From positions 768,001 to 832,000 of the forward strand of contig CAWHHI010000020.1 of assembly GCA_963829055.1 (NCBI GenBank): DNA of 64,000 nucleotides. The letters run 5' to 3'. Below the pieces are notes generated by a model. It worked only from the letters and a program-made list of their open reading frames with translations. It made no database searches and was not told the origin of the DNA. Below, one piece after another: positions 1 to 64,000 of this stretch. This DNA comes from an uncultured Gemmatimonadaceae bacterium (GTDB taxonomy: Bacteria; Gemmatimonadota; Gemmatimonadetes; Gemmatimonadales; Gemmatimonadaceae). Numbering within the stretch: the first letter of the stretch is position 1; each line of letters begins with the position of its first letter. The translations under genes were made by a program, and so were the position numbers.

Positions 1-612
1 AGCAAGCCGGTGCGGCTGCTCAGCGCGCCGAATCACGAGCTGGTGTCACCGGCCGTCGTTCGCGTGGACCAGGGGAACTGGCACATGTGGTCAGTGAATG
101 CGGGCGGGGCTGGATGCTCGAGCACCACCACGGCCGTCGATCATCGGACGTCCACCGATGGTCTGCACTGGTCCGCGCCGAAACCCGTGGGCCTCACCGG
201 TCCAGACGAAGAGTTCACGCCCTGGCATCTCGACGTGCTGTGGGTGCCCGAGCTCAGCGAGTTCTGGGCGTTGTACAACGAGAAGCCGGCTGGCTCGTGC
301 GCGACTCCCGCGCTTCGGCTGGCCACGAGCCCGGATGGCATCACGTGGACGACGCGACGAACGCCCGTGCTGCGCGCGGGGGTGAATCCCGAGTTCAAGG
401 ACATCGTGTACCGCTCGACGTTCGAGTACGACGCGCGGACCGACATGGTGACGCTGTGGTACTCGGGAGCGCGGAGGAGTGGCGATGACTGGACGTGGAG
501 CGCCGCCGTTGAACGCCGGTCGCGCCGCGCGCTGTTCGAACTGGTCGACACGCCGGAGCCGTTGCGTCGGAGCGCCGCAATGCGCGCCGCCGTGTTGCTG
601 AACGCGCCGTAG
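1..612 (+). CDS. C-terminal part of a five-bladed beta-propeller/glycoside hydrolase-like protein (runs off left edge)
   Basis: Repeated S-x-D-G-x-x-W (STDGLHW, SPDGITW), PWHLDV and YRSTF motifs; GC-rich codon usage. Confidence 0.55.
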   Translation, partial: SKPVRLLSAPNHELVSPAVVRVDQGNWHMWSVNAGGAGCSSTTTAVDHRTSTDGLHWSAPKPVGLTGPDEEFTPWHLDVLWVPELSEFWALYNEKPAGSCATPALRLATSPDGITWTTRRTPVLRAGVNPEFKDIVYRSTFEYDARTDMVTLWYSGARRSGDDWTWSAAVERRSRRALFELVDTPEPLRRSAAMRAAVLLNAP

Positions 613-837
613 CTCCGATTCCCTCGATCCAGTCCATTCACCGGCGCGACGTGCCGGGCTGCTGGAGATCGAAGTGGCGTCCGCACCACGGACGTGTCTC
701 GCGATTGCACGTCTCTGTCCTGATCCGGGCAAATTCATCGAGGTTCGCCGTCGCATGTTGCGCGCGGAGCGATGTCGTCGCACCGTTAGCGACCAAACCC
801 TGCAGTTGGCTCCCGGCGCCTACGGAGACCACCACTG

Positions 838-1236
838 ATGTCCACTGCGCAGGTGTTCGTTCGGATTGTCGCGATCGCGTTGCTCGTGAGCGCGGTCGAC
901 GCGATCTCGGGGCGTGTACTTCAGGCGTCGCCTGACCCGAGTCTCGTGCTCTCACTCGGTGCTACGGCGTGGGCCTCCTATCGCCTCGCTGAAGCGGGAC
1001 AGGCGCGATTGTCGTTCCTCGCCGGCGTGACAATGTGGACGGTCTACATGACGGGGTTCGTGGTGTGGGCGTGGCTCCTCGTCGGCTGGAACGGGTCCGT
1101 GCCCTGGCACCCGCGCAGCACCACATGGATGGTTGCTGTCGCAGCCGTGGCGCCGGTCGTGGCCATCGTGGCGCAACTGGCCGGAACGGCCCGCGCGAAA
1201 GTCGCCAAGTCACCCGACCGCGCCCAGCGCGTGTAA
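838..1236 (+). CDS. Hypothetical membrane protein (about 4 TM)
   Basis: GGAG RBS upstream, four hydrophobic stretches; convergent with the Yip1 gene. Confidence 0.6.
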   Translation: MSTAQVFVRIVAIALLVSAVDAISGRVLQASPDPSLVLSLGATAWASYRLAEAGQARLSFLAGVTMWTVYMTGFVVWAWLLVGWNGSVPWHPRSTTWMVAVAAVAPVVAIVAQLAGTARAKVAKSPDRAQRV

Positions 1237-1263
1237 CGCGCGGTCCGTCAGGAGCGCGCAACA

Positions 1264-1920
1264 TCACCGGAGCAGCGCGACGCAACACGCGGTGAGCGTC
1301 GCGGCCGCGAAGCACGTCAGAACGATCAGCGCAGACTCAGCGCCGCGCGCCTGAGACGCCGCGCGAACACCGAGCCACGTCAGCACGGCGGCATAGCCCG
1401 AGCGGACGTCGGCCTCGACCGCGAGCACGTGGAGCACCGAGGCCGGGCCACCCGTGACGAGAAAGCCGAGGTTCGTGAACGGCGGGTTGCGGAGATCCAC
1501 CGCTGCCGACTCGGGCAGGAGCGCTCCAGCGACGCCCGCAATCGCAACCGTGGCGAGCGTGTACGCGAACGTCACGTGCATCGTTATGCACCAGGCGCTC
1601 GTCCATGTGAGCCGAGCGGTCCAGAGCATCGACGTGACCCACAGCAACGTGGTGGCAACCGCGACGAGCGGCATGAGGGTGAACACCTGGAACAGCACGC
1701 CCGCCAACACCTTCGCGGCGTTCGTCTCCGGCTGATAGAACACGAACAAACTCCCGAACCGGAGCGCGACGAGCGCAGCGAACGCCACGGCCCACACAGG
1801 ATGCGCGTCGGTGCCCTGGAAGGCGGCAGCGGGATCGATCACCACGTTCGCGAGTCGGTCCCACGCGCCCACGCGCCGGGCGACGTCAGGCGACGGTGAC
1901 ACGGTAGATACGTGAGTCAT
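1264..1920 (-). CDS. Yip1-family membrane protein, last gene of the lanthipeptide cluster
   Basis: Start MTHVST; 'RLANVVIDPAAAF' resembles the Yip1 N-terminal motif; multiple TM segments. Confidence 0.6.
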   Translation of the reverse strand: MTHVSTVSPSPDVARRVGAWDRLANVVIDPAAAFQGTDAHPVWAVAFAALVALRFGSLFVFYQPETNAAKVLAGVLFQVFTLMPLVAVATTLLWVTSMLWTARLTWTSAWCITMHVTFAYTLATVAIAGVAGALLPESAAVDLRNPPFTNLGFLVTGGPASVLHVLAVEADVRSGYAAVLTWLGVRAASQARGAESALIVLTCFAAATLTACCVALLR

Positions 1921-2044
1921 TGCGTGCCGTTCTGGTGGAAGTGGCAACTCATCGTTAGGCGTGACCGAGTCGGACGCCTCTACGAGCCCTACACGAGCGA
2001 CTACACGACAGCCGGATTCCGTGATGCAGCCGCTCGCGCAGTCA

Positions 2045-2341
2045 CTAGCAGCAGCCGATGGACGATGCGGCACAGGTGCCGTGCCACAGCGTCGTGTCGC
2101 ACGCGCCGCAACTGACCTGGTTCGATAGCGTCACCAGAATCGCGCCGGCGCACGGCAAGCTCGTCGTGCAGATCCCGGTCTGCGTGAGGATCGCCACTGC
2201 TCCGCCGGCGGTCTCACCCAGATCCTCGTCGTCCAACTCGATCGTCCCGACTGGAGACGGCGCGAGTCCCTCTGCTTCGTCGCCAAGCAACGCGCGGTAC
2301 TCGATGTCCTTCCATGCTCGTGTCGTGCGAGAGTCGCCCAT
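2045..2341 (-). CDS. lanA: Class II lanthipeptide precursor A2 (mersacidin/lichenicidin-type leader), 98 aa
   Basis: Leader RAWKDIEYR...PSPVGTIELDDEDL..AGG; 51-aa core with 7 Cys and 13 Ser/Thr; GGAG RBS before ATG 2341. Confidence 0.9.
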   Translation of the reverse strand: MGDSRTTRAWKDIEYRALLGDEAEGLAPSPVGTIELDDEDLGETAGGAVAILTQTGICTTSLPCAGAILVTLSNQVSCGACDTTLWHGTCAASSIGCC

Positions 2342-2495
2342 GGTGTACTCCGAGAATGGTCGATGGTTCACAAATGCGCTTCGTGGGAATGCTCTGTCGT
2401 TTCGCTGCTCCACTGCCGGAACGCGAAGTACAACTGGCCAAGGTCACGCACCTCCGGCGTTAGGGTGGCAAACGGCGACTGACAGTCGTCACCGG

Positions 2496-4767
2496 TCAGA
2501 TGGAAGCCCGCCACCCCCGGTGCCCGTGCTGCTCCATCCAACGACCGCGAGCGAGAGCCGCGCCGGCGCCGGGCCGCCGATCGCTCGCGAGTGAGCCCTG
2601 CTCCGCCGCAAGCGCGGCGTACGCGCCGCCGAGTGCCGTCAACTGCTCGTGCGTACCGCGCTCGACGACGCGTCCGCGCTGGAGGAGAAGGATCTGATCC
2701 GCCGACCGAACGGCCGTCAGGCGGTGCGCGATGACGACGCGGGTGCAGCGCAACTGCTCGAGGTTCGCGATGAGGCGCTGTTCTGCCGCTACATCCAGGT
2801 GACTGCTCGCCTCGTCGAGCATGAGGATGTCCGGGCGCGACACGAGCGCACGCGCGATCGCGAGACGCTGCCGCTGCCCACCGGAGAGGTTGCCACCGCT
2901 CTCGGCGAGCCGAGTCTCGTAGCGCATCGGCATGCGCTCGACGTCGTCGTCGAATCCGGAGAGTCGCGCCGCCTCGATGACCTGCTCGAGCGGTGCGTCC
3001 GGCGCGTTGAGCGCAATGTTGGAGCGGACCGTGCCTCCGAAGAGGGCGACGTCCTGCAGGACGATACCGCACCGTCTCCGCACGACGTGCGGGTCGAGCT
3101 CCGATAGCGGGATGCCGTCGTAGCGCACTTCTCCGGCGGATGCCTCGTAGAGCCCGAGAAGCAGCATGAGCATCGTGCTCTTTCCAGAGCCGGTCGGTCC
3201 GACGATCGCCGAGCTTTTCGCCGGGCGCGACGGAGAAGGACACATCGTCGATGATCGCCGGGCCGTCGGGCGCAAAGCGGAACGTGAGCCCGCGGACATC
3301 GATCGATCCTTCGAGGTGCGGCGAGATGACGTGCACCGAAGGCGCGGCGACACGCGATTCCGGCTCGGCGTGCAGAACGTCGATGAGGCGCTCGATGTAG
3401 GCGTCGAGAAGTTGCAGCTGCTGCGAGCTCTGGACGAGCGCCATGAACGGGGTGAGGAACGACGCCGCGAGGGCGCTGAGCGCCAGCATCGTTCCAAGGG
3501 GAAGTTTGCCCGCGAGCACCAGCGACGCGCCGTACCACAGCAGCGCGAGCGGCGACGCCGATCGCAGCACACCTAACGCGATGTCCACTTTCGCGGTGAA
3601 ATACCCGCGCTCCATGAACACCGCGAGCTGGCGTCGAAACAGCTCGATCCACCGGTCGTACGCGCGGGCCTCTGCCCCCGCCGCCTTGAGATGCGCGATG
3701 CCCTTCATGAGCTCGACGAGACAGCTCTGCTCGTCCGACTTCGCCGCGAGCATCCGCTGTCCGAGGTCGCGGAGCCGAGGCAGCGACGCGAGCACGAGGG
3801 CGGCCTGCACCACGGACAGGCCGACGACGAGAAGAGCGAACGTCGGCGCGATGACGAGGAGCACCACCAGGTAGAGCAGCGCGAACGGCCCGTCGAGCAT
3901 CACCGACAGCAGCTGCGTGGTGAGGATGTCGCGGATCATCGTGTTGCTCGACAGCCGCATGAGCAGGTCGCCGCTGCTGCGCCCCTGGTAGAATCGGTAC
4001 GGCAGCCGCAGCAGGTGGTCGAAGAAGCCTTCCGTGAGCCGCGCGTCGAGGCGCGTCTGCAAGCGCAGCATCACGGCGCTCCTGACGAACGACGTTGCTG
4101 CTCGCGCCACAACCACGATCCCCATGCCTAACGCAATGACCGACAGCGAGAGCGACGAGCCCGGCGGTGCGACGTCGTCGACGATGAGCTTCGTGAACAG
4201 CGGCATGGCGAGGCCGAGCGCCTGGAGCAGCACCGACCCGGCAATGATCTGCGCCAGTGCGCCCTGCGCACTCAAGTCGTGGAACATTGCCGCGAGATAG
4301 TCGAGCCACAGCGGCACTCGGCGCCTGGGGCGTGAGACGAGACCCGGGCCGGCTCCGCACACGAGCGTCACGCCACTGTAGCCAGCCAGGAAGTCTTCGG
4401 CGGTCAGGATCTGCCGGCCGAGCGCGGGATCAATGATCGTCACGCGCTTGCTGCTCCACCGCTCCACGACGACGAAGTGCCGCGCTTTCCAGTGCGCGAT
4501 GGCCGGGAGGGCTACCGTCGCGAAGTCCGCCGGTGCGACGGCGACGGGTTGCGCGATGAGACCGAAGCGCTCCGCCACTGTAGAGAGGGCGCGGAGTCGG
4601 ACCCCATCGCGACCGCCGCCGCATAACGCGCGACACTCGGACGCGACGTCATGCACGCCGTGCGCGGCGAGCACCATCGCCAGACATGCTGCTCCGCAGT
4701 CGTCCGCGCCGAGCTGCTGGATGAAGGGCACGCGTCGCCGCGTGCGGGTCGCGATTCGCTGCGTCAT
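2496..4767 (-). CDS. lanT: Peptidase C39-containing ABC transporter, one frameshift near 3210
   Basis: QQLGADDCGAACLAM (C39 Cys), HWKARHFVV, TM domain, Walker A GPTGSGKST, LSGGQRQR, LDEASSHLD; ATGA overlap with lanM stop. Confidence 0.9.
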
Positions 4768-7700
4768 GGCTCGACTCGCGCCAGTGGGTTTCCGCGAGGT
4801 GCCTCCAACGAGAGCAACGACGGCACCTGTTGCGTGGCCCCGATGCGGAGAAGGCCGTAGCCGATGCCCGCGAGACCCATCATGAGTCCGGGCGTCTCGA
4901 CGCCGCCTGGGATGCCGCACCGCCAATCACCTCGAGCGATGCGTTCGACCAGGCGAGACGACTCGAACGCCAGCCGGCTTTCCCACGGGCCGCGGGTCCC
5001 TAGCTCGCGCGCGCGAAGGAACAGCTCGAGGTTGCCCAGATCGCCGTGACACAGTGAATCGTTGGAACCGAAGCCGGCGCTGACGGTGGAGGAGAGCGCG
5101 GTCTCGAGCTCTGTGCGGGACGCGCACGCGAGATCGGATGTGGCGTCATGTTGCAGCGTGATGAGTCGGGCCAGACCGACGCCGGGCGCGCCGTGACACC
5201 ACGACCACATCATGGCCGGCGGTCCTGGCGGCGCAGCGCGATCGAGGATCCGGTAGTCGGGCCAGTTCTGCCGATCGGAGTCGAACGTGTCGCGCTCGTA
5301 GCGCAACGCGGCGTGAGCAACCGCAGCGCACCGAGGATCGTCCAGAATGGCGCCGGCCGTAAACAGCGCGGCGGCAATGCCTGACGCGCCGTGCGAGAAG
5401 CCCGTGAGCGGTTGCGTGTGCGTCCAGCGATGACTTCCAGGCGAGACCACTCTCGATTGGGTGGGTGGAGTCGAGCAGGCGCTGAACCGACACGCGCATG
5501 ACATCGTGCACTGCCGCACCTGGCCGCGCGCGGTGCAGCGCCGCGAGCGCGAAGATGAGCCCAGCGACTCCGGTGATGATGTCCAGCTCACGATCGACGG
5601 CCGCCTCCTCACGCACGCGAGCCGCTACGGCGTCGGCGAAATCGAGGAGGGCATGATCTTGCCACAGCACGCCCACGTGGGAGAGCGTGTAGATCGCCCC
5701 GCCCAGTGAGCCGAACGCCCCGATCGCGCCTGGCGTCAACGCGCCGCTGCTCTGTTCCGGATCGAGAAGGAGACGGGCACGAGTCGTTACCTGCTCGAGG
5801 ACGTCGCGCGAGAGTTGCTCGTGCTCACGATTGCCGGTGATGTCAGCCAGGTACGCGAGGAAGAGCGCGACGCCGAGCGTGCCGCCATACAGATCCGATC
5901 CGATGGGCTGGATCACCCAGTCCCGCTCCTGCGCGAGCGTGAGCCCGAGCCAGCTCAAACGCGAGCTCTGTCGGAGCGCCAGCGCGCTAATGCGCCGTGC
6001 GATGCGCTCAGCCGCGCCGATGCACGCGTCACGGGATGGCGGCGCCGACGTTGCGTTAGGCACGGCGCGTGGGGCCGGTGCGGAGCCGGACACCGCCACG
6101 TGGCGACCGGGCGCCAAGCCCACGAGCGAGGCGCGGACGACCCATTGTTGCCGGACCAGGTCGTCTTCCGAAAGTGACGTGACGCGCGCAAGAGCTGCGT
6201 CGAGTCCCGACTGCTCGAAGAAGTCCGCGATGCACGCGCCGTGCGTCGTCAGCAGATCTCGGCTGTCAGGACGGCTCGTGAACAGCGGGACGTCACCGGC
6301 CACGAGGTCCGCGTGCTCGTAGGCGACGACGGACTCCAGCTCCGGTCGCGACGGCACGGCCACCCACAGCCGATCCAGCAGCCGATCGCGGTCGAGCGCG
6401 TCCCTGAGGACGTCCGGGTGGTAGCTCTCGAGCAGGATCAGCGCGTACTGGCGCGTGGGGCGCAGCACGACGCGAATGGGCGCCGCGGCAAAGCGGCGTA
6501 TGGGACCGCCGTCGGCCAGCAGCTCGTCGCGATGGCGCAGGAGCAGCCGGTACGTGGACGTGAAGCCAGCCAGGATGCGATCCACGTGATGCGTCGGATC
6601 GATGATCTCGTTGCCTAACGCTGGGCGGTTGTTGGACGCGGGGAGATCAACGAAGTCGCGCACGAGCCGCATCTCGTCAGTGCCCGCGCCCACCACCACG
6701 GGGAACCGGTTCGGCGTCCGCTGTACGCCACCACCGCCCACCGCGCTCATGTCGAGGCCAGACGACTCGCGATTGCCGAACGCTCGGAAGGGCAGCACGC
6801 CGGCGCGCAGCACCGAATGCTGCAGCGCGCTCCAGCCGATCCATTCCGGGTCATCGATCGGGGGCGCGTGTGACCGTTCGCGGATGACACAGCGCCTCGA
6901 GGTCGATCAACATCGGATGCTCGCCGGACGCGATGACGTTTTCGTAGTGGAAGTCCGTCGCCTCCAGCGCGTGCAGCAGCGCGAGGTACGACCCGAAGCG
7001 TTCGTAGAAGCGCGTCACCTCATCGGGCGTGGTGCACGGCTCCTGCGCCGCGAACTCGGCCCAGCCATGCGTCTCGGAGCTCACTGTGCGCACTGCGTGC
7101 AGCGGTGGCGATTGCCCGCGCTCGTTCGCCCAGGCCACGAGCTCCGAAAAACACAGGTCCACCGCCAGCGAGCGTGGCTTGTAGACGATGCGCTTCCCCG
7201 ACGAGAACGCGGCGATCAGGACGGACCGGCCGTGACGGTGTGTGTCACCGGCGCCCGCGGTGAGCTCGGTCAGTTGTCCGAGATGCTCGCCACCGGCAAG
7301 GTCCGCCGACAACCGCCCCGCGTCACGCGCGAGGTGTTGGAGAAACTCGGCCGCGAACTCCTCCCAGTAGCCGGACGCCGTCACGATCAGCCGCGCGAGC
7401 ACCGGGTACTCCTCGAGAATGCGCTGACGCAGATCGGTGGTGCGCAGCAGCCGCGCGAAGTCGGCGTAGCGTGCTTCGGGCGTGTCGCCGGCGAGCCTCC
7501 CTTGAACGCGCGCAACGTTCAGCTCGAGGATCCCGACTTTCACGGATTTGTTCACGAGCTGAGCCCAGAGCGCCGGCTCGAACAGGCGGGTCGCGTGTTC
7601 GGGATCGAACGGCGCGTCAGGGTGCGCTTCTCGAATCCGTCGCGCTCGCTCGAACAGCGCGGTCAGCCCGGCGATGACGAACGGTCCAACGAACGCGCGC

Positions 7701-8167
7701 GCGAGCTCGGCCCCGGCCGTATCCTCGACGCCAGAATCGCCAGTAGCCGACGCGGCGTTGCCGTGGGCTTGAGCGCGGCCAATCGCCGCGACCCAGCTCG
7801 GCGGCGCGTCGACGATCGCGCTCGGACCGTCGCTCGACTCCGCGAGCAGCGACGTGAACTCCGCTTCGGTGAGTGCGTCGAGACGTAGTCGCCGTTCGAG
7901 GATCTCGGGGCGATCGAACGGCCGTTGCTGGCGCCATCGATCGAGTCGGCTCGATTGCCGAGCGTCGGTTGCAGCCTCCGTGGAGAGTGCGGTCGATCCT
8001 CTGGCGTCGCAGATCTCGTCAGGTTCGTGTCGCTGCCTGGCGCGAGCGCGTTCGGTGAGCGTGAACGCCGGAGACCACCAACGCGTGGGAGTAGTGCGGA
8101 GCATGTCGGTTGGCTGTGTGGGTTGAATCGAGGCGCGTCGGTCCGACGCGCCTCGCTCGCTGCTCAT
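4764..8167 (-). CDS. lanM: Class II lanthipeptide synthetase, frameshifts near 6850 and 5420
   Basis: Dehydratase motifs VYKPRSL, TDFHYENVIA..PMLIDLE, RVVLRPTRQY; LanC-like GFSHGASG, WCHGAPG, SLCHGDLG spread over three ORFs. Confidence 0.93.
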
Positions 8168-8180
8168 CCGTCAACCGCGA

Positions 8181-8471
8181 TCAGCACAGAGATGCGCCGG
8201 TGAGAACGATCGTGATGCAGAAGCAGGTGCAGTACGGGAACCCGGCGGTGACGTCGCAGTACCCGGACTGGGTAATGCCCTTGCAACAGCCGAGCGTCTC
8301 GAGGTACTGCGTGCCGTCGACGTTGACGGGGGAGCCGCCCGCGGCGAGCCCGAGCTCGTCGTCGGTGACCTCGATGACGCCAACGGGATTGGGCGGAAGC
8401 GTGGCTGCGTCGCCGAGGGCGGCGCTGTAGTCCGCATCCTTCCACGCGCGGACGATCTGATCAGGTGTCAT
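8181..8471 (-). CDS. lanA: Class II lanthipeptide precursor A1, 96 aa
   Basis: Leader IVRAWKDADY...PPNPVGVIEVTDDEL..AAGG; 50-aa core with 7 Cys and 10 Ser/Thr; GAGGAG RBS. Confidence 0.92.
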   Translation of the reverse strand: MTPDQIVRAWKDADYSAALGDAATLPPNPVGVIEVTDDELGLAAGGSPVNVDGTQYLETLGCCKGITQSGYCDVTAGFPYCTCFCITIVLTGASLC

Positions 8472-8576
8472 CGGTCTCCTCTTTCCTCAGAGTGGGCGGA
8501 GTGAAGCCAAGCACGGTGGCTCGGCGGAAAGGCCGAAGACGCGGGGGCACGCCGCGGCTTCGTACCGGCGTGGCCG

Positions 8577-9071
8577 TCAGGAGCGCGGCAGTGCGTAACT
8601 CGCGAGCGAACGCGACCCAAGCGCGGCAGTAGCGGCGTAGTTGGAGCCGGCGGCGAGTGACAGACAGTGACCCTCGTGGCACCGCGATAGGTGAGCGACG
8701 ACTTTCGGACCGCCCGTGTCGACGCTCGTGATCACGAGCTTCAGCGGGTCACTTCCGCCCGTATCGATGGCGGCAACCTGGCCGGGTTTCACGTACGCCC
8801 GCGCCGAGGATGGCAGCATGAGCAACGGCGTTAGGCCGTCCGCCGCTGACGGTGATGCGACGACGACGCCGCGTTCGGTCCGCGGCACGCGGGTATGTCC
8901 GAGCGCCAACGCCGCGACGACGGTGGACAGCACGAGGGCCCACAGCAGCACGATGTAGGGCGAGCGCAGCAGGAGCGGCAGCGGCAGGTCGCCCTGCGTG
9001 ACTCGCTGTTGCTGGATGAGCAGTGCGCGGGTGTTTCGCTGCTCGTGCGAAGGGCGGAGCGTTGTTGTCAT
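8577..9071 (-). CDS. Short HlyD/membrane-fusion-like accessory protein
   Basis: Single N-terminal TM followed by 'VPRTERGVVV' and 'VKPGQVA', as in bacteriocin secretion accessory proteins; no long coiled coil. Confidence 0.5.
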   Translation of the reverse strand: MTTTLRPSHEQRNTRALLIQQQRVTQGDLPLPLLLRSPYIVLLWALVLSTVVAALALGHTRVPRTERGVVVASPSAADGLTPLLMLPSSARAYVKPGQVAAIDTGGSDPLKLVITSVDTGGPKVVAHLSRCHEGHCLSLAAGSNYAATAALGSRSLASYALPRS

Positions 9072-9082
9072 GCCCGACAGCA

Positions 9083-9100
9083 AGGCATCTCCCGGGCCTT
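9083..9100 (-). promoter_or_regulatory. Candidate sigma-54 -24/-12 promoter for the lanthipeptide operon
   Basis: Minus strand AAGGCCCGGGAGATGCC gives GG-N10-GC spacing, an imperfect match to TGGCACGNNNNTTGC; adjacent to a GAFTGA activator gene. Confidence 0.35.
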
Positions 9101-9203
9101 GCGACGCGAGCCGCTAACTCACTGCGGCCGCGTGATTTCCGAAATCGTGCGTTCGTTCGTTAGGCGTCACGTAACGCGTGGCCGGCTGCGGGGCGGCTGT
9201 CAC

Positions 9204-9234
9204 TTCACACCGGTATTCACACGGGCGTTCACAC
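9204..9234. promoter_or_regulatory. Three direct repeats TTCACAC at a 12-bp period, candidate activator binding site
   Basis: TTCACAC at 9204, 9216 and 9228. Confidence 0.45.
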
Positions 9235-10135
9235 CGGGAGTACCGCTCCGGCGGCGCGCACGTACTCGTGAATCGTCTTGCGTGACACGCCGAGTCGCGC
9301 GGCCGCTACCGTCTTGTTCCCGCCGGCGTCGGCGACGGCCTGCAGAACGAGCGGTGACGTCAGCGATCCGCGTCGCGTGCCGCTGGCTGTTCGCAATCGC
9401 ACGAGGTGGCCCGTGCAGTGTGAGAGCGAAATGACGTGTGCGCCGGCGGCGTCGATGAGCAGTCGCTCGACGGCGGCGACGAGCTCGCGGACGTTGCCCG
9501 GCCACGCGTCGTTTTCCAGTGCGCGGAGGAGCGCGTCATCGAACGTCGGCGGCCTGTCAGCGTAGCCGCAGCGCGGTGCGCGGACGCGCGATGACGTGGC
9601 GTACGAGACCCGCGATGTCCGACACACGTTCGCGGAGTGGCGGGATGCGGACGGCGAACGCGCTGATGCGATCTCTCAGGTCCGCGAGAAATCGATCCTG
9701 CTCGACGAGTGTGTCGAGGCCTTCGTTCGCCGCGAAGATGAAGCGGACGTCACCACGGACCGGGCGGTCGCTGCCGACGGGATAGAAGTCGCCGTCTTCT
9801 TCGACGATGCGGAGCAGCTTGCCTTGCACGAGCTTGGAGGCCTTGCCGATTTCGTCGAGGAACAGGGTGCCACCGGACGCGGAGACGATCGCGCCGGCGC
9901 GTGCCGAGTCGGCGCCGGTGAACGCGCCTTTCGCGTGGCCGAACAGGTCGGAGCTGACGAGCGCGTCGTCGGCCGCGGCGAGCGAGAGCGTGCGGAACGG
10001 ACGGTTCCGTCGCGGCGAGAGGTCGTGGACGTGTCGAGCGAGTACGGTCTTGCCGCACCCGCGCTCACCCTCGAGCAGGATGCACGTGTGATCGTGGGCC
10101 GCATAGCGGCGCAGCTGCGCGAGCGCGTCGCGCAT
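9229..10135 (-). CDS. Sigma-54-dependent enhancer-binding protein (AAA+ and Fis-type HTH, no sensor domain), frameshift near 9580
   Basis: GERGCGKT, FGHAKGAFTGA, GGTLFLDEIG, WPGNVREL, GGNKTVAAARLGVSRKTI. Confidence 0.88.
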
Positions 10136-10350
10136 GGGCGCGGCGTCGCTCTCGAAGACGTGAGGCGGACGTGCGGTGGCGATAGGCGAGCCCTGTATGA
10201 TCGACCGATCAATCTCGCCTGCGACGACGCGCCGCGTGTGTCACAACTCGGACAGAGTCGGCCGAAATCGAGACACTCGCAGACGAAAGACGGCAGGACG
10301 TCAGCAAATCGGAGCGCTCTTCGACGAGACGAAGAGACGGCTGTGACAGC

Positions 10351-11997
10351 CTACTGCGCGATCTTCCGCACCGTCGGGTACTCGATGCCCAGCTGCTCGA
10401 GATACGTCTTGTACTTCTTCGGATCGTAGTAGTACTTCCGCATCTCCGGCCGGTACTGCGCCATGATGTCCGTATTGAGCCAGATCGGCGGCTTGTCCGT
10501 CGGCGCAAAGAACGGTTTGTACTTCACCTCTTTCGTCTGCACGTTCTCGAAGTAGTCTTTCGCGTCGACCACGATCTGCGGCGTGAGCAGGATGTCGAGC
10601 ACCGTCATCGCCTGCACCTTCGCGCCCGCCACCACGCCCTTGTGCGCGATCGGCGTCGCCATCGAGATCGCGTTCGCCCAGTTGTGCCCGGGCATGCCCG
10701 GAATGTTCGACGGATAGTTCAGCGTGATCGTCGGCACGTTCCAGCTCACGTCGCCGATGTCGTCCGAGCCGCCGCCCATGCGCGTCGCCTCGTTCACCGG
10801 ACCACCCAGACGCCCGGGACGCGAGCTCAGGCCGCTATCGGGAACGCCTAACTCGCGCTGAATCCCCTTCGCGAGCGTCTGGTCCTTCTCGTCCCACGTC
10901 GGCATCCCGACCTTCTGGATGTTCTGATACATCGCCTCGGCGATCGGGCGCGAGAAGTGTCCGCTCCAGCCCGAGCCGACCATCATGATCGTGTCGATCT
11001 GGACGTCGGCCATCATCGCGGCGCCCTGCGCCATCTTCTTCGCCGACTCGAACATCGCCATCGTGCGCGGATAGTCACGCTCGCGGAAATAGAACCAGAT
11101 GCTCGCCGTGCTCGGCACCACGTTAGGCTGGTCGCCGCCGTCGGGAATCACGTAGTGCGACCGCTGCGGCAGCTCCATGTGCTCGCGGTGGAACTCCCAC
11201 GCCTGCGCCATGAGCATGACCGCGTCGAGCGCGCTCTTGCCGCGCCACGGCGCACCGGCCGCGTGCGCGCTCGAGCCCTTGAACTTGAAGATGGCCGAGA
11301 TGAGCGCGTTGGAGCCGGACTGCCCCCAGGACACGCCTAACGTGTTGCCGACGTGCGTGAACAGCGTGACGTCGACGTCCTTGAACACGCCGGCCCGCAC
11401 GAGGAACGCCTTGCCGGCCATCTGCTCCTCGGCAACGCCCGGCCAGAGCACGAGCGTGCCGGGGATCTTGTCGCGCTCCATGATCTTCTTCACGACGATG
11501 GCGGCGGCGACGTTGAGTGGCATGCCGGAGTTGTGCCCTTCGCCATGGCCCGGCGATCCCTGGATGAACGTGTCCTTGTAGCCGACGCCGGGCTTGTTGC
11601 CGGCCTGCGGGATGCCGTCGATGTCCGAGCCTAACGAGATGACGGGCTTGCCCGACCCCCACTTCGCGACGAACGCGGTCGGTATGCCGGCGACGCCGCG
11701 CTCGACCTTGAAGCCGTTCTGCTCGAGGATCCCGGTCAGGTACTTGGACGTCTCGACTTCCTGCATGCCGAGCTCGCCGAAGGAGAAGACCTGATCGACC
11801 ATCTCCTGGATCATCTTCGCTTTCGCGTCGATCTCCTTGGCGGCTTCAGCCTTGAGGGCGTCGAGCTGCGGGGTGCTCGGATACTTGTACTTGATGGAGT
11901 CGGCGGCGTTACCCGGCGCACCGCGCTGAGCCGTGGCGGGAGCGGACGCGAGGATGACGAGGGCCGAGGCGGCCAGGGCGACTGAGAATCGGGTCAT
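10351..11997 (-). CDS. Secreted M20-family amidohydrolase (AbgB-like)
   Basis: Signal peptide; GHGEGHN, AEE, AHAAGAPWRGKSALDA, GGDQPNVVP, GGSDDIGDVSW. Confidence 0.85.
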   Translation of the reverse strand: MTRFSVALAASALVILASAPATAQRGAPGNAADSIKYKYPSTPQLDALKAEAAKEIDAKAKMIQEMVDQVFSFGELGMQEVETSKYLTGILEQNGFKVERGVAGIPTAFVAKWGSGKPVISLGSDIDGIPQAGNKPGVGYKDTFIQGSPGHGEGHNSGMPLNVAAAIVVKKIMERDKIPGTLVLWPGVAEEQMAGKAFLVRAGVFKDVDVTLFTHVGNTLGVSWGQSGSNALISAIFKFKGSSAHAAGAPWRGKSALDAVMLMAQAWEFHREHMELPQRSHYVIPDGGDQPNVVPSTASIWFYFRERDYPRTMAMFESAKKMAQGAAMMADVQIDTIMMVGSGWSGHFSRPIAEAMYQNIQKVGMPTWDEKDQTLAKGIQRELGVPDSGLSSRPGRLGGPVNEATRMGGGSDDIGDVSWNVPTITLNYPSNIPGMPGHNWANAISMATPIAHKGVVAGAKVQAMTVLDILLTPQIVVDAKDYFENVQTKEVKYKPFFAPTDKPPIWLNTDIMAQYRPEMRKYYYDPKKYKTYLEQLGIEYPTVRKIAQ

Positions 11998-12398
11998 GTG
12001 TAGGCCGAGAGGGTTTGGTGGACTTTCGAGAGGCTAACGTCGAATCACGGGCGACGCCACTGGTCGCGCCGATGAGCACACACCGGTGACGTGCGCGTTC
12101 GCGTTACGCGTGGTGCAATCCACCACGTCGGGTCGACCACTCGCGCCAGGACGGCCATCGATTCCGGAGGGGAGAGCGGGCTCGTCGAGGCGCGCGCGTC
12201 CTGAATTCGACCCGCCTGTTCGAGTCGCCGTTCGTGCGATTCGGAACACCGCCACGCTGTTGGTGACGCGACGACATCCGCACGAGGCGCCGCCTCGGTA
12301 TTCCTGATCGAGACACGCCACCGACACGGCGTGCGCGCAGGTGGCGACGCGCCTCGCCTCATGCGATCACAGTTGGCGCAGCAACGAGGAGTTGAAAC

Positions 12399-12985
12399 AT
12401 GAAATCGAACACGCGAGCCCATGTCGACGCCAGCGCCGTCGCGGGCACATCACTGAATGACGAACGCCGAGATGTTGGCAGGCTGCGCGAAGGCAGCATT
12501 GCAGGCGCACTGGCCGCGGGCGGCGTCGCGCTCTGGTATCTGTTCCGTGACCTGATGGCCGGACACGCCCTGTTCACGCGGCGGCTCGCGATCGGCCAGC
12601 TGCTCGGTATTCACGCATGAGCGATGGGACGGCGACGGCCATTGTCGGATACACGTTGGTTCACTTCGCCGGATTCATCGCGCTCGGCGTTGTCGCCGCG
12701 GTCGTGGTTCGCATGGCGGCGCGTCAGGCGACGGTGCTCGCGGGTGCGTTCCTCGCGTTCGTGATCGCCGAAGCGGCGTTCTGGGTCGTCATCGGGCTGC
12801 TGAACCAGGGGACGCTCGCCGGCATGCTCGGGTGGTCGCAGCTCGCGGCCGGAAACATCCTCGGTTGTGCCATCGTTGGCATCACGTTGTGGCGTGCGCA
12901 CCCGGAGCTGCCTGATGAGGTGCGAGTCGCCATGAGCGGCACCGGATCGTGGAATGCCGCCAGAGCAACGCACCAGCCGCGGTGA
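12399..12985 (+). CDS. Hypothetical membrane protein split by a frameshift near 12580-12615
   Basis: GAGGAG RBS; ORFs 12399..12620 and 12617..12985 read as one multi-TM protein (REGSIAG...; GYTLVHF...; LWRAHPEL). Confidence 0.55.
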
Positions 12986-13190
12986 TCGCAGGATTTTGTT
13001 ACGTTAGGCAGGCGCGCCGTCGCCAGGGCGTATTATCGGCGATTAATGGCTTTGAGACGGCGCGTCGCGATCCGCACGGTTAGCTGATGGCGCGATGGCA
13101 CCGCTTGCGCGCCATCTCGGCCCGCAGGCCAAGCGCTGACCGGAGCCGCGCGCGAGCAGCCTAACGCGCGGCTCTGCGGGCAGGGCGCCG

Positions 13191-13391
13191 TTACGCCGCG
13201 ACCGCCGTTGCGGGTACGGAGGCGAGAGCCGCGACGAGCGCTTCCACCTGAGCTGCGCTGAATAGTCCGTTCGGACCGTGCGGCGCGTGGTCCGTGAACG
13301 GCGACTCGTAGAGAATCGCCGTCGGCTTCGCCTTCGAGGCGGCTTCGTGCACGTCGGGCCATTCACGTTGGAGGAAGCCGAAATGCGTCAT
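13191..13391 (-). pseudogene. hsdR: Type I restriction R-subunit remnant with N- and C-termini fused in frame
   Basis: MTHFGFLQREWPDVHEAASKA resembles EcoAI/EcoEI-type HsdR N-termini; LYESPFTDHAPHGPNGLFSAAQVEALV resembles their C-terminus. Confidence 0.7.
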
Positions 13392-13515
13392 CGTTGTCCG
13401 AATTCTGACCGTCGCACCCTAAGCCACCACGCCAGTTTGCGAAAGCTGGCTTCGATCTCGGTTGAAGCGCGACGCGCCAGTGTGATCACAGGCACCGACA
13501 GTCTCACTGGCCCGC

Positions 13516-13538
13516 TGTATATACACCACGTATATTCA
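13516..13538. promoter_or_regulatory. Candidate brnTA autoregulatory operator
   Basis: Perfect palindrome TGTATATACA at 13516-13525 plus a degenerate copy just before the brnT ATG, AT-rich in a GC-rich background. Confidence 0.5.
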
Positions 13539-13539
13539 C

Positions 13540-13815
13540 ATGTACTTCGAGTGGGACGTCGAGAAAGCGGAGGAGAACTTCGTCAAACATGGCATCGATT
13601 TCGAGGACGCCATCCGGATTTTCGACGGGCCGACAGTCGAGGGCGAGGATGGCCGGCGAGACTACGGGGAAACCCGGATGTGGGCGATTGGCGCGTTAGG
13701 TCCTCGTCTCGTCACGGTGATCTACACCATGCGCGGCGACGTCTGCCGCATCATCTCCGCTCGAATGGCTTCGAGGCATGAGCAAAAAACGTATCGTAAG
13801 AGTCAAAGCGGGTGA
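13540..13815 (+). CDS. brnT: BrnT-family ribonuclease toxin
   Basis: FEWDVEKAEENFVKHGIDFEDA...RDYGETR...RIISAR. Confidence 0.92.
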   Translation: MYFEWDVEKAEENFVKHGIDFEDAIRIFDGPTVEGEDGRRDYGETRMWAIGALGPRLVTVIYTMRGDVCRIISARMASRHEQKTYRKSQSG

Positions 13816-14107
13816 GCAACGCCGCGGGCGCACGGACTTCGCGCGGCTCGACCGGATGACGGATGAAGAGGCCGAGGCAGCGGCGTTATCGGATCCGGAC
13901 AATCCGCCGCTGACGGACGAATGGCTCAAGAACGCAAAGTGGGTGGAGCGCCCACCGAAGGAGGCGATCTCCATTCGCATCGACGCGGACGTGCTGGCGT
14001 GGTTCCGCGCGCAGGGGAGCGGCTATCAATCGGCGATGAACGCGGTGCTGCGGTCGTACGTCGAGCATGCCCGCGTCGCCCGTGGCCGCCGGCCATCCGG
14101 TGGATAG
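13778..14107 (+). CDS. brnA: BrnA antitoxin
   Basis: AALSDPDNPPL; KEAISIRIDADVLAWFRAQGSGYQSAMNAVLRSY; overlaps brnT. Confidence 0.9.
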   Translation: MSKKRIVRVKAGEQRRGRTDFARLDRMTDEEAEAAALSDPDNPPLTDEWLKNAKWVERPPKEAISIRIDADVLAWFRAQGSGYQSAMNAVLRSYVEHARVARGRRPSGG

Positions 14108-14199
14108 CGGCATTTCACAGCTCGGTGTCATCGCTCGTCATAGACCGGGGCATCGACATCGTACGCGCGTCGCCGACTCGGCAAGATGCCCCACCAGAC

Positions 14200-14445
14200 G
14201 CATGCCACGATCCGCTGACGTCACCCGACCGCTGGACAGTCGAGCGACCACACACGCTCGTTGTCGCGTGCTCCGATGGGCGATTGCACGCGTGACAGCG
14301 ACAGGACAGCGGCGAGCTGATGGAACGGAGAGACGAGTGGGCGGGCCAGGCCATGGTGATGTCATATCGCTGCGACGTGCACGCCGGAGGCGAGATCACG
14401 TTCCGCGCGTTCGGCGACACCTTACCCGCGCTCACTCGATCGTGA
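14200..14445 (+). pseudogene. Remnant of a beta-carbonic-anhydrase-like gene (in-frame stop, internal deletion)
   Basis: ERPHTLVVACSDGRL (C-x-D-x-R) then TGA at 14293, continuing in frame QRQDSGELMERRDEWAG...YRCDV. Confidence 0.4.
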
Positions 14446-14495
14446 CGTACTGCTCCGAATCAACGACTCTGACCCCTTTGAAACCCCGCCACGGG

Positions 14496-15266
14496 TCATC
14501 GCACGCGCCACACGATCGACGCGACGGCATAATGAAGCCAGGCGAAGCTGTAGACCTCCGGGACGTCGGCGCCGCCTTCCAGCGTGCGATATCCAATCTG
14601 GATGCGCCACGGCCCGCCATTGTCGTAACCGAGCTTCAGCGCTGCATCCACCGCTCGACCCGGGCCGCCAGCCAGGCCGTCGACGTCGAGACCAAGGCGC
14701 CAGCGTTCAGCCACGCTCCAGTCACCCGCGACGTGCAACAGCGGAACGAAGCCGAGATCGTCCTTTCGGCTGGCAGTGGACCCCTGCTCGAGCGCGATCT
14801 GCGCGTCGCGGATCTTCCCGGTGAACCCGACCCACGCCGCGGATCGTGAGCCGGCGTGGAAGCGGTAACGGTACGAGAGCCGGTACGAGTTGAACGTGTA
14901 CTTCGCCTCGACCGGCTGTCCGGGAGCGTACGTCGCCCCGGCGAATCGGACGATCTCATCGAGCTGACCGGTCTCGGTGATCGAGAAAGGGGCGGCGAGC
15001 AGTCGAAGTCCGTGGCGCTCGGCGACGTTCCACGTCGCGTAAAGGCGGGCAGCGGGCCACGGTCCGTTGCCCGTCACGTCGACCAGAGAGAACCGCGTCG
15101 CCGAGCCGTCGTTAGGTATCTCGACGTCGTTACGCGTTTGCCAGACGGCGCCACCTTCGAGCTCGATGGCCAGCTTCGGCGACCGAGCAGCCGGCTGGGC
15201 AACGAGCTCGGCGGGTGTGAGGAGCGCGAACGCACAGACTTGGGCGAGCCAGCCGATTCTGGCCAT
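14496..15266 (-). CDS. Putative outer-membrane beta-barrel protein
   Basis: Signal peptide MARIGWLAQVCAFALL; alternating amphipathic strands (YRLSYRYRF, IGYRTLEGGAD); aromatic residue near the C-terminus. Confidence 0.65.
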   Translation of the reverse strand: MARIGWLAQVCAFALLTPAELVAQPAARSPKLAIELEGGAVWQTRNDVEIPNDGSATRFSLVDVTGNGPWPAARLYATWNVAERHGLRLLAAPFSITETGQLDEIVRFAGATYAPGQPVEAKYTFNSYRLSYRYRFHAGSRSAAWVGFTGKIRDAQIALEQGSTASRKDDLGFVPLLHVAGDWSVAERWRLGLDVDGLAGGPGRAVDAALKLGYDNGGPWRIQIGYRTLEGGADVPEVYSFAWLHYAVASIVWRVR

Positions 15267-15325
15267 GGTGTTCTGCGGGTCATCTGGCTGGCAGACTGGT
15301 GTCGACGTTGTGCCGTCCATCGAGC

Positions 15326-15898
15326 CTACTTGATCGTGACGTACTGCTCCAGCCGCGCGACCTCGGTCTTGTCCACGTACTTGCCGATCTCGCGGCGGAA
15401 CCGCTCGATGTCCTTGTACGGGCGATACTCCTTGAACTCGTGCAGCATGCGGCGCCCGACACCGGGGATGAGCAGAATCTCCTCGTCGGTCGCGGTGTTC
15501 AGATCGATGGGCTTCCACACCTTCCCGTAGATCGCCTTTCGCGCTGTCGAGTCCGGAGCGTGGGTGAGGAGCACCTTGTTCACGTCACGCATGTCGCCGT
15601 ACGGCCGGCCGGCGATGATCGCGTCGACCACGTGGCCCGGCATGCCGGGAACGGCGGCGAGCTGCTCGCGCGTCGCGGTGTTCGGATCGAGCAGCCCACC
15701 CTGCGCGGCGGCCTCACCGCCGGAAGCGACCGCCGTCGTGTCGGACCTGGCCGCACCGACGGTGGGTGTGGCGGCCGAGTCGGCAACGACGACGCTGTCG
15801 GTCGCGCGATCGGTGGAGCCGCCGCAGCCGGCACCGGCGAGGAACATCAGGGGGAGCGCGATGGCGCGCGCGGCGGCGGGAATACGGGCAGCGATCAT
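15326..15898 (-). CDS. Helix-hairpin-helix (ComEA-like) lipoprotein
   Basis: Lipobox-like LAGAGC; two HhH units LDPNTATREQLAAVPGM and IDLNTATDEEILLIPGVG. Confidence 0.75.
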   Translation of the reverse strand: MIAARIPAAARAIALPLMFLAGAGCGGSTDRATDSVVVADSAATPTVGAARSDTTAVASGGEAAAQGGLLDPNTATREQLAAVPGMPGHVVDAIIAGRPYGDMRDVNKVLLTHAPDSTARKAIYGKVWKPIDLNTATDEEILLIPGVGRRMLHEFKEYRPYKDIERFRREIGKYVDKTEVARLEQYVTIK

Positions 15899-16356
15899 GA
15901 TTCCTCCGACAATGAGGTGATGGGCGCGCGGAACGCGGGGTGACGGAACGCGTACGCGAGCCCGAGGAGGCCGAGCTGGGACAGCGCACCCGGGGCGAGC
16001 GCTGGCGTCGCGCCGCGGATGGCCTCCCAGAAGAGATGGAGCCCGTGCAGCGACCCGTCGCGCTCGAGCTCGAACTCCACGTTGCCCCGGTAGTGCAGGT
16101 AGACGCCGATGACACCTGTCACGACGCAGAGCGCCATGACCCCCTGGAAGAAGCGGACCGTGCCGGGTCCGCGCCGGACGTAGACGGCTCCCGTCGCGCC
16201 GAGGACCACGACGAGGAGCGCGAGCGGGATCCACTGCGTGACCGAGTCGAAGTGCTCGAGCAGTCCAAGCTCGACGAGGAGCCCGGCCGCGCCAAGGAAG
16301 ACCAGGGCGAGCAGCATTTGTCGCAGCGGACCGTCGTGAGCCGCGTTCACTCCCAT
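15895..16356 (-). CDS. Hypothetical 4-TM membrane protein, coupled to the HhH gene
   Basis: ELGLLEHF, GVYLHYRGNVEFELE, GATPALAPG; ATGA overlap with the downstream gene. Confidence 0.7.
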   Translation of the reverse strand: MGVNAAHDGPLRQMLLALVFLGAAGLLVELGLLEHFDSVTQWIPLALLVVVLGATGAVYVRRGPGTVRFFQGVMALCVVTGVIGVYLHYRGNVEFELERDGSLHGLHLFWEAIRGATPALAPGALSQLGLLGLAYAFRHPAFRAPITSLSEES

Positions 16357-16588
16357 GGTCGCAGTATATCGCCTCATCCTAGGTCCAATGGTACCGGGCC
16401 AACCGCCGATGAGATGTTGAATAGCTGTCGGAGGTGTCGGGCGTTCCCCGACGCATCACCCGTAGGTTCCGCGACTGACGACGCCGCCAGGATCATCGAC
16501 CGTGCCGTCACGGATCTGACGGGTTGGCGCGCGCGCCGAGTCTTCTCTCGTCGCGCCCTGTCGCTGGCCCGTACCGCCAGGAGAGGAG

Positions 16589-18859
16589 ATGACTCTGCCC
16601 GAGCCGACGTCCACGCGCCCCGAGCACGCGCGCTACGAGCCGCCCGTTCTCCAGCCGAAGCCTGCCGGGCCCGGCCCCCTGCTCGACTCGTTCAGCTACG
16701 ACGACGACATCGTCCGCAAGTTCCTCACGGCGACGTTCGTCTGGGGACTCGTCGGCATGCTCGTCGGACTGGTGGTCGCGCTGCAGCTCGCGAACCCGGT
16801 GTTCAACGTTGGCCCGTGGTTCACGTTCGGCCGCCTCCGCCCGCTGCACACGAACGCCGTGATCTTCGCGTTCGCCGGCAACGCGTTCTTCACCGGCGCG
16901 TACTACTCCACGCAGCGCCTGCTCAGGGCCCGGATGTTCTCCGACGGCCTGAGCCGGTTTCATTTCTGGGGCTGGCAGGCGATCATCGTCGCGGCCGCGA
17001 TCACGCTCCCGTTAGGCTTCACGCAGGCCAAGGAGTACGCGGAGCTCGAGTGGCCGATCGACATCGCGATCGCCGTCGTGTGGGTCGCGTTCGCGGTCAA
17101 CTTCTTCGGCACGATCGCCCGACGGCGCGAGCGACATCTCTACGTCGCGATCTGGTTCTACATCGCCAGCATCATCACGGTCGCGATCCTCCACATCTTC
17201 AACAACCTCTCCATCCCCGCGGGCGGGTTCAAGAGCTACTCGATCTACGCCGGCGTGCAGGACGCGTTCATGCAGTGGTGGTACGGGCATAACGCGGTGG
17301 CGTTCTTCCTCACGACGCCATTCCTCGGGCTCATGTACTACTTCCTGCCCAAGGCGGCGGAGCGTCCGGTCTTCAGCTACAAGCTGTCGATCCTGCATTT
17401 CTGGACGATCGTCTTCATGTACATCTGGGCGGGGCCGCACCACCTGCACTACACGGCCCTGCCGGAATGGGCATCCACGTTAGGCATGCTGTTCTCCGTC
17501 ATGCTGTGGATGCCGTCCTGGGGCGGGATGGTGAACGGCCTCCTCACGCTGCGCGGCGCCTGGCACAAGGTGATCGAGGAGCCGGTGCTCAAGTTCTTCG
17601 TCGTCGCCATCACGGCCTATGGCATGGCGACGTTCGAGGGGCCCATGCTGTCGATCAAGAGCGTCAACGGGCTCGCGCATTACACCGACTGGATCATCGC
17701 CCACGTGCACACGGGCGCGTTAGGCTGGAACGGGTTCCTCACGTTCGGCATGATCTACTGGCTCTTGCCGCGACTGTTCCAGACGCAGCTCTACAGCAAG
17801 AAGCTCGCGGAGATGCACTTCTGGGTCGCCACGTTCGGCATCCTGCTGTACGTCGTCGCGATCTACTCCGCGGGCGTCACGCAGGGACTCATGTGGCGCG
17901 CGTTCGACGAGACCGGCCGGCTCGCCTACCCCGATTTCGTCGAGACGGTCATGAAGCTCATGCCGATGTACTGGATGCGCGCCGTGGGCGGGTCGCTCTA
18001 CCTCGTCGGCATGGTGCTGTTCGGCTACAACATCCTGATGACGTGGCGTCGCCGGCCGGCGACGTACGACGTGCCGGTCATCCAGGCACCGCGCCTGGCA
18101 CCGGAGTACGTCCCGACGCCGGGACACGGCGCGCCAGTACCGGCGAGCAGCAGCGGCTGGGCGCGATTCGTCGCCATGGATTGGCACCGCGCCTGGGAGC
18201 GGCTGCCGGTGACCTTCAGCGTCCTGACCGCGGTCGCGGTGGTCGTCGCCTCGCTGTTCGAGATTCTGCCCACGTTTCTCATCCGATCGAACGTGCCGAC
18301 CATCGCGTCGGTGAAGCCGTACACGCCACTCGAGCTCGCGGGGCGCGACGTCTACATCGCCGAGGGCTGCTTCAACTGCCACTCGCAGATGATCCGGCCG
18401 TTCCGACACGAGACCGAGCGCTACGGCGAGTACTCGAAGCCCGGCGAGTTCGTGTACGACCATCCGTTCCTCTGGGGCTCACGCCGCATCGGGCCTGACC
18501 TCGCGCGCGAGGGCGGCAAGTACCCGAACCTCTGGCATGTGCGCCACATGGAGGAGCCGCGCGCCATCACCCAGAAGTCGATCATGCCGGCCTATCCGAA
18601 CCTGCTGAGCACACCACTCGACTTCGCCGGGATCCAGCGCCGCGTAGACGTGATGGCAATGCTCGGCGTGCCGTACGGCGACGCCGTGAACCGCGCGCCA
18701 CAGATGGCGCGTGCCCAAGCCGACTCGATCGCCCGGGCCATCGAAGGCGAGGGCGGGCCGAAGGGACTCCAGGACAAGCAGATCGTCGCGCTCGTCGCGT
18801 ACCTCCAGCGACTCGGACGCGACATCAAGGCGCCGCAGGTGGCGAGGAGCACGCCATGA
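16589..18859 (+). CDS. ccoN: cbb3-type cytochrome c oxidase fused subunits I/II (CcoN-CcoO)
   Basis: FGRLRPLHTN, QWWYGHNAV, WAGPHHLHY, AHVH; CcoO EGCFNCHSQMIRP, WGSRRIGPDL. Confidence 0.97.
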   Translation: MTLPEPTSTRPEHARYEPPVLQPKPAGPGPLLDSFSYDDDIVRKFLTATFVWGLVGMLVGLVVALQLANPVFNVGPWFTFGRLRPLHTNAVIFAFAGNAFFTGAYYSTQRLLRARMFSDGLSRFHFWGWQAIIVAAAITLPLGFTQAKEYAELEWPIDIAIAVVWVAFAVNFFGTIARRRERHLYVAIWFYIASIITVAILHIFNNLSIPAGGFKSYSIYAGVQDAFMQWWYGHNAVAFFLTTPFLGLMYYFLPKAAERPVFSYKLSILHFWTIVFMYIWAGPHHLHYTALPEWASTLGMLFSVMLWMPSWGGMVNGLLTLRGAWHKVIEEPVLKFFVVAITAYGMATFEGPMLSIKSVNGLAHYTDWIIAHVHTGALGWNGFLTFGMIYWLLPRLFQTQLYSKKLAEMHFWVATFGILLYVVAIYSAGVTQGLMWRAFDETGRLAYPDFVETVMKLMPMYWMRAVGGSLYLVGMVLFGYNILMTWRRRPATYDVPVIQAPRLAPEYVPTPGHGAPVPASSSGWARFVAMDWHRAWERLPVTFSVLTAVAVVVASLFEILPTFLIRSNVPTIASVKPYTPLELAGRDVYIAEGCFNCHSQMIRPFRHETERYGEYSKPGEFVYDHPFLWGSRRIGPDLAREGGKYPNLWHVRHMEEPRAITQKSIMPAYPNLLSTPLDFAGIQRRVDVMAMLGVPYGDAVNRAPQMARAQADSIARAIEGEGGPKGLQDKQIVALVAYLQRLGRDIKAPQVARSTP

Positions 18860-19029
18860 AGAGCCTCACCAATGTCGTGAGCGGCGCAGGACTCTCCGGC
18901 TACGCCGAGATCGCGCTCGTGATCTTTCTCATCGCGTTCATTGGCGTCGTGATCTCGCTCTTCGCGCCGAGCAAACGGGTCACGTACGAGCGCATGCGCC
19001 ACCTACCGATGGATGACACCGATGCCTAA
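18856..19029 (+). CDS. ccoQ: cbb3 oxidase subunit CcoQ (57 aa, not in the ORF track)
   Basis: MKSLTNVVSGAGLSGYAEIALVIFLIAFIGVV...YERMRHLPMDD; position between ccoNO and ccoP. Confidence 0.85.
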   Translation: MKSLTNVVSGAGLSGYAEIALVIFLIAFIGVVISLFAPSKRVTYERMRHLPMDDTDA

Positions 19030-19597
19030 CAAGGACCAGCAGGACCACCTGCTCGAGCACAGCTACGACGGCATCGAGGAGTTCGACAACCCCATGCCGC
19101 GGTGGTGGGTGTACATCTTCTGGGCGACCATCGTGTTCTCGGTGCTGTACTTCCTGAACGTCCCGGGCGTCGGCATCGGCAAGGGTCGGATCTCCGACTA
19201 CGACCGCGCCATGGCCGCCGCCGCGGCGGTCGACGCCAAACGCCGTGCCGCCGAGCCGGCCGGATCATCCCCGGAGCAGCTCGCGGCCATGACGAAGGAC
19301 GCGTCGGTCCTGGCGTTAGGCAAACAGACCTTCAGCCAGAACTGCGCGGCCTGCCACCGCGGCGACGCCGGCGGACAGATCGGCCCGAACCTCACCGACG
19401 ACTACTGGCTCCACGGCGACGGCCTCGCGCAGATCCACAAGAGCGTGGCTGACGGCGTGCTCGAGAAGGGGATGCCGCCGTGGGGCAAGGTGCTCAAGCC
19501 GGCGCAGCTCGACGCCGTGGTCGCATACGTGTTCACGCTTCACGGAACGAATCCACCCAACCCGAAAGCTCCCCAGGGCGAGATGGTACCGCGGTGA
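19022..19597 (+). CDS. ccoP: cbb3 oxidase subunit III (single heme)
   Basis: HSYDGIEEFDNPMPRWW; one CAACH; GPNLTDDYWLHG. Confidence 0.93.
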   Translation: MPNKDQQDHLLEHSYDGIEEFDNPMPRWWVYIFWATIVFSVLYFLNVPGVGIGKGRISDYDRAMAAAAAVDAKRRAAEPAGSSPEQLAAMTKDASVLALGKQTFSQNCAACHRGDAGGQIGPNLTDDYWLHGDGLAQIHKSVADGVLEKGMPPWGKVLKPAQLDAVVAYVFTLHGTNPPNPKAPQGEMVPR

Positions 19598-20976
19598 GTG
19601 CTCCTGTTGCCATCGGTCGAGTCCTTCCGACACTGAACGAGGACGGATCGCGACGCTGGATCCGTCCCAAGCCCTCGCACGGTGCCTACGCGAAGGCACG
19701 ACGCGTGGTGGCGTACAGCCTCATGCTCGTGTTCTTCCTCATCCCGCACCTTCGCATGCGGGGCAAGCCGCTCATCCTGCTCGATCTGCCTCGCCGACAC
19801 TTCACACTCTTCGGCACCACGTTCCTTCCGACGGACACGCTGCTGCTGATGCTCCTGCTCGCGAGCGTCATCATCGGGATCTTCCTGCTCACGGCGCTGT
19901 TCGGACGAGTGTGGTGCGGGTGGACGTGCCCGCAGACGGTCTACATGGAGTTTCTCTTCCGACCGATCGAGCGATGGGTCGAAGGCGGCCGGAGCGGATC
20001 GTTAGGCCTCGACAAGGCGAACCGGCACTTTCACCCACGGCGTCTCCTCAAGTACGTGATCTACGCCGTGCTCTCGGTGTTCCTGGCGCACACCTTTCTC
20101 GCGTATTTCGTCGGAACGGAGGCGCTCTCGGAGTGGATGCGGCGCTCGCCGGCCGAGCATCCCACGTCGTTCCTCATCATGGCGGGGACGGCGCTCGCGA
20201 TATTCGGGGACTTCGCCTACTTCCGCGAGCAGACCTGCCTCGTCGCCTGCCCGTACGGGCGGATGCAGTCGGTGCTGCTCGACCGGCAGTCGCTGATCGT
20301 CGCGTATGACCCGACACGCGGCGAGCCGCGAATGAAGGGCAAGGTCCGGCCGGCCGGCGCGGGCGACTGCATCGACTGCGGCGCCTGCGTGCAGACGTGT
20401 CCCACCGGCATCGACATCCGCGACGGCCTGCAGATGGAGTGCATTCACTGCACCCAGTGCGCGGATGCGTGCGACGACATCATGGAGCGTGTCGGCAAGC
20501 CGAAGGGACTGATTCGCTACTCGTCCCGCGAGTTGCTGGAGGGACACAAGCGGCATCTCATCAGGCCTCGCACCGTGCTCTACCCACTCGCATTCGCCGG
20601 GTTTCTCGGCGCGTTCACGTATGCGCTCGCGACGCGCGACGCGGCGGATGTCACCGTGTTAGGCGGTCAGGGCGAGCCATTCACGCAGCAGGCGGACGGC
20701 CGCATCGCCAACCAGGTGCGCGTGAAGATCACGAACCGCACGGATGCCGATCACGACTACCGAATCGAGGTCGTCGGGGCGAGCGAGGGGTCAGTGGTCG
20801 TGCCGCAGAATCCGTTGCACGTGGCGACGGGGCAGTCGGCGGTAACGCCACTGTTCGTCCTGCTCCCGCGATCGGCGTTCGAGCGCGGCGAGCATCGCGT
20901 CACCGTGCGAGTGAGCGACGGGGCGGGCTTCTCGACGGACACTCCGTATCGTCTCGTCGGCCCCGAATCGCGATGA
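19594..20976 (+). CDS. ccoG: Cytochrome c oxidase accessory ferredoxin
   Basis: GRVWCGWTCPQTV, CPYGRMQ, CIDCGACVQTCPTGIDIR, CIHCTQCADAC. Confidence 0.95.
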   Translation: MSAPVAIGRVLPTLNEDGSRRWIRPKPSHGAYAKARRVVAYSLMLVFFLIPHLRMRGKPLILLDLPRRHFTLFGTTFLPTDTLLLMLLLASVIIGIFLLTALFGRVWCGWTCPQTVYMEFLFRPIERWVEGGRSGSLGLDKANRHFHPRRLLKYVIYAVLSVFLAHTFLAYFVGTEALSEWMRRSPAEHPTSFLIMAGTALAIFGDFAYFREQTCLVACPYGRMQSVLLDRQSLIVAYDPTRGEPRMKGKVRPAGAGDCIDCGACVQTCPTGIDIRDGLQMECIHCTQCADACDDIMERVGKPKGLIRYSSRELLEGHKRHLIRPRTVLYPLAFAGFLGAFTYALATRDAADVTVLGGQGEPFTQQADGRIANQVRVKITNRTDADHDYRIEVVGASEGSVVVPQNPLHVATGQSAVTPLFVLLPRSAFERGEHRVTVRVSDGAGFSTDTPYRLVGPESR

Positions 20977-21468
20977 AGCGCGGTATGTGGTGGCCGATCG
21001 GGCTCGCCGGCGTGCTCGCCGCCACCGTGGCCGCGAACATTCTGGGTCGCGGTGATCGCGAACGACGATCCGTCGTTCGCGATCGAGCCCGATTACTACA
21101 GGAAGGCGGTGGCGTGGGATACGACGCTCGCGCAGGCGCGGCACAACGCGTTGCTGGGCTGGCGCCTGACGCCGGCGATGAGCGCGATCGCGTCTGACGG
21201 TAGCTCGCTGCTGTCGGCGCGACTCACGGACTCTACTGGTTCGGCAATCTCTGGTGCGGTGATACGCGTGAGCGCGTTGGCCGTCGCGCGGGCGTCGGAC
21301 GTGCACGACATGACGCTCACGCCGTCGGCTGGCACCGGGAACTACGCGGTGCGCTTCGATGCGCGTCGTGCGGGAGAATGGGAGTTGCGCTTCGACGCGA
21401 CGCTCGGAGCCGAGCATTTCACGCAGGTGAGCCGCGTCGAGGCGTTCGCGACGGGGGCGGGCCAGTGA
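20973..21468 (+). CDS. ccoH: FixH/CcoH protein, frameshift near 21043
   Basis: MKRGMWWPIGL...; ANDDPSFAIEPDYYRKAVAWD; GEWELRF; operon position. Confidence 0.8.
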
Positions 21469-21474
21469 AACTCC

Positions 21475-21578
21475 TGTCATCCCGAGCGCAGCGAGGGACC
21501 TGCTGTGAAGTCATCGTGGCCAGGCTAGCCACAATGACGTTCGAGCAGGTCCCTCGTCGCTGCGCTCCTCGGGATGAC
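21475..21578. repeat. REP-like palindromic element (family A) inside the cco operon
   Basis: GTCATCCCGAG...GAGGGACCTGCT...AGCAGGTCCCTC...CTCGGGATGAC nested inverted repeats. Confidence 0.8.
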
Positions 21579-21583
21579 TTGCG

Positions 21584-22300
21584 ATGACGCTCCTCCTCGC
21601 CGTCCTCGGCGCGAGCCTGCTCGGCAGTGTGCACTGCGCCGCGATGTGCGGCGGATTCGTGTGCCTGTACTCCGGGCTACGCAGAGAGGCGAGTCCGCGG
21701 CGCGAGGTGGCGCCGCACGTCGCCTACAACGCGGGACGCCTCGTGTCGTACCTGCTGCTTGGCGTGATTGCCGGCTCGGTGGGCGGCAGCATCGACCAGG
21801 TCGGTGCGCTCGCCAGCGTCGGGCGGCTGGCCGCGATCGTCTCCGGCAGCCTGATGGCCGTGTGGGGCGCGACGACGCTGCTCGCCGCGTTAGGCGTGCG
21901 CGTGCCGCAGCCTGGCGTGCCGCGCGCCCTCCAGACCACGCTCGGCGCCGCACTCCTGCGGATGCGCCGCCAATCGCCGACGGTTCGCGGCGCCGCGACG
22001 GGACTGCTCACCACCCTGTTGCCGTGCGGCTGGCTCTACGTGTTCGTCGCCACGGCGGCCGGCACCGGGCGCGTGCCTGACGCGGTGCTCGTGATGCTGT
22101 TCTTCTGGCTCGGCACGCTGCCGATGATGGCGGCCGTGGGCGCTGGCGCGCAGCGGATGTTCGGCGCCTTCCAGCGACGCCTGCCGCTCGTGAGTGCCGG
22201 CGCGGCCGTCGTGCTTGGCCTGCTGTCGATGGCGGGCAAGATCGCCGTCCGACCAGCCGAGCACGCACACGTGCAGCGCGTCGTGCAGGCTGATCGATGA
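21584..22300 (+). CDS. DsbD_2/TauE-like cbb3 assembly membrane protein
   Basis: SLLGSVHCAAMCGG, YNAGRLVSY, LLPCGWLY, FWLGTLP. Confidence 0.88.
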   Translation: MTLLLAVLGASLLGSVHCAAMCGGFVCLYSGLRREASPRREVAPHVAYNAGRLVSYLLLGVIAGSVGGSIDQVGALASVGRLAAIVSGSLMAVWGATTLLAALGVRVPQPGVPRALQTTLGAALLRMRRQSPTVRGAATGLLTTLLPCGWLYVFVATAAGTGRVPDAVLVMLFFWLGTLPMMAAVGAGAQRMFGAFQRRLPLVSAGAAVVLGLLSMAGKIAVRPAEHAHVQRVVQADR

Positions 22301-24735
22301 CCGCCGTCGCTACGCGCGTTGCCGGCGTTGTCCGTGTTGCGACCGACACGAGCTGCGCCCACTGCATGCTTCCCGTTCCCTCGGGCCTGATCGAGGCGGG
22401 AGAAGAACGTCAGTTCTGCTGCACAGGGTGCCGCACCGCCTTCGCGATGATCGCCGAGCACGGACTCGGCGCGTATTACGACATCGTGGAGCGGCGCGAT
22501 GGACCCGTCGCGACGAGCGACCGCAGCTTCGAGGAGTTCGATCACGCCGCGTTCCGTGATCTCTACGTTCGGGCGACGCCGGACGGGCTCTCTCAGGTCG
22601 ATCTCTACCTGGAAGGCGTGCACTGCGGCGCGTGCGTGTGGCTCGTCGAGCGAGTACCACTCGTCGTGCCGGGCGTGGCGCGCGCGGAGCTCAACATTCG
22701 CCGTTCGCTCGCGCGCGTCGTGTGGCACGACGCGACAGTGCCACTCTCGCGCGTTGCGCGCGCACTCGATTCGTTAGGCTACCATCCGCACCCGTTCCGC
22801 GGCCTCGAGGTCGAGGCCATGCGGCGTCGCGAGGATCGCGCGATGCTGGCGCGCATCGGGGTCGCCGGCGCGGTGGCGGCGAACGTGATGCTCGCATCAT
22901 TCGCGCTGTACAGCGGGCAGTTCGGCGGAATGGAAGGGCCGTACGAGCGGTTCTTCCGCTGGGTGTGTCTGCTGCTCACGACGCCGGCGCTGTTCGGGCC
23001 TGGACGTGTGTTCTTCTCCGGCGCGTGGGCGTCGCTGCGCACCCGGACGTTGAACATGGATCTCCCGATCGCGATCGCCCTGGCAATCGGGTGGGCGCGC
23101 GGAACCGCGAATACGATCACTGGTGTCGGTCCGATCTACTTCGACGGACTGGCGACGCTGACGTTCGCGTTGCTCGCCGGACGCTTCCTGCAGCAGCGCG
23201 GGCAGCGCGCGGCGGCCGATTCGGCGGAGCTGTTGTACTCGCTGTCGCCGTCGAGCGCGCGCGTGGTGGACGGGGATGCCACGCGTGACGTCCCGGCGCA
23301 GGCACTGCTACCGGGAATGGTGCTCGACGTCCGGGCGGGTGAGAGCTTCGCCGCCGACGGCACGGTGGCGTCGGGTCATTCCGCGGTCGACCTGGCGCTG
23401 CTCACGGGCGAGTCACGCCCGGTGTCCGTGAGCGTCGGCGACCCAGTGTATGCGGGCACCACGAACGTGGCGTCCGCGTTGCGCGTGACCGTGGACGCTG
23501 CCGGCGAAGAGAGCAGGCTGGCGCGCATCGTCCAGCAGGTCGAGGAGAGTGCGCGGCGACGCGCTCCGGTCGTGCAGCTCGCGAATCGGCTCGCGGGATG
23601 GTTCGTCGGTGTCGTGCTCGCCCTGGCCGCGGCAACCGCGGTGTTCTGGTATCCGCGCGACCCGACCGCGGCACTCGAGAACGCGATCGCGCTGCTGATC
23701 GTCACGTGTCCGTGCGCGCTGGCGTTGGCGACGCCGCTCGCGGTGAGCATGGCCATCGGGCGCGCGGCGCGGAATGGCATCCTCATCAAGGGCGGCGACG
23801 CGATCGAGCGACTCGCGGAGCCCGGCGTGCTGCTGCTCGACAAGACCGGGACGATCACCGAGGCGCGGGTGGCGCTCGAGGCGTGGGTCGGGCCCGAATG
23901 GGTGAAGCCGCTCGTGCTCGCGCTCGAGCAGGAGTCATCGCACCCCATCGCCGACGGCTTCCGCCGTGCGTTCGCGGGCGTGGACGCGATGCCGGCGAGC
24001 CTAACGACGCACGTCGTTGGTGGCGGCATCGAAGGGATGGTCGACGGCCGGCATGTCGTCGTCGGGTCGCCGGCGTTCGTCGAGGCGCGCGCGACGCGGA
24101 CGATCGCTGCGCCGCCATGCGCGCCGACATTGACGCCGGTGCTCGTCGCGGTCGACGGCATCATCGTGGCGTCGGCGAGCTTCGGCGACCCGATCCGGAG
24201 TGACGCGCGAGCGTCGATCGACGCACTCGTCGCGCGCGGCTGGCGTGTCGGCATACTGTCCGGCGATCACCCGCAGGTGGTCGCGACGGTCGGCAGTGCG
24301 CTCGGGCTTCCACCGGCGTCGTGCGTGGGCGGCGCCGCGCCGGAAGAGAAGCTCCGCGTCGTGGAAGAGATGCGCCGCCAGGGTACGGTGGTGATGGTCG
24401 GCGACGGCGTGAACGACGCGGCGGCGATCGCGGCGGCGTCCGTGGGCGTCGGCGTACACGGCGGCGCGGAAGCGTGTCTGGCGACGGCGGACGTCTACCT
24501 CGCCCGACCCGGTCTCACACCACTCGTCAGGCTCACCGAGGGCGCGGCGCGGACCATCGCCATCATCCGGCGCAACATCGCCTTCTCGATCGGCTACAAC
24601 ATCATCGGGGCGACGCTCGCGGTCACCGGCACGATCACGCCGCTCGTCGCGGCGGTACTGATGCCATTGAGCTCGTTGACCGTCGTGCTCGCGTCCTGGT
24701 CGAGCACGTCCTTTACGCGGGAGCGTGAATCGTGA
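22297..24735 (+). CDS. ccoI: Cu-translocating P1B-type ATPase
   Basis: CAHC, FCCTGC, HCGAC, TGES, CPCAL, DKTGT, GDGVND. Confidence 0.95.
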   Translation: MTAVATRVAGVVRVATDTSCAHCMLPVPSGLIEAGEERQFCCTGCRTAFAMIAEHGLGAYYDIVERRDGPVATSDRSFEEFDHAAFRDLYVRATPDGLSQVDLYLEGVHCGACVWLVERVPLVVPGVARAELNIRRSLARVVWHDATVPLSRVARALDSLGYHPHPFRGLEVEAMRRREDRAMLARIGVAGAVAANVMLASFALYSGQFGGMEGPYERFFRWVCLLLTTPALFGPGRVFFSGAWASLRTRTLNMDLPIAIALAIGWARGTANTITGVGPIYFDGLATLTFALLAGRFLQQRGQRAAADSAELLYSLSPSSARVVDGDATRDVPAQALLPGMVLDVRAGESFAADGTVASGHSAVDLALLTGESRPVSVSVGDPVYAGTTNVASALRVTVDAAGEESRLARIVQQVEESARRRAPVVQLANRLAGWFVGVVLALAAATAVFWYPRDPTAALENAIALLIVTCPCALALATPLAVSMAIGRAARNGILIKGGDAIERLAEPGVLLLDKTGTITEARVALEAWVGPEWVKPLVLALEQESSHPIADGFRRAFAGVDAMPASLTTHVVGGGIEGMVDGRHVVVGSPAFVEARATRTIAAPPCAPTLTPVLVAVDGIIVASASFGDPIRSDARASIDALVARGWRVGILSGDHPQVVATVGSALGLPPASCVGGAAPEEKLRVVEEMRRQGTVVMVGDGVNDAAAIAAASVGVGVHGGAEACLATADVYLARPGLTPLVRLTEGAARTIAIIRRNIAFSIGYNIIGATLAVTGTITPLVAAVLMPLSSLTVVLASWSSTSFTRERES

Positions 24736-24926
24736 GCGTGATATTCGTCGTCGTGCCGCTCGCTGCGCTCATCGGATTGGTGGCGGTCATCGCGTTCGTC
24801 TACAGCGCGCGCCGCGGGCAGTTCGATGATCTCGATACGCCCGCGGTGCGCATGCTGTACGACGACACACCGGTCGCAGCTACTTCTGCGGCGGACCCTT
24901 CGGCGGCTTCGCAGTCGCCGCCTTGA
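24732..24926 (+). CDS. ccoS: cbb3 oxidase maturation protein
   Basis: TM followed by GQFDDLDTPAVRMLYDD. Confidence 0.92.
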   Translation: MSVIFVVVPLAALIGLVAVIAFVYSARRGQFDDLDTPAVRMLYDDTPVAATSAADPSAASQSPP

Positions 24927-25311
24927 AGCGCGCGCGGATGTTCAACAGCTCGGCGCTCACGTCCGCGTCCGCGTTCTTCTTGGTGACGTCTTCGAGCAGC
25001 TTGAGCACGGTGCCGTCGTCCTCTACCAGCGTTGGCTCGCCGCTCAGCCGAGTGCCGAAGCCGAAGTGCTCGCCGGGTACCATCACCATCTCATTCTTCA
25101 GCACGACGTCGCTCTTGTCGTCGGCCACGCGAACGACGACGAACTTCTTGCCGTGCTTCTCCATGTAGCTGATGCGGAGGCCATCGGCGCTGGCGGGCCA
25201 TGGCTGGTACGGGTGGGACTGGCCGTCCGTGCCGTCGAATGACGTGGTGGAAGTCGTGAGCTTCGGGAAATTCCGCTCGAAACCGCCGACGTACATGAGT
25301 GCGTGTCGCAT
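24880..25311 (-). CDS. Hypothetical protein
   Basis: 143-aa ORF with typical codon bias and a globular-looking sequence. Confidence 0.65.
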   Translation of the reverse strand: MRHALMYVGGFERNFPKLTTSTTSFDGTDGQSHPYQPWPASADGLRISYMEKHGKKFVVVRVADDKSDVVLKNEMVMVPGEHFGFGTRLSGEPTLVEDDGTVLKLLEDVTKKNADADVSAELLNIRARFKAATAKPPKGPPQK

Positions 25312-25772
25312 GGATTTGATCGGGAAGGTGTCCGGATTCCGGCGGCTGCCGGGCCAAACGTCGGCTACAATCTACGACCACTTACCCCACGAAGGGCAGA
25401 CGCGCTGAGCAGATGGCCGGTGGCGACCGCTACTGTCCGGCGGGCCGGGCGGTGTTCAACGCGGTCTTCGCCGCCACAGGCCAACGGTTCCAGCGAATGC
25501 CGATCAGGCCGGCCGACCTCGGGGCTGCACAACGCGGACTTTCGCGTTAGGGTCCCGCACTCCGTACCGGACGAAGTCGATCAGCAGGAGATTCCCCGAG
25601 TCGGACGGAGAGGCTGCTCGTGAGCGCGCTTGCATCATGGCTAGCTCCAGCCGATTTGCGCCGCTCCCGTCACCTCGGTGGCTACTTGGCCCGACGAACC
25701 GAGTCCCTTGCAGAGCCTGGGTGATCTGACTAATCACTTTATTGAGTAATTTTACTCAATACGGTGAGTACC

Positions 25773-25960
25773 ATGGCCCACCTACTTCCCCAAGCAGCGG
25801 AGCTCGCCAAGAGGCTCCGCGAGCCACGACCGTTCCTCCAGGTCATCGCCGGCCCGCGGTAGGTCGGCAAGACGACGGTCGTCCGGCAGACACTCGACCC
25901 CTGGGGAAAGAGCGCGGTTCACGCCTCGGGACGCTCAAGGGACCCGAGTGGATCGGCTCA
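25773..25960 (+). pseudogene. AAA-family ATPase (AAA_14/DUF4143-like) N-terminal remnant
   Basis: RLREPRPFLQVIAGPR*VGKTT with TAG at 25860 inside Walker A (GPRQVGKT); TLKGPEWIG in another frame. Confidence 0.65.
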
Positions 25961-25986
25961 TCGAGACCATCGCGGCGTGACTCCTC

Positions 25987-26172
25987 CTGCTCCGCGCTCA
26001 TGGGCTCATGCAGGCCATCGCTCGTGTGAACCGCGTATTCAACGACACACCTGGCGGGCAGGTTGTCGACTATCTCGGTCTCGCCGATCAACTCCGGCAA
26101 GCGTTCGCCCAGACTGTACTCGAGCAGGCCGAAGTATTCACGGGCCTGTGGGCGGCGGTGAGCGGTGGCTGA
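25987..26172 (+). pseudogene. hsdR: Type I restriction R-subunit remnant (motif VI fused to extreme C-terminus)
   Basis: [36 protein letters not shown] joined to [16 protein letters not shown]. Confidence 0.75.
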
Positions 26173-26252
26173 GCGAGCAGCGCGATCGTAGGCGATCCAT
26201 TCCTGAGGTCGTCCAAATTCAGCCTGAGAAGCGCTTCGGGAGCGAAGGACTC

Positions 26253-26268
26253 TGGCACGTCGAGTGCA
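26253..26268 (+). promoter_or_regulatory. Sigma-54 -24/-12 promoter upstream of the cyanophycinase locus
   Basis: TGGCACGTCGAGTGCA versus consensus TGGCACGNNNNTTGCW (one mismatch). Confidence 0.6.
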
Positions 26269-26621
26269 CCTCGCGTCACACTCGCGGAGTACGCGCCGAT
26301 GCTGGCTTCCACAACCGCCGCACCCAAGTCACACGTCTCATGCAGTCCCGACACCACCGCACGGCACAGGACGAGCCTTCGTCTGACGTCGACGCGCGCA
26401 TCATCGCGCCCACCGACTCCGCGCACCGCACTCCGCCGTCCGCAACCGCAAGCGGCGGCGATGACCAGAAGGGTGTTCGCTGGATCGATTGCACCGATCA
26501 CGCGGACGGCAACAAGAACGATGGCGACCCGCCGAACGGCCGCGGCCGCCATCGAGGCTCGCATCGTTAGGCGCACCATCAATCGCCTCGCTCGAGGCAG
26601 CTCATAGCTCACGCCGCAAGT

Positions 26622-27656
26622 ATGCCGACCAACGGGAAACAGCGAAACGGAACGCATCGCAGCAACGGAAACAACGGAAAGAACGGCAGTAACGGGAAGC
26701 ACAGCATCAACGGGAAGGAACGCCGGATCCGCGAGCTCAAGGCGCGTCCGATCCGCCCAGGCGATCCCCAGCTGCCGACGAAAGGCCGCCTGCTCATCAT
26801 CGGCGGCCATGAAGACAAGGTCGGCAACATGGTCATCCTGCGCGCGCTCGCGCGGCTGGTCGGGAGCGGCAAGCTCGTCGTCGCGACGCTGGCGAGTGAG
26901 CAGCCCGCTGAGCAGTGGGAACGCTACGAGTCGGTGTTGCGGAGCCTTGGCATTCGGCACCTCAATCACCTGCGCGTCGAATCACGCGCTGATGCCGAGA
27001 CGCCGCGCGCGATGGGCATCCTCGAGGGGGCGACCGGCGTCTTCTTCACGGGCGGTGATCAACTCCGCCTGACGAGTCTGATCGGCGACACACCGGTCTT
27101 CTCACGCTGCTACGAGATATTCGCGCACGGCGGTGTCATCGCCGGTACGTCGGCCGGCGCGGCCGTGATGAGCGAGACGATGATCGTCGGCGGCAACGGA
27201 GAGTCATCGCCGCGCATCGATGACGGACTGCATCTCGCGCCAGGGTTCGGCTTCGCGAAGGACATGGTCATCGACCAGCACTTCTCCGAACGCGGCCGCG
27301 TTGGACGACTCCTCAGCGTGATCGCGCAGAATCCACGCATCCTCGGCATCGGGATCGACGAGAACACCGCCATCGAGGTGGAGCCGTTCCGCCGCTTCCG
27401 GGTGGTAGGCGAGGGAAGCGCCTACGTGATCGACGGCAGCAACATCTCGGACACGAGTGTGGCCGCCGACATGCGAGGGCGGCCGGTGTCTGTCTTCGGC
27501 GTGCAGATGCACGTGCTCACCCAGGGAGACGAGTACGACATCGTCCGTCGCACGCCCGCACGACGACCCGCGGAGGAAGTCGACGAGGAGCTCGGCATCG
27601 ATACGTCGGAGGACGCCGAGCGATCGGCTGATCGCGCCACAGCGGCGGCGAAGTGA
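26622..27656 (+). CDS. cphB: Cyanophycinase (peptidase S51)
   Basis: LIIGGHEDK, FFTGGDQLRL, GTSAGA, IDQHFSERGRVGRL, GIGIDENTA. Confidence 0.92.
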   Translation: MPTNGKQRNGTHRSNGNNGKNGSNGKHSINGKERRIRELKARPIRPGDPQLPTKGRLLIIGGHEDKVGNMVILRALARLVGSGKLVVATLASEQPAEQWERYESVLRSLGIRHLNHLRVESRADAETPRAMGILEGATGVFFTGGDQLRLTSLIGDTPVFSRCYEIFAHGGVIAGTSAGAAVMSETMIVGGNGESSPRIDDGLHLAPGFGFAKDMVIDQHFSERGRVGRLLSVIAQNPRILGIGIDENTAIEVEPFRRFRVVGEGSAYVIDGSNISDTSVAADMRGRPVSVFGVQMHVLTQGDEYDIVRRTPARRPAEEVDEELGIDTSEDAERSADRATAAAK

Positions 27657-27690
27657 GGATCGATCCGACCAACAACCTCGAGGGCGCCGC

Positions 27691-28362
27691 ATGCTGCTCC
27701 TGATCGAGAACGGTGAGCTGTACGACCCGGTGCCGCGTGGTGAGCAGCCGGTCCTCATCGCGAATGACAGGATCGAGAAGATCGGCCCAGTGGATCGACG
27801 CGCGCTCGACACGCTGGACGTCGAATACGAAGTGATCGACGCCTCGGACTGCTTCGTGACCCCCGGTCTCATCGATCCGCACGAGCACCTCCTCGGCGGC
27901 AGTGGCGAGGGGAGTCTCGCGCTGCAAAGTCCGGAACCGTTCCTGCGCGAGATCGTGCGGGCTGGTGTCACGACCGTCGTCGGGACGTTAGGCGTGGACA
28001 CGACGATGAAGACGCTGCCTGGTCTCCTCGCGCGCGTGAAAGCGCTCGAGGAAGAAGGGCTGTCGACGTTCATGTGGACGGGTGGGTACAACGTCCCGCC
28101 GACCACGGTCCTCGACTCCGTGCGGGAGGACATGCTCTTCATCGACGCGGTGGGGGGCTGCCTGGAGGTCGGGAAGGACGCCGACGTCCTGATCGTCGAG
28201 CGCGGCACGCTCGACATCCGTCACGTTATTGCGAAGGGGCGACGCATGGTGTCGGACGGCGAGCCGATCGTCCGCGAGAAGTTCCTCGAGAAGAGCAGCC
28301 GCGGGATCGATCTCGTGGGCGACAAGTTTCCGGGCACGGTTCCGACGGCCGTGGGTGCGTAG
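27691..28362 (+). pseudogene. iadA: Isoaspartyl dipeptidase with a large in-frame internal deletion
   Basis: PGLIDPHEHLLGGSGEG, GVTTVVGTLG, KALEEEGL..TGGY, then jumps to LEVGKDADVL; only 223 aa. Confidence 0.7.
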
Positions 28363-28364
28363 TC

Positions 28365-28528
28365 GTCATTCCGAGCGGCGGTGTCATTCCGAGCGAGGCG
28401 AAGCAGCGTAGTCGAGGAATCGCGTTGTCCTGCAGGGCAGAGGGCTCACTCTAGCCAGGTTACCGCTCACGGATTCCTCGACTTCAGCTGTGCGGCTCCG
28501 CTCGGAATGACAACTCGCTCGGGATGAC
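28365..28528. repeat. REP-like palindromic element (family A) between convergent genes
   Basis: 2x GTCATTCCGAGCG, GTCGAGGAATC...GATTCCTCGAC, 2x CGCTCGGRATGAC. Confidence 0.85.
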
Positions 28529-31029
28529 TCAGTCCGAGCGGAGCGCGACCATGGGATGCACGCGCATGGCCCTCGCAGCTGGAACGATCGCCGCTGCCAG
28601 CACGGCCACGCCGAGCACCACCGCGCACACCACGTACGTCGCCGGGTCGCGCCGCCGTCACGCCGTAGAGCAGGCTGCCTAACGCCCGTCCGGCGATCAG
28701 CGCGCCCACCGCGCCGATCAGTCCACCAACCGCCGCCAGGCTCATCGCCTGGCCCAGAATCATGGCCATCACGCCGCCCTGCTCCGCACCTAACGCCATG
28801 CGGATGCCGAGCTCGCGTCGGCGCTGCGCCACGGCGAGCGACAGCACGCCGTAGATCCCGATCGCGGCCAGCAGCAACGCCGTCACCGCAAACGCGCCGA
28901 GCACCTGCGTGGCGAATCGGTCCCGCGCCGTCGCGTCATGCATGCGCTGCCGCAACGTCGCGACCTCCGACACGGTATGGTTCCGGTCGACGGCCTTGAT
29001 CTCGTTCCGCACCACCGTCGCCGAGCGACGCCGGGTCGCCCGCGGTGCGCACGAACAACATCGCGCGACTGCGCGTCTGCTGCGCGACCGGGAAGAAGAT
29101 CGCCGGCTTCGGCTCCGCGGCGATGTCCTCGTACCGCGCGTCCCCGACGACGCCAACGACATTGAGCGTACGATCATCACGAGGGACCGGCGTCGTCAGC
29201 GGATCGTCGCTGCCCCAGATGGTCCGCGCCGCCGTGGAGTTGATGATCATCACCGGCTGCCCGTCGTGGGCGTCGGCGGCCGACAAGTCTCGACCGCGCA
29301 CGATCGGGATGCCGAGCGTGGCGAAGTAGCCCGGGGACACGACGTGAAACGAGACGTGCGCGTCCTCGGAATGGCCCGCCACGCGCAGCGACGTCCCCTC
29401 GCAGTGATCGCCCACCGGCGCGCAGCTTCCGACGGCGACACTCGTCACGCCCGGGATCGCCGACACACGCTGGATCACCTCGTCCCACAGCGGACCCACC
29501 GGCTGGTTCGCGACGCGCGCCGAAGCCAGCCCTACTCGCACGGTGAGCACGCCGTCCGGCCGGTAGCCGACCTGCGCCTCGAACAGTCGGCCAAGGCTCC
29601 GCACCATCAGCCCCGACATTACCAGCAACACGACGGCCAACGCGATCTCGGCCATCACGAGCACGCCTCTGCTCGTTAGGTGCCGGAGGCCGGAGAACGT
29701 CGGCGTCGCGACGGCGCCCTGACGCATCGCGTCGGCCACTGGCAGGCGAGAGGCCGCGAGCGCGGGCAGCAGGCCGGCCACGAGCCCAGTGAACGCGGCA
29801 ACGCCCGCCGCAACAAGAAGAGCGCGACCATCCAGCGCAATGCCGCCGAGCGAGATGGCCGTGAGCGTGCCGCGGACGGAGGAGAGATTCGCGGCCGCGA
29901 GCGGCGCCATCGCGGACAGCGCACGCACGGCAAGCGCGGCGAGTGCGATTCCGGCGATCACCCCGGCGAGCGAGAGAATGGCACTTTCCGTCAACAGCTG
30001 CCTGACGAGTCGGCCGCGGCCGGCGCCGATCGCGAGGCGGACGGCGAGCTCGCGCCGACGCGCGGCCGCGCGCGCGAGCAGCAGGTTCGCGACGTTCACG
30101 CAGGCGATGAGCAGCAGCATCGACACCGCGACCGCGAGTACGACCACCGAGCGACCGAGCATGGGATCGACGCGCAGTTCCTGCAGCGTGTACGCCGCCG
30201 CGCGCCACGGCACGGTCGTCCCCTCATCAGGGTACGTCGCGTTCACGACTCGGCCGACGTTCACCATGTCGGACTTCGCGGCGGCGACCGTCACGCCGGG
30301 CGTTAGGCGTGCGACGACCTCGAACTGATGCGTGGTCGGGCTCTGCAGCGTCTGAAGAGACGCAGTAGCGGTGTAGAGCGGCCAGAGGCGCGCGTTCCCG
30401 CTCATACCAGCGAACCCGGGCGGGGCGATCCCGACGATCGCGTAGCGCTGGCCGTTCACGTCGAGCATGGCGCCGAGCGCGGATTCCGCGGCGCCGAATC
30501 GCTCGCGCCAGTATGCGTCGCTGATGACGATGGACCGGTCGCCGCCGGTCGGGCGATCTTCGCTGTCGAGGAAGAAGCGACCGCGTTGCGGCGTGATCCC
30601 GAGAATCGAGAAGTAGTGCGCCGTCACGGATTCGCCGAGCACGCGTTCGGCGCCGTCGTCACCGCCGACGGTATAGGCGTTGGCCATGTGAATGGCGGCG
30701 TCGCTGAACGTGCGACGCGCGGTGAGGAAGGTCTGGTACTTGGGGTACGACCACGACATGTCGATCTCGCCGGAGCCGTACTGCACGGGCATGCGCAGGA
30801 ACACCGCCATGAGCCGATCGGGCTCGCGGAACGGCAGCGGTCTGAGGAGGGTGGCGTTGACGACGCTGAAGATCGCGGTCGTGGCGCCGATCCCGATGGC
30901 GAGGATCAGAATGGCGATCGCGGCGAACCCGGGGTTCGAGCGCAGCATGCGCCGGGTGTAGCGGACGTCGTGACGCAGGTCCTCGAGCAACGCTGTTCGC
31001 ATGGAGCTCTCGCTGTCGATTGGCTCCAT
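28529..31029 (-). CDS. ADOP-type duplicated MacB/FtsX ABC permease, frameshifts near 29020 and 28650
   Basis: DLRHDVRYTRRMLRSNPGF, LLIACVNVANLLLARA, RRRELGIRMALGA. Confidence 0.85.
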
Positions 31030-31270
31030 TTCGACAGCGCGGCCGCATTACGGGTTTGAGCCACTCCGCGCCGGCATCGAAGCGAAGGGACGAACGGATG
31101 CCGCGGATCGAACGATTGGCAGGATCACAGAATCGTGCTCGAACGGCGGCGATCCAGCACGCAGTTCAATCCTTGTCAATCCTGCCAGATGCGTCTGCTG
31201 TTGTTTGTGCCTGGTATCCCGCAGGAGCGCGGGAACCCGCCGCAAGCGGCTCGTATCCGGAGCGACCTGT

Positions 31271-31360
31271 CTGTGCTGTCATCGTAGCGAGCCCGGCTAC
31301 AATGACTTCACAGGAGATCCGCTCGCCGCCGCTCGGGATGACACACGCGCTCGGGATGAC
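31271..31360. repeat. Partial family A element (inverted relative to the 21475 copy)
   Basis: GTCATCGTAGC...GCTACAATGACTTCAC and 2x CGCTCGGGATGAC. Confidence 0.7.
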
Positions 31361-31365
31361 ACCGC

Positions 31366-33801
31366 TCAGCCGTCCGTCCCACGCAGCGCCACCATGGGAT
31401 CGACACGCACCGCTCGGCGCGCCGGCACATACGCCGCTACGAGCGACACCAGCGCAATGCACACCACCACCACGCCATACACCAGCGGGTCCCGCGGGCT
31501 GGTCGTGTACAGCAGCCCGCTGATGAACCGCGTCGCGACCATCGCGGCCGGCACACCCATCGCGACTCCGAGCACGATCAGGCGCCCCGCGTCAGCGAGC
31601 GTGTTTGCCGCGATCCGCGCGCGCGACGCACCGAGCGCGCTGCGGATCCCGATCTCCCGCGTGCGCCGGCTGACGTCGAACGACAGCACGCCGTACACCC
31701 CGATCACCGCCAGCAGCAACCCCATCACCGCGAACGCGAGAATCTGCATCGCATTCGTGCGGATGCCGCCGAGCTGCTGCCTAACGTTGTCGCTCACGAG
31801 TGTGGTGAAGACCGGCCGGTCCGGGACCAGACGCGCGAGCAGCACGCCCATTGGTCGGAGCAGCGGTGCGGGACGCGCCGACGCCGCTGCGAAGAACGTC
31901 GGGAACGCCGACGGCGCCTGATCGTACGGACGGTAGAGCTCAGGTCCGTCGTCGTCGAGCAGCAGGTTCGGACGCGCCGCCTTGCTGTTGGCCACGACAC
32001 CCACGACCGTGAGCACGAGCGTGCCGCCGCCCGTATCGACACGCACGACGCGCCCGACGGCCGCGCCGTCCGACCACCAGCGACGCGCCGCCCACTCGTT
32101 GACCATCGCCACGGGGACGGTCTCGTTGCGATCGCGCTCCGTGAACGCGCGACCACTCACCACCGGCACGCCTACCGTCGTGAAGTACGCGGGACTCACG
32201 GACAACGCCGCCGGCGGCACGAGCGCGGCCGGTAACGGCTCCGCACTCCCATCGAGCGTCAGCATCGCGCGCCCGTCACGCTTCGGCAGCGGCACGTTCG
32301 CGCGAATCGCGGCCGACGCCACGCCGGGCAATTGACCCAACTCGAGCAGAATGCGTTCGGTGACGGGCAGATACTTCTCCGGAACGCGCCACGAATGCGG
32401 AAAGCTCGGTGCACCTGTGACGAGGCGGCCCGACTGAAACCCCAGGTTCACCTGCGCGAAGTGCAGAACGGTCCGCGCCATCAGTCCCGCACCGCTGAGC
32501 AGCACCGTCGCGCAGGCGACCTGGCCGACGACGAAGAATCGCTGGGCTCGTCGCGCACGGTCGCCGCTGCCACCCGATGACGCGACGCGCAGGAGATGAT
32601 GCACGTCTCTCCCGACGATGAGTCGCGCCGGGATGATGCTCACGACCGCTGCCGCGACGACCGCGAGCAGTGTCGCGAAGCCGAGGACGCGCGCGTCGAT
32701 GCGGTAATCCATGCCGTCCGGCCGGAGCGACGAGAGCGCCGGCAGCGCGCTGAGCACGCCCAGTGCGGACCACGCGAGCGCGACGCCCAGGATGGCCGCC
32801 GCCGCGACAATGATCGCGTTCTGGGTGAGCAGCACGCGCGTCAGGCGTCCGGCCCCGGCGCCTAACGCCGCGCGGATGGCGAACTCGCGCTGCCGGTTGA
32901 GCGTCCGCGCCAGCACCAGGTTCGCGAGATTGGCGCAGGCGATGAGCAGGAGACAGCCGACGATCGCCCCGAAGATGAGGTCGTGCGATTGCGTGGATGA
33001 TGCGTACCGTTCCCGCAGCGGGTCGGCGACGAGCTTCGTTTTCTGCCCACGTGACGGCCCTGGTACGACCGCCGGCTCCACCGTCGCGAGCTCTGCGCGC
33101 ACGTCCGCGATCGTGCGGCCCGGCGCGAGCCGCGCGAACACCGAGACCGTGCGGATCGATGGACGAGTGCTCGGGTCGAGCGTCGGCACGGCGGAGAGCC
33201 AGAACTGCGATCCGCTCTCGAACCGGAAACCCGGCGGCATGATACCGACGACCGTGTAATGCGAATCGCTGAGCTTGACGTCCGTGCCGATGACGCCCGG
33301 ATCGCTGCCGAACTGCGACGTCCAGAGCTCGTGACTCAGCACCGTCGTGAGTGGAACGCCCAGCCGATCATCCTCGACGCTGAGCCCGCGTCCGATCAGC
33401 GGACGGACGCCGAGGAGCGGGAAGACGTTAGGCGACACGACGCCGCCGGTGACGAGGACCGCCTCGCCGTTGCGCATGAGCGACTTCGCGCCGCTCGTGT
33501 AGGCAGCTACGGCGTCGATGGAGCGGAACCGGCGCGTCGCGAGCACCTGCGCGTACGTCTCGTACGAGACGTTGCACGCCCCCCGGCACGGCGGTGCGGC
33601 CTCCGCGCCAGGGCCGGTGGGCGTCTCACCGAGAACGACGAGGCGATCCGCGTCGCGGAACGGGAGTGCGCGGAGTCGAACGGCGTCGATGACGCTGAAC
33701 GCGGCGACGCTCGCGCCAATGGCGATGGCGAGCGAGCCGACCGCGGTCGTGAGAAAACCGGGGCTCCGGAGGAGCGATCTGAGCGCGATGCGGAATGACA
33801 C
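31366..33801 (-). CDS. ADOP-type ABC permease
   Basis: FRIALRSLLRSPGF, LLIACANLANL, RTREIGIRSALGA, RVDPMVALR. Confidence 0.9.
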   Translation of the reverse strand: MSFRIALRSLLRSPGFLTTAVGSLAIAIGASVAAFSVIDAVRLRALPFRDADRLVVLGETPTGPGAEAAPPCRGACNVSYETYAQVLATRRFRSIDAVAAYTSGAKSLMRNGEAVLVTGGVVSPNVFPLLGVRPLIGRGLSVEDDRLGVPLTTVLSHELWTSQFGSDPGVIGTDVKLSDSHYTVVGIMPPGFRFESGSQFWLSAVPTLDPSTRPSIRTVSVFARLAPGRTIADVRAELATVEPAVVPGPSRGQKTKLVADPLRERYASSTQSHDLIFGAIVGCLLLIACANLANLVLARTLNRQREFAIRAALGAGAGRLTRVLLTQNAIIVAAAAILGVALAWSALGVLSALPALSSLRPDGMDYRIDARVLGFATLLAVVAAAVVSIIPARLIVGRDVHHLLRVASSGGSGDRARRAQRFFVVGQVACATVLLSGAGLMARTVLHFAQVNLGFQSGRLVTGAPSFPHSWRVPEKYLPVTERILLELGQLPGVASAAIRANVPLPKRDGRAMLTLDGSAEPLPAALVPPAALSVSPAYFTTVGVPVVSGRAFTERDRNETVPVAMVNEWAARRWWSDGAAVGRVVRVDTGGGTLVLTVVGVVANSKAARPNLLLDDDGPELYRPYDQAPSAFPTFFAAASARPAPLLRPMGVLLARLVPDRPVFTTLVSDNVRQQLGGIRTNAMQILAFAVMGLLLAVIGVYGVLSFDVSRRTREIGIRSALGASRARIAANTLADAGRLIVLGVAMGVPAAMVATRFISGLLYTTSPRDPLVYGVVVVCIALVSLVAAYVPARRAVRVDPMVALRGTDG

Positions 33802-33868
33802 GGGTTCTTCCTTCTACGTTCCCTGATGCCAGATTTTGCGACCGACCACCACTCTATGAGGGCACGAC

Positions 33869-34510
33869 ATGGCTTCGTCCGGAAGGGGCAAGCGGACCGC
33901 CGGGAAGACGGCGACCGGTACGACGAAACAAGCGGCGGCGAAGAAGACACCGGCGAAGCCGGCAGCCACCAAGCGGCCGGCGGTGAAGAAGGCCGCGAAG
34001 ACCGAAGGCGGCGCCTGGGCAGCCGTGTTCGCACCCCGTGCGCCCGGCGAGCGCAGGTACTGGCTCGTCAAGTCGGAGCCGAGCGTGTTCTCGTTCGACG
34101 ACCTGCTGGCGGCGAAGAACCGCACCACGCAGTGGGATGGCGTGCGAAACTTCGCCGCCCGCAACTTCATGCGCGACGGCATGAAGCTCGGCGACCAGGT
34201 CTTCTACTACCACTCGAGCGTGGACCCGCAGGTGATCGTCGGCGTGTGCGAGGTCGCGCGCGAGGCGTACCCCGACACCACCGCGTTCGACTCGAAGCAT
34301 CACGGCTACGACGAAGGCTCGGACCCTAACGAGCCGACGTGGGTCATGGTGGATCTGCGCGCCGTGGAGCCACTCGCGCGACCGGTGACGCTGTCCGAGA
34401 TCAAGGCGAAGCCCGAGCTCGCGGGGATGGCGCTCCTTCGCATCGGCCGGCTGTCGGTCACGCCCGTGACCGCGGACGAATGGAAGGTCATTCGCGCGAT
34501 GGGCGGGTAG
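33869..34510 (+). CDS. EVE domain protein with Lys/Ala-rich N-terminal tail
   Basis: YWLVKSEP, WDGVRNFAARNFMR, FYYHS, RLSVTPV. Confidence 0.9.
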   Translation: MASSGRGKRTAGKTATGTTKQAAAKKTPAKPAATKRPAVKKAAKTEGGAWAAVFAPRAPGERRYWLVKSEPSVFSFDDLLAAKNRTTQWDGVRNFAARNFMRDGMKLGDQVFYYHSSVDPQVIVGVCEVAREAYPDTTAFDSKHHGYDEGSDPNEPTWVMVDLRAVEPLARPVTLSEIKAKPELAGMALLRIGRLSVTPVTADEWKVIRAMGG

Positions 34511-34540
34511 CGGCGGCACCTTGTGACCTGCGCGCGGTAG

Positions 34541-35098
34541 TCAGCTCGCCACGGCTCGCTCCCAAAACTCGACAAGCTGCCGTTGCTCGAGCAGCCCGCG
34601 AAGGGCCTCATCATTGATCGTCGCGCGGCTGACGCGAACGATTCCAGCGATGTCACGAAGATGGCGATCGGAACCCGATTCCCGGTAATACTCGAGCTTC
34701 CGGACAATCACGTACTCCACTGGGGCAAACCAGACCGTGCTCCCAGCGATGTTTTCTGAGCGGCGTCGGTCGAATGCCCATGCGTGCAGCACGTCGGATG
34801 CGACGTAGAAATCGGCGCGCAGCGCCGTGTCGCGGTGAATGATGTTGAAATGGCCGAACTGAGGTCGCTGCCTTTCCTCGTCGATCACCTCGCGGGGCGG
34901 CACATAGTAGGACTCCTCCGGAAAGGCTCGTTCGAGGAGTACCGCGGCCTTCAGATCGAGGCGCACGACGAGATCAACATCATTCGTCATCCGGGGCTCG
35001 CCATACGCAATGGCTGCCACGGACCCCGTGATCATGTACTCGATGCCCGTCGAGTGTAGCGGCTGCAGGAGCAGCCGATATAGATCAGGTGCCGCCAT
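34541..35098 (-). CDS. Nucleotidyltransferase-fold protein (putative TA component)
   Basis: YMITGSVAAIAYGEPRMTNDVDLVV (GS...DxD); KLEYY...SDRHLRDI. Confidence 0.75.
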   Translation of the reverse strand: MAAPDLYRLLLQPLHSTGIEYMITGSVAAIAYGEPRMTNDVDLVVRLDLKAAVLLERAFPEESYYVPPREVIDEERQRPQFGHFNIIHRDTALRADFYVASDVLHAWAFDRRRSENIAGSTVWFAPVEYVIVRKLEYYRESGSDRHLRDIAGIVRVSRATINDEALRGLLEQRQLVEFWERAVAS

Positions 35099-35282
35099 GC
35101 GTGAACGCCGCTCTCACCCGTTCAAGGACCTCGTCGTGAGACAACGTCGGGAACTGGCGGCTGATGGTGGCGCGCTTGACGTCCCAGGCGAACGCGCGGA
35201 GCGATTCCGCGACGCGGATTTTCTGCTCGACGCTCATGGCGCGAATCGCCTCGGTCTGCACTACCAACGCGTCTGGACGCAT
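35085..35282 (-). CDS. Small partner protein overlapping the nucleotidyltransferase gene
   Basis: 65 aa, RAMSVEQK...RQFPTLSHDEV; overlapping two-gene layout. Confidence 0.6.
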   Translation of the reverse strand: MRPDALVVQTEAIRAMSVEQKIRVAESLRAFAWDVKRATISRQFPTLSHDEVLERVRAAFTHGGT

Positions 35283-35429
35283 GCTGAAAGGTGCCGCAGC
35301 GCGTTCGCGCAGACAAGCGCGTCATCCACACGCACGCAGCGGTCCCTTCGGCCACAAGGCTCGATCAGGGTGGTATGATCGCATCCTGGCCCGCGTGATT
35401 CACCGCCCTCTCCCGAGCCGCGCTCACGA

Positions 35430-38400
35430 ATGAAGCTGTCTGCCGCCCACCGTACGATATCCCGCGTCGTCGCCACGATTGCCGCGAGCGCGACGATCGC
35501 AACCGCACACGCTACTGCGCATGCGCAACGTCCGCGCGACCGGCGCGCGGATAGCGTCGCGACAACGGCCACACCGCACCTCACGTGGCCCGACAGCACG
35601 AGCTGGCGCCACTTGGGCCCCGCCGCGTTCGGCGGACGCATCGACGACATCGAAGCGGTCGCGGACGACCCGCGCATCATCTTCGTGGCCGCGGCGTCCG
35701 GCGGCGTGTTCCGCAGCGTGAACAACGGCGTGACGTGGGAGCCCGTGCTGGACCGCTACGCGAACACGCTCTCCGTCGGCGACATCGCGATTGCGCCGAG
35801 CGACCGGAATGTCGTGTGGGCCGGGATGGGTGAACCGAACAGCCGGCAGAGCTCCACCTGGGGCGACGGGGTGTATCGCTCGCTCGACGGCGGCACGACG
35901 TGGCAGCACATGGGGCTGCGCGAGACGCAGACCATCGGGCGCATCGTGATCGACCCGCGCGACCCGAACACGGTGTTCGTCGCCGCACTCGGGCACCTCT
36001 GGGGACCTAACGAGCAGCGCGGCCTGTACCGCACGAAGGACGGCGGCAAGACGTGGCAGAAGGTACTCGGCGTCGACGACCACACGGGCGCCGTGGACGT
36101 CGCCATCGATCGCGACGGCCGAACGCTGTTTGCGGCGACCTATCAACGCCGTCGCCGCGCATTCGGCTTCGCGGGCAGCGGTCCGGGCAGTGGGCTCTGG
36201 CGCTCGCTCGACGGCGGTGACACGTGGGAACGCCTCGGCAGCGCGAACGGCATTCCGACAGGGGACCTCGGCCGCATAGGCATCGCGCTCGCACCGAGTG
36301 AGCCCGACGTCGCGTACGCAGTGATCGAGAGCAGGAACGGCGGCGTCTTTCGCTCGAGCGATCGCGGACGAAGCTGGACGCGTCAGAGCAACACGAACCA
36401 GCGCGCCAGCTACTACAGTCAGATCCGTGTCGACCCTAACGATGCCAATCGTGTCTGGCTGCTCGCGACGAACATCTTCTCGTCCGTCGACGGTGGGAAG
36501 ACGTTCGTCGTGGACTCCGCGTCCGAGCGACACGTGCATCCCGATCACCACGCCCTGTGGATCGACCCGCGCGACTCCCGGCACATGTTGTTAGGCAACG
36601 ATGGGGGATTCTACGCGACGTACGACCGCGCCCTGCACTGGCAGTTCATCGACAACCTGCCGATCTCGCAGTTCTACGACATCGCCGTCGACAAGCGTGA
36701 TCCGTACTGGATCTACGGCGGCGCACAGGACAACGGACAGTGGGGGTTCCCGAGCCGGACGTTCTCGCGTGGCGGGATGACGAATGCCGACGTGATGAAC
36801 ACGGGCTATGCGGACGGATTCCAGGTGGCGGTCGATCAACGCGATCCTCAGCTCGTCTACACGGAGTCGCAGAACGGACGGCTCTATCTCGTGGACACGC
36901 GCACGCGGGAAGAACGCTGGCTCACGCCCTACCCTGCCGACGCGAAGGAGCGCTATCGCTTCAACTGGAACACGCCGCTGCTCGCGGTACCTAACGATTC
37001 GAGTCTCGTCTACTACGGCGCCCATCGCCTGCTGCAGACGCGAGACCGCGGCAACACGTGGCAGGCGGCGAGCCCCGACCTCACTACGAATCCCACCGAC
37101 TGGCGCCGGACGCCGCTCGGCCCCGGATTCCCGAACCGCGAGTCGCAATCGCGCGACGACGGCATCACCAACTTCGGGACGATCACGACTATCGGCACGA
37201 CGCCCAAAGCGCCGGGCACGGTGTACATCGGCACGGACGACGGTCAGGTGCAGATGTCGACCGACGCCGGAGCGCGCTGGACGAATATCACGAGCCGGTT
37301 CCGCCTGCCGGCTCCGCGGTGGGTCGGGAAAGTTCTCCCGTCGAGGGTGGACGGGCGCGTGGCGTACGTGACGTTCGACGGGCACAACGACGACGATCTC
37401 GCGCCGTACGTCTTCCGCTCGGGCGACGGCGGCGCGACGTGGACGTCGATCGCGGGCGACCTGCCTAACGGCCTAGTCGTTCGAACGATCGAGGAGCATC
37501 CGCGCAACCCGAAGCTGCTCTTCGTTGGCACTGAATTCGGGCTGTACTGGACGTTCGATGGCGGCCGCCACTGGACGCGCGCGTCGGGCAACATGCCGCC
37601 CGTGCGCGTCGACCGCATCATCCTGAACGACGACACGAACGACCTCATCGTCGCGACGCACGGGCGCGGCATTATCGTGCTCGATGACGTGAGCGCGCTC
37701 GAGGCTGGCGGCTCGCCCATAGCGCGCGGGGATGTCCGGCTGCTGCCGCCACGTTCCGCCACGGCGGTTTACGAGTGGCGCGACCTGCCGTGGGCCGCCA
37801 ACAACGCGTTCGTCGCGCCGAATCCGCCGGTAGGCACGTACATCACGTATGTCGTCGGCGAACCCCTAACGCCAACGACCACAGCGTCCGACGCCGACAC
37901 AGCACGACGCGGCGCGCCGGCTGTCGCGAAGATCCAGATCGTCGGACCGGACGGCCGAGTGGTGCGGGAGCTGGCTGGTCCAGGGACGGAGGGAGCACAT
38001 CGCGTGCTCTGGGACCTGCGGTCGGCAATGCCGTTCCTGCCAGCCGTGTCGGACTCTGGCTACTACGGCACGTACCGGGGACCGTTCGTGCTCCCCGGTC
38101 GCTACACGGCCAAGCTCACGCTCGGCGGAAAGGACCAATCGCAGCAGTTCGACGTCCGTCCCGACACCCGTGCGAATGCAACGACGACGGCGCTCGCCGC
38201 CCGCCACGCAATGTCCGCGCGCATCGCAGAGCTGAGCGGAACGTACGCGGCTGCGGCGAAGGCGTTCGCCGCGGTGGAGGGCGAGATGGGCCGGCTCAGC
38301 GCTGCCGTCAAGGCGACGCCTAACGCGGCTGGCAGCACGGATAGCGTCGTGGCGGACGCGGTCAGGAAGGTGGCCGAGCTCAAGCCGCGGTTCTCGCCGA

Positions 38401-38621
38401 CCTACGGGACGCCAATCGGGCGCGCGTTCGACCTGCTCGGCGCGCTGCAGTCGTCATCGGGCGCACCGACGGAAGCGGAGGGTCGAATTCTCGATTCGGC
38501 GACGGGCGAGTTGCGAGAGGCGATCACGAAGCTGAACGACATGATTTCAACGACGCTGCCTGCTGTCAGAGCTCGGGTCGGTGCGGCCGGTGCCGCGGTG
38601 GCTCCGGTGAAGCTGCCGTAG
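35430..38621 (+). CDS. Secreted VPS10/sortilin-like BNR-repeat (glycosyl hydrolase-like) protein
   Basis: WRHLGPAAFGGRI, many S-x-D-G-G-x-T-W Asp-boxes, HPDHHALWIDP, ATHGRG. Confidence 0.88.
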   Translation: MKLSAAHRTISRVVATIAASATIATAHATAHAQRPRDRRADSVATTATPHLTWPDSTSWRHLGPAAFGGRIDDIEAVADDPRIIFVAAASGGVFRSVNNGVTWEPVLDRYANTLSVGDIAIAPSDRNVVWAGMGEPNSRQSSTWGDGVYRSLDGGTTWQHMGLRETQTIGRIVIDPRDPNTVFVAALGHLWGPNEQRGLYRTKDGGKTWQKVLGVDDHTGAVDVAIDRDGRTLFAATYQRRRRAFGFAGSGPGSGLWRSLDGGDTWERLGSANGIPTGDLGRIGIALAPSEPDVAYAVIESRNGGVFRSSDRGRSWTRQSNTNQRASYYSQIRVDPNDANRVWLLATNIFSSVDGGKTFVVDSASERHVHPDHHALWIDPRDSRHMLLGNDGGFYATYDRALHWQFIDNLPISQFYDIAVDKRDPYWIYGGAQDNGQWGFPSRTFSRGGMTNADVMNTGYADGFQVAVDQRDPQLVYTESQNGRLYLVDTRTREERWLTPYPADAKERYRFNWNTPLLAVPNDSSLVYYGAHRLLQTRDRGNTWQAASPDLTTNPTDWRRTPLGPGFPNRESQSRDDGITNFGTITTIGTTPKAPGTVYIGTDDGQVQMSTDAGARWTNITSRFRLPAPRWVGKVLPSRVDGRVAYVTFDGHNDDDLAPYVFRSGDGGATWTSIAGDLPNGLVVRTIEEHPRNPKLLFVGTEFGLYWTFDGGRHWTRASGNMPPVRVDRIILNDDTNDLIVATHGRGIIVLDDVSALEAGGSPIARGDVRLLPPRSATAVYEWRDLPWAANNAFVAPNPPVGTYITYVVGEPLTPTTTASDADTARRGAPAVAKIQIVGPDGRVVRELAGPGTEGAHRVLWDLRSAMPFLPAVSDSGYYGTYRGPFVLPGRYTAKLTLGGKDQSQQFDVRPDTRANATTTALAARHAMSARIAELSGTYAAAAKAFAAVEGEMGRLSAAVKATPNAAGSTDSVVADAVRKVAELKPRFSPTYGTPIGRAFDLLGALQSSSGAPTEAEGRILDSATGELREAITKLNDMISTTLPAVRARVGAAGAAVAPVKLP

Positions 38622-38667
38622 GACCCGATCCGTGCTGCACGTCGCAGCGTAACTGCGGAACAGCGAG

Positions 38668-39037
38668 ACAGGATTGCCAGGATTTGCAGGATTGACGGGA
38701 TAACTACTCTGCAGTCACGCTTGCTGTCGCCGCGAGCGGTGACGAGAGGAACGGCCGCTCGGGACGCTACTCCCGCTGAGGCCTGCTTCAGAAGACGTTA
38801 AGCCGATAACGAACGGCAACGGCAGGACAGGATGGCCAGGATGGACAGGATTGAACAGAGGCTCCGTGTCGCATTCAGGGCCCCTCCCGCAACGAGCCCG
38901 GAATGAGGGGAACCGCCGCTCGGGACGCCACTCTCCCTGAGATGTGTTCCTTCATTCGTTAGGCCCTGGCGCGACACGCTCCCGACGCCGAGGCGGTCAT
39001 CTTCTCAATCCTGCCAATCCTGGCAATCCTGTCCTGC
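38668..39037. repeat. Composite intergenic repeat (family C) with 9-bp CAGGATTGn triplets in direct and inverted orientation
   Basis: ACAGGATTGCCAGGATTTGCAGGATTG at 38668, similar at 38827, inverted at 39005-39037; two GGAACSGCCGCTCGGGACGC copies. Confidence 0.7.
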
Positions 39038-39072
39038 AGTTGCTATTGTGCGCCGGTGAAGATGCCGTGGCT

Positions 39073-39230
39073 TGTCATTCCGAGCGGGGCTGTCATTCCG
39101 AGCGAACGAAGTGAGTCGAGGAATCGCGATTATCCAGGTAGAGGGCCCTCTACGCCGCAGGCCAAGGATTCCTCATGCGCCCACCTGCGGTGGGCACCCG
39201 CGCCGCTGCGCGGCTCCGCTCGGAATGACA
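39073..39230. repeat. REP-like palindromic element (family A)
   Basis: 2x TGTCATTCCGAGCG, GTCGAGGAATC, GTAGAGGGCCCTCTAC, CGCTCGGAATGACA. Confidence 0.85.
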
Positions 39231-39236
39231 GCTGAC

Positions 39237-40506
39237 TCACCTCCCCATCAAGGCAGCCAGCCGACGCTCGAGGAATCTCCGCTCCGGCTCCTGTCGCGTG
39301 AGGCCTAACGCGCGCTCGTAGGCAGCCATCGCGTCCTCCGTGCGCCCCAGGCGGCGACACAGGTCCGCGCGCGCCGAGTGGGCGAGGTAGTACTCCGTGA
39401 GCTCGCCGCGCGCGAGGATCGCGTCGATGAGCGCGAGGCCCGCCGCCGGTCCGTCGCGCATCGCGACCGCGACGGCGCGGTTCAACTCCACGACGGGGCC
39501 GGGATCCGTCCGGAGCAGGACGTCGTACAGTCCCACGATCTGCCGCCAGTCCGTCGCGCCGGCGTTAGGCGCATCGGCGTGCACGGCCGCGATCGCCGCC
39601 TGCAGCGTGTACGGGCCGAAACCCGGCGACGCGGCCGCCTGCTCCACGAGCCGACGACCCTCGTCGATCTGCACCCGATTCCACAGCGAGCGATCCTGCT
39701 CCTCGAGCAACAGCAGGTCGCCAGCGCTCGATGCCCGTGCCGCCCTGCGCGCGTCGTGCAGCAGCATGAGCCCGAGCAGTCCCACGGCCTCCGGCTCCGG
39801 CAGTAACTCCACCAGCAATCGCCCCAGCCGAATCGCTTCCGCGCACAGATCGTGACGCGTGAGCGACGTGCCTGACGAGGCCGAGTAGCCCTCGTTGAAC
39901 ACGAGGTAGATGACGTGCAGCACCGTGTCGAGGCGCTCGGGAAGCTCGGCACGCGCGGGGACCTGATATGGAATGCGCGCGTCGCGGATCTTCGCCTTCG
40001 CGCGCACGATGCGTTGCGCGAGCGTCGGCGCCGGGGTGAGGAACGCACGCGCGATCTCCTCCGTCGTCAGTCCGCACACCTCGCGCAGCGTCAGCGCGAT
40101 CTGCGCGTCGGCCGCGAGCGCGGGGTGACAGCAGGTGAAGATGAGGCGAAGTCGATCGTCGTCCACCTGTTCGTCGTCCACGTCAGGCGCGGGCGTGACG
40201 GCGCTCGCCAGGCGATCGGCGACCTCCGCGAGCGCGGCGTCGAACTTCGCGCGCCGACGCAACCGGTCGATCGATTTGAACCGGCCCGTGGACACGAGCC
40301 ACGCGCGCGGACTCGTCGGCACGCCTTCCAGTGGGCCACCGCTCTACGGCCGCCGCGAACGCGTCGTGCAGCGCCTCCTCCGCGAGATCGAAGTCCCCAA
40401 GCAGGCGGATGAGCGTCGCCAACACGCGACGCGACTCGGCCCGATAGACGGCGTCGATGACCGCACGCGTGTCCGCCGGCGGTCCCGGAGCAGCGGGAGT
40501 CGTCAC
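39237..40506 (-). CDS. ECF42-type sigma factor with TPR C-terminus, frameshift near 40330
   Basis: RVLATLIRLLGDFDLAEEA, DDRLRLIFTCCHPAL, YLVFNEGY, VVELNRAVAV. Confidence 0.9.
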
Positions 40507-40733
40507 GCGATAGCCGATCCGCCTAACGTGTCACGATGTGGTGATCCGTGCCCATTCGCGTCCATTCCACTCCCATGTATCACCGAGAAGACCACTGTCG
40601 TCGTTGCCATGCGCCAGCGGACGACGTCCACGACAGCGCAGGCTCGTCCTTGTTCCACCCGGTGTATAGGAGAAACCCGTCAGGCGCCGCCGCGGCTGGC
40701 GAGATGGGGCTGAGACACGGGCCCGGGGACGGC

Positions 40734-40892
40734 TGTCATTCCGAGCGAGCGGAGCGAGTCAAGGAATCGAGACTTTCACGGTAGAGAGCCCTCTACCTAT
40801 CCGATCACGATTCCTCGACTCGGCGTTCGGCCTCCGCTCGGAATGACAACGCTCCTCGACTGCGCGCCTCCGGCGCTCCGCTCGGAATGACA
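40734..40892. repeat. REP-like palindromic element (family A)
   Basis: TGTCATTCCGAGCG, GGAATCG...CGATTCC, GTAGAGAGCCCTCTAC, 2x CGCTCGGAATGACA. Confidence 0.85.
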
Positions 40893-40896
40893 ACCG

Positions 40897-41253
40897 CTAC
40901 TGCCCCGCGAACACCATGACCGGGCGGACTTCGATAGAGCCCGTCTTCGCGCCTGGAATCCGCGCGGCCAGCTGGATGGCGTCGTTCAGGTCCTTCGCCT
41001 CCACCAGGTAGTACCCACCGAGCTGCTCCTTCGTCTCGGCGAATGGCCCATCTGTCGTGGAGACCTTGCCGTTGCGAACGCGGACCGTGGTAGCCGTGTG
41101 AGTCGGCTGGAGTGCTTCGCCCCCGACCATGTGGCCGCTCTTCTTGATGTCTTCGGTGAACGTGCCGTATTCGGCCGTCATGGCGTCACCCTGATTCTTC
41201 GTGTACTGCGACCAGTTCTGTTCGTTGTCGTAGATGAGGCAGAGGTACTTCAT
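40897..41253 (-). CDS. YCII/DGPF-family protein
   Basis: MKYLCLIY, TDGPFAETKEQLGGYY, IEVRP. Confidence 0.92.
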   Translation of the reverse strand: MKYLCLIYDNEQNWSQYTKNQGDAMTAEYGTFTEDIKKSGHMVGGEALQPTHTATTVRVRNGKVSTTDGPFAETKEQLGGYYLVEAKDLNDAIQLAARIPGAKTGSIEVRPVMVFAGQ

Positions 41254-41348
41254 GGCGTCCCTCCAGAGGGTTGGATATCGTTGGCGTCGTGCGACGTATG
41301 ATCGGTAAGTAGTCGATCAGCGAACGTCGGAATCGACAGGGAGGCTCC

Positions 41349-41741
41349 GTGGCGACGAAAAAAGTCAAACGTGGATTCCCGAAGGCGGTGACGGCCGCGA
41401 TCGCGAAGGACAAGATATTGGGCATTCAGGCGGGCGACGGCGGCCACCGCTTCATCGGCGTGTGGGCCGTGGTGGTGGACGGCCGGGTGTTCATCCGCTC
41501 GTGGGGGCTCGAGCGACGGAGCTGGTATCAGGCGTTCCGTGAAAATCCGATGGGACGGATCCAGGCGGCGGGTCGGGAGCTCCGAGTGAAGGCGATCACC
41601 AGCGTATCCGAACGCACGAAGGCGGCGGTCGATGCGGCGTATGCCGAGAAGTACGATACCCCCGGGGCGATCAAGTACGTGCGAGGCTTCAAGCGATCGA
41701 AGCGTCGGCGGGATACAACGACTGAGTTGTTGCCGGTGTAG
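41349..41741 (+). CDS. DUF2255-like protein
   Basis: VWAVVVDGRVFIRSW, AVDAAYAEKY. Confidence 0.7.
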   Translation: MATKKVKRGFPKAVTAAIAKDKILGIQAGDGGHRFIGVWAVVVDGRVFIRSWGLERRSWYQAFRENPMGRIQAAGRELRVKAITSVSERTKAAVDAAYAEKYDTPGAIKYVRGFKRSKRRRDTTTELLPV

Positions 41742-41751
41742 GCTCGAGTTC

Positions 41752-42156
41752 ATCGCGCCGGGGCCGGTGGGAACTACGATTGGGCGGATCTGTATTGCGA
41801 AACTACCGGATACAGTTTGCATTCCCGGCCTCATCGCGCCGCGGTCGGTGGGAACTGCGATTTGGCGGATGACACGGAAGAAGCAGGATATCACTCGGTA
41901 GATCCGGCTCCTCGCGCAACGAGCCGGGATTCTTTGGGAACGGCCGCTCGGGAGACGCCTGCGTCCCGAGCGGCCGTTCCCATTCATTCAGGTCCGGCGA
42001 GAGCCAGCGTCGATGCAAAGCTGTATCCGGCCGTTTTCCGTGTCATCCGCGAAATCGTAGTTACCACCGACCGCAGCGCGATGACGTGTGAATGCATAGC
42101 CGTACCCGGTAATCTCGAGATCCGCCCAATCGTGGCTCCCATCGGTCGCCGCGCGA
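41752..42156. repeat. About 400-bp nested-palindrome element (family B), copy 1
   Basis: Long imperfect arms built from about 80-bp subunits; central 19-bp perfect IR 41935-41953/41964-41982. Confidence 0.85.
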
Positions 42157-42188
42157 CATAGCCTATCCAACAAATCGTCACACCAGCG

Positions 42189-42791
42189 ATGCCCACCAAG
42201 AAGAAGACCGCGGACAGCGCCATCGATCTCCCCATCAAGTCCTTCAAGACCGAAGACGCGTTCGCGAAGTGGCTCGAATCGAATCACACGAAGTCGCGCG
42301 GCATCTGGCTGCGCATCGCGAAGAAGGACAGCGGGCTCTCGTCGGTCACGTACGCGCAGGCGCTCGACGTCGCGTTATGCTACGGCTGGATCGATGGCCA
42401 GAAACGGCCATACGATGAGACGACGTGGCTGCAGCGGTTCACGCCACGCAGTCCGCGCAGCGTCTGGTCGAAGATCAACACCGGCAAGGTGCAGACGTTG
42501 ATCGAGAGCGGACGCATGCGACCTGCCGGGCTCGCGGCGGTCGAGTCGGCGAAAGCGGACGGTCGCTGGGAGTCTGCGTATCAGCCCTCGAAGAACGCGG
42601 AGATCCCGGCAGACCTCCAGGCGGCGCTCGACGCGAACCCGAAAGCGAGGGCGTTCTTCGAAACGCTGCGTGGCGCGAATCGTTATGCGGTGATCTACCG
42701 CGTCAGCACGGCGAAGAAACCGGAGACGCGAGCGCGCCGCATCGCGGATTTCGTGGAGAGACTCGCGCGGGGCGAGACGCTGCATGGTTAG
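42189..42791 (+). CDS. YdeI/OmpD-associated family protein
   Basis: ALCYGWIDG, RFTPRSPRSVWSKIN, GRMRPAG, AKKPETRARRI. Confidence 0.92.
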   Translation: MPTKKKTADSAIDLPIKSFKTEDAFAKWLESNHTKSRGIWLRIAKKDSGLSSVTYAQALDVALCYGWIDGQKRPYDETTWLQRFTPRSPRSVWSKINTGKVQTLIESGRMRPAGLAAVESAKADGRWESAYQPSKNAEIPADLQAALDANPKARAFFETLRGANRYAVIYRVSTAKKPETRARRIADFVERLARGETLHG

Positions 42792-42835
42792 GCATCGATG
42801 TCATCCCTCGCGGCCGCTCGGGATGACACATGACC

Positions 42836-43195
42836 CTACCGCACCGTCACCTGCATGCTCGACCCCTCAGCGCCGCTGTACGTCGCGACCACCGTTGCCT
42901 GACCCACGCGCTTTCCAGTGACCCGCCCCGAGCTCGCATCCAGGCTGATGATGTTCGCGTCCGCCGCTGATGAGAGGCTCCACTGCGGCGACACGGTGTC
43001 ATAGCGGCCATCGCGGCACCACGTGGCCTTCGGCGTCAGCGACTCCCCGACCGCCACGTAGACGACCCTCGGACTGATCACGATCGTCAAGCCGCCGCCA
43101 CCGCCGCACGATGGATCGCCGATGGCGACGACACAGCGAGTGGACGAGCCGGCGATCACGGACGCGGCAGCGGAGGCAACAACAAGTCGGCGCAT
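42836..43195 (-). CDS. Small secreted Ig-like (Big_2) domain protein
   Basis: Signal-like MRRLVVASAAAS; WSLSS..IISLDASSGRVTGKRVGQATVVATY. Confidence 0.6.
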   Translation of the reverse strand: MRRLVVASAAASVIAGSSTRCVVAIGDPSCGGGGGLTIVISPRVVYVAVGESLTPKATWCRDGRYDTVSPQWSLSSAADANIISLDASSGRVTGKRVGQATVVATYSGAEGSSMQVTVR

Positions 43196-43269
43196 GAGTA
43201 GCTGAGCCCCCCGTGGCGGTTCCTCCAATATTCGTGAGGAACCGCCGCGACTCAACTGTCCCCTACGGA

Positions 43270-45766
43270 CTACTCGTACCGCAGCGCCTGCATCGGGTGA
43301 ATGCGCGACGCCCGACGCGCTGGCAGATACCCGGCGGCAAGCGCGACGAGCGCGAGCACGGTACCAGCGACGACCACGACCAGCGGGTCGTGCCCCTCGA
43401 GCCCGAACAGCAACGACCGGGCGGTCTTCTCGAGCGCCAACGCGCCGACCACGCCGATCACGCCGCCGACGATCGTCATGCTGCCGACCTGCTTCAACAC
43501 CATCGACCGCACGCGCCCGGAGTCGGCGCCTAACGCCATGCGCACGCCGATCTCCCGCGTCCGCTGCGTCACGGTGTACGCCAGCACGCCGTAGAGCCCG
43601 ACCGCCGCCAGCAACGTCGCCAGCGCGGCGAACGCGGCCGACAGCGTGCTGATCATGCGGTCGAGGAAGACGTTCTCGCGGACCTGCTGCGGCAACGTCT
43701 TGATGTTCTCGACCGGCAAGTTCGGATCGAGACGCGTGATCAGCGCGGGAATCGTCCGCATGAGCTGCTTCGGATCGATCGACGTGCGGACGTAGAAGTT
43801 CAGCTGACCGATCGTCGAGTCCTGCGCCCACGGGAGGAAATACACCGGCGGGATGTCGTCCTTGACGTCGTTGTACTTCGCATCCTTCACGAGCCCGACG
43901 ATCTCCATGTCGTTGATCTTGGCGCCGGACAGCGCCATGTGCTTGCCGACCGCGTCGCGCCCGAGCTTGAACTTCTTCGCGAACGCCTCGTTCACGATTG
44001 CGACCTTCGGCGTCCCGACGCGGTCGGACGCGGTGAACTCACGTCCCGACACCATCGGGACGCCTAACGTCTTGAAGTAGCCGGCACCCACGGCGTTGAA
44101 CCGCGAGTTGCTGTTGATGTCCGGACCGGACTTCCAGCCATCTACTTCCACATCGTTCCCCCAGCTGTTCCCGCCAAGCAGGCCGACGAGCGACTCCGTC
44201 ACACCAGTCACGCCGGGAATGCCGTCGAGCGACTCCTCCACGCGCTCGAAGAACTGGTGCGACTGCGTGCGCGTGTAGCCGTTCCGCTCCGGGCGAGATC
44301 GAGAACATCACCACGTTCTCGACGTTCAGCCCCAGATTCACTCGGCTCACGTTGAGCAGGCTGCGCACGAAGAGACCGGCACCCACGAGCAACGCCATCG
44401 ACAGCGCGATCTGCACCGTCACGAGCGAGCTGCGGAAACGCGTCGCAGCACGCGTGCCGGAATGCTTTCCGGAATTCGCCCGCAGCGTCGTGACCAGATC
44501 GGGGCGCGTGCTGTGCAGCGCCGGATACATCCCGAACAGGAGCCCGGTCAAAATGGAGAGTCCGGCGGCGAACGCGACCACGGTCGGATCGAGCTCGAAG
44601 CGCAGGGTCGAGAGCGCATCGCTCGGTAGCAGCGCCGAGAGTCCGGAGAGCGTCAACCGTGCGACGAACAGGCTCACCGCGCCGCCGAGCAGCGCGAGCA
44701 CACACGACTCGGTGAGGAGCTGCGTCAGCAGCTGACCACGAGTGGCGCCGAGCGAGAGGCGCACCGCCATCTCCATTGACCGGTTCGCGGCGCGGGCGAG
44801 CAGCAGGTTCGCGATGTTCGCGCAGGCGATGATGAGGACGATCGTAGTGATGCCGATGAGCAGCAACAGCGGCGTACGGACTCGTTGATGGATCGAGCTC
44901 TGTCCGCGCGCACCGTCGACGACACCGAGCTCCTTCGCGCGGAACCGCTCGAGCGTTTTCGGGCTGATCCCTTCCTGAAGCTTCGCCTCGACGTCGTTGA
45001 TGATCGGCTTGTAGATCGCGTTCATGCCGCGCTTTGCGTCAGCGATGGACACGCCCGGCTTGAGCCGCGCAAACGCGTAGATCCAGTAGTTGTTCCGCCG
45101 TTCGTACCCCTTGAAGCCGGGCGACAACACCGCGCGCATGGTGATCGGCACGTAGATCTTCGGCCTGGTGCCGAGGGTGGTCCCCTCGAACCCCTGGGGC
45201 GCGACGCCGACGATCGTGAACGGCACCCCGTTGATGATGATCGGCTGCCCGATCACGGACGGATCGGACGCCAGCTTCGTCTCCCAGTAGCTGTAGCCGA
45301 GGACGGCGACCGGGTGAGCGCCGATGGTCTGGTCGTCGGAGGGGCTCAGCAGTCGGCCGGCCGCGGGGCGAAGCTGAAGCACGGGGAAATACGACCCGGA
45401 CACGAACATTGCGTCGCCGTTGAGCGTCTGTCGGCGGAACGAGAGGTTGGCCCCGAAAGAACGGTGGGCGGCGATGCCGGTGAACACGGTCTGGGCCTTT
45501 TCGAGGTCCCGGAACATCGGGTAGCTCAGGATCACTCGGCAGTCGCCTGCCATGGTGCACGACTGGGATCCGCCGTTCGGCTCGGAGCCTTCGAGGTTTA
45601 CGAGGCGATTGGGCTGCGGCACCGGCAGTGGCCGGAGCAGCATTTGATTGAAGAGAGAGAAGATGGCCGCGTTCGCACCGATACCGAGGGCGAGTGAGAG
45701 CACCGCCACGGCGGTGACGAACGGCGTCTTGAATAGCGTGCGAAGCGCCAGCTTGAGATTGGCCAT
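43270..45766 (-). CDS. ADOP-type ABC permease, frameshift near 44290
   Basis: LKLALRTLFKTPF, LIIACANIANLLLARA, QRTREIGVRMALGA, IHPMQALRYE. Confidence 0.9.
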
Positions 45767-46277
45767 GACTCGATCGGAAAGAGGCTACCGTAGGACAAAG
45801 CGGCGCGCCGGAACGTTTGCAGCGCGCGTACGGGCCCTGCCCTCAAACGAATTGGGCCTTTCGAAGCCGGAGCTGGGCAATCACCGAGGTGATCGAGGTA
45901 AGCTCCGGCACGACAACGCGATGTGTCGTCGCCGTCGAGGCGTCGAGCGGTCCGCGGGTGTCGCCAACCGAGGCTCCGCTCCGACCGCGCGGTGATCGCG
46001 GGAATGGCAGGCATGGCCGGTTAGGACAACGCTTAACGCGGGACGCTGCATGCGGTGTTGTGGCGTAAGCGGTTTGTTAAGCGACGTGCATCAGATTCGT
46101 GCGTGACCGGGGACGCGTGCGGGAGTCGCCGCGACGGCCGGTCGGTACCACTCGACGAGGCAAGTCCAAATGTCACGAACCATGCAGCTTCCCGTGGTCG
46201 CCCGTATCGTGGCCGACCTTGATGTTCCGGATCTTACAGTCGCTCCCCGCATCCGTCGGTCGACGTTCGCGCGGCTG

Positions 46278-47555
46278 ATGTCATTTTTTCTCCGTTCCGT
46301 TGCACGCGGCCCTTGGTGCATGCGCCCGATCGCGGCGGCGCTGGTCGCGTCAGTCCTGGCGTGCTCGGATTCCAGCGATCCGGTGACCGCGCCTCGCCCA
46401 GTCGCGAGCGCCGGCGTCACACCGAGGACTGTGGTGCTGGAGAGCGGTGAGACGCGACAGTTGACCGCCGTGGCGCTCGATGCGGCCGGGGCTGTCGTGG
46501 ACGGACGGACGGTCAGGTGGTCCACGGACCAACCCGCGGTCGCGACGGTCTCGGCGACTGGTCTCGTGCGGGCGGTGGCGCGGGGCTACGCCGTGATCAC
46601 GGCGACGGTGGACGGAAAGTCGGCGTCCTCTGTGGTGACGGTGCCGACGCCAGAGCCGGCCACGGAGTACGACCTCGTGTACGAGCGCAGGCCGTCCAAC
46701 GGAGATGCCGACATTCGCCGCCTGTCGTTGGCGACCGGTGCGATCACGTCACTGCCGTTGGTGGTGACGATTCCGGGAACGTCCGTGCGTGATGTCGCGC
46801 CGTCGCCAGACGGGACGCGGGTGGCATTCACGGTCGCGTGGTATCCCGCGGACTCGCCAACGCTCGACGGCGACATCTATGTGGCGAACATCAATGGCAG
46901 CGGCCTGCGGCGCCTAACGACGACCGAGGAGCTCGACGAGCAGCCGTCGTGGTCGCCGGACGGCACGCGCATCGCGTTCCGCAGCAACCGCTCAGGGAAC
47001 TGGGACATCTGGGTAATAAACGCGAACGGCACCGGCCAGGTGAACCTCATGCAGAACGTGCTGCCGGCGACGAGCACCGAGACGACGCCGGCGTGGTCGC
47101 CGGACGGCGCGCGCATCGTGTACTCGAGCGACATCGACAGCTTCGCGTACGGGAAGCTGTGGACGATGCGTCCCGACGGAAGCGACAAGCAGCGGCTCTT
47201 TCCGCAATCGAGCGCGGCGACAGACGTTGACCGCGACCCGAGCTGGTCGCCTGACGGGTCGAAGATCGCCTTCCGGCGTGTGAGTGCGGCGGCAACTGGT
47301 GCGGATCTCATGATCGCGACGGTCGCGACGGGCTCCGTCACGCGCATCGAGATCGCTGGCGCCCAGGCATTCCCGGCGTGGGCGCCCAATGGGTCGCGCA
47401 TCGCGTTCATGTCGAATCACGAGGGGCTGCTCTCGCACATCTACACAATGGCGCCCGACGGCAGTCAGATCAGCCGCTACACCGCGGGACCGGACGAGAA
47501 CGCGTACCCGCGATGGCTGCGGGCGGCGCCCGCGACGCGGGCGGTGGCGAGGTAA
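46278..47555 (+). CDS. Lipoprotein with Ig-like domain and TolB/PD40 propeller (start uncertain)
   Basis: VLAC lipobox; WSTDQPAVATVSATG; repeated PSWSPDGTRIAF. Confidence 0.82.
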   Translation: MSFFLRSVARGPWCMRPIAAALVASVLACSDSSDPVTAPRPVASAGVTPRTVVLESGETRQLTAVALDAAGAVVDGRTVRWSTDQPAVATVSATGLVRAVARGYAVITATVDGKSASSVVTVPTPEPATEYDLVYERRPSNGDADIRRLSLATGAITSLPLVVTIPGTSVRDVAPSPDGTRVAFTVAWYPADSPTLDGDIYVANINGSGLRRLTTTEELDEQPSWSPDGTRIAFRSNRSGNWDIWVINANGTGQVNLMQNVLPATSTETTPAWSPDGARIVYSSDIDSFAYGKLWTMRPDGSDKQRLFPQSSAATDVDRDPSWSPDGSKIAFRRVSAAATGADLMIATVATGSVTRIEIAGAQAFPAWAPNGSRIAFMSNHEGLLSHIYTMAPDGSQISRYTAGPDENAYPRWLRAAPATRAVAR

Positions 47556-47576
47556 CAGGCGACCCATACTCTGCCG

Positions 47577-48026
47577 ATGAACCTTCGCACCGCATCGATC
47601 GCCGCCACTGTCGTGCTGGTGGCGGTGATCGTGGCGCTCTACCTCCGGCACGAGTTGTTAGGCGCGAACACCGTCGCGGTCGTCCTGCAGGTTGCCGCGG
47701 TCGCTCTCATGCTCTGGGCGCGGGTGACGTTCGGGCGTCGCAGCTTTCACGCGGCGGCCAATCCGACTGCCGGCGGGTTGGTTACCTGGGGCCCCTACCG
47801 CTACTGGCGCCATCCGATCTACTCGGCGGTTCTGCTCTTTCTGTGGAGCGGCGTCCTCAGTCACGGGCTCGATCCGCTGGCCATCACGCTCGCCGTCGTG
47901 GGCACGCTGGCGACGATCGTGCGGGTGTTGTCCGAGGAACGCCTGCTGCGAGCCGAGTTCTCGGGGAGCGACGGGTACGACGCCTACGCGCGGCGGACGA
48001 AGCGGTTCGTGCCGTTCGTGCTCTGA
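47577..48026 (+). CDS. Isoprenylcysteine carboxyl methyltransferase-family membrane protein
   Basis: LVTWGPYRYWRHPIYS, EERLL, YARRTKRFVP. Confidence 0.88.
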   Translation: MNLRTASIAATVVLVAVIVALYLRHELLGANTVAVVLQVAAVALMLWARVTFGRRSFHAAANPTAGGLVTWGPYRYWRHPIYSAVLLFLWSGVLSHGLDPLAITLAVVGTLATIVRVLSEERLLRAEFSGSDGYDAYARRTKRFVPFVL

Positions 48027-48080
48027 GGCGTCGTTGCAGGCCGTGCGAAGCCCCTCGGCAAATGGTCGGCGTTAGCGGAA

Positions 48081-48390
48081 ATGCCAGAAACGGCGCGGAA
48101 TGCCGAAGGGCGCCGAATCCCGAACGGCGCGAAATCCCAGACAGCGCGAAATCCCAGACAGCGCCAAATCCCGAAGAGCGACAAAGAGCGGAACGGCCCC
48201 GCCGTTGGGCGCCGTCTGGGATTTCGCGCTTTTCGGGATTTCGCGCTTTTCGGGATTTCGCGCTTTTCGGGATTTCGCGCCGTCTCGGGATTTCGCGCCG
48301 TTCGGCATCTGGCGCCGTCTGGCATTCTGCGCCTTTACTGCGTTGCGCCGTTCGGCATTCCGCGCTCTTACGGCTCTGCGCCGTTCACCG
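48081..48390. repeat. Mirror-arranged 17-18-bp tandem array between convergent genes
   Basis: Right half GGGATTTCGCGCTTTTC x3 plus variants; left half reverse-complement units GCGAAATCCCAGACA. Confidence 0.85.
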
Positions 48391-48399
48391 CCTTTTCCG

Positions 48400-49084
48400 T
48401 TATCGGATTCCTTGCCCGATTGGGAGCACGGCATTGTCCGCCACTACCCAGATGCGGTCTCCAGGCTCGACGGGAATGTCCGCCAGCCCGGTGAACTCCC
48501 CGAACGCTGGCAGGACCGCCGTCCTCGGCTGCACCCAGAAGCACGGCAGTCTCGCGTGCTCGCGGCCGGGTCCCGTTAGGCGCACGCCTGGATGCACGTG
48601 CCCGCAGAGGACGTATCCGGCGTCCGACACCGCCGGCTTGTGGGTGAACACGAACGGCGGCTCCGCGACCGGGCCGTCGACACAACGAATGTCGACCTCC
48701 GGCCCCGGGTCGCCGGCGCGCGCGTCATGGTTGCCGCGCACGATCACCATATCGACCGCGCGCATTCCGACTCCGCCATTCGTCGACCACTCGTGTGGTC
48801 TCCGCTTCACGCCCTTCGCGGGCGTGCAGAAAGTCGCCGAGGAAGATGATGCGCGTCGCGCCGGTGCGCGTGAGCGAACTGTCGAGCCGCTGGAGCGATC
48901 CGGTCGTCGTGCCGCGCGGCACCGGCACGCCCGCCGCACGAAACGCCGCTGCTTTTCCGAAATGCGGATCAGCGACGAGCAACGTCCGCGCGCGCTCCCA
49001 GTACGCGGCGCGCTCCGGCAGCAACACGAGCCGCTCGCCGGCGACGTCGGCGACGGCGTCGTGGTCAAAGCCCGCGGTGGTCAT
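48400..49084 (-). CDS. pdeM: Ligase-associated DNA damage response metallophosphoesterase, frameshift near 48770
   Basis: LLVADPHFGKAAAFR, FLGDFLH, VRGNHD, GHVHP, LPAFGEFTG. Confidence 0.88.
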
Positions 49085-51599
49085 CCGGCAGCGCGCTCGA
49101 GCGCGAGCTGCATGCGACGAATGCGATCGGCCAAGCGACTCGGACGACACGCGCTCTCGGGTGCGATCGACGAGCAGCGGGAACCCGAGCGGCGTGACGC
49201 GGCGCGGCTGCCGTAACGACCACGGTCGCGCCGCGAGAGCCGCTGCAGCGCGATGCCGAGCCGGGTGCTCTCGAGCTGACGCTCCAGCACTTCGCGGGCG
49301 GCCTGCGACAACAGCAGGTTGCCGGGGTCGTACCGCTGCAGCACGTCGAAGAACAGTCCGCTCGACACCTGCAGCTGTCGCGCGGTCTTCCCTGATCGCG
49401 GGAACCCCGGAAACACGAGACCCGCGACGCGCGCGAGCTCGCGAAACTGGCGACTTCGCCATCTCCGTCGCGTTGAGCGCGGCCTCGATGTCCTCCAGCG
49501 AGACGGTCAGGGCTGAACAGCGCCGCATCCAGCGCGACCGCGAGCGGCGGCTCGGTGGGCGAGAGCAGCTCGAAGCCGTAGTCGTTCGACGCCATCGAGA
49601 ACGTGATCGGCGCGATGACGCGACAGCCGATACGCGCAGTAACGCGGCCAGTCCCTCGTGCACGAGCCGACCCTCGAACGGATACACGAAGAGGTGCCAG
49701 CCTTCACGCGTCTTCACCTGCTCGATCAGCAGCTCGTCCGCCCTCGGGATATGCGACCACTTTCGCTGCACCTCGAGCAGCGGCTCGAGCGTCTCCATCT
49801 CCGGCCCACGGAACACTCCTCGGCCGGCCTCGCCGATGCGCGTCGCGCAGCAGCGCCGCGAGCTCGACCCGACAGCGGCAGTCGACTGCCTGCCCATCGC
49901 GGAATCGCGCCCTTCGCCGTTCGGCGCGCGCCGCACCCACGCCTTCATGTCGCGCACGCGCACGAACTCCAGCGGCGTGCCGGCGAACACGAATCGGTCG
50001 CCGGGCTTGAGCCGAGCGACGAAGGATTCCTCCACGGACCCGAGCGAGCCGCCGCGCAGGTACGAGACGCCGATCTGCGCGTCGCCGACGATCGTGCCGA
50101 TCGACATCCGGTGCCGGCGCGCGATCTCGTCGTTCGTCGACGACGTAGCGGTCGTCCACGAGCGCGATGCGCGAGTACTCGGGATACGCGCGCAGCGCGT
50201 CGCCACCGTAGGTCGAGGAACTCGAGCACCCACGCCCACTCGACGTCGGTGAGCTCGACGTACGCGCGCGTCGTTCGCACTTCGTCCAGCAGCTGTTCCG
50301 GCTCGAAGCCGCCACCTAGCGCCACCGTCACGACGTGCTGCGCGAGCACGTCGAGCGGGCGCTCCATCGGCAGCCGCGACTCGATCGCGCCCCGCTCGAC
50401 GCCGTCGCGCGCGGCCGCGATCTCGATCAGCTCGAGCGCGTTCGTCGGCACGCACGTCACGCGGCTCATCGCGCCCGGGCCGATGTCCGCTGCGACCCGC
50501 GCGCTGCAGCAGTCGCGCGACGCCTTTCGGGCTTCCGATCTGCAGCACGCGGTCGACCGGCGAGAAGTCGACGCCGAGGTCGAGTGACGACGTCGCGACG
50601 ACGCAGCGGAGCCGCCCGGTGCGAAGTCCGTCTTCGACCCAGTCGCGCCGCTTCCGGTCGAGCGACCCGTGATGCAGCGCGATCACGCCGGCCCAGTCGG
50701 GCCGCGCCTCGAGAATCGCCTGATACCAGATCTCGGTCTGCGAGCGGGTGTTCGTGAACACGATGGCGCTCTCGCCTTCCTCGATCGCGGCGACGACCTG
50801 CGGCAGCATCTGCGTTCCGAGGTGACCGGCCCACGGAAACCGCTCGATGACGGGCGGGATGAGCGCGTCGATGACGACGTCCTTCGGGTCGACGCCGCGC
50901 ACGATCGCGCGCGCTGACGAGCGGCGCGCACGCCTAGCAACGCGCGTGACGCGTCGTCGATGTTGCCGATGGTCGCCGAGAGGCCCCACGTGCGCAGCGC
51001 GGGCTGATGGAAGCGGAGCCGTGCAAGCGCGAGCTCGACCTGCACGCCGCGCTTCGTTCCCATGAGCTCGTGCCATTCGTCGACGACGACCGAGTCGCAG
51101 ATCGGCGAAGATCTCGCGGGCGTCGTCGCGCGCGAGGAGGAGCGAAAGCGACTCTGGCGTCGTAATGAGGGTCGTCGGGAGACGGCGTGCGCTGGCGCGC
51201 GCGGATCGCCGGCAGACGTGTCGCCCGTCCGCGACTCGAGGGTCCACGGAATGCCGAGGTCGACGAGCGGCTCGCGCAGCGCCTGCTTCGGTGTCGGCGG
51301 CGAGCGCCCGCAGCGGCGTGATCCAGAGGACGCGAAGCGCCGGCGATCGGTCCCGTCGCGGGCGCGCTCGACCCGTGCGCGTCACGTTAGGTGCCGGTGA
51401 ATTCGTGGATCCGACGTCCTGCTCCGCGAGCCACTCGCTGAGCGGCCCGCCCCAGGCGGCGAGTGTCTTTCCGGTGCCCGGTTGCTGCGTGAACGAGCCC
51501 GCTCTCACCCGCTCGGTACGCGTCCCACACCTCACGCTGGAACGCGAACGGCTGCCAGCCTCGCGATGCGAACCACTCGTCGAGTCGATCGTGCGTCAT
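49081..51599 (-). CDS. Ligase-associated DEXH-box (Lhr-like) helicase, multiple frameshifts
   Basis: [15 protein letters not shown] (split by a frameshift), [54 protein letters not shown] across frames. Confidence 0.85.
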
Positions 51600-51692
51600 G
51601 GGTTCAACCGGCCGCGCATCAGATCCAGGCTGTGCTCCCTGCCAAACGGCAATTCACCGCAAAGGTCACGGAGGACGTCAAGGAGTGCTTCG

Positions 51693-51934
51693 GCAACCAT
51701 CTCAGACAAGGGAGCGAACGGATCCGGCGGATCGGCCGGATTGACTCCGTGTCATCGAAGGAGCAGCAGAGCCTGCCCTGAGGGGCGCAGCGACGGAGGG
51801 AGGGGTTAGCGTCGATGGGAATCGAGCCCGCACTGGCCACGATCGCGTTCGAGAAGGTCCTTCATCTGCCCGCTGCGCGGGCTCCCGCGCGCGGACTGAC
51901 ATACACCGTTCGTCCATTCGTCTGAGATGGTTGC
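51693..51934. repeat. About 240-bp element bounded by 15-bp perfect inverted repeats
   Basis: GCAACCATCTCAGAC (51693) and GTCTGAGATGGTTGC (51920-51934). Confidence 0.6.
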
Positions 51935-51945
51935 TCGCGCGACGG

Positions 51946-53538
51946 TCATGTGCGCTCCGCCAGCAGCGTCCGGAGCGTCGCGAGACTGTCCGCGTCCTCC
52001 GGACGCTTGTCCGTGCGCCACCTGAGGATTCGCGGAAACCGAACGGCGACCCCCGACTTGTGCCTCGGCGACGGCTGAATGCCCTCGAAGCCAAGCTCGA
52101 ACACGTGTACCGGCTTCACGTGTCGCACCGGGCCGTACTTCTCCACCGTGTTCGCGCGAATCCAGCGATCCAGCTCGCGGATCTCCGCATCCGTCAGCCC
52201 CGAATACGCCTTCGCGAACGGCACGAGCACGCCGTCATCCCACACCGCGAACGTGTAATCCGTGTGCAGCGACGAGCGCCGCCCGTGACCGGCCTGCGCG
52301 TAGATCATCACCGCGTCCACCGTGTACGGCTGCACCTTCCACTTCCACCAGCCACCCTTCCGACGACCGACGCCGTACACACTGTCGGTGCGCTTGAGCA
52401 TGAGTCCCTCCGCGCACCGCTCACGCGCTTCCGCATACGCGGCGTGCGCCTCCGGCCAACTGCCGAACGTCACCACAGGCGACGGTACGAACGCGGCGCT
52501 CCGCGCGGCACCGATCGTCGCGAGCAGCATCTCACGACGACGCCCGAGCGACTCGCCACGCACGTCGCGGCCGCCCGCTTCCAGCAGGTCGTAGGCGATG
52601 AGCACAACGGGCACGTCACTCAGGATCGATCCGCCTAACGACTTGCGGCCGATGCGCCGCTGCAGCTGCGCGAACGGCAGCGGCTTGCCGTCCTTCCACG
52701 GCATGATCTCGCCGTCGAGCACGGTGCCATCTGGCAGAAAATCCGCGGCGGCTGCGAGCTCCGGATAGCGATCCGTCACGAGCTCTTCACCACGCGACCA
52801 GATGAACGTCTGCCCGTTCCGGCGGATCACCTGCGCCCGGATCCCATCCCACTTCCACTCCGCCTGCCACGCGGTCGGGTCGCCCAGCGCCTCGACATCG
52901 CTCTCGAGCGCGTACGCGAGAAAGAACGGATACGGGCGCGACACGTCCGCATCCGACGTCTCCTCCGCCAGCAACGCCGTGAACGACTCCGCGCGCGGCA
53001 GCCACGTCCCGCTCAACCGATGGGCGATCACACCTTCATCCACCCCCGTCGCGCGCGACAGCGCCCGCACCACGAGCTGCTGCGACACGCCTACGCGAAA
53101 GCCGCCGGTGATGAGCTTGTTCCAGATGAAGCGCTCGGTCCCTCCGAGCTCACGCCAGCTCTCGAGAATGCTCTCGCGCTGCTCCTCCTCGGTCTTGCTC
53201 GCGAGCGGCAGCAACCGATCCGCGATCCAGCGGTGCAGCGGAACGTCTGTCGTGCTCGGCGCGTCGGGTAGCAGCAGCGACATCGTCTCCGCGAGGTCGC
53301 CAACCGCGTCGTAACACTCGGCGAACAGCCACTCGGGGATGCCGACCTCCTCCATCGCCCACGCCGCGAGCCGCCTAACGGGAATGAGCCGCTTCGGACG
53401 CCCGCCGCTCAGGAACCAGACCGCCCACGCCGCATCCGCCGGCTCGGCCGCGCGGAAGTACTCGACCATCGCGTCGACCTTCTCGTTCGTGCGCATGGTC
53501 TCATCGATCGCCGCGAACAGTTGCGCGAACCGCCTCAC
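51946..53538 (-). CDS. ATP-dependent DNA ligase
   Basis: EWKWDGIR (KxDG), VLDGE, EGLMLK, WWKWK, AVRFPRI. Confidence 0.95.
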   Translation of the reverse strand: MRRFAQLFAAIDETMRTNEKVDAMVEYFRAAEPADAAWAVWFLSGGRPKRLIPVRRLAAWAMEEVGIPEWLFAECYDAVGDLAETMSLLLPDAPSTTDVPLHRWIADRLLPLASKTEEEQRESILESWRELGGTERFIWNKLITGGFRVGVSQQLVVRALSRATGVDEGVIAHRLSGTWLPRAESFTALLAEETSDADVSRPYPFFLAYALESDVEALGDPTAWQAEWKWDGIRAQVIRRNGQTFIWSRGEELVTDRYPELAAAADFLPDGTVLDGEIMPWKDGKPLPFAQLQRRIGRKSLGGSILSDVPVVLIAYDLLEAGGRDVRGESLGRRREMLLATIGAARSAAFVPSPVVTFGSWPEAHAAYAEARERCAEGLMLKRTDSVYGVGRRKGGWWKWKVQPYTVDAVMIYAQAGHGRRSSLHTDYTFAVWDDGVLVPFAKAYSGLTDAEIRELDRWIRANTVEKYGPVRHVKPVHVFELGFEGIQPSPRHKSGVAVRFPRILRWRTDKRPEDADSLATLRTLLAERT

Positions 53539-54567
53539 GCGGAGATCTCCTCACCGGCGACTTCCACCGGGTCGGTGTCTTCCTCGCCCTTCCACTGACT
53601 CGCGACCGCCTTCGCCTCGATGCCGCGCTCGGTCAGCCATCGGACGAGCGGCTCCCGCGTCCCGTGCGTGACCCACACGCGCTGCGCACCGGTTCCTTCC
53701 ACTGCGGCGAGAATCGACGGCCAGTCCACGTGATCCGAGAGCACGAAGCCGCGATCGAGCGCGCGCCGCCGCCGATTGCCGCGTACACGCATCCACCCGG
53801 ACGCGAAGCCGGTGGAGATGTTCCCGAACCGCCGCAGCCATGTGCTTCCCGCCGCGGACGGTGGCGCGACGATGAGACTGCCGGCGAAGTCATGCCCGCG
53901 CGGCATCTCGCTCGCGTAACGCGTCTCGGCAAGCCTAACGCCGGCGCGACGGTAGTCGCCGTTGAGGCGCTCGACCGCGCCGTGCGTGTACACGGGCCCC
54001 AGGTCGGCATCCGCGAGACCGGCGAGCAGCCGCTGCGCCTTGCCGAGTGCGTAGCCGAACAGCACCGACGCGCGGCCGTGCTCGCGATTGGCACGCCCAC
54101 CAGGCGCGGATCTGGGCGAACACCTCGCTGTCCGGCGTCCATCTATAGACAGGCAGCCCGAAGGTGCTCTCGGTGATGAACGTGTGGCACCGGACGAGCT
54201 CGAACGGCGTGCACGTGGGGTCGGGCTCGGTCTTGTAGTCGCCTGACGCGACCCACACCTCGCCGCGATGCTCCACGCGGATCTGCGCCGACCCGAGGAT
54301 GTGGCCCGCGGGATGAAGCGAAACGCGGACGCCATTCACGTCCACCGGTTCGCCCCAGTCCACGGCGCGAATGGTCTGGTTCTGGCCGAGTCGCGTCCGC
54401 AGAACCGCTTCGCCTTCGCGGGAGCTCAGGTAGCGCGCCGACCCCCATCGGGCGTGGTCACCATGACCATGCGTGATGACAGCACGCTCGACCGGCTGCC
54501 ACGGGTCGATGTAGAAGTCTCCAGCCTCGCAATAGAGGCCGCGCTCGGCCAGACGGAGCAGCGTCAT
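53535..54567 (-). CDS. Ligase-associated beta-CASP exonuclease, frameshift near 54090
   Basis: ITHGHGDH, AGHILGSA, ESTFGLP, YALGKAQR, LSDHVDW, VTHG. Confidence 0.9.
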
Positions 54568-54585
54568 CCCGTGTAAAATGCCCTC

Positions 54586-55251
54586 ATGAAACTGCTCGTG
54601 CTTGGCGCGTCCGGCGCTACCGGAAGTTGGCTCGTCCGAGTCGCGGCACAGGCTGGTCACCAGGTAACCGCATTGATCCGGCCATCGACGCCGTTCGATG
54701 CACCGGCCGGCGTGCGCGTCGTCCGCGGCGAGGTGTTGGACGCCGCGGTGCTGGCATCGGTCGTGGGAGGACAGGACGCCGTCGCCTCGTGCCTCGGTCA
54801 GCGGCGAAGCGGCAGGAGCCCGTGGGCCGCGCTGCGATCGCCGCCCGACCTCATGAGCCGCGTCGCATCCCTCCTGATCCCAACCATGGCAGCCGCCGGC
54901 GTGACGCGCGTGGTCGCGATCAGCGCTGGCGGTGTGGCCGAGAGCATCACGCAACTGTCGATGCCGGTGCGGTGGCTGGTGAGCGTCGGGAACGTCGGCG
55001 TAGCCTACCGCGATCTCGCGGAGATGGAGCGGAAGCTCTCCGCGAGTCGCCTCGACTGGCTGGCCGTGCGCCCGGTGACGCTCATGGATGGTCCGCCCAC
55101 GGGCCGTGCGACGCGCGTGGATCGGTATGGTCTGTTCTCCATTGTGCGACGGTCCGATGTCGCGACCTGGATGCTTGGCGCATTCTCGCGCCCGACACCC
55201 TTCATCGAGCAGACCGTTCTTCTCGGCACTCCACTCGGGACAAAGAATTGA
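54586..55251 (+). CDS. NAD(P)H-binding (biliverdin reductase B-like) oxidoreductase
   Basis: LGASGATG Rossmann motif; LDWLAVRP; RSDVA. Confidence 0.85.
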   Translation: MKLLVLGASGATGSWLVRVAAQAGHQVTALIRPSTPFDAPAGVRVVRGEVLDAAVLASVVGGQDAVASCLGQRRSGRSPWAALRSPPDLMSRVASLLIPTMAAAGVTRVVAISAGGVAESITQLSMPVRWLVSVGNVGVAYRDLAEMERKLSASRLDWLAVRPVTLMDGPPTGRATRVDRYGLFSIVRRSDVATWMLGAFSRPTPFIEQTVLLGTPLGTKN

Positions 55252-55317
55252 TCTCGCAGGACCGAGGGGTGCGGACGGGCTCCACCGCGCCCGTATCTTG
55301 CGACACGATGTGCACTC

Positions 55318-58300
55318 ATGCCGGTTAACCAGGACCCGCCCGATCGGACGAATGTGCACCGCTCGACTCGGGCGTCGGACGCTGAGCCGACGGCCGTTCA
55401 ACTCGCGCGAGTGCTTGCGCAGTTCCCCGGCGCCGTCGCGGTGTATGCCGGCCCGCAGCACGTGTTTCGCGCGGCGAGCGCTGCCTATCGGGCGTTCATT
55501 GGGGGCCGCGAGGTGATCGGCTTACCCATTCGCGAGGCGCTGCCGGAGCTGGACGGGCAGGGGTTTTTCGAGCTGCTCGATCAGGCGTACCAGACAGGCG
55601 AATCCGTCTCGGTGTCGGGAGTCACGGCGCAGTGGGATTCGGACGGCGATGGGTCTCCCGAGTCCCGCGTCATCGACTTCACGTATCAGCCGCTGACGGC
55701 GGCGGACGGTTCGGTCGAAGGCGTCGTCGCGTTCGTGCAGGACGTGACGGAGCGTCATATGGCGCTCGCCGCTCTCGCCGCCAGTGAAGCGCGGCATCGT
55801 CTCGCCATCGACGCGACGAGACTCGGTACCTGGGCGTGGGACGTCGGCTCGGACACAGCGACGTTCGACGATCGCGTTCGTGAGCTGCTCGAGCTCCCTG
55901 ATAGGACCGGGAGGTCCCGTGTCGGCGCCATCGTAGCGCGTGTTCACCCCGATGATCGCGATCGCCTGAACGAAGCGTTCGCGCGAGTGGTCGACCCGGA
56001 GGGCGACGGACGCTTCCAGGGTGAGTACCGCATCGTCCGTGACGACGGCCGCGAGCGTTGGGTATTGGCGTTCGGACGCATGCATTTCGTGGAGGACACG
56101 AGCCCGAGGCAAGCGGCGCAACTCATTGGCACGCTAGTCGACATCACGGACCAGAAACACGCCGAGGCGAGACAGCGTGTGCTCGCGCGCCTCGGCGCCG
56201 ACCTGCTCGTGGCGGGCGACGAGCAGATCGCGCTGCAGCGTCTCGCTGACGCGGCCGTGGCGGACCTCGCGGACTGGGCGATCGTGGACGTGATCGGGCC
56301 CGATGGCCGGGCGCATCGCGCGGCGATCGCGCACGCGGATCCAGCCAAGCTCGACGTCATGCGGGAGTTGTCCGCTCGCTACCCGCCTGATCCGTCGCAC
56401 CCGACGATGGGGCGCGATGCGCTCGCGACTGGGCAGGCACAGCTCTACGCGGTCGTCGACGACGCGCTGGTTGGCGCGATGGCGCAGGACGCGGAGCAGG
56501 CACGTCTCGCGAAGGCGATGGGTCTGCGGTCGGCGATGGCCGTCCCGCTGCAGACTCGCTTCGGCCCGTTCGGTATCGCGGCGTTCGGGTCGGGGCGGCG
56601 GACGTTCACGCCAGACGATGTCGCGGTCGCCGAGGAGATCGGGCGGCGTGCGTCGCTGGCGGTGGAGAACGCTCGACTCATCGCCGAGGCGAGGCGCGCG
56701 CAGACCGACGCCGAGCGGGCGGTGCGGCGCACGGCGCGCCTGCAGATGTTGAGCGCGGCGCTGGCCGCGGCGTTGACGCCTAACGACGTCGCAACCGTGG
56801 CAGTGAACGAGGGTGTTGCCGCGGCCGGCGCCGACGCGGGGATGCTCGTGCTGCTCGACGCTGCGGGCACGGCGCTCGACGTGGTCGAGGCACGGGGTTA
56901 CGACACGCGTCATTTCGATCGTTGGCGTCACATCCCGCTCGATGTCACCGTCCCGGTCACCGAGGCAGTGCGCACCGGCGAGCTGATCGTCGTCGCGTCG
57001 GCCGAGGAGCGGAAGCGGCGCTACCCGACCATCGACGCGGCCGGCGTCCCGGTGATGTACCCGGCGACGATCTCCGTTCCGCTCATCGCCGAAGGCCGAA
57101 GCTTCGGCGCGTTAGGCCTGAGCTTTCACGACACGATCTCCGTCGGTCCCGACGACCGCGAGCTGCTGCTGGCGGTCGGGCGCCAGTGCGCGCAGGCGGT
57201 GCGTCGGGCGACGTTGTTCGACGCCGAGGCGGTGGCCCGTGCGGACGCGGAAGCGGCCAATCGGCGACTCGCGTTTCTCGCTGACGCCAGCGCGGCGCTC
57301 GCGTCACTGGACTACGAGACGACGCTGCAGCGTGTCGCGCAGCTCACGGTGCCGTCGTTCGCGGACTACGTGGTCATCGACCTGCTCGATGAGAACGGGG
57401 GAATTCGGCGCGTCGCGTCGGCGCACGCGGATCCATCGAAGGCGGAGATGCTGCGGGATACCGCACGCTTCTATCCCGCAGCCGGAGCGGACTCGCCGCT
57501 CCGGGAACCGCTCGTGAGCGGGAAGGCGTCGCTCGTGGGGCAGGTCGATGACGCGTGGCTGCGCCGCGCGGGGCGGACGCCCGAGCACCTGGCCGCGATC
57601 CGGGCGCTGAATCCACAATCGCTCATCGTGGCGCCGCTGTCGGCGCGCGATCATACGTTAGGCATCATGACGTTCGTCGCGTCCGATTCGGGGCGTCGCT
57701 ACGGCGCCGGCGACGTGCCACTCGCGGTGGAAGTGGCGCGGCGGGCCGCGGTCGCGGTCGACAACGCCGAGCTCTATCGCCATAGCGAGGCGGCGCGGCG
57801 TGAGGCGGAAGCGGCGAGTCGCGCGAAGGGACAGTTCCTCGCCGTCATGAGTCACGAGCTCCGCACGCCGCTCAACGCGATCCTCGGCTACAGTGAGCTC
57901 GTGGGCATGGGGGTGCACGGGCCGGTGACCGACGCGCAGCGCGACGCGATGTCGCGGATCAAGCGCAGCGGGCAGCATCTGCTGTCGCTCGTGAACAACG
58001 TCCTCAACCTCGAGCGGACAGAGGCCGGCGGCATCGAGACGGAGTTCGTTCCGATCTCGGTGAGGGAGTTGTTCGAGGACGCGGATTCGCTGACGCGCCC
58101 GCAGGCGGAGGCGAAGGGCATCACACTGGCGGTCGAGTTGCCGGGCGCCGACGTGGTCGCACTGGGCGAGCAGGACAAGGCAAGTCAGGTGCTGGTGAAC
58201 CTGCTGTCGAACGCGGTGAAGTTCACGGCGTCCGGTGGGACGATCAGGCTCTCGTGCGATGTGGACGCGGACAGCGTGCACCTGCGGGTCGCGGATACGG

Positions 58301-58524
58301 GCGTGGGTATTCCCGGGGAGGCGATCGACCGGGTGTTCGAGCCGTTCGTGCAACTCGATTCGGGCCTAACGCGGAGGGCCGAGGGTGCGGGGTTGGGCCT
58401 CGCGATCAGCCGTCGCCTGGCACGCCTCATGGGCGGTGATCTGACGCTGGAGAGCGAGCTGGGGAAGGGCTCGACGTTCACGTTCACACTGGTGCGTGTG
58501 CCGCCGTCATCGGCTGTTGATTGA
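55318..58524 (+). CDS. PAS-PAS-GAF-GAF-GAF sensor histidine kinase
   Basis: MSHELRTPLNAI, NLLSNAVKFT, DTGVGI, GAGLGL; PAS and GAF repeats. Confidence 0.93.
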   Translation: MPVNQDPPDRTNVHRSTRASDAEPTAVQLARVLAQFPGAVAVYAGPQHVFRAASAAYRAFIGGREVIGLPIREALPELDGQGFFELLDQAYQTGESVSVSGVTAQWDSDGDGSPESRVIDFTYQPLTAADGSVEGVVAFVQDVTERHMALAALAASEARHRLAIDATRLGTWAWDVGSDTATFDDRVRELLELPDRTGRSRVGAIVARVHPDDRDRLNEAFARVVDPEGDGRFQGEYRIVRDDGRERWVLAFGRMHFVEDTSPRQAAQLIGTLVDITDQKHAEARQRVLARLGADLLVAGDEQIALQRLADAAVADLADWAIVDVIGPDGRAHRAAIAHADPAKLDVMRELSARYPPDPSHPTMGRDALATGQAQLYAVVDDALVGAMAQDAEQARLAKAMGLRSAMAVPLQTRFGPFGIAAFGSGRRTFTPDDVAVAEEIGRRASLAVENARLIAEARRAQTDAERAVRRTARLQMLSAALAAALTPNDVATVAVNEGVAAAGADAGMLVLLDAAGTALDVVEARGYDTRHFDRWRHIPLDVTVPVTEAVRTGELIVVASAEERKRRYPTIDAAGVPVMYPATISVPLIAEGRSFGALGLSFHDTISVGPDDRELLLAVGRQCAQAVRRATLFDAEAVARADAEAANRRLAFLADASAALASLDYETTLQRVAQLTVPSFADYVVIDLLDENGGIRRVASAHADPSKAEMLRDTARFYPAAGADSPLREPLVSGKASLVGQVDDAWLRRAGRTPEHLAAIRALNPQSLIVAPLSARDHTLGIMTFVASDSGRRYGAGDVPLAVEVARRAAVAVDNAELYRHSEAARREAEAASRAKGQFLAVMSHELRTPLNAILGYSELVGMGVHGPVTDAQRDAMSRIKRSGQHLLSLVNNVLNLERTEAGGIETEFVPISVRELFEDADSLTRPQAEAKGITLAVELPGADVVALGEQDKASQVLVNLLSNAVKFTASGGTIRLSCDVDADSVHLRVADTGVGIPGEAIDRVFEPFVQLDSGLTRRAEGAGLGLAISRRLARLMGGDLTLESELGKGSTFTFTLVRVPPSSAVD

Positions 58525-58544
58525 TTGTCTGGATGTCTGGATTG

Positions 58545-58888
58545 TCGCGCCGGAGCCGGTGGGAACGACGATTGGGCGGATCTGTACGGCGAAACTGCCG
58601 GATACAGCTTTGCATTCAGGCATCGTTGCGCCGGGGCCGGTGTGAACTGCGATTTCGCGGATGACACGGAAAACGGCCGGATACGGCTTTGCATCGACGC
58701 TGGCTCACGCCGGACCATGAATGAATGGGAACGGCCGCTCGGGAGACTCCTGCGTCCCGAGCGGCCGTTCCCAAGAATCCCGGCTCGTTGCGTGAGGAGC
58801 CGTCCCTAACGCGGTCGATCCTGCTTCTTCCGCGTCATCCGCGAGATCGCCGTTCCCCCAGGCCGCGGCGCAAGGATGCGTGAATGCA
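58545..58888. repeat. Nested-palindrome element (family B), copy 2
   Basis: Same subunits as copy 1; central 19-bp IR 58726-58744/58755-58773. Confidence 0.85.
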
Positions 58889-59627
58889 GAGCCGGCCTGT
58901 CATTCCGAGCGAGGCCGTCGCGAGTCGAGGAATCGCGATCGTCCCGATCGAGGGCCACTCTGCCAGTACCCTCACGATTCCTCGGCCGCGGCGCGATCCT
59001 CGGCACCGAAGCCCGACGGATACGGGGACTGACACCTGATCGACTCGTTTTGCAGTCGACTGGCACACTTCGTACTGGCCACGCCGCCGCCGGATGCACG
59101 ACACCAGTCGTTAGGCGTCCCCCGAACCCGTATCCGGATCGTGCGTGAATCGGGTCTACCCAGTAGACCGTTTCCGGTTTCTCGACCACCGGGATATCGA
59201 GGTTCACGACCACCGCGTCCTGCCCGCTTCGCACCAGCACGCACTCCAGCGGCTCGTCAGGCGCCGCGTTGATCTCCTGGTGCGGCACGTACGGCGGGAC
59301 GTAGATGAAATCGCCCGGCCCCGCCTCGGCAACGAACTCCAATCGGTCACCCCAGCGCATGCGGGCGCGGCCGCGCACCACGTAGATCACGCTCTCGAGC
59401 GCGCCGTGATGATGCGCGCCCGTCTTCGCGTTGGGGCGAATCATCACCGTCCCCGCCCACAGCTTGCTCGCCCCCGTGCGCGCGTGTGTGATCGCCGCCG
59501 CGCGACTCATGCCCTCCGTCTGCGGCGTGTTCATATCGAGCTCCCCGCTATGCACGATGCGAACGCCGTGCATGCGCCAGTCAGGCGCGGAGGAAGCGGT
59601 GGTCTCGTCAGCGGGAGGCGTCGACAT
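58806..59627 (-). CDS. Cupin domain protein (true 3' end probably near 59110)
   Basis: TPQTEGMSRAAAI, TGAHHHG..ESVIYV, PPYVPHQEIN, YWVDPIH. Confidence 0.8.
   Translation of the reverse strand: MSTPPADETTASSAPDWRMHGVRIVHSGELDMNTPQTEGMSRAAAITHARTGASKLWAGTVMIRPNAKTGAHHHGALESVIYVVRGRARMRWGDRLEFVAEAGPGDFIYVPPYVPHQEINAAPDEPLECVLVRSGQDAVVVNLDIPVVEKPETVYWVDPIHARSGYGFGGRLTTGVVHPAAAWPVRSVPVDCKTSRSGVSPRIRRASVPRIAPRPRNREGTGRVALDRDDRDSSTRDGLARNDRPALHSRILAPRPGGTAISRMTRKKQDRPR
58898..58985. repeat. Partial family A element abutting family B copy 2
   Basis: TGTCATTCCGAGCG...GTCGAGGAATCG...CGATTCCTCG. Confidence 0.75.
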
Positions 59628-59657
59628 GATCACTCGGGATGAATGGAGAAAGGGAAG

Positions 59658-60602
59658 TCAGCCACTGGTGGAGCGAAACTGTCGACACGTCGGCCGCCAC
59701 GACGGCGCGCCGCGCGTCGCCCAACAGCGGTAGGTCGTCGTGGTGGTCGGGTGCGTGACGTCGACCTGAATGAGAAGGACGTCCGTGCTCCAGGCCATCA
59801 CGCGCGGCACTTCCATGATATACGGGTCAATGTAGCCCGGCGGCCGGCGACGCGTGTCGTACATGAGCATCTCGTATGTCACCGGACAGTCGCGCGGGAT
59901 GACCATGTGGCGCCCCGGAATCTCGAGCGCGGCGAGCGTCGTCGAATCGGCGGCGAAGTCCTGTCCGCCGCGGTTGATCGTTAGGCACACCGTCACGCGA
60001 GGTCTGCCGAGCGAATCCTGGATGGGCGGTGGCACGAGTTGCGCCAGGATATTGCGCTGCGCGTCGAGCAGTTCGCCATTCGTGAACTGCACGATCGCGC
60101 TTGGTTCACGGTCACGGAGACCGACCACCAGGCGCGGCAGTCCGTCAGGCGACGTGTCTCGCGCAATCACCACCGGCTCGAACGGCGGCAGTTCCGAGTC
60201 GCGCGGTACCGAGAACGTGATGATCTGCTCCCAGCGGACTGGTACTGCGCGGCCTTCTCGCAGACCCGGCTCGAAGCTCCACGTCTCGAGCGCGGTCTTC
60301 GTCGCCGTGATGAACAACGCATGCGCCGAATCCATCACTGTAAACGATGTCGGGTCCACGCGACCGGACATGTTCACGACGAACGACACGCGAAGCGTGC
60401 CGCGGACCGCCGCCTGCAGCAGCGTTGCCGGATACGACGGCGCCACATTGATCGAGTCCGGCCGCGGCGGTCGATCCAGCTGGCACACGAGGTACGGCGC
60501 GCGCGTCGCCGGTGGTGGGCACGGTCGCGTCGGCTGTGCGGGCAGCGACGCGGCAGCCACCGGAGAGATCGCGACCATCAGTGCCGCGACGCACCACCTC
60601 AT
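59658..60602 (-). CDS. TonB C-terminal domain protein
   Basis: PSYP...GTLRVSFVVNMSGRVD...WSFEPG..GRAVPV. Confidence 0.7.
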   Translation of the reverse strand: MRWCVAALMVAISPVAAASLPAQPTRPCPPPATRAPYLVCQLDRPPRPDSINVAPSYPATLLQAAVRGTLRVSFVVNMSGRVDPTSFTVMDSAHALFITATKTALETWSFEPGLREGRAVPVRWEQIITFSVPRDSELPPFEPVVIARDTSPDGLPRLVVGLRDREPSAIVQFTNGELLDAQRNILAQLVPPPIQDSLGRPRVTVCLTINRGGQDFAADSTTLAALEIPGRHMVIPRDCPVTYEMLMYDTRRRPPGYIDPYIMEVPRVMAWSTDVLLIQVDVTHPTTTTTYRCWATRGAPSWRPTCRQFRSTSG

Positions 60603-60620
60603 TTCTCGCTCATCTCCGGC

Positions 60621-61913
60621 TCATTTCTGCTTGTACACGACGCCGCCCTTCATCACGAAGCTCACGCGCTCGAGCTCGTGAATGTCCGCGAGCGGATCGC
60701 CGCTCACCGCGACCAGGTCCGCGAACCGGCCCGGCTGCACCGACCCCACCTTGTCAGACCATCCGAGAAGATCCGCCGCGTTCACGGTCGCGGTCTGGAT
60801 CGCCTGCATCGGCGTTAGGCCAAACTCCACTTCCTTCGCGAACTGTTTGCCGTTCCAGCCATGCGGGTACACGCCGGCGTCGGTGCCGAATGCGAGCTTG
60901 ACGCCGGCCTGCACCGCGCGCCGGAAGCTCTCGCGTTGAAGTCGTCCGACGCGCGCCTCCTTGTCCAGAATCTTCTGCGGAAAGCCGAGTCGCTTGTATT
61001 CGGCCATGATGTAATCGTCGTTGTAGATGTCCATCACGAGATACGTGCCGCGCTCCTTCGCGAGGCGGATGCCCTCGTCGTCGATGAGGCTCGCGTGCTC
61101 CACCGACGCGACGCCCGCCTTGATCGCGCGCTTGATCGCCTCGGCGCCGTGCGCGTGCGCGGCGACCTTGCGTCCCCACATCGCCGCTTCCTCGACGACG
61201 GCGTTCATCTCTTCCTGCGAGTACTGCGGCGCACCGACGGATTCTTCCTCGGAGAGCACGCCGGCCGAGGCGATCATCTTGATGACGTCGGCGCCGTTCT
61301 TCACCTCGAAGCGCACGAGCTTGCGGATGTCGTCCACGCCGTCGGCGACGCCGGAGAACGTGCCGAACTTGAGGTAGGGCGAGAAGCCGCTCAGGTCGCC
61401 GTGTCCGCCAGTGGATCCGACGGTGAGCGTCGCCGCCTGGATGCGCGGACCGGGGATGTCGCCGCGGTTGATCGCGTTGCGGAGCGCGATGTCGATGAAC
61501 TCCGCTGAGCCGACGTCGCGAATCGTGGTGAAGCCCGCCTCGAGCGTCCGCTTCGCGTAGACGTGCGCGGTGATGGCGACGTCGATCGGACTCTTCCGGA
61601 AGATGTCCTCGTAGTAATCCCTCGGCTGCGAGGTCACGTGCGTGTGCGCGTCGATGAAGCCGGGGAGGACTGTGAAGCGGCTCAGGTCGATCACGCGCGC
61701 GTTCGCGGGAATGGCGAGTCCGGGGCCGACGGCGGTGATCTTGTCGCCATCGATGAGGATGACGGCGTTGGCGACGGGCGGGCCGCCACGCCCGTCGATC
61801 AGTCGGCCGGCGCGGATGGCGGTGCGAGTGGGTGTGCTGTCGGCTTGCTGAGCCGAGACGTGGTCCACGGCGATGACGAGTGCGAGTGCGGCGACTGCGA
61901 AGCGTGTTCGCAT
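60621..61913 (-). CDS. Secreted metal-dependent amidohydrolase (Xaa-Pro dipeptidase-like)
   Basis: LPGFIDAHTH, GFTTIRDVG, VAAHAHG, SVEH, FGTDAG. Confidence 0.92.
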   Translation of the reverse strand: MRTRFAVAALALVIAVDHVSAQQADSTPTRTAIRAGRLIDGRGGPPVANAVILIDGDKITAVGPGLAIPANARVIDLSRFTVLPGFIDAHTHVTSQPRDYYEDIFRKSPIDVAITAHVYAKRTLEAGFTTIRDVGSAEFIDIALRNAINRGDIPGPRIQAATLTVGSTGGHGDLSGFSPYLKFGTFSGVADGVDDIRKLVRFEVKNGADVIKMIASAGVLSEEESVGAPQYSQEEMNAVVEEAAMWGRKVAAHAHGAEAIKRAIKAGVASVEHASLIDDEGIRLAKERGTYLVMDIYNDDYIMAEYKRLGFPQKILDKEARVGRLQRESFRRAVQAGVKLAFGTDAGVYPHGWNGKQFAKEVEFGLTPMQAIQTATVNAADLLGWSDKVGSVQPGRFADLVAVSGDPLADIHELERVSFVMKGGVVYKQK

Positions 61914-62068
61914 GGTTGGTGCAATGTGAACGAGGGCGTGACGGCGAGGCGCGCCCGAAGGTGCGACAGGCCGGTCAGGTGTGCAACGATTCGGTGCCAA
62001 CGATCGGACGGATCCGGGCGATGTTCGCTCGTGATCGCTTGCCTCTGTTCTTCGCCGCCGAGCACATT

Positions 62069-62656
62069 ATGGCCATGCCTGCGCAACGAGCGCCGAACCG
62101 TCGGTGGACGGAAGAGGAGTTCTACGCCGCGCGAGACGCCGCGCCCTTTGGCGAGCGGTGGGAGCTGGTGGAGGGCGAGGTCCTCGTGACTCCGTCACCT
62201 CACTGGATGCATCAGCGCATCATCGGCCGACTGTTCGAGCTCGTTGCGCCGTATGTTCGCACGCATAGGCTTGGTGAAACGTTCCTGTCGCCACTCGACG
62301 TCAAGCTCGAGCCCGGGTTGGTGCTCCAGCCGGACTTGCTCGTCGTTCCGGCTGGAGAGCTTCGGCGGCGGTCGGATATCGTGGGTCGCTTGCTCCTCGC
62401 GCTCGAGATCATCTCGCCCAGCTCCGCCCGCCACGATCGCGTGACGAAGCGCCCTCGCTATCAGCGCAACCGCGTGCCCGAGTACTGGATCGTCGACGAC
62501 ATCTCGCAAACGATCGAGCGGTGGCGGCCCGATGACGAACGACCCGAGCTCATTTCTGAGCAACTCGTGTGGCACCCGGATGGTGCGGCCGAGCCGTTCG
62601 CACTCGACCTCGTTCGATTCTTCGCGGAGGTCGCGGTGGCGGACGGGTCTGTTTGA
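62069..62656 (+). CDS. Uma2-family endonuclease
   Basis: WELVEG..VTPSP..HQ, QPDLLV, EIISPSS..DRVTK..Y..VPEYWIVD. Confidence 0.9.
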   Translation: MAMPAQRAPNRRWTEEEFYAARDAAPFGERWELVEGEVLVTPSPHWMHQRIIGRLFELVAPYVRTHRLGETFLSPLDVKLEPGLVLQPDLLVVPAGELRRRSDIVGRLLLALEIISPSSARHDRVTKRPRYQRNRVPEYWIVDDISQTIERWRPDDERPELISEQLVWHPDGAAEPFALDLVRFFAEVAVADGSV

Positions 62657-62683
62657 CAGGCGCCGTCGGGAAGGCGCCTGTCA
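62654..62683. terminator. Hairpin between convergent genes
   Basis: TGACAGGCGCC...GGCGCCTGTCA 11-bp stem. Confidence 0.55.
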
Positions 62684-62708
62684 GGGGCCTTCCCGAGAGT
62701 CGGCTTCG

Positions 62709-63134
62709 TTAGGCGTTCAACGGCCGCCAGACGCCGAGTCGGTAACCGTCCGGATCGGCGACCCGCAGCATGCGGACGCCCCACGGCATGTCGGCCGGTT
62801 CCATCGCCAGCGGCGCTCCTTGCGCCTTGATGCGTGCCGCGATGGCGTCGACGTCCTGCGCGGTATCGAACGTGATGGAGAAACCCTCGCCCTTCACGCG
62901 ATCCCAACCGCGACCGCCGTCGTCCTGGTTGAGATGGATCGTCGAGCAGCCTGACCGGATCGCGGCGGAAGCCGGCTTCCCATCCTGGTCCCGTTGATAG
63001 TCCACGGTGAACCCGAGGACGTCGCGATACCACGCGATGCTCTTCGACAGATCCTTCGCGGTCAGCGACAACACGACAGCGCGTACAGTGAGCGCGTCCT
63101 GGGTAGCAACGGATTCGGCCGCTTCGGTAGACAT
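62709..63134 (-). CDS. VOC/glyoxalase-family protein
   Basis: DLSKSIAWYRDVLGF; MPWG..VADPDGY. Confidence 0.88.
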   Translation of the reverse strand: MSTEAAESVATQDALTVRAVVLSLTAKDLSKSIAWYRDVLGFTVDYQRDQDGKPASAAIRSGCSTIHLNQDDGGRGWDRVKGEGFSITFDTAQDVDAIAARIKAQGAPLAMEPADMPWGVRMLRVADPDGYRLGVWRPLNA

Positions 63135-63264
63135 CCTCGAAATGGGTGATCCCAAAGCTGGCTGATCACCAGTTCACCGCCGGAAGCCGAATCGGCGATG
63201 CGAGCGAATGGACACCGCGTTCCATCTCCCATACAATCACCCTTCGTCCTTTTCCGGAGCTCGT

Positions 63265-64000
63265 ATGCCCCGTCTCCGCCAGTCGGTTTGTGCGGCTGCC
63301 CTACTGTTCGCAGCGGTTGGCGCCACGCCGATCGCCGCCCAGGAGAAGCGCGCCGACAGTCTCCTCACCGTCGAGAAGTACCTCGACTTCGAGCAGGTCG
63401 GTGAGCCTCGGGTGTCGCCCGATGGCTCGCAGATCATCTACACGCGCCGGTGGGTGAACAAGCTCGAGGACAAGTTCGAGTCCGCGATGTGGATCATGAA
63501 CGTCGACGGCTCGAAGAATCGCTTGCTCGCGACCGGCGGCGGCGCGGTCTGGTCGCCCGACGGGACGCGCATCGCGTATCTCGCCGAGGGCAAGCCGTCG
63601 GGCACGCAGATCTTCGTGCGATACATGGACGCCGAGGGCGCGACGTCGCAGGTGACGACGCTGCCGGAGGCGCCGGCGGACGTTCGCTGGTCGCCCGATG
63701 GCAAATCGATCGGCTTCAGCGCCATCGTCCCGAAGTCGGTGAACTGGAAGATCGACATGCCGGAGGCGCCCAAAGGCGCGAAGTGGACGGGAACGCCGCG
63801 CATCGTCCAGTCGCTCCACTTCCGGCAGGATCGGCGCGGGTACACGGATCCCGGCTACCGTCATCTCTTCCTCGTCCCCGCCGACGGCGGCACGCCGCGC
63901 CAGGTCACGAAGGGCGAGTTCAACCTCGGCGCTCGATTCGACGGCCTCGACGGCGCGGTGGGCTGGGACTGGATGCCCGACGGCAAGACGATGATCGCCG
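63265..64000 (+). CDS. Secreted S9-family (prolyl oligopeptidase-like) peptidase, N-terminal part
   Basis: Signal peptide; LLTVEKYLDFEQVGEPRVSPDGSQIIYTRRWVNKLED; WSPDG repeats; catalytic domain lies outside the window. Confidence 0.75.
   Translation, partial: MPRLRQSVCAAALLFAAVGATPIAAQEKRADSLLTVEKYLDFEQVGEPRVSPDGSQIIYTRRWVNKLEDKFESAMWIMNVDGSKNRLLATGGGAVWSPDGTRIAYLAEGKPSGTQIFVRYMDAEGATSQVTTLPEAPADVRWSPDGKSIGFSAIVPKSVNWKIDMPEAPKGAKWTGTPRIVQSLHFRQDRRGYTDPGYRHLFLVPADGGTPRQVTKGEFNLGARFDGLDGAVGWDWMPDGKTMIA

Follow-up and report, generated by a model that had tools for sequence, protein, structure and literature searches.

Roseocin, which was found in Streptomyces roseosporus and whose family was defined by Chaudhary et al. 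2023 (PMC10027976), is the closest known system to the locus described here. It comprises the precursors RosA alpha and beta, the synthetase RosM (WP_010071701.1, with 42 homologues given in PMC10027976) and the transporter RosTp; RosM modifies two very different cores, which act in synergy. It has been reported that roseocin kills without a classical lipid II motif, its mode of action being still unresolved (10.1101/2025.10.27.684949). The family has so far been described only from Actinobacteria, with one related Gemmatimonas precursor in a 2020 table (PMC7268733), and lanthipeptides of Gram-negative phyla are seldom antimicrobial (PMC10027976). An earlier note on this DNA had called the lineage little studied for RiPPs, in agreement with our finding that the Gemmatimonadota have been little mined.

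The window, meaning the whole stretch of 64,000 nucleotides, comes from an uncultured Gemmatimonadaceae bacterium (contig CAWHHI010000020.1, positions 768,001 to 832,000). Judged from its genes and precursor motifs, a locus in it probably makes a roseocin-family two-component lanthipeptide, with a single LanM and C39 exporter and a pair of motif-bearing precursors. The minus strand carries all seven genes, in the co-oriented order noted before: a sigma-54 enhancer-binding protein (bEBP, 9229..10135), a 164-aa mini periplasmic-adaptor-like protein (8577..9071), LanA1 (8181..8471), LanM (4764..8101), LanT (2499..4767, its start overlapping the lanM stop as ATGA), LanA2 (2045..2341) and a Yip1/YknW-like membrane protein of 218 aa (1264..1920). 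The cluster is of class II, with LanM domains and catalytic residues, cores of Cys, Ser and Thr behind GG leaders, and a C39 transporter. LanM (1,111 aa) is of the CHG type and carries the WCHG and CHG motifs. Its copy in the near-identical contig L039 scored 899.9 bits against TIGR03897 with DUF4135 and LANC_like domains, all nine aligned CylM catalytic residues were kept (D252, H254, K274, D347, H349, N352, D364, R506 and T512), and the best solved-structure match was LicM2 (E 1e-117). LanT (755 aa) has a C39 peptidase, a membrane domain and an ABC ATPase (Pfam C39, ABC_membrane and ABC_tran in the L039 copy). In a quick tree of 35 LanMs, which lacked RosM, the enzyme joined two Streptomyces LanMs via long branches, and in a filtered search for plasmid-borne roseocin clusters the two best Streptomyces LanM loci had no roseocin-type precursor.

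A profile search of the whole genome, which is 86% complete, matched TIGR03898 only to LanA1 and LanA2 and gave a single LanM; a fourth match to TIGR03897, on C11, spans the cyclase part only. The claim of one LanM for two precursors was upheld. So was the reported lack of LanP and LanFEG/LanI, none of which was found within the cluster, among 12 long frames of the 16 kb to its left, or in the right-hand M20 peptidase and 10 other frames, to 16.4 kb.

Both precursors match TIGR03898 above its cut-off of 23.5 bits (LanA1 48.2, LanA2 31.8). LanA1, of alpha type, has a 46-aa leader ending in GG and a 50-aa core with 7 Cys and 10 Ser/Thr; LanA2, of beta type, has a 47-aa leader ending in GG and a 51-aa core with 7 Cys and 13 Ser/Thr, so that recounting returned the core lengths given earlier. 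The published roseocin-alpha motif S/TxxxxTxGCC (PMC10027976) lies near the N-terminus of the LanA1 core (residues 8-17; shuffle P 7e-4), and the roseocin-beta motif GS/TxxxxS/TxGCC closes the LanA2 core (residues 41-51; shuffle P 3.5e-5). The beta motif was found in 19 of 20 LanA2 homologues. Among 137 LanA1 homologues, part of which were retrieved with a core profile, the alpha motif occurred 93 times in its strict form and in all 137 in its S/T form. The locus had been thought to encode a likely uncharacterised two-peptide lanthipeptide; a single-LanM two-peptide class II system is indeed supported, and because both published roseocin-family motifs are present it belongs, as a variant, to a family already characterised and is not an unrelated new pair. 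The little similarity seen between the cores likewise holds overall, since they barely align, except for a 10-residue pattern, [ST]x4[ST]xGCC, common to both at opposite ends.

The description of both precursors as 7-Cys peptides is correct for this locus, but it is a family trait of LanA2 only: 19/20 LanA2 homologues have 7 Cys, while 126/137 LanA1 homologues have 6. A designed 7+7 symmetry was ruled out, the alpha residue Cys37 being Cys in 5% of the 137 homologues, and the symmetry, judged from these sequences, is incidental. Every conserved Cys is preceded by a conserved upstream Ser/Thr. In the LanA2 homologues, Ser/Thr stands at core positions 13, 30, 37, 42 and 47 and Cys at 17, 34, 43 and 50 in 20/20 rows, with Cys 51 in 19/20. 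The classical lipid II motif CTxTx[DE]C was found in none of the 137 alpha and none of the 20 beta homologues. Both cores are hydrophobic and net acidic (3 D/E vs 1 K/R in one, 1 vs 0 in the other), and their calculated monoisotopic masses before modification are 5214.35 and 4985.32 Da. Purifying selection acts on both, with pN below pS in 36/36 beta and 28/28 alpha pairs (pairs not independent).

The cluster was found in four of six same-genus genomes, the two in which it did not turn up being 88% and 92% complete, and in three genomes of a second genus of Gemmatimonadota. Each of the 11 metagenome loci that were found by beta and span the whole cluster also has alpha; some of these loci are near-duplicates. 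In the same genus the site is conserved, between an M20 peptidase and a BNR gene (L002, L003 and others); in the second genus the cluster adjoins tRNA-Phe or an integrase. Farther away, 55 distinct precursors were compared, from loci that had been chosen by beta likeness; 19 of them have [ST]x4[ST]xGCC, and a single precursor, of locus L099, has it twice. The pattern is a widespread module, which is no proof of descent. A beta-core profile gave three weak matches in 401 Acidobacteriota genomes (the phylum of L004) and five in 401 Chloroflexota genomes (that of L005), all without leader or motif. The table mentioned above is a supplementary one of Walker et al. 2020, in which one row gives a precursor for the LanM WP_041265752.1 of Gemmatimonas aurantiaca T-27 (PMC7268733). 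As given in that row, this precursor is of beta type with the C-terminal motif, like those of the second genus, and has a shorter core than LanA2. No partner precursor for WP_041265752.1 stands among the supplement rows listed, and the main text of PMC7268733 makes no mention of Gemmatimonad-.

The bEBP is an AAA+ protein (PF00158, E 5e-46) with GAFTGA and an HTH (HTH_8) and without an N-terminal sensor domain, and rpoN is present in the source genome. A conserved 24-bp non-coding element (9149..9172, minus strand), identical in 8/10 loci with 3 changes in the other two and single-copy in the genome even when 3 mismatches are allowed, is likely the activator binding site, judging by its conservation. 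Exactly 50 nt past it in 10/10 loci, though the spacer has diverged, lies a predicted sigma-54 promoter (GG-N10-GC; 9085..9098, minus strand), 13-14 nt ahead of the ATG of the adaptor-like gene; in the window it is an 8/11 match to the consensus, and transcription is predicted to start near 9073. No sigma-70 promoter was found in 600-10400, where the single terminator-like match scored below the shuffle mean.

The adaptor-like protein had no match in Pfam, NCBIfam or PDB sequences, nor with a cyanobacterial HlyD. Its model (pLDDT 78.8 from 6 sequences; 49 for the single-sequence fold) gave nothing in Foldseek at E 0.001. Among 48,161 chains, the top seven against this model were adaptors (BesA, ZneB, EmrA and MacA; Z 8.3-10.6), with BesA and ZneB at Z 10.6 and an rmsd of 2.1-2.5 A over 86-89 residues. 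The predicted architecture is one transmembrane helix followed by an adaptor beta-barrel, and residues 62-152 align to both ends of adaptor chains with the middle skipped. The model thus predicts the beta-barrel of a periplasmic adaptor without the lipoyl domain and the TolC-reaching alpha-hairpin. Of the HlyD-like frame described before, a predicted barrel after a membrane anchor stands, but there is no room in 164 aa for hairpin and lipoyl domains; a full-length HlyD identity was rejected, as there was no sequence match and the model is helix and barrel only. In many relatives the gene is shortened to 69-77 aa. The Yip1-like protein has four hydrophobic segments and weak, sub-cut-off matches to Yip1 and YknW_fam (E 2e-4 each); Atlas Yip1 clusters match it at 0.91-0.94. 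Its gene follows beta in 31/32 loci, and likewise in the second Gemmatimonadota genus. Other bacteriocin clusters also contain Yip1 proteins, for which a part in immunity or transport has been suggested, and this one is a candidate immunity or accessory protein.

A mechanism can be proposed on this basis. The sensor-less bEBP would bind the element at 9149-9172 and fire the sigma-54 promoter at 9098-9085. LanM would then dehydrate Ser/Thr and close thioethers on both peptides. When the beta residues were mapped by eye onto the Ros-beta NMR ring list, a comparison that shows residues and not rings, the analogy suggested rings T13-C17 (A, LL type), S30-C34 (B), T36/T37-C43 (D), T42-C50 (E) and S47-C51 (F), with ring C absent; T6/T8-C11 and S26-C31 may form extra rings, which would make seven rings with no free Cys. 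Alpha would carry an N-terminal bicycle from T8 and T13 with C16 and C17 (either T8-C16 and T13-C17, in the manner of beta rings E/F, or nested), no disulfide, and further putative rings T21-C26, T29-C35, T36-C39 and T41/T45-C50, for a predicted six rings and one free Cys. LanT would cut at GG and export both peptides across the inner membrane. The two may jointly hit competitor membranes, probably Gram-positive, without the classical lipid II motif, while the Yip1-like protein would shield the producer. Several features count against this reading: the net acidic cores, the absence of LanFEG, the sub-cut-off Yip1 match, the hairpin-less adaptor, a promoter off consensus, the wide spread of the motif among distant precursors and the published statement (PMC10027976) on how rarely lanthipeptides from Gram-negative phyla are antimicrobial.

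The earlier note had held that real lanM frameshifts would mean a dead cluster. Four frameshifts split genes in the assembly, each a single extra base: two in lanM (near 6869 and 5419), one in lanT (3211) and one in the bEBP (9585), the last being an addition to those listed before. The lanM bases are missing in contigs of 3/4 (6869) and 4/4 (5419) other runs, the lanT base in 3/4 runs and the bEBP base in contigs of 3/4 runs; lanM is unbroken in the near-identical contigs L038 and L039, and the bEBP reads through without a break in L039 and is 307 aa long in L001. Over 10.3 kb, the comparison with L039 shows 14 indels, in coding and non-coding DNA alike, and in 11 cases it is the window that has the extra base; mostly the same indels were found against L038. 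Error-prone assemblies show this pattern, and elsewhere in the source genome genes are likewise fragmented. The contigs compared all come from other samples than this assembly, which leaves room for frameshifts that are real in the source strain; given the indiscriminate spread of the indels and the genes in pieces elsewhere in the genome, this is hardly credible. A dead cluster was rejected, as the extra bases are missing from other runs' contigs and near-identical contigs encode whole enzymes, and the cluster is likely intact.

The same two lanthipeptides might be made for another use: kept in the periplasm or on the cell surface, they could serve as a signal or as part of the envelope, and the Yip1-like protein could be their receptor or escort. 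An adaptor predicted without the TolC-reaching hairpin, whose barrel too is lost in many relatives, would suit such a role, as would the acidity and hydrophobicity of the cores, the missing LanFEG and the one conserved location in the genus. A two-component lantibiotic, however, is what the roseocin motifs point to, as does the strict pairing of alpha with beta; the cluster is not found in two of six same-genus genomes, and in the second genus it sits beside tRNA-Phe or an integrase, as mobile weapons often do. We consider a non-antibiotic role unlikely. It is also conceivable, if distinctly improbable, that an independent two-peptide family has reused the common [ST]x4[ST]xGCC bicycle and resembles roseocin by convergence. 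The pattern is short, shared by both peptides and many distant precursors and doubled in the L099 precursor, and the gene order is unlike that of roseocin. Yet the beta likeness extends beyond the motif to the ring-A Dhx-Dhx-x-x-Cys and the positions of rings B and D, the alpha residues after GCC match type-3 members, and both motifs occupy the ends that they have in roseocin, beside a single CHG LanM.

If the roseocin-family reading is true, a common but hardly cultured soil phylum gains a defined antibacterial system that is open to testing in a cultured Gemmatimonas strain. Yip1 proteins could also be tested directly for a role in immunity. A large natural series from another phylum also shows which residues are fixed across lineages: the GCC bicycle is kept, and so are the residues for rings A, B, D, E and F of beta, while the alpha disulfide and beta ring C are not, and this contrast narrows the likely active core. 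A wider reading is doubtful, namely that there is a large Gram-negative soil family of roseocin-type two-component lantibiotics (more than 130 alpha variants at 90% identity, and more distant motif-bearing clusters) with one reusable bicycle at the start of alpha and the end of beta, and that its Gemmatimonadota members have a hairpin-less or no adaptor for export, a sensor-less sigma-54 switch and Yip1 as a new immunity factor.

Cytolysin, the comparison offered earlier for one LanM with two peptides, is poorer than roseocin. Like cytolysin (CylM, CylLL/CylLS), the locus has one LanM for two peptides, the catalytic residues and the ring-A motif, but CylM acts on two similar peptides, whereas the cores here barely align. 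Cytolysin uses the protease CylA; no dedicated S8 protease lies in this cluster, and the seven S8 matches of the genome are all on other contigs. The cytolysin type was rejected on the unlike cores and the missing S8 protease. Lacticin 3147, haloduracin and lichenicidin share the TIGR03898 leader family, and LicM2 is the best solved LanM match, but theirs are two LanMs and the CTxTx[DE]C motif, neither of which is present here; the lacticin 3147/haloduracin type was rejected on the single LanM and the motif count of 0/137 in alpha homologues. Actinopeptin (PMC13509491) is a different family. The cores were compared with actinobacterial roseocin cores by motif and by eye. Against the precursor list of PMC10027976, by eye, a Catellatospora type-3 alpha shares 8/10 alpha-motif residues with LanA1, and an Actinomyces beta is identical to LanA2 over 7 residues around ring A. 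The type-3 roseocin family (Catellatospora, Micromonospora) thus offers, by eye, the closest alpha N-terminus and a GTC-type beta C-terminus, but its clusters encode two LanMs, and its alpha has 9 Cys (PMC10027976). The type-2 subclade was rejected, since the alpha disulfide pair, adjacent precursors before lanM and, in the frames scanned, RosEFG are all missing. With roseocin itself the locus shares one CHG-type LanM and a C39 transporter, TIGR03898-type leaders, unlike cores, an N-terminal alpha and a C-terminal beta motif, the lack of a lipid II motif, and residues for beta rings A, B, D, E and F in register. It differs in its Gram-negative host, in precursors that flank lanM-lanT, whereas both precede lanM in roseocin (by locus tags), and in cores of 50/51 aa against 35/33. 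Its beta has a 12-residue N-terminal extension bearing its own Cys, another Cys and no ring C; nothing in its alpha corresponds to the C13-C33 disulfide, the position two residues after CC not being Cys, and this alpha has a mostly conserved Glu and Asp, whereas Ros-alpha has no D/E. A Yip1-like gene stands where roseocin has RosEFG, and the bEBP, sigma-54 site and mini adaptor are further differences. The chemistry and enzymes are of known kinds.

All seven genes of the cluster at 1264-10135 are encoded on the minus strand, and their order matches that of the earlier note: bEBP, an adaptor-like ORF, lanA1, lanM, lanT, lanA2 and a Yip1-like gene. The reading of LanA1 and LanA2 as class II precursors was supported by scores above the TIGR03898 cut-off, and their cores were indeed 50 and 51 aa long. 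The genome, 86% complete at 7.78 Mb in 20 contigs, encodes a single LanM and exactly two TIGR03898-type precursors. Elsewhere in it, G000:C11:463420-464619 (L011) encodes a LanC-like domain with no match to a dehydratase, and the hexamer CCTAAC occurs 7,102 times genome-wide, against 50-381 copies for five similar hexamers.

In the window assembly, lanM was broken into three pieces, and lanT and bEBP into two each. The concern that the lanM frameshifts are real and the cluster is dead was not borne out, as the extra bases were absent from contigs of other runs: those at 6869 (lanM), 3211 (lanT) and 9585 (bEBP) from three of four, and that at 5419 (lanM) from all four. Judged from these contigs, the breaks in the three genes are assembly errors. 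Two long contigs with about 98% identity to the window (L038 and L039) carry an unbroken LanM of 1,111 aa and LanT of 755 aa, and bEBP is also unbroken in L039. The window differs from L039 by 14 indels across a 10.3-kb span; at 11 of these the window has the extra base. The L039 LanM scored 899.9 bits on TIGR03897, retained in alignment all nine residues important in CylM (roles as described in PMC4550811), and has CHG as its zinc motif. Beyond the cluster, a BrnT-BrnA toxin-antitoxin pair lies at 13540-14107 (+). Genes for a BNR/Ig-domain protein (10-612, +) and a 132-aa membrane protein (838-1236, +) run toward the end of the cluster, and most loci of the same type keep this synteny; the two genes may or may not be part of the cluster.

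The roseocin-family alpha motif was located at core 8-17 of LanA1 and the beta motif at core 41-51 of LanA2 (PMC10027976); such placed matches arose in shuffled cores (200,000 shuffles each) at frequencies of 7e-4 and 3.5e-5, respectively. Alpha homologues numbered 137, comprising 54 of the first 56 (two without a core were left out) and 83 added later (19 distant rows left out). The S/T form of the motif was present in 137/137 and the strict form in 93/137, in a set biased toward the motif because the later 83 were found by core profile. The lipid II motif was found in none of the 137. Seven Cys per core was the correct count for both peptides, but Cys37 of LanA1 is not conserved, 126 of the 137 homologues having six. 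Among 20 beta homologues, 19 had the motif and 19 had seven Cys. For both cores pN was below pS in every pair tested (36 + 28 pairs, not independent). At the sequence level, the two motifs are one common pattern, [ST]x4[ST]xGCC. A single 94-aa precursor at L099:79-410, adjoining a second precursor and lanM, carries an alpha-type motif close to where its core starts, with a beta-type motif at the end, and is possibly a fused or ancestral form.

The bEBP contains GAFTGA and an HTH without a sensor domain, and rpoN was found in the genome. In 10/10 loci, GG-N10-GC stands exactly 50 nt downstream of a 24-bp element (9149-9172). Since this spacing is fixed although the spacers have diverged, the element is likely an activator site and GG-N10-GC a predicted sigma-54 promoter, whose window copy matches 8 of 11 positions of the consensus. 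No promoter was found upstream of lanA2. Most loci also have a looser GTGA-C-GTGAC-like repeat (window about 9197-9210, -), some 35 nt before the 24-bp element; this repeat is perhaps a second activator site.

The cluster was present in four of six same-genus genomes and in 3/400 genomes of the phylum, all three from one other genus (3 of its 16), and near-identical DNA occurred in runs from soil, rhizosphere and sediment. The second genus retains only lanA-alpha, lanM (36-38% protein identity), lanT, lanA-beta and the Yip1-like gene, 3' of which lies a conserved membrane protein gene (~160 aa). Its cluster adjoins tRNA-Phe (L020:12106-12179) or a phage integrase (L022:5742-6893), which suggests an island. 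Both precursors were found in 11/11 metagenome loci spanning the cluster, some being near-duplicates. The same motifs occurred in more distant loci with GC contents of 47-64%. Distant metagenomic LanM clusters with roseocin-type motifs are those at L077, L080, L083, L084, L088, L089, L092, L096, L108, L113 and L117; some have several precursors (five in L089, five in L096). In the source annotation, one alpha homologue belongs to Gemmatimonas aurantiaca and one distant homologue to Pyrinomonadaceae. The beta-core profile gave no real match among 401 genomes each of Acidobacteriota and Chloroflexota.

The ORF at 9071-8577, labelled HlyD-like in the earlier note, had no family match. When its model, built from six sequences (pLDDT 78.8), was compared with 48,161 chains, the seven best matches (Z 8.3-10.6) were all periplasmic adaptors, so the label fits the predicted beta-barrel but extends no further. 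Three lineages have a protein of 164-186 aa, and in the remainder it is 69-77 aa long; the mini adaptor also occurs in L077, L089 and L107. Given the barrel-only match and these lengths, bridging to TolC in the usual way is unlikely. The Yip1-like gene lay within 500 nt 3' of beta in 31/32 loci with sufficient downstream DNA, and was also found in L077 and L080. Its product weakly matches YknW, which assists a MacB-type protective pump (PMC5985334), and Yip1 proteins are known in leaderless and circular bacteriocin clusters, where a role in immunity or transport was suggested (PMC11580447). The protein is therefore a candidate immunity factor as a lead only. A fragmented gene for a MacB/FtsX-type permease, a possible partner of the Yip1-like protein, is located 1-4 kb to the left of the window (L123:11126-13946, on G000:C20); in L001 an FtsX gene is on the opposite side of its cluster.

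No paper on a roseocin-type family in Gemmatimonadota was found in a literature search covering few subscription journals. The PMC7268733 supplement gives, in one table row, a beta-type precursor from G. aurantiaca T-27, and the phylum is named within a broad class II group in PMC11251773; both weigh against full novelty. The cluster is real, and is likely a functional, new roseocin-family variant.

The best functional analogue appears to be roseocin, which has one LanM and acts synergistically against Gram-positive bacteria (10.1101/464644). Kinship of the LanM found here with RosM is possible. The NMR rings of Ros-beta (1-5, 11-15, 16-22, 18-25, 24-32 and 29-33) are conserved in analogues except ring C (10.1101/2025.10.27.684949). 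Mapped by eye, ring C is absent from LanA2, and the other counterparts would be T13-C17, S30-C34, T36/T37-C43, T42-C50 and S47-C51; the T13-C17 site has the Dhx-Dhx-x-x-Cys pattern associated with LL stereochemistry. The additional Cys 11 and 31 of LanA2 each have an invariant upstream Ser/Thr in the homologue alignment. In alpha, a conserved Ser/Thr precedes each of the six conserved Cys, so thioethers have likely replaced the roseocin disulfide. The cluster shares both family motifs with roseocin, in LanA1 and LanA2. Of the type-2 roseocin features, it likely lacks the disulfide, its precursors are not adjacent, and no RosEFG was found in the frames scanned.
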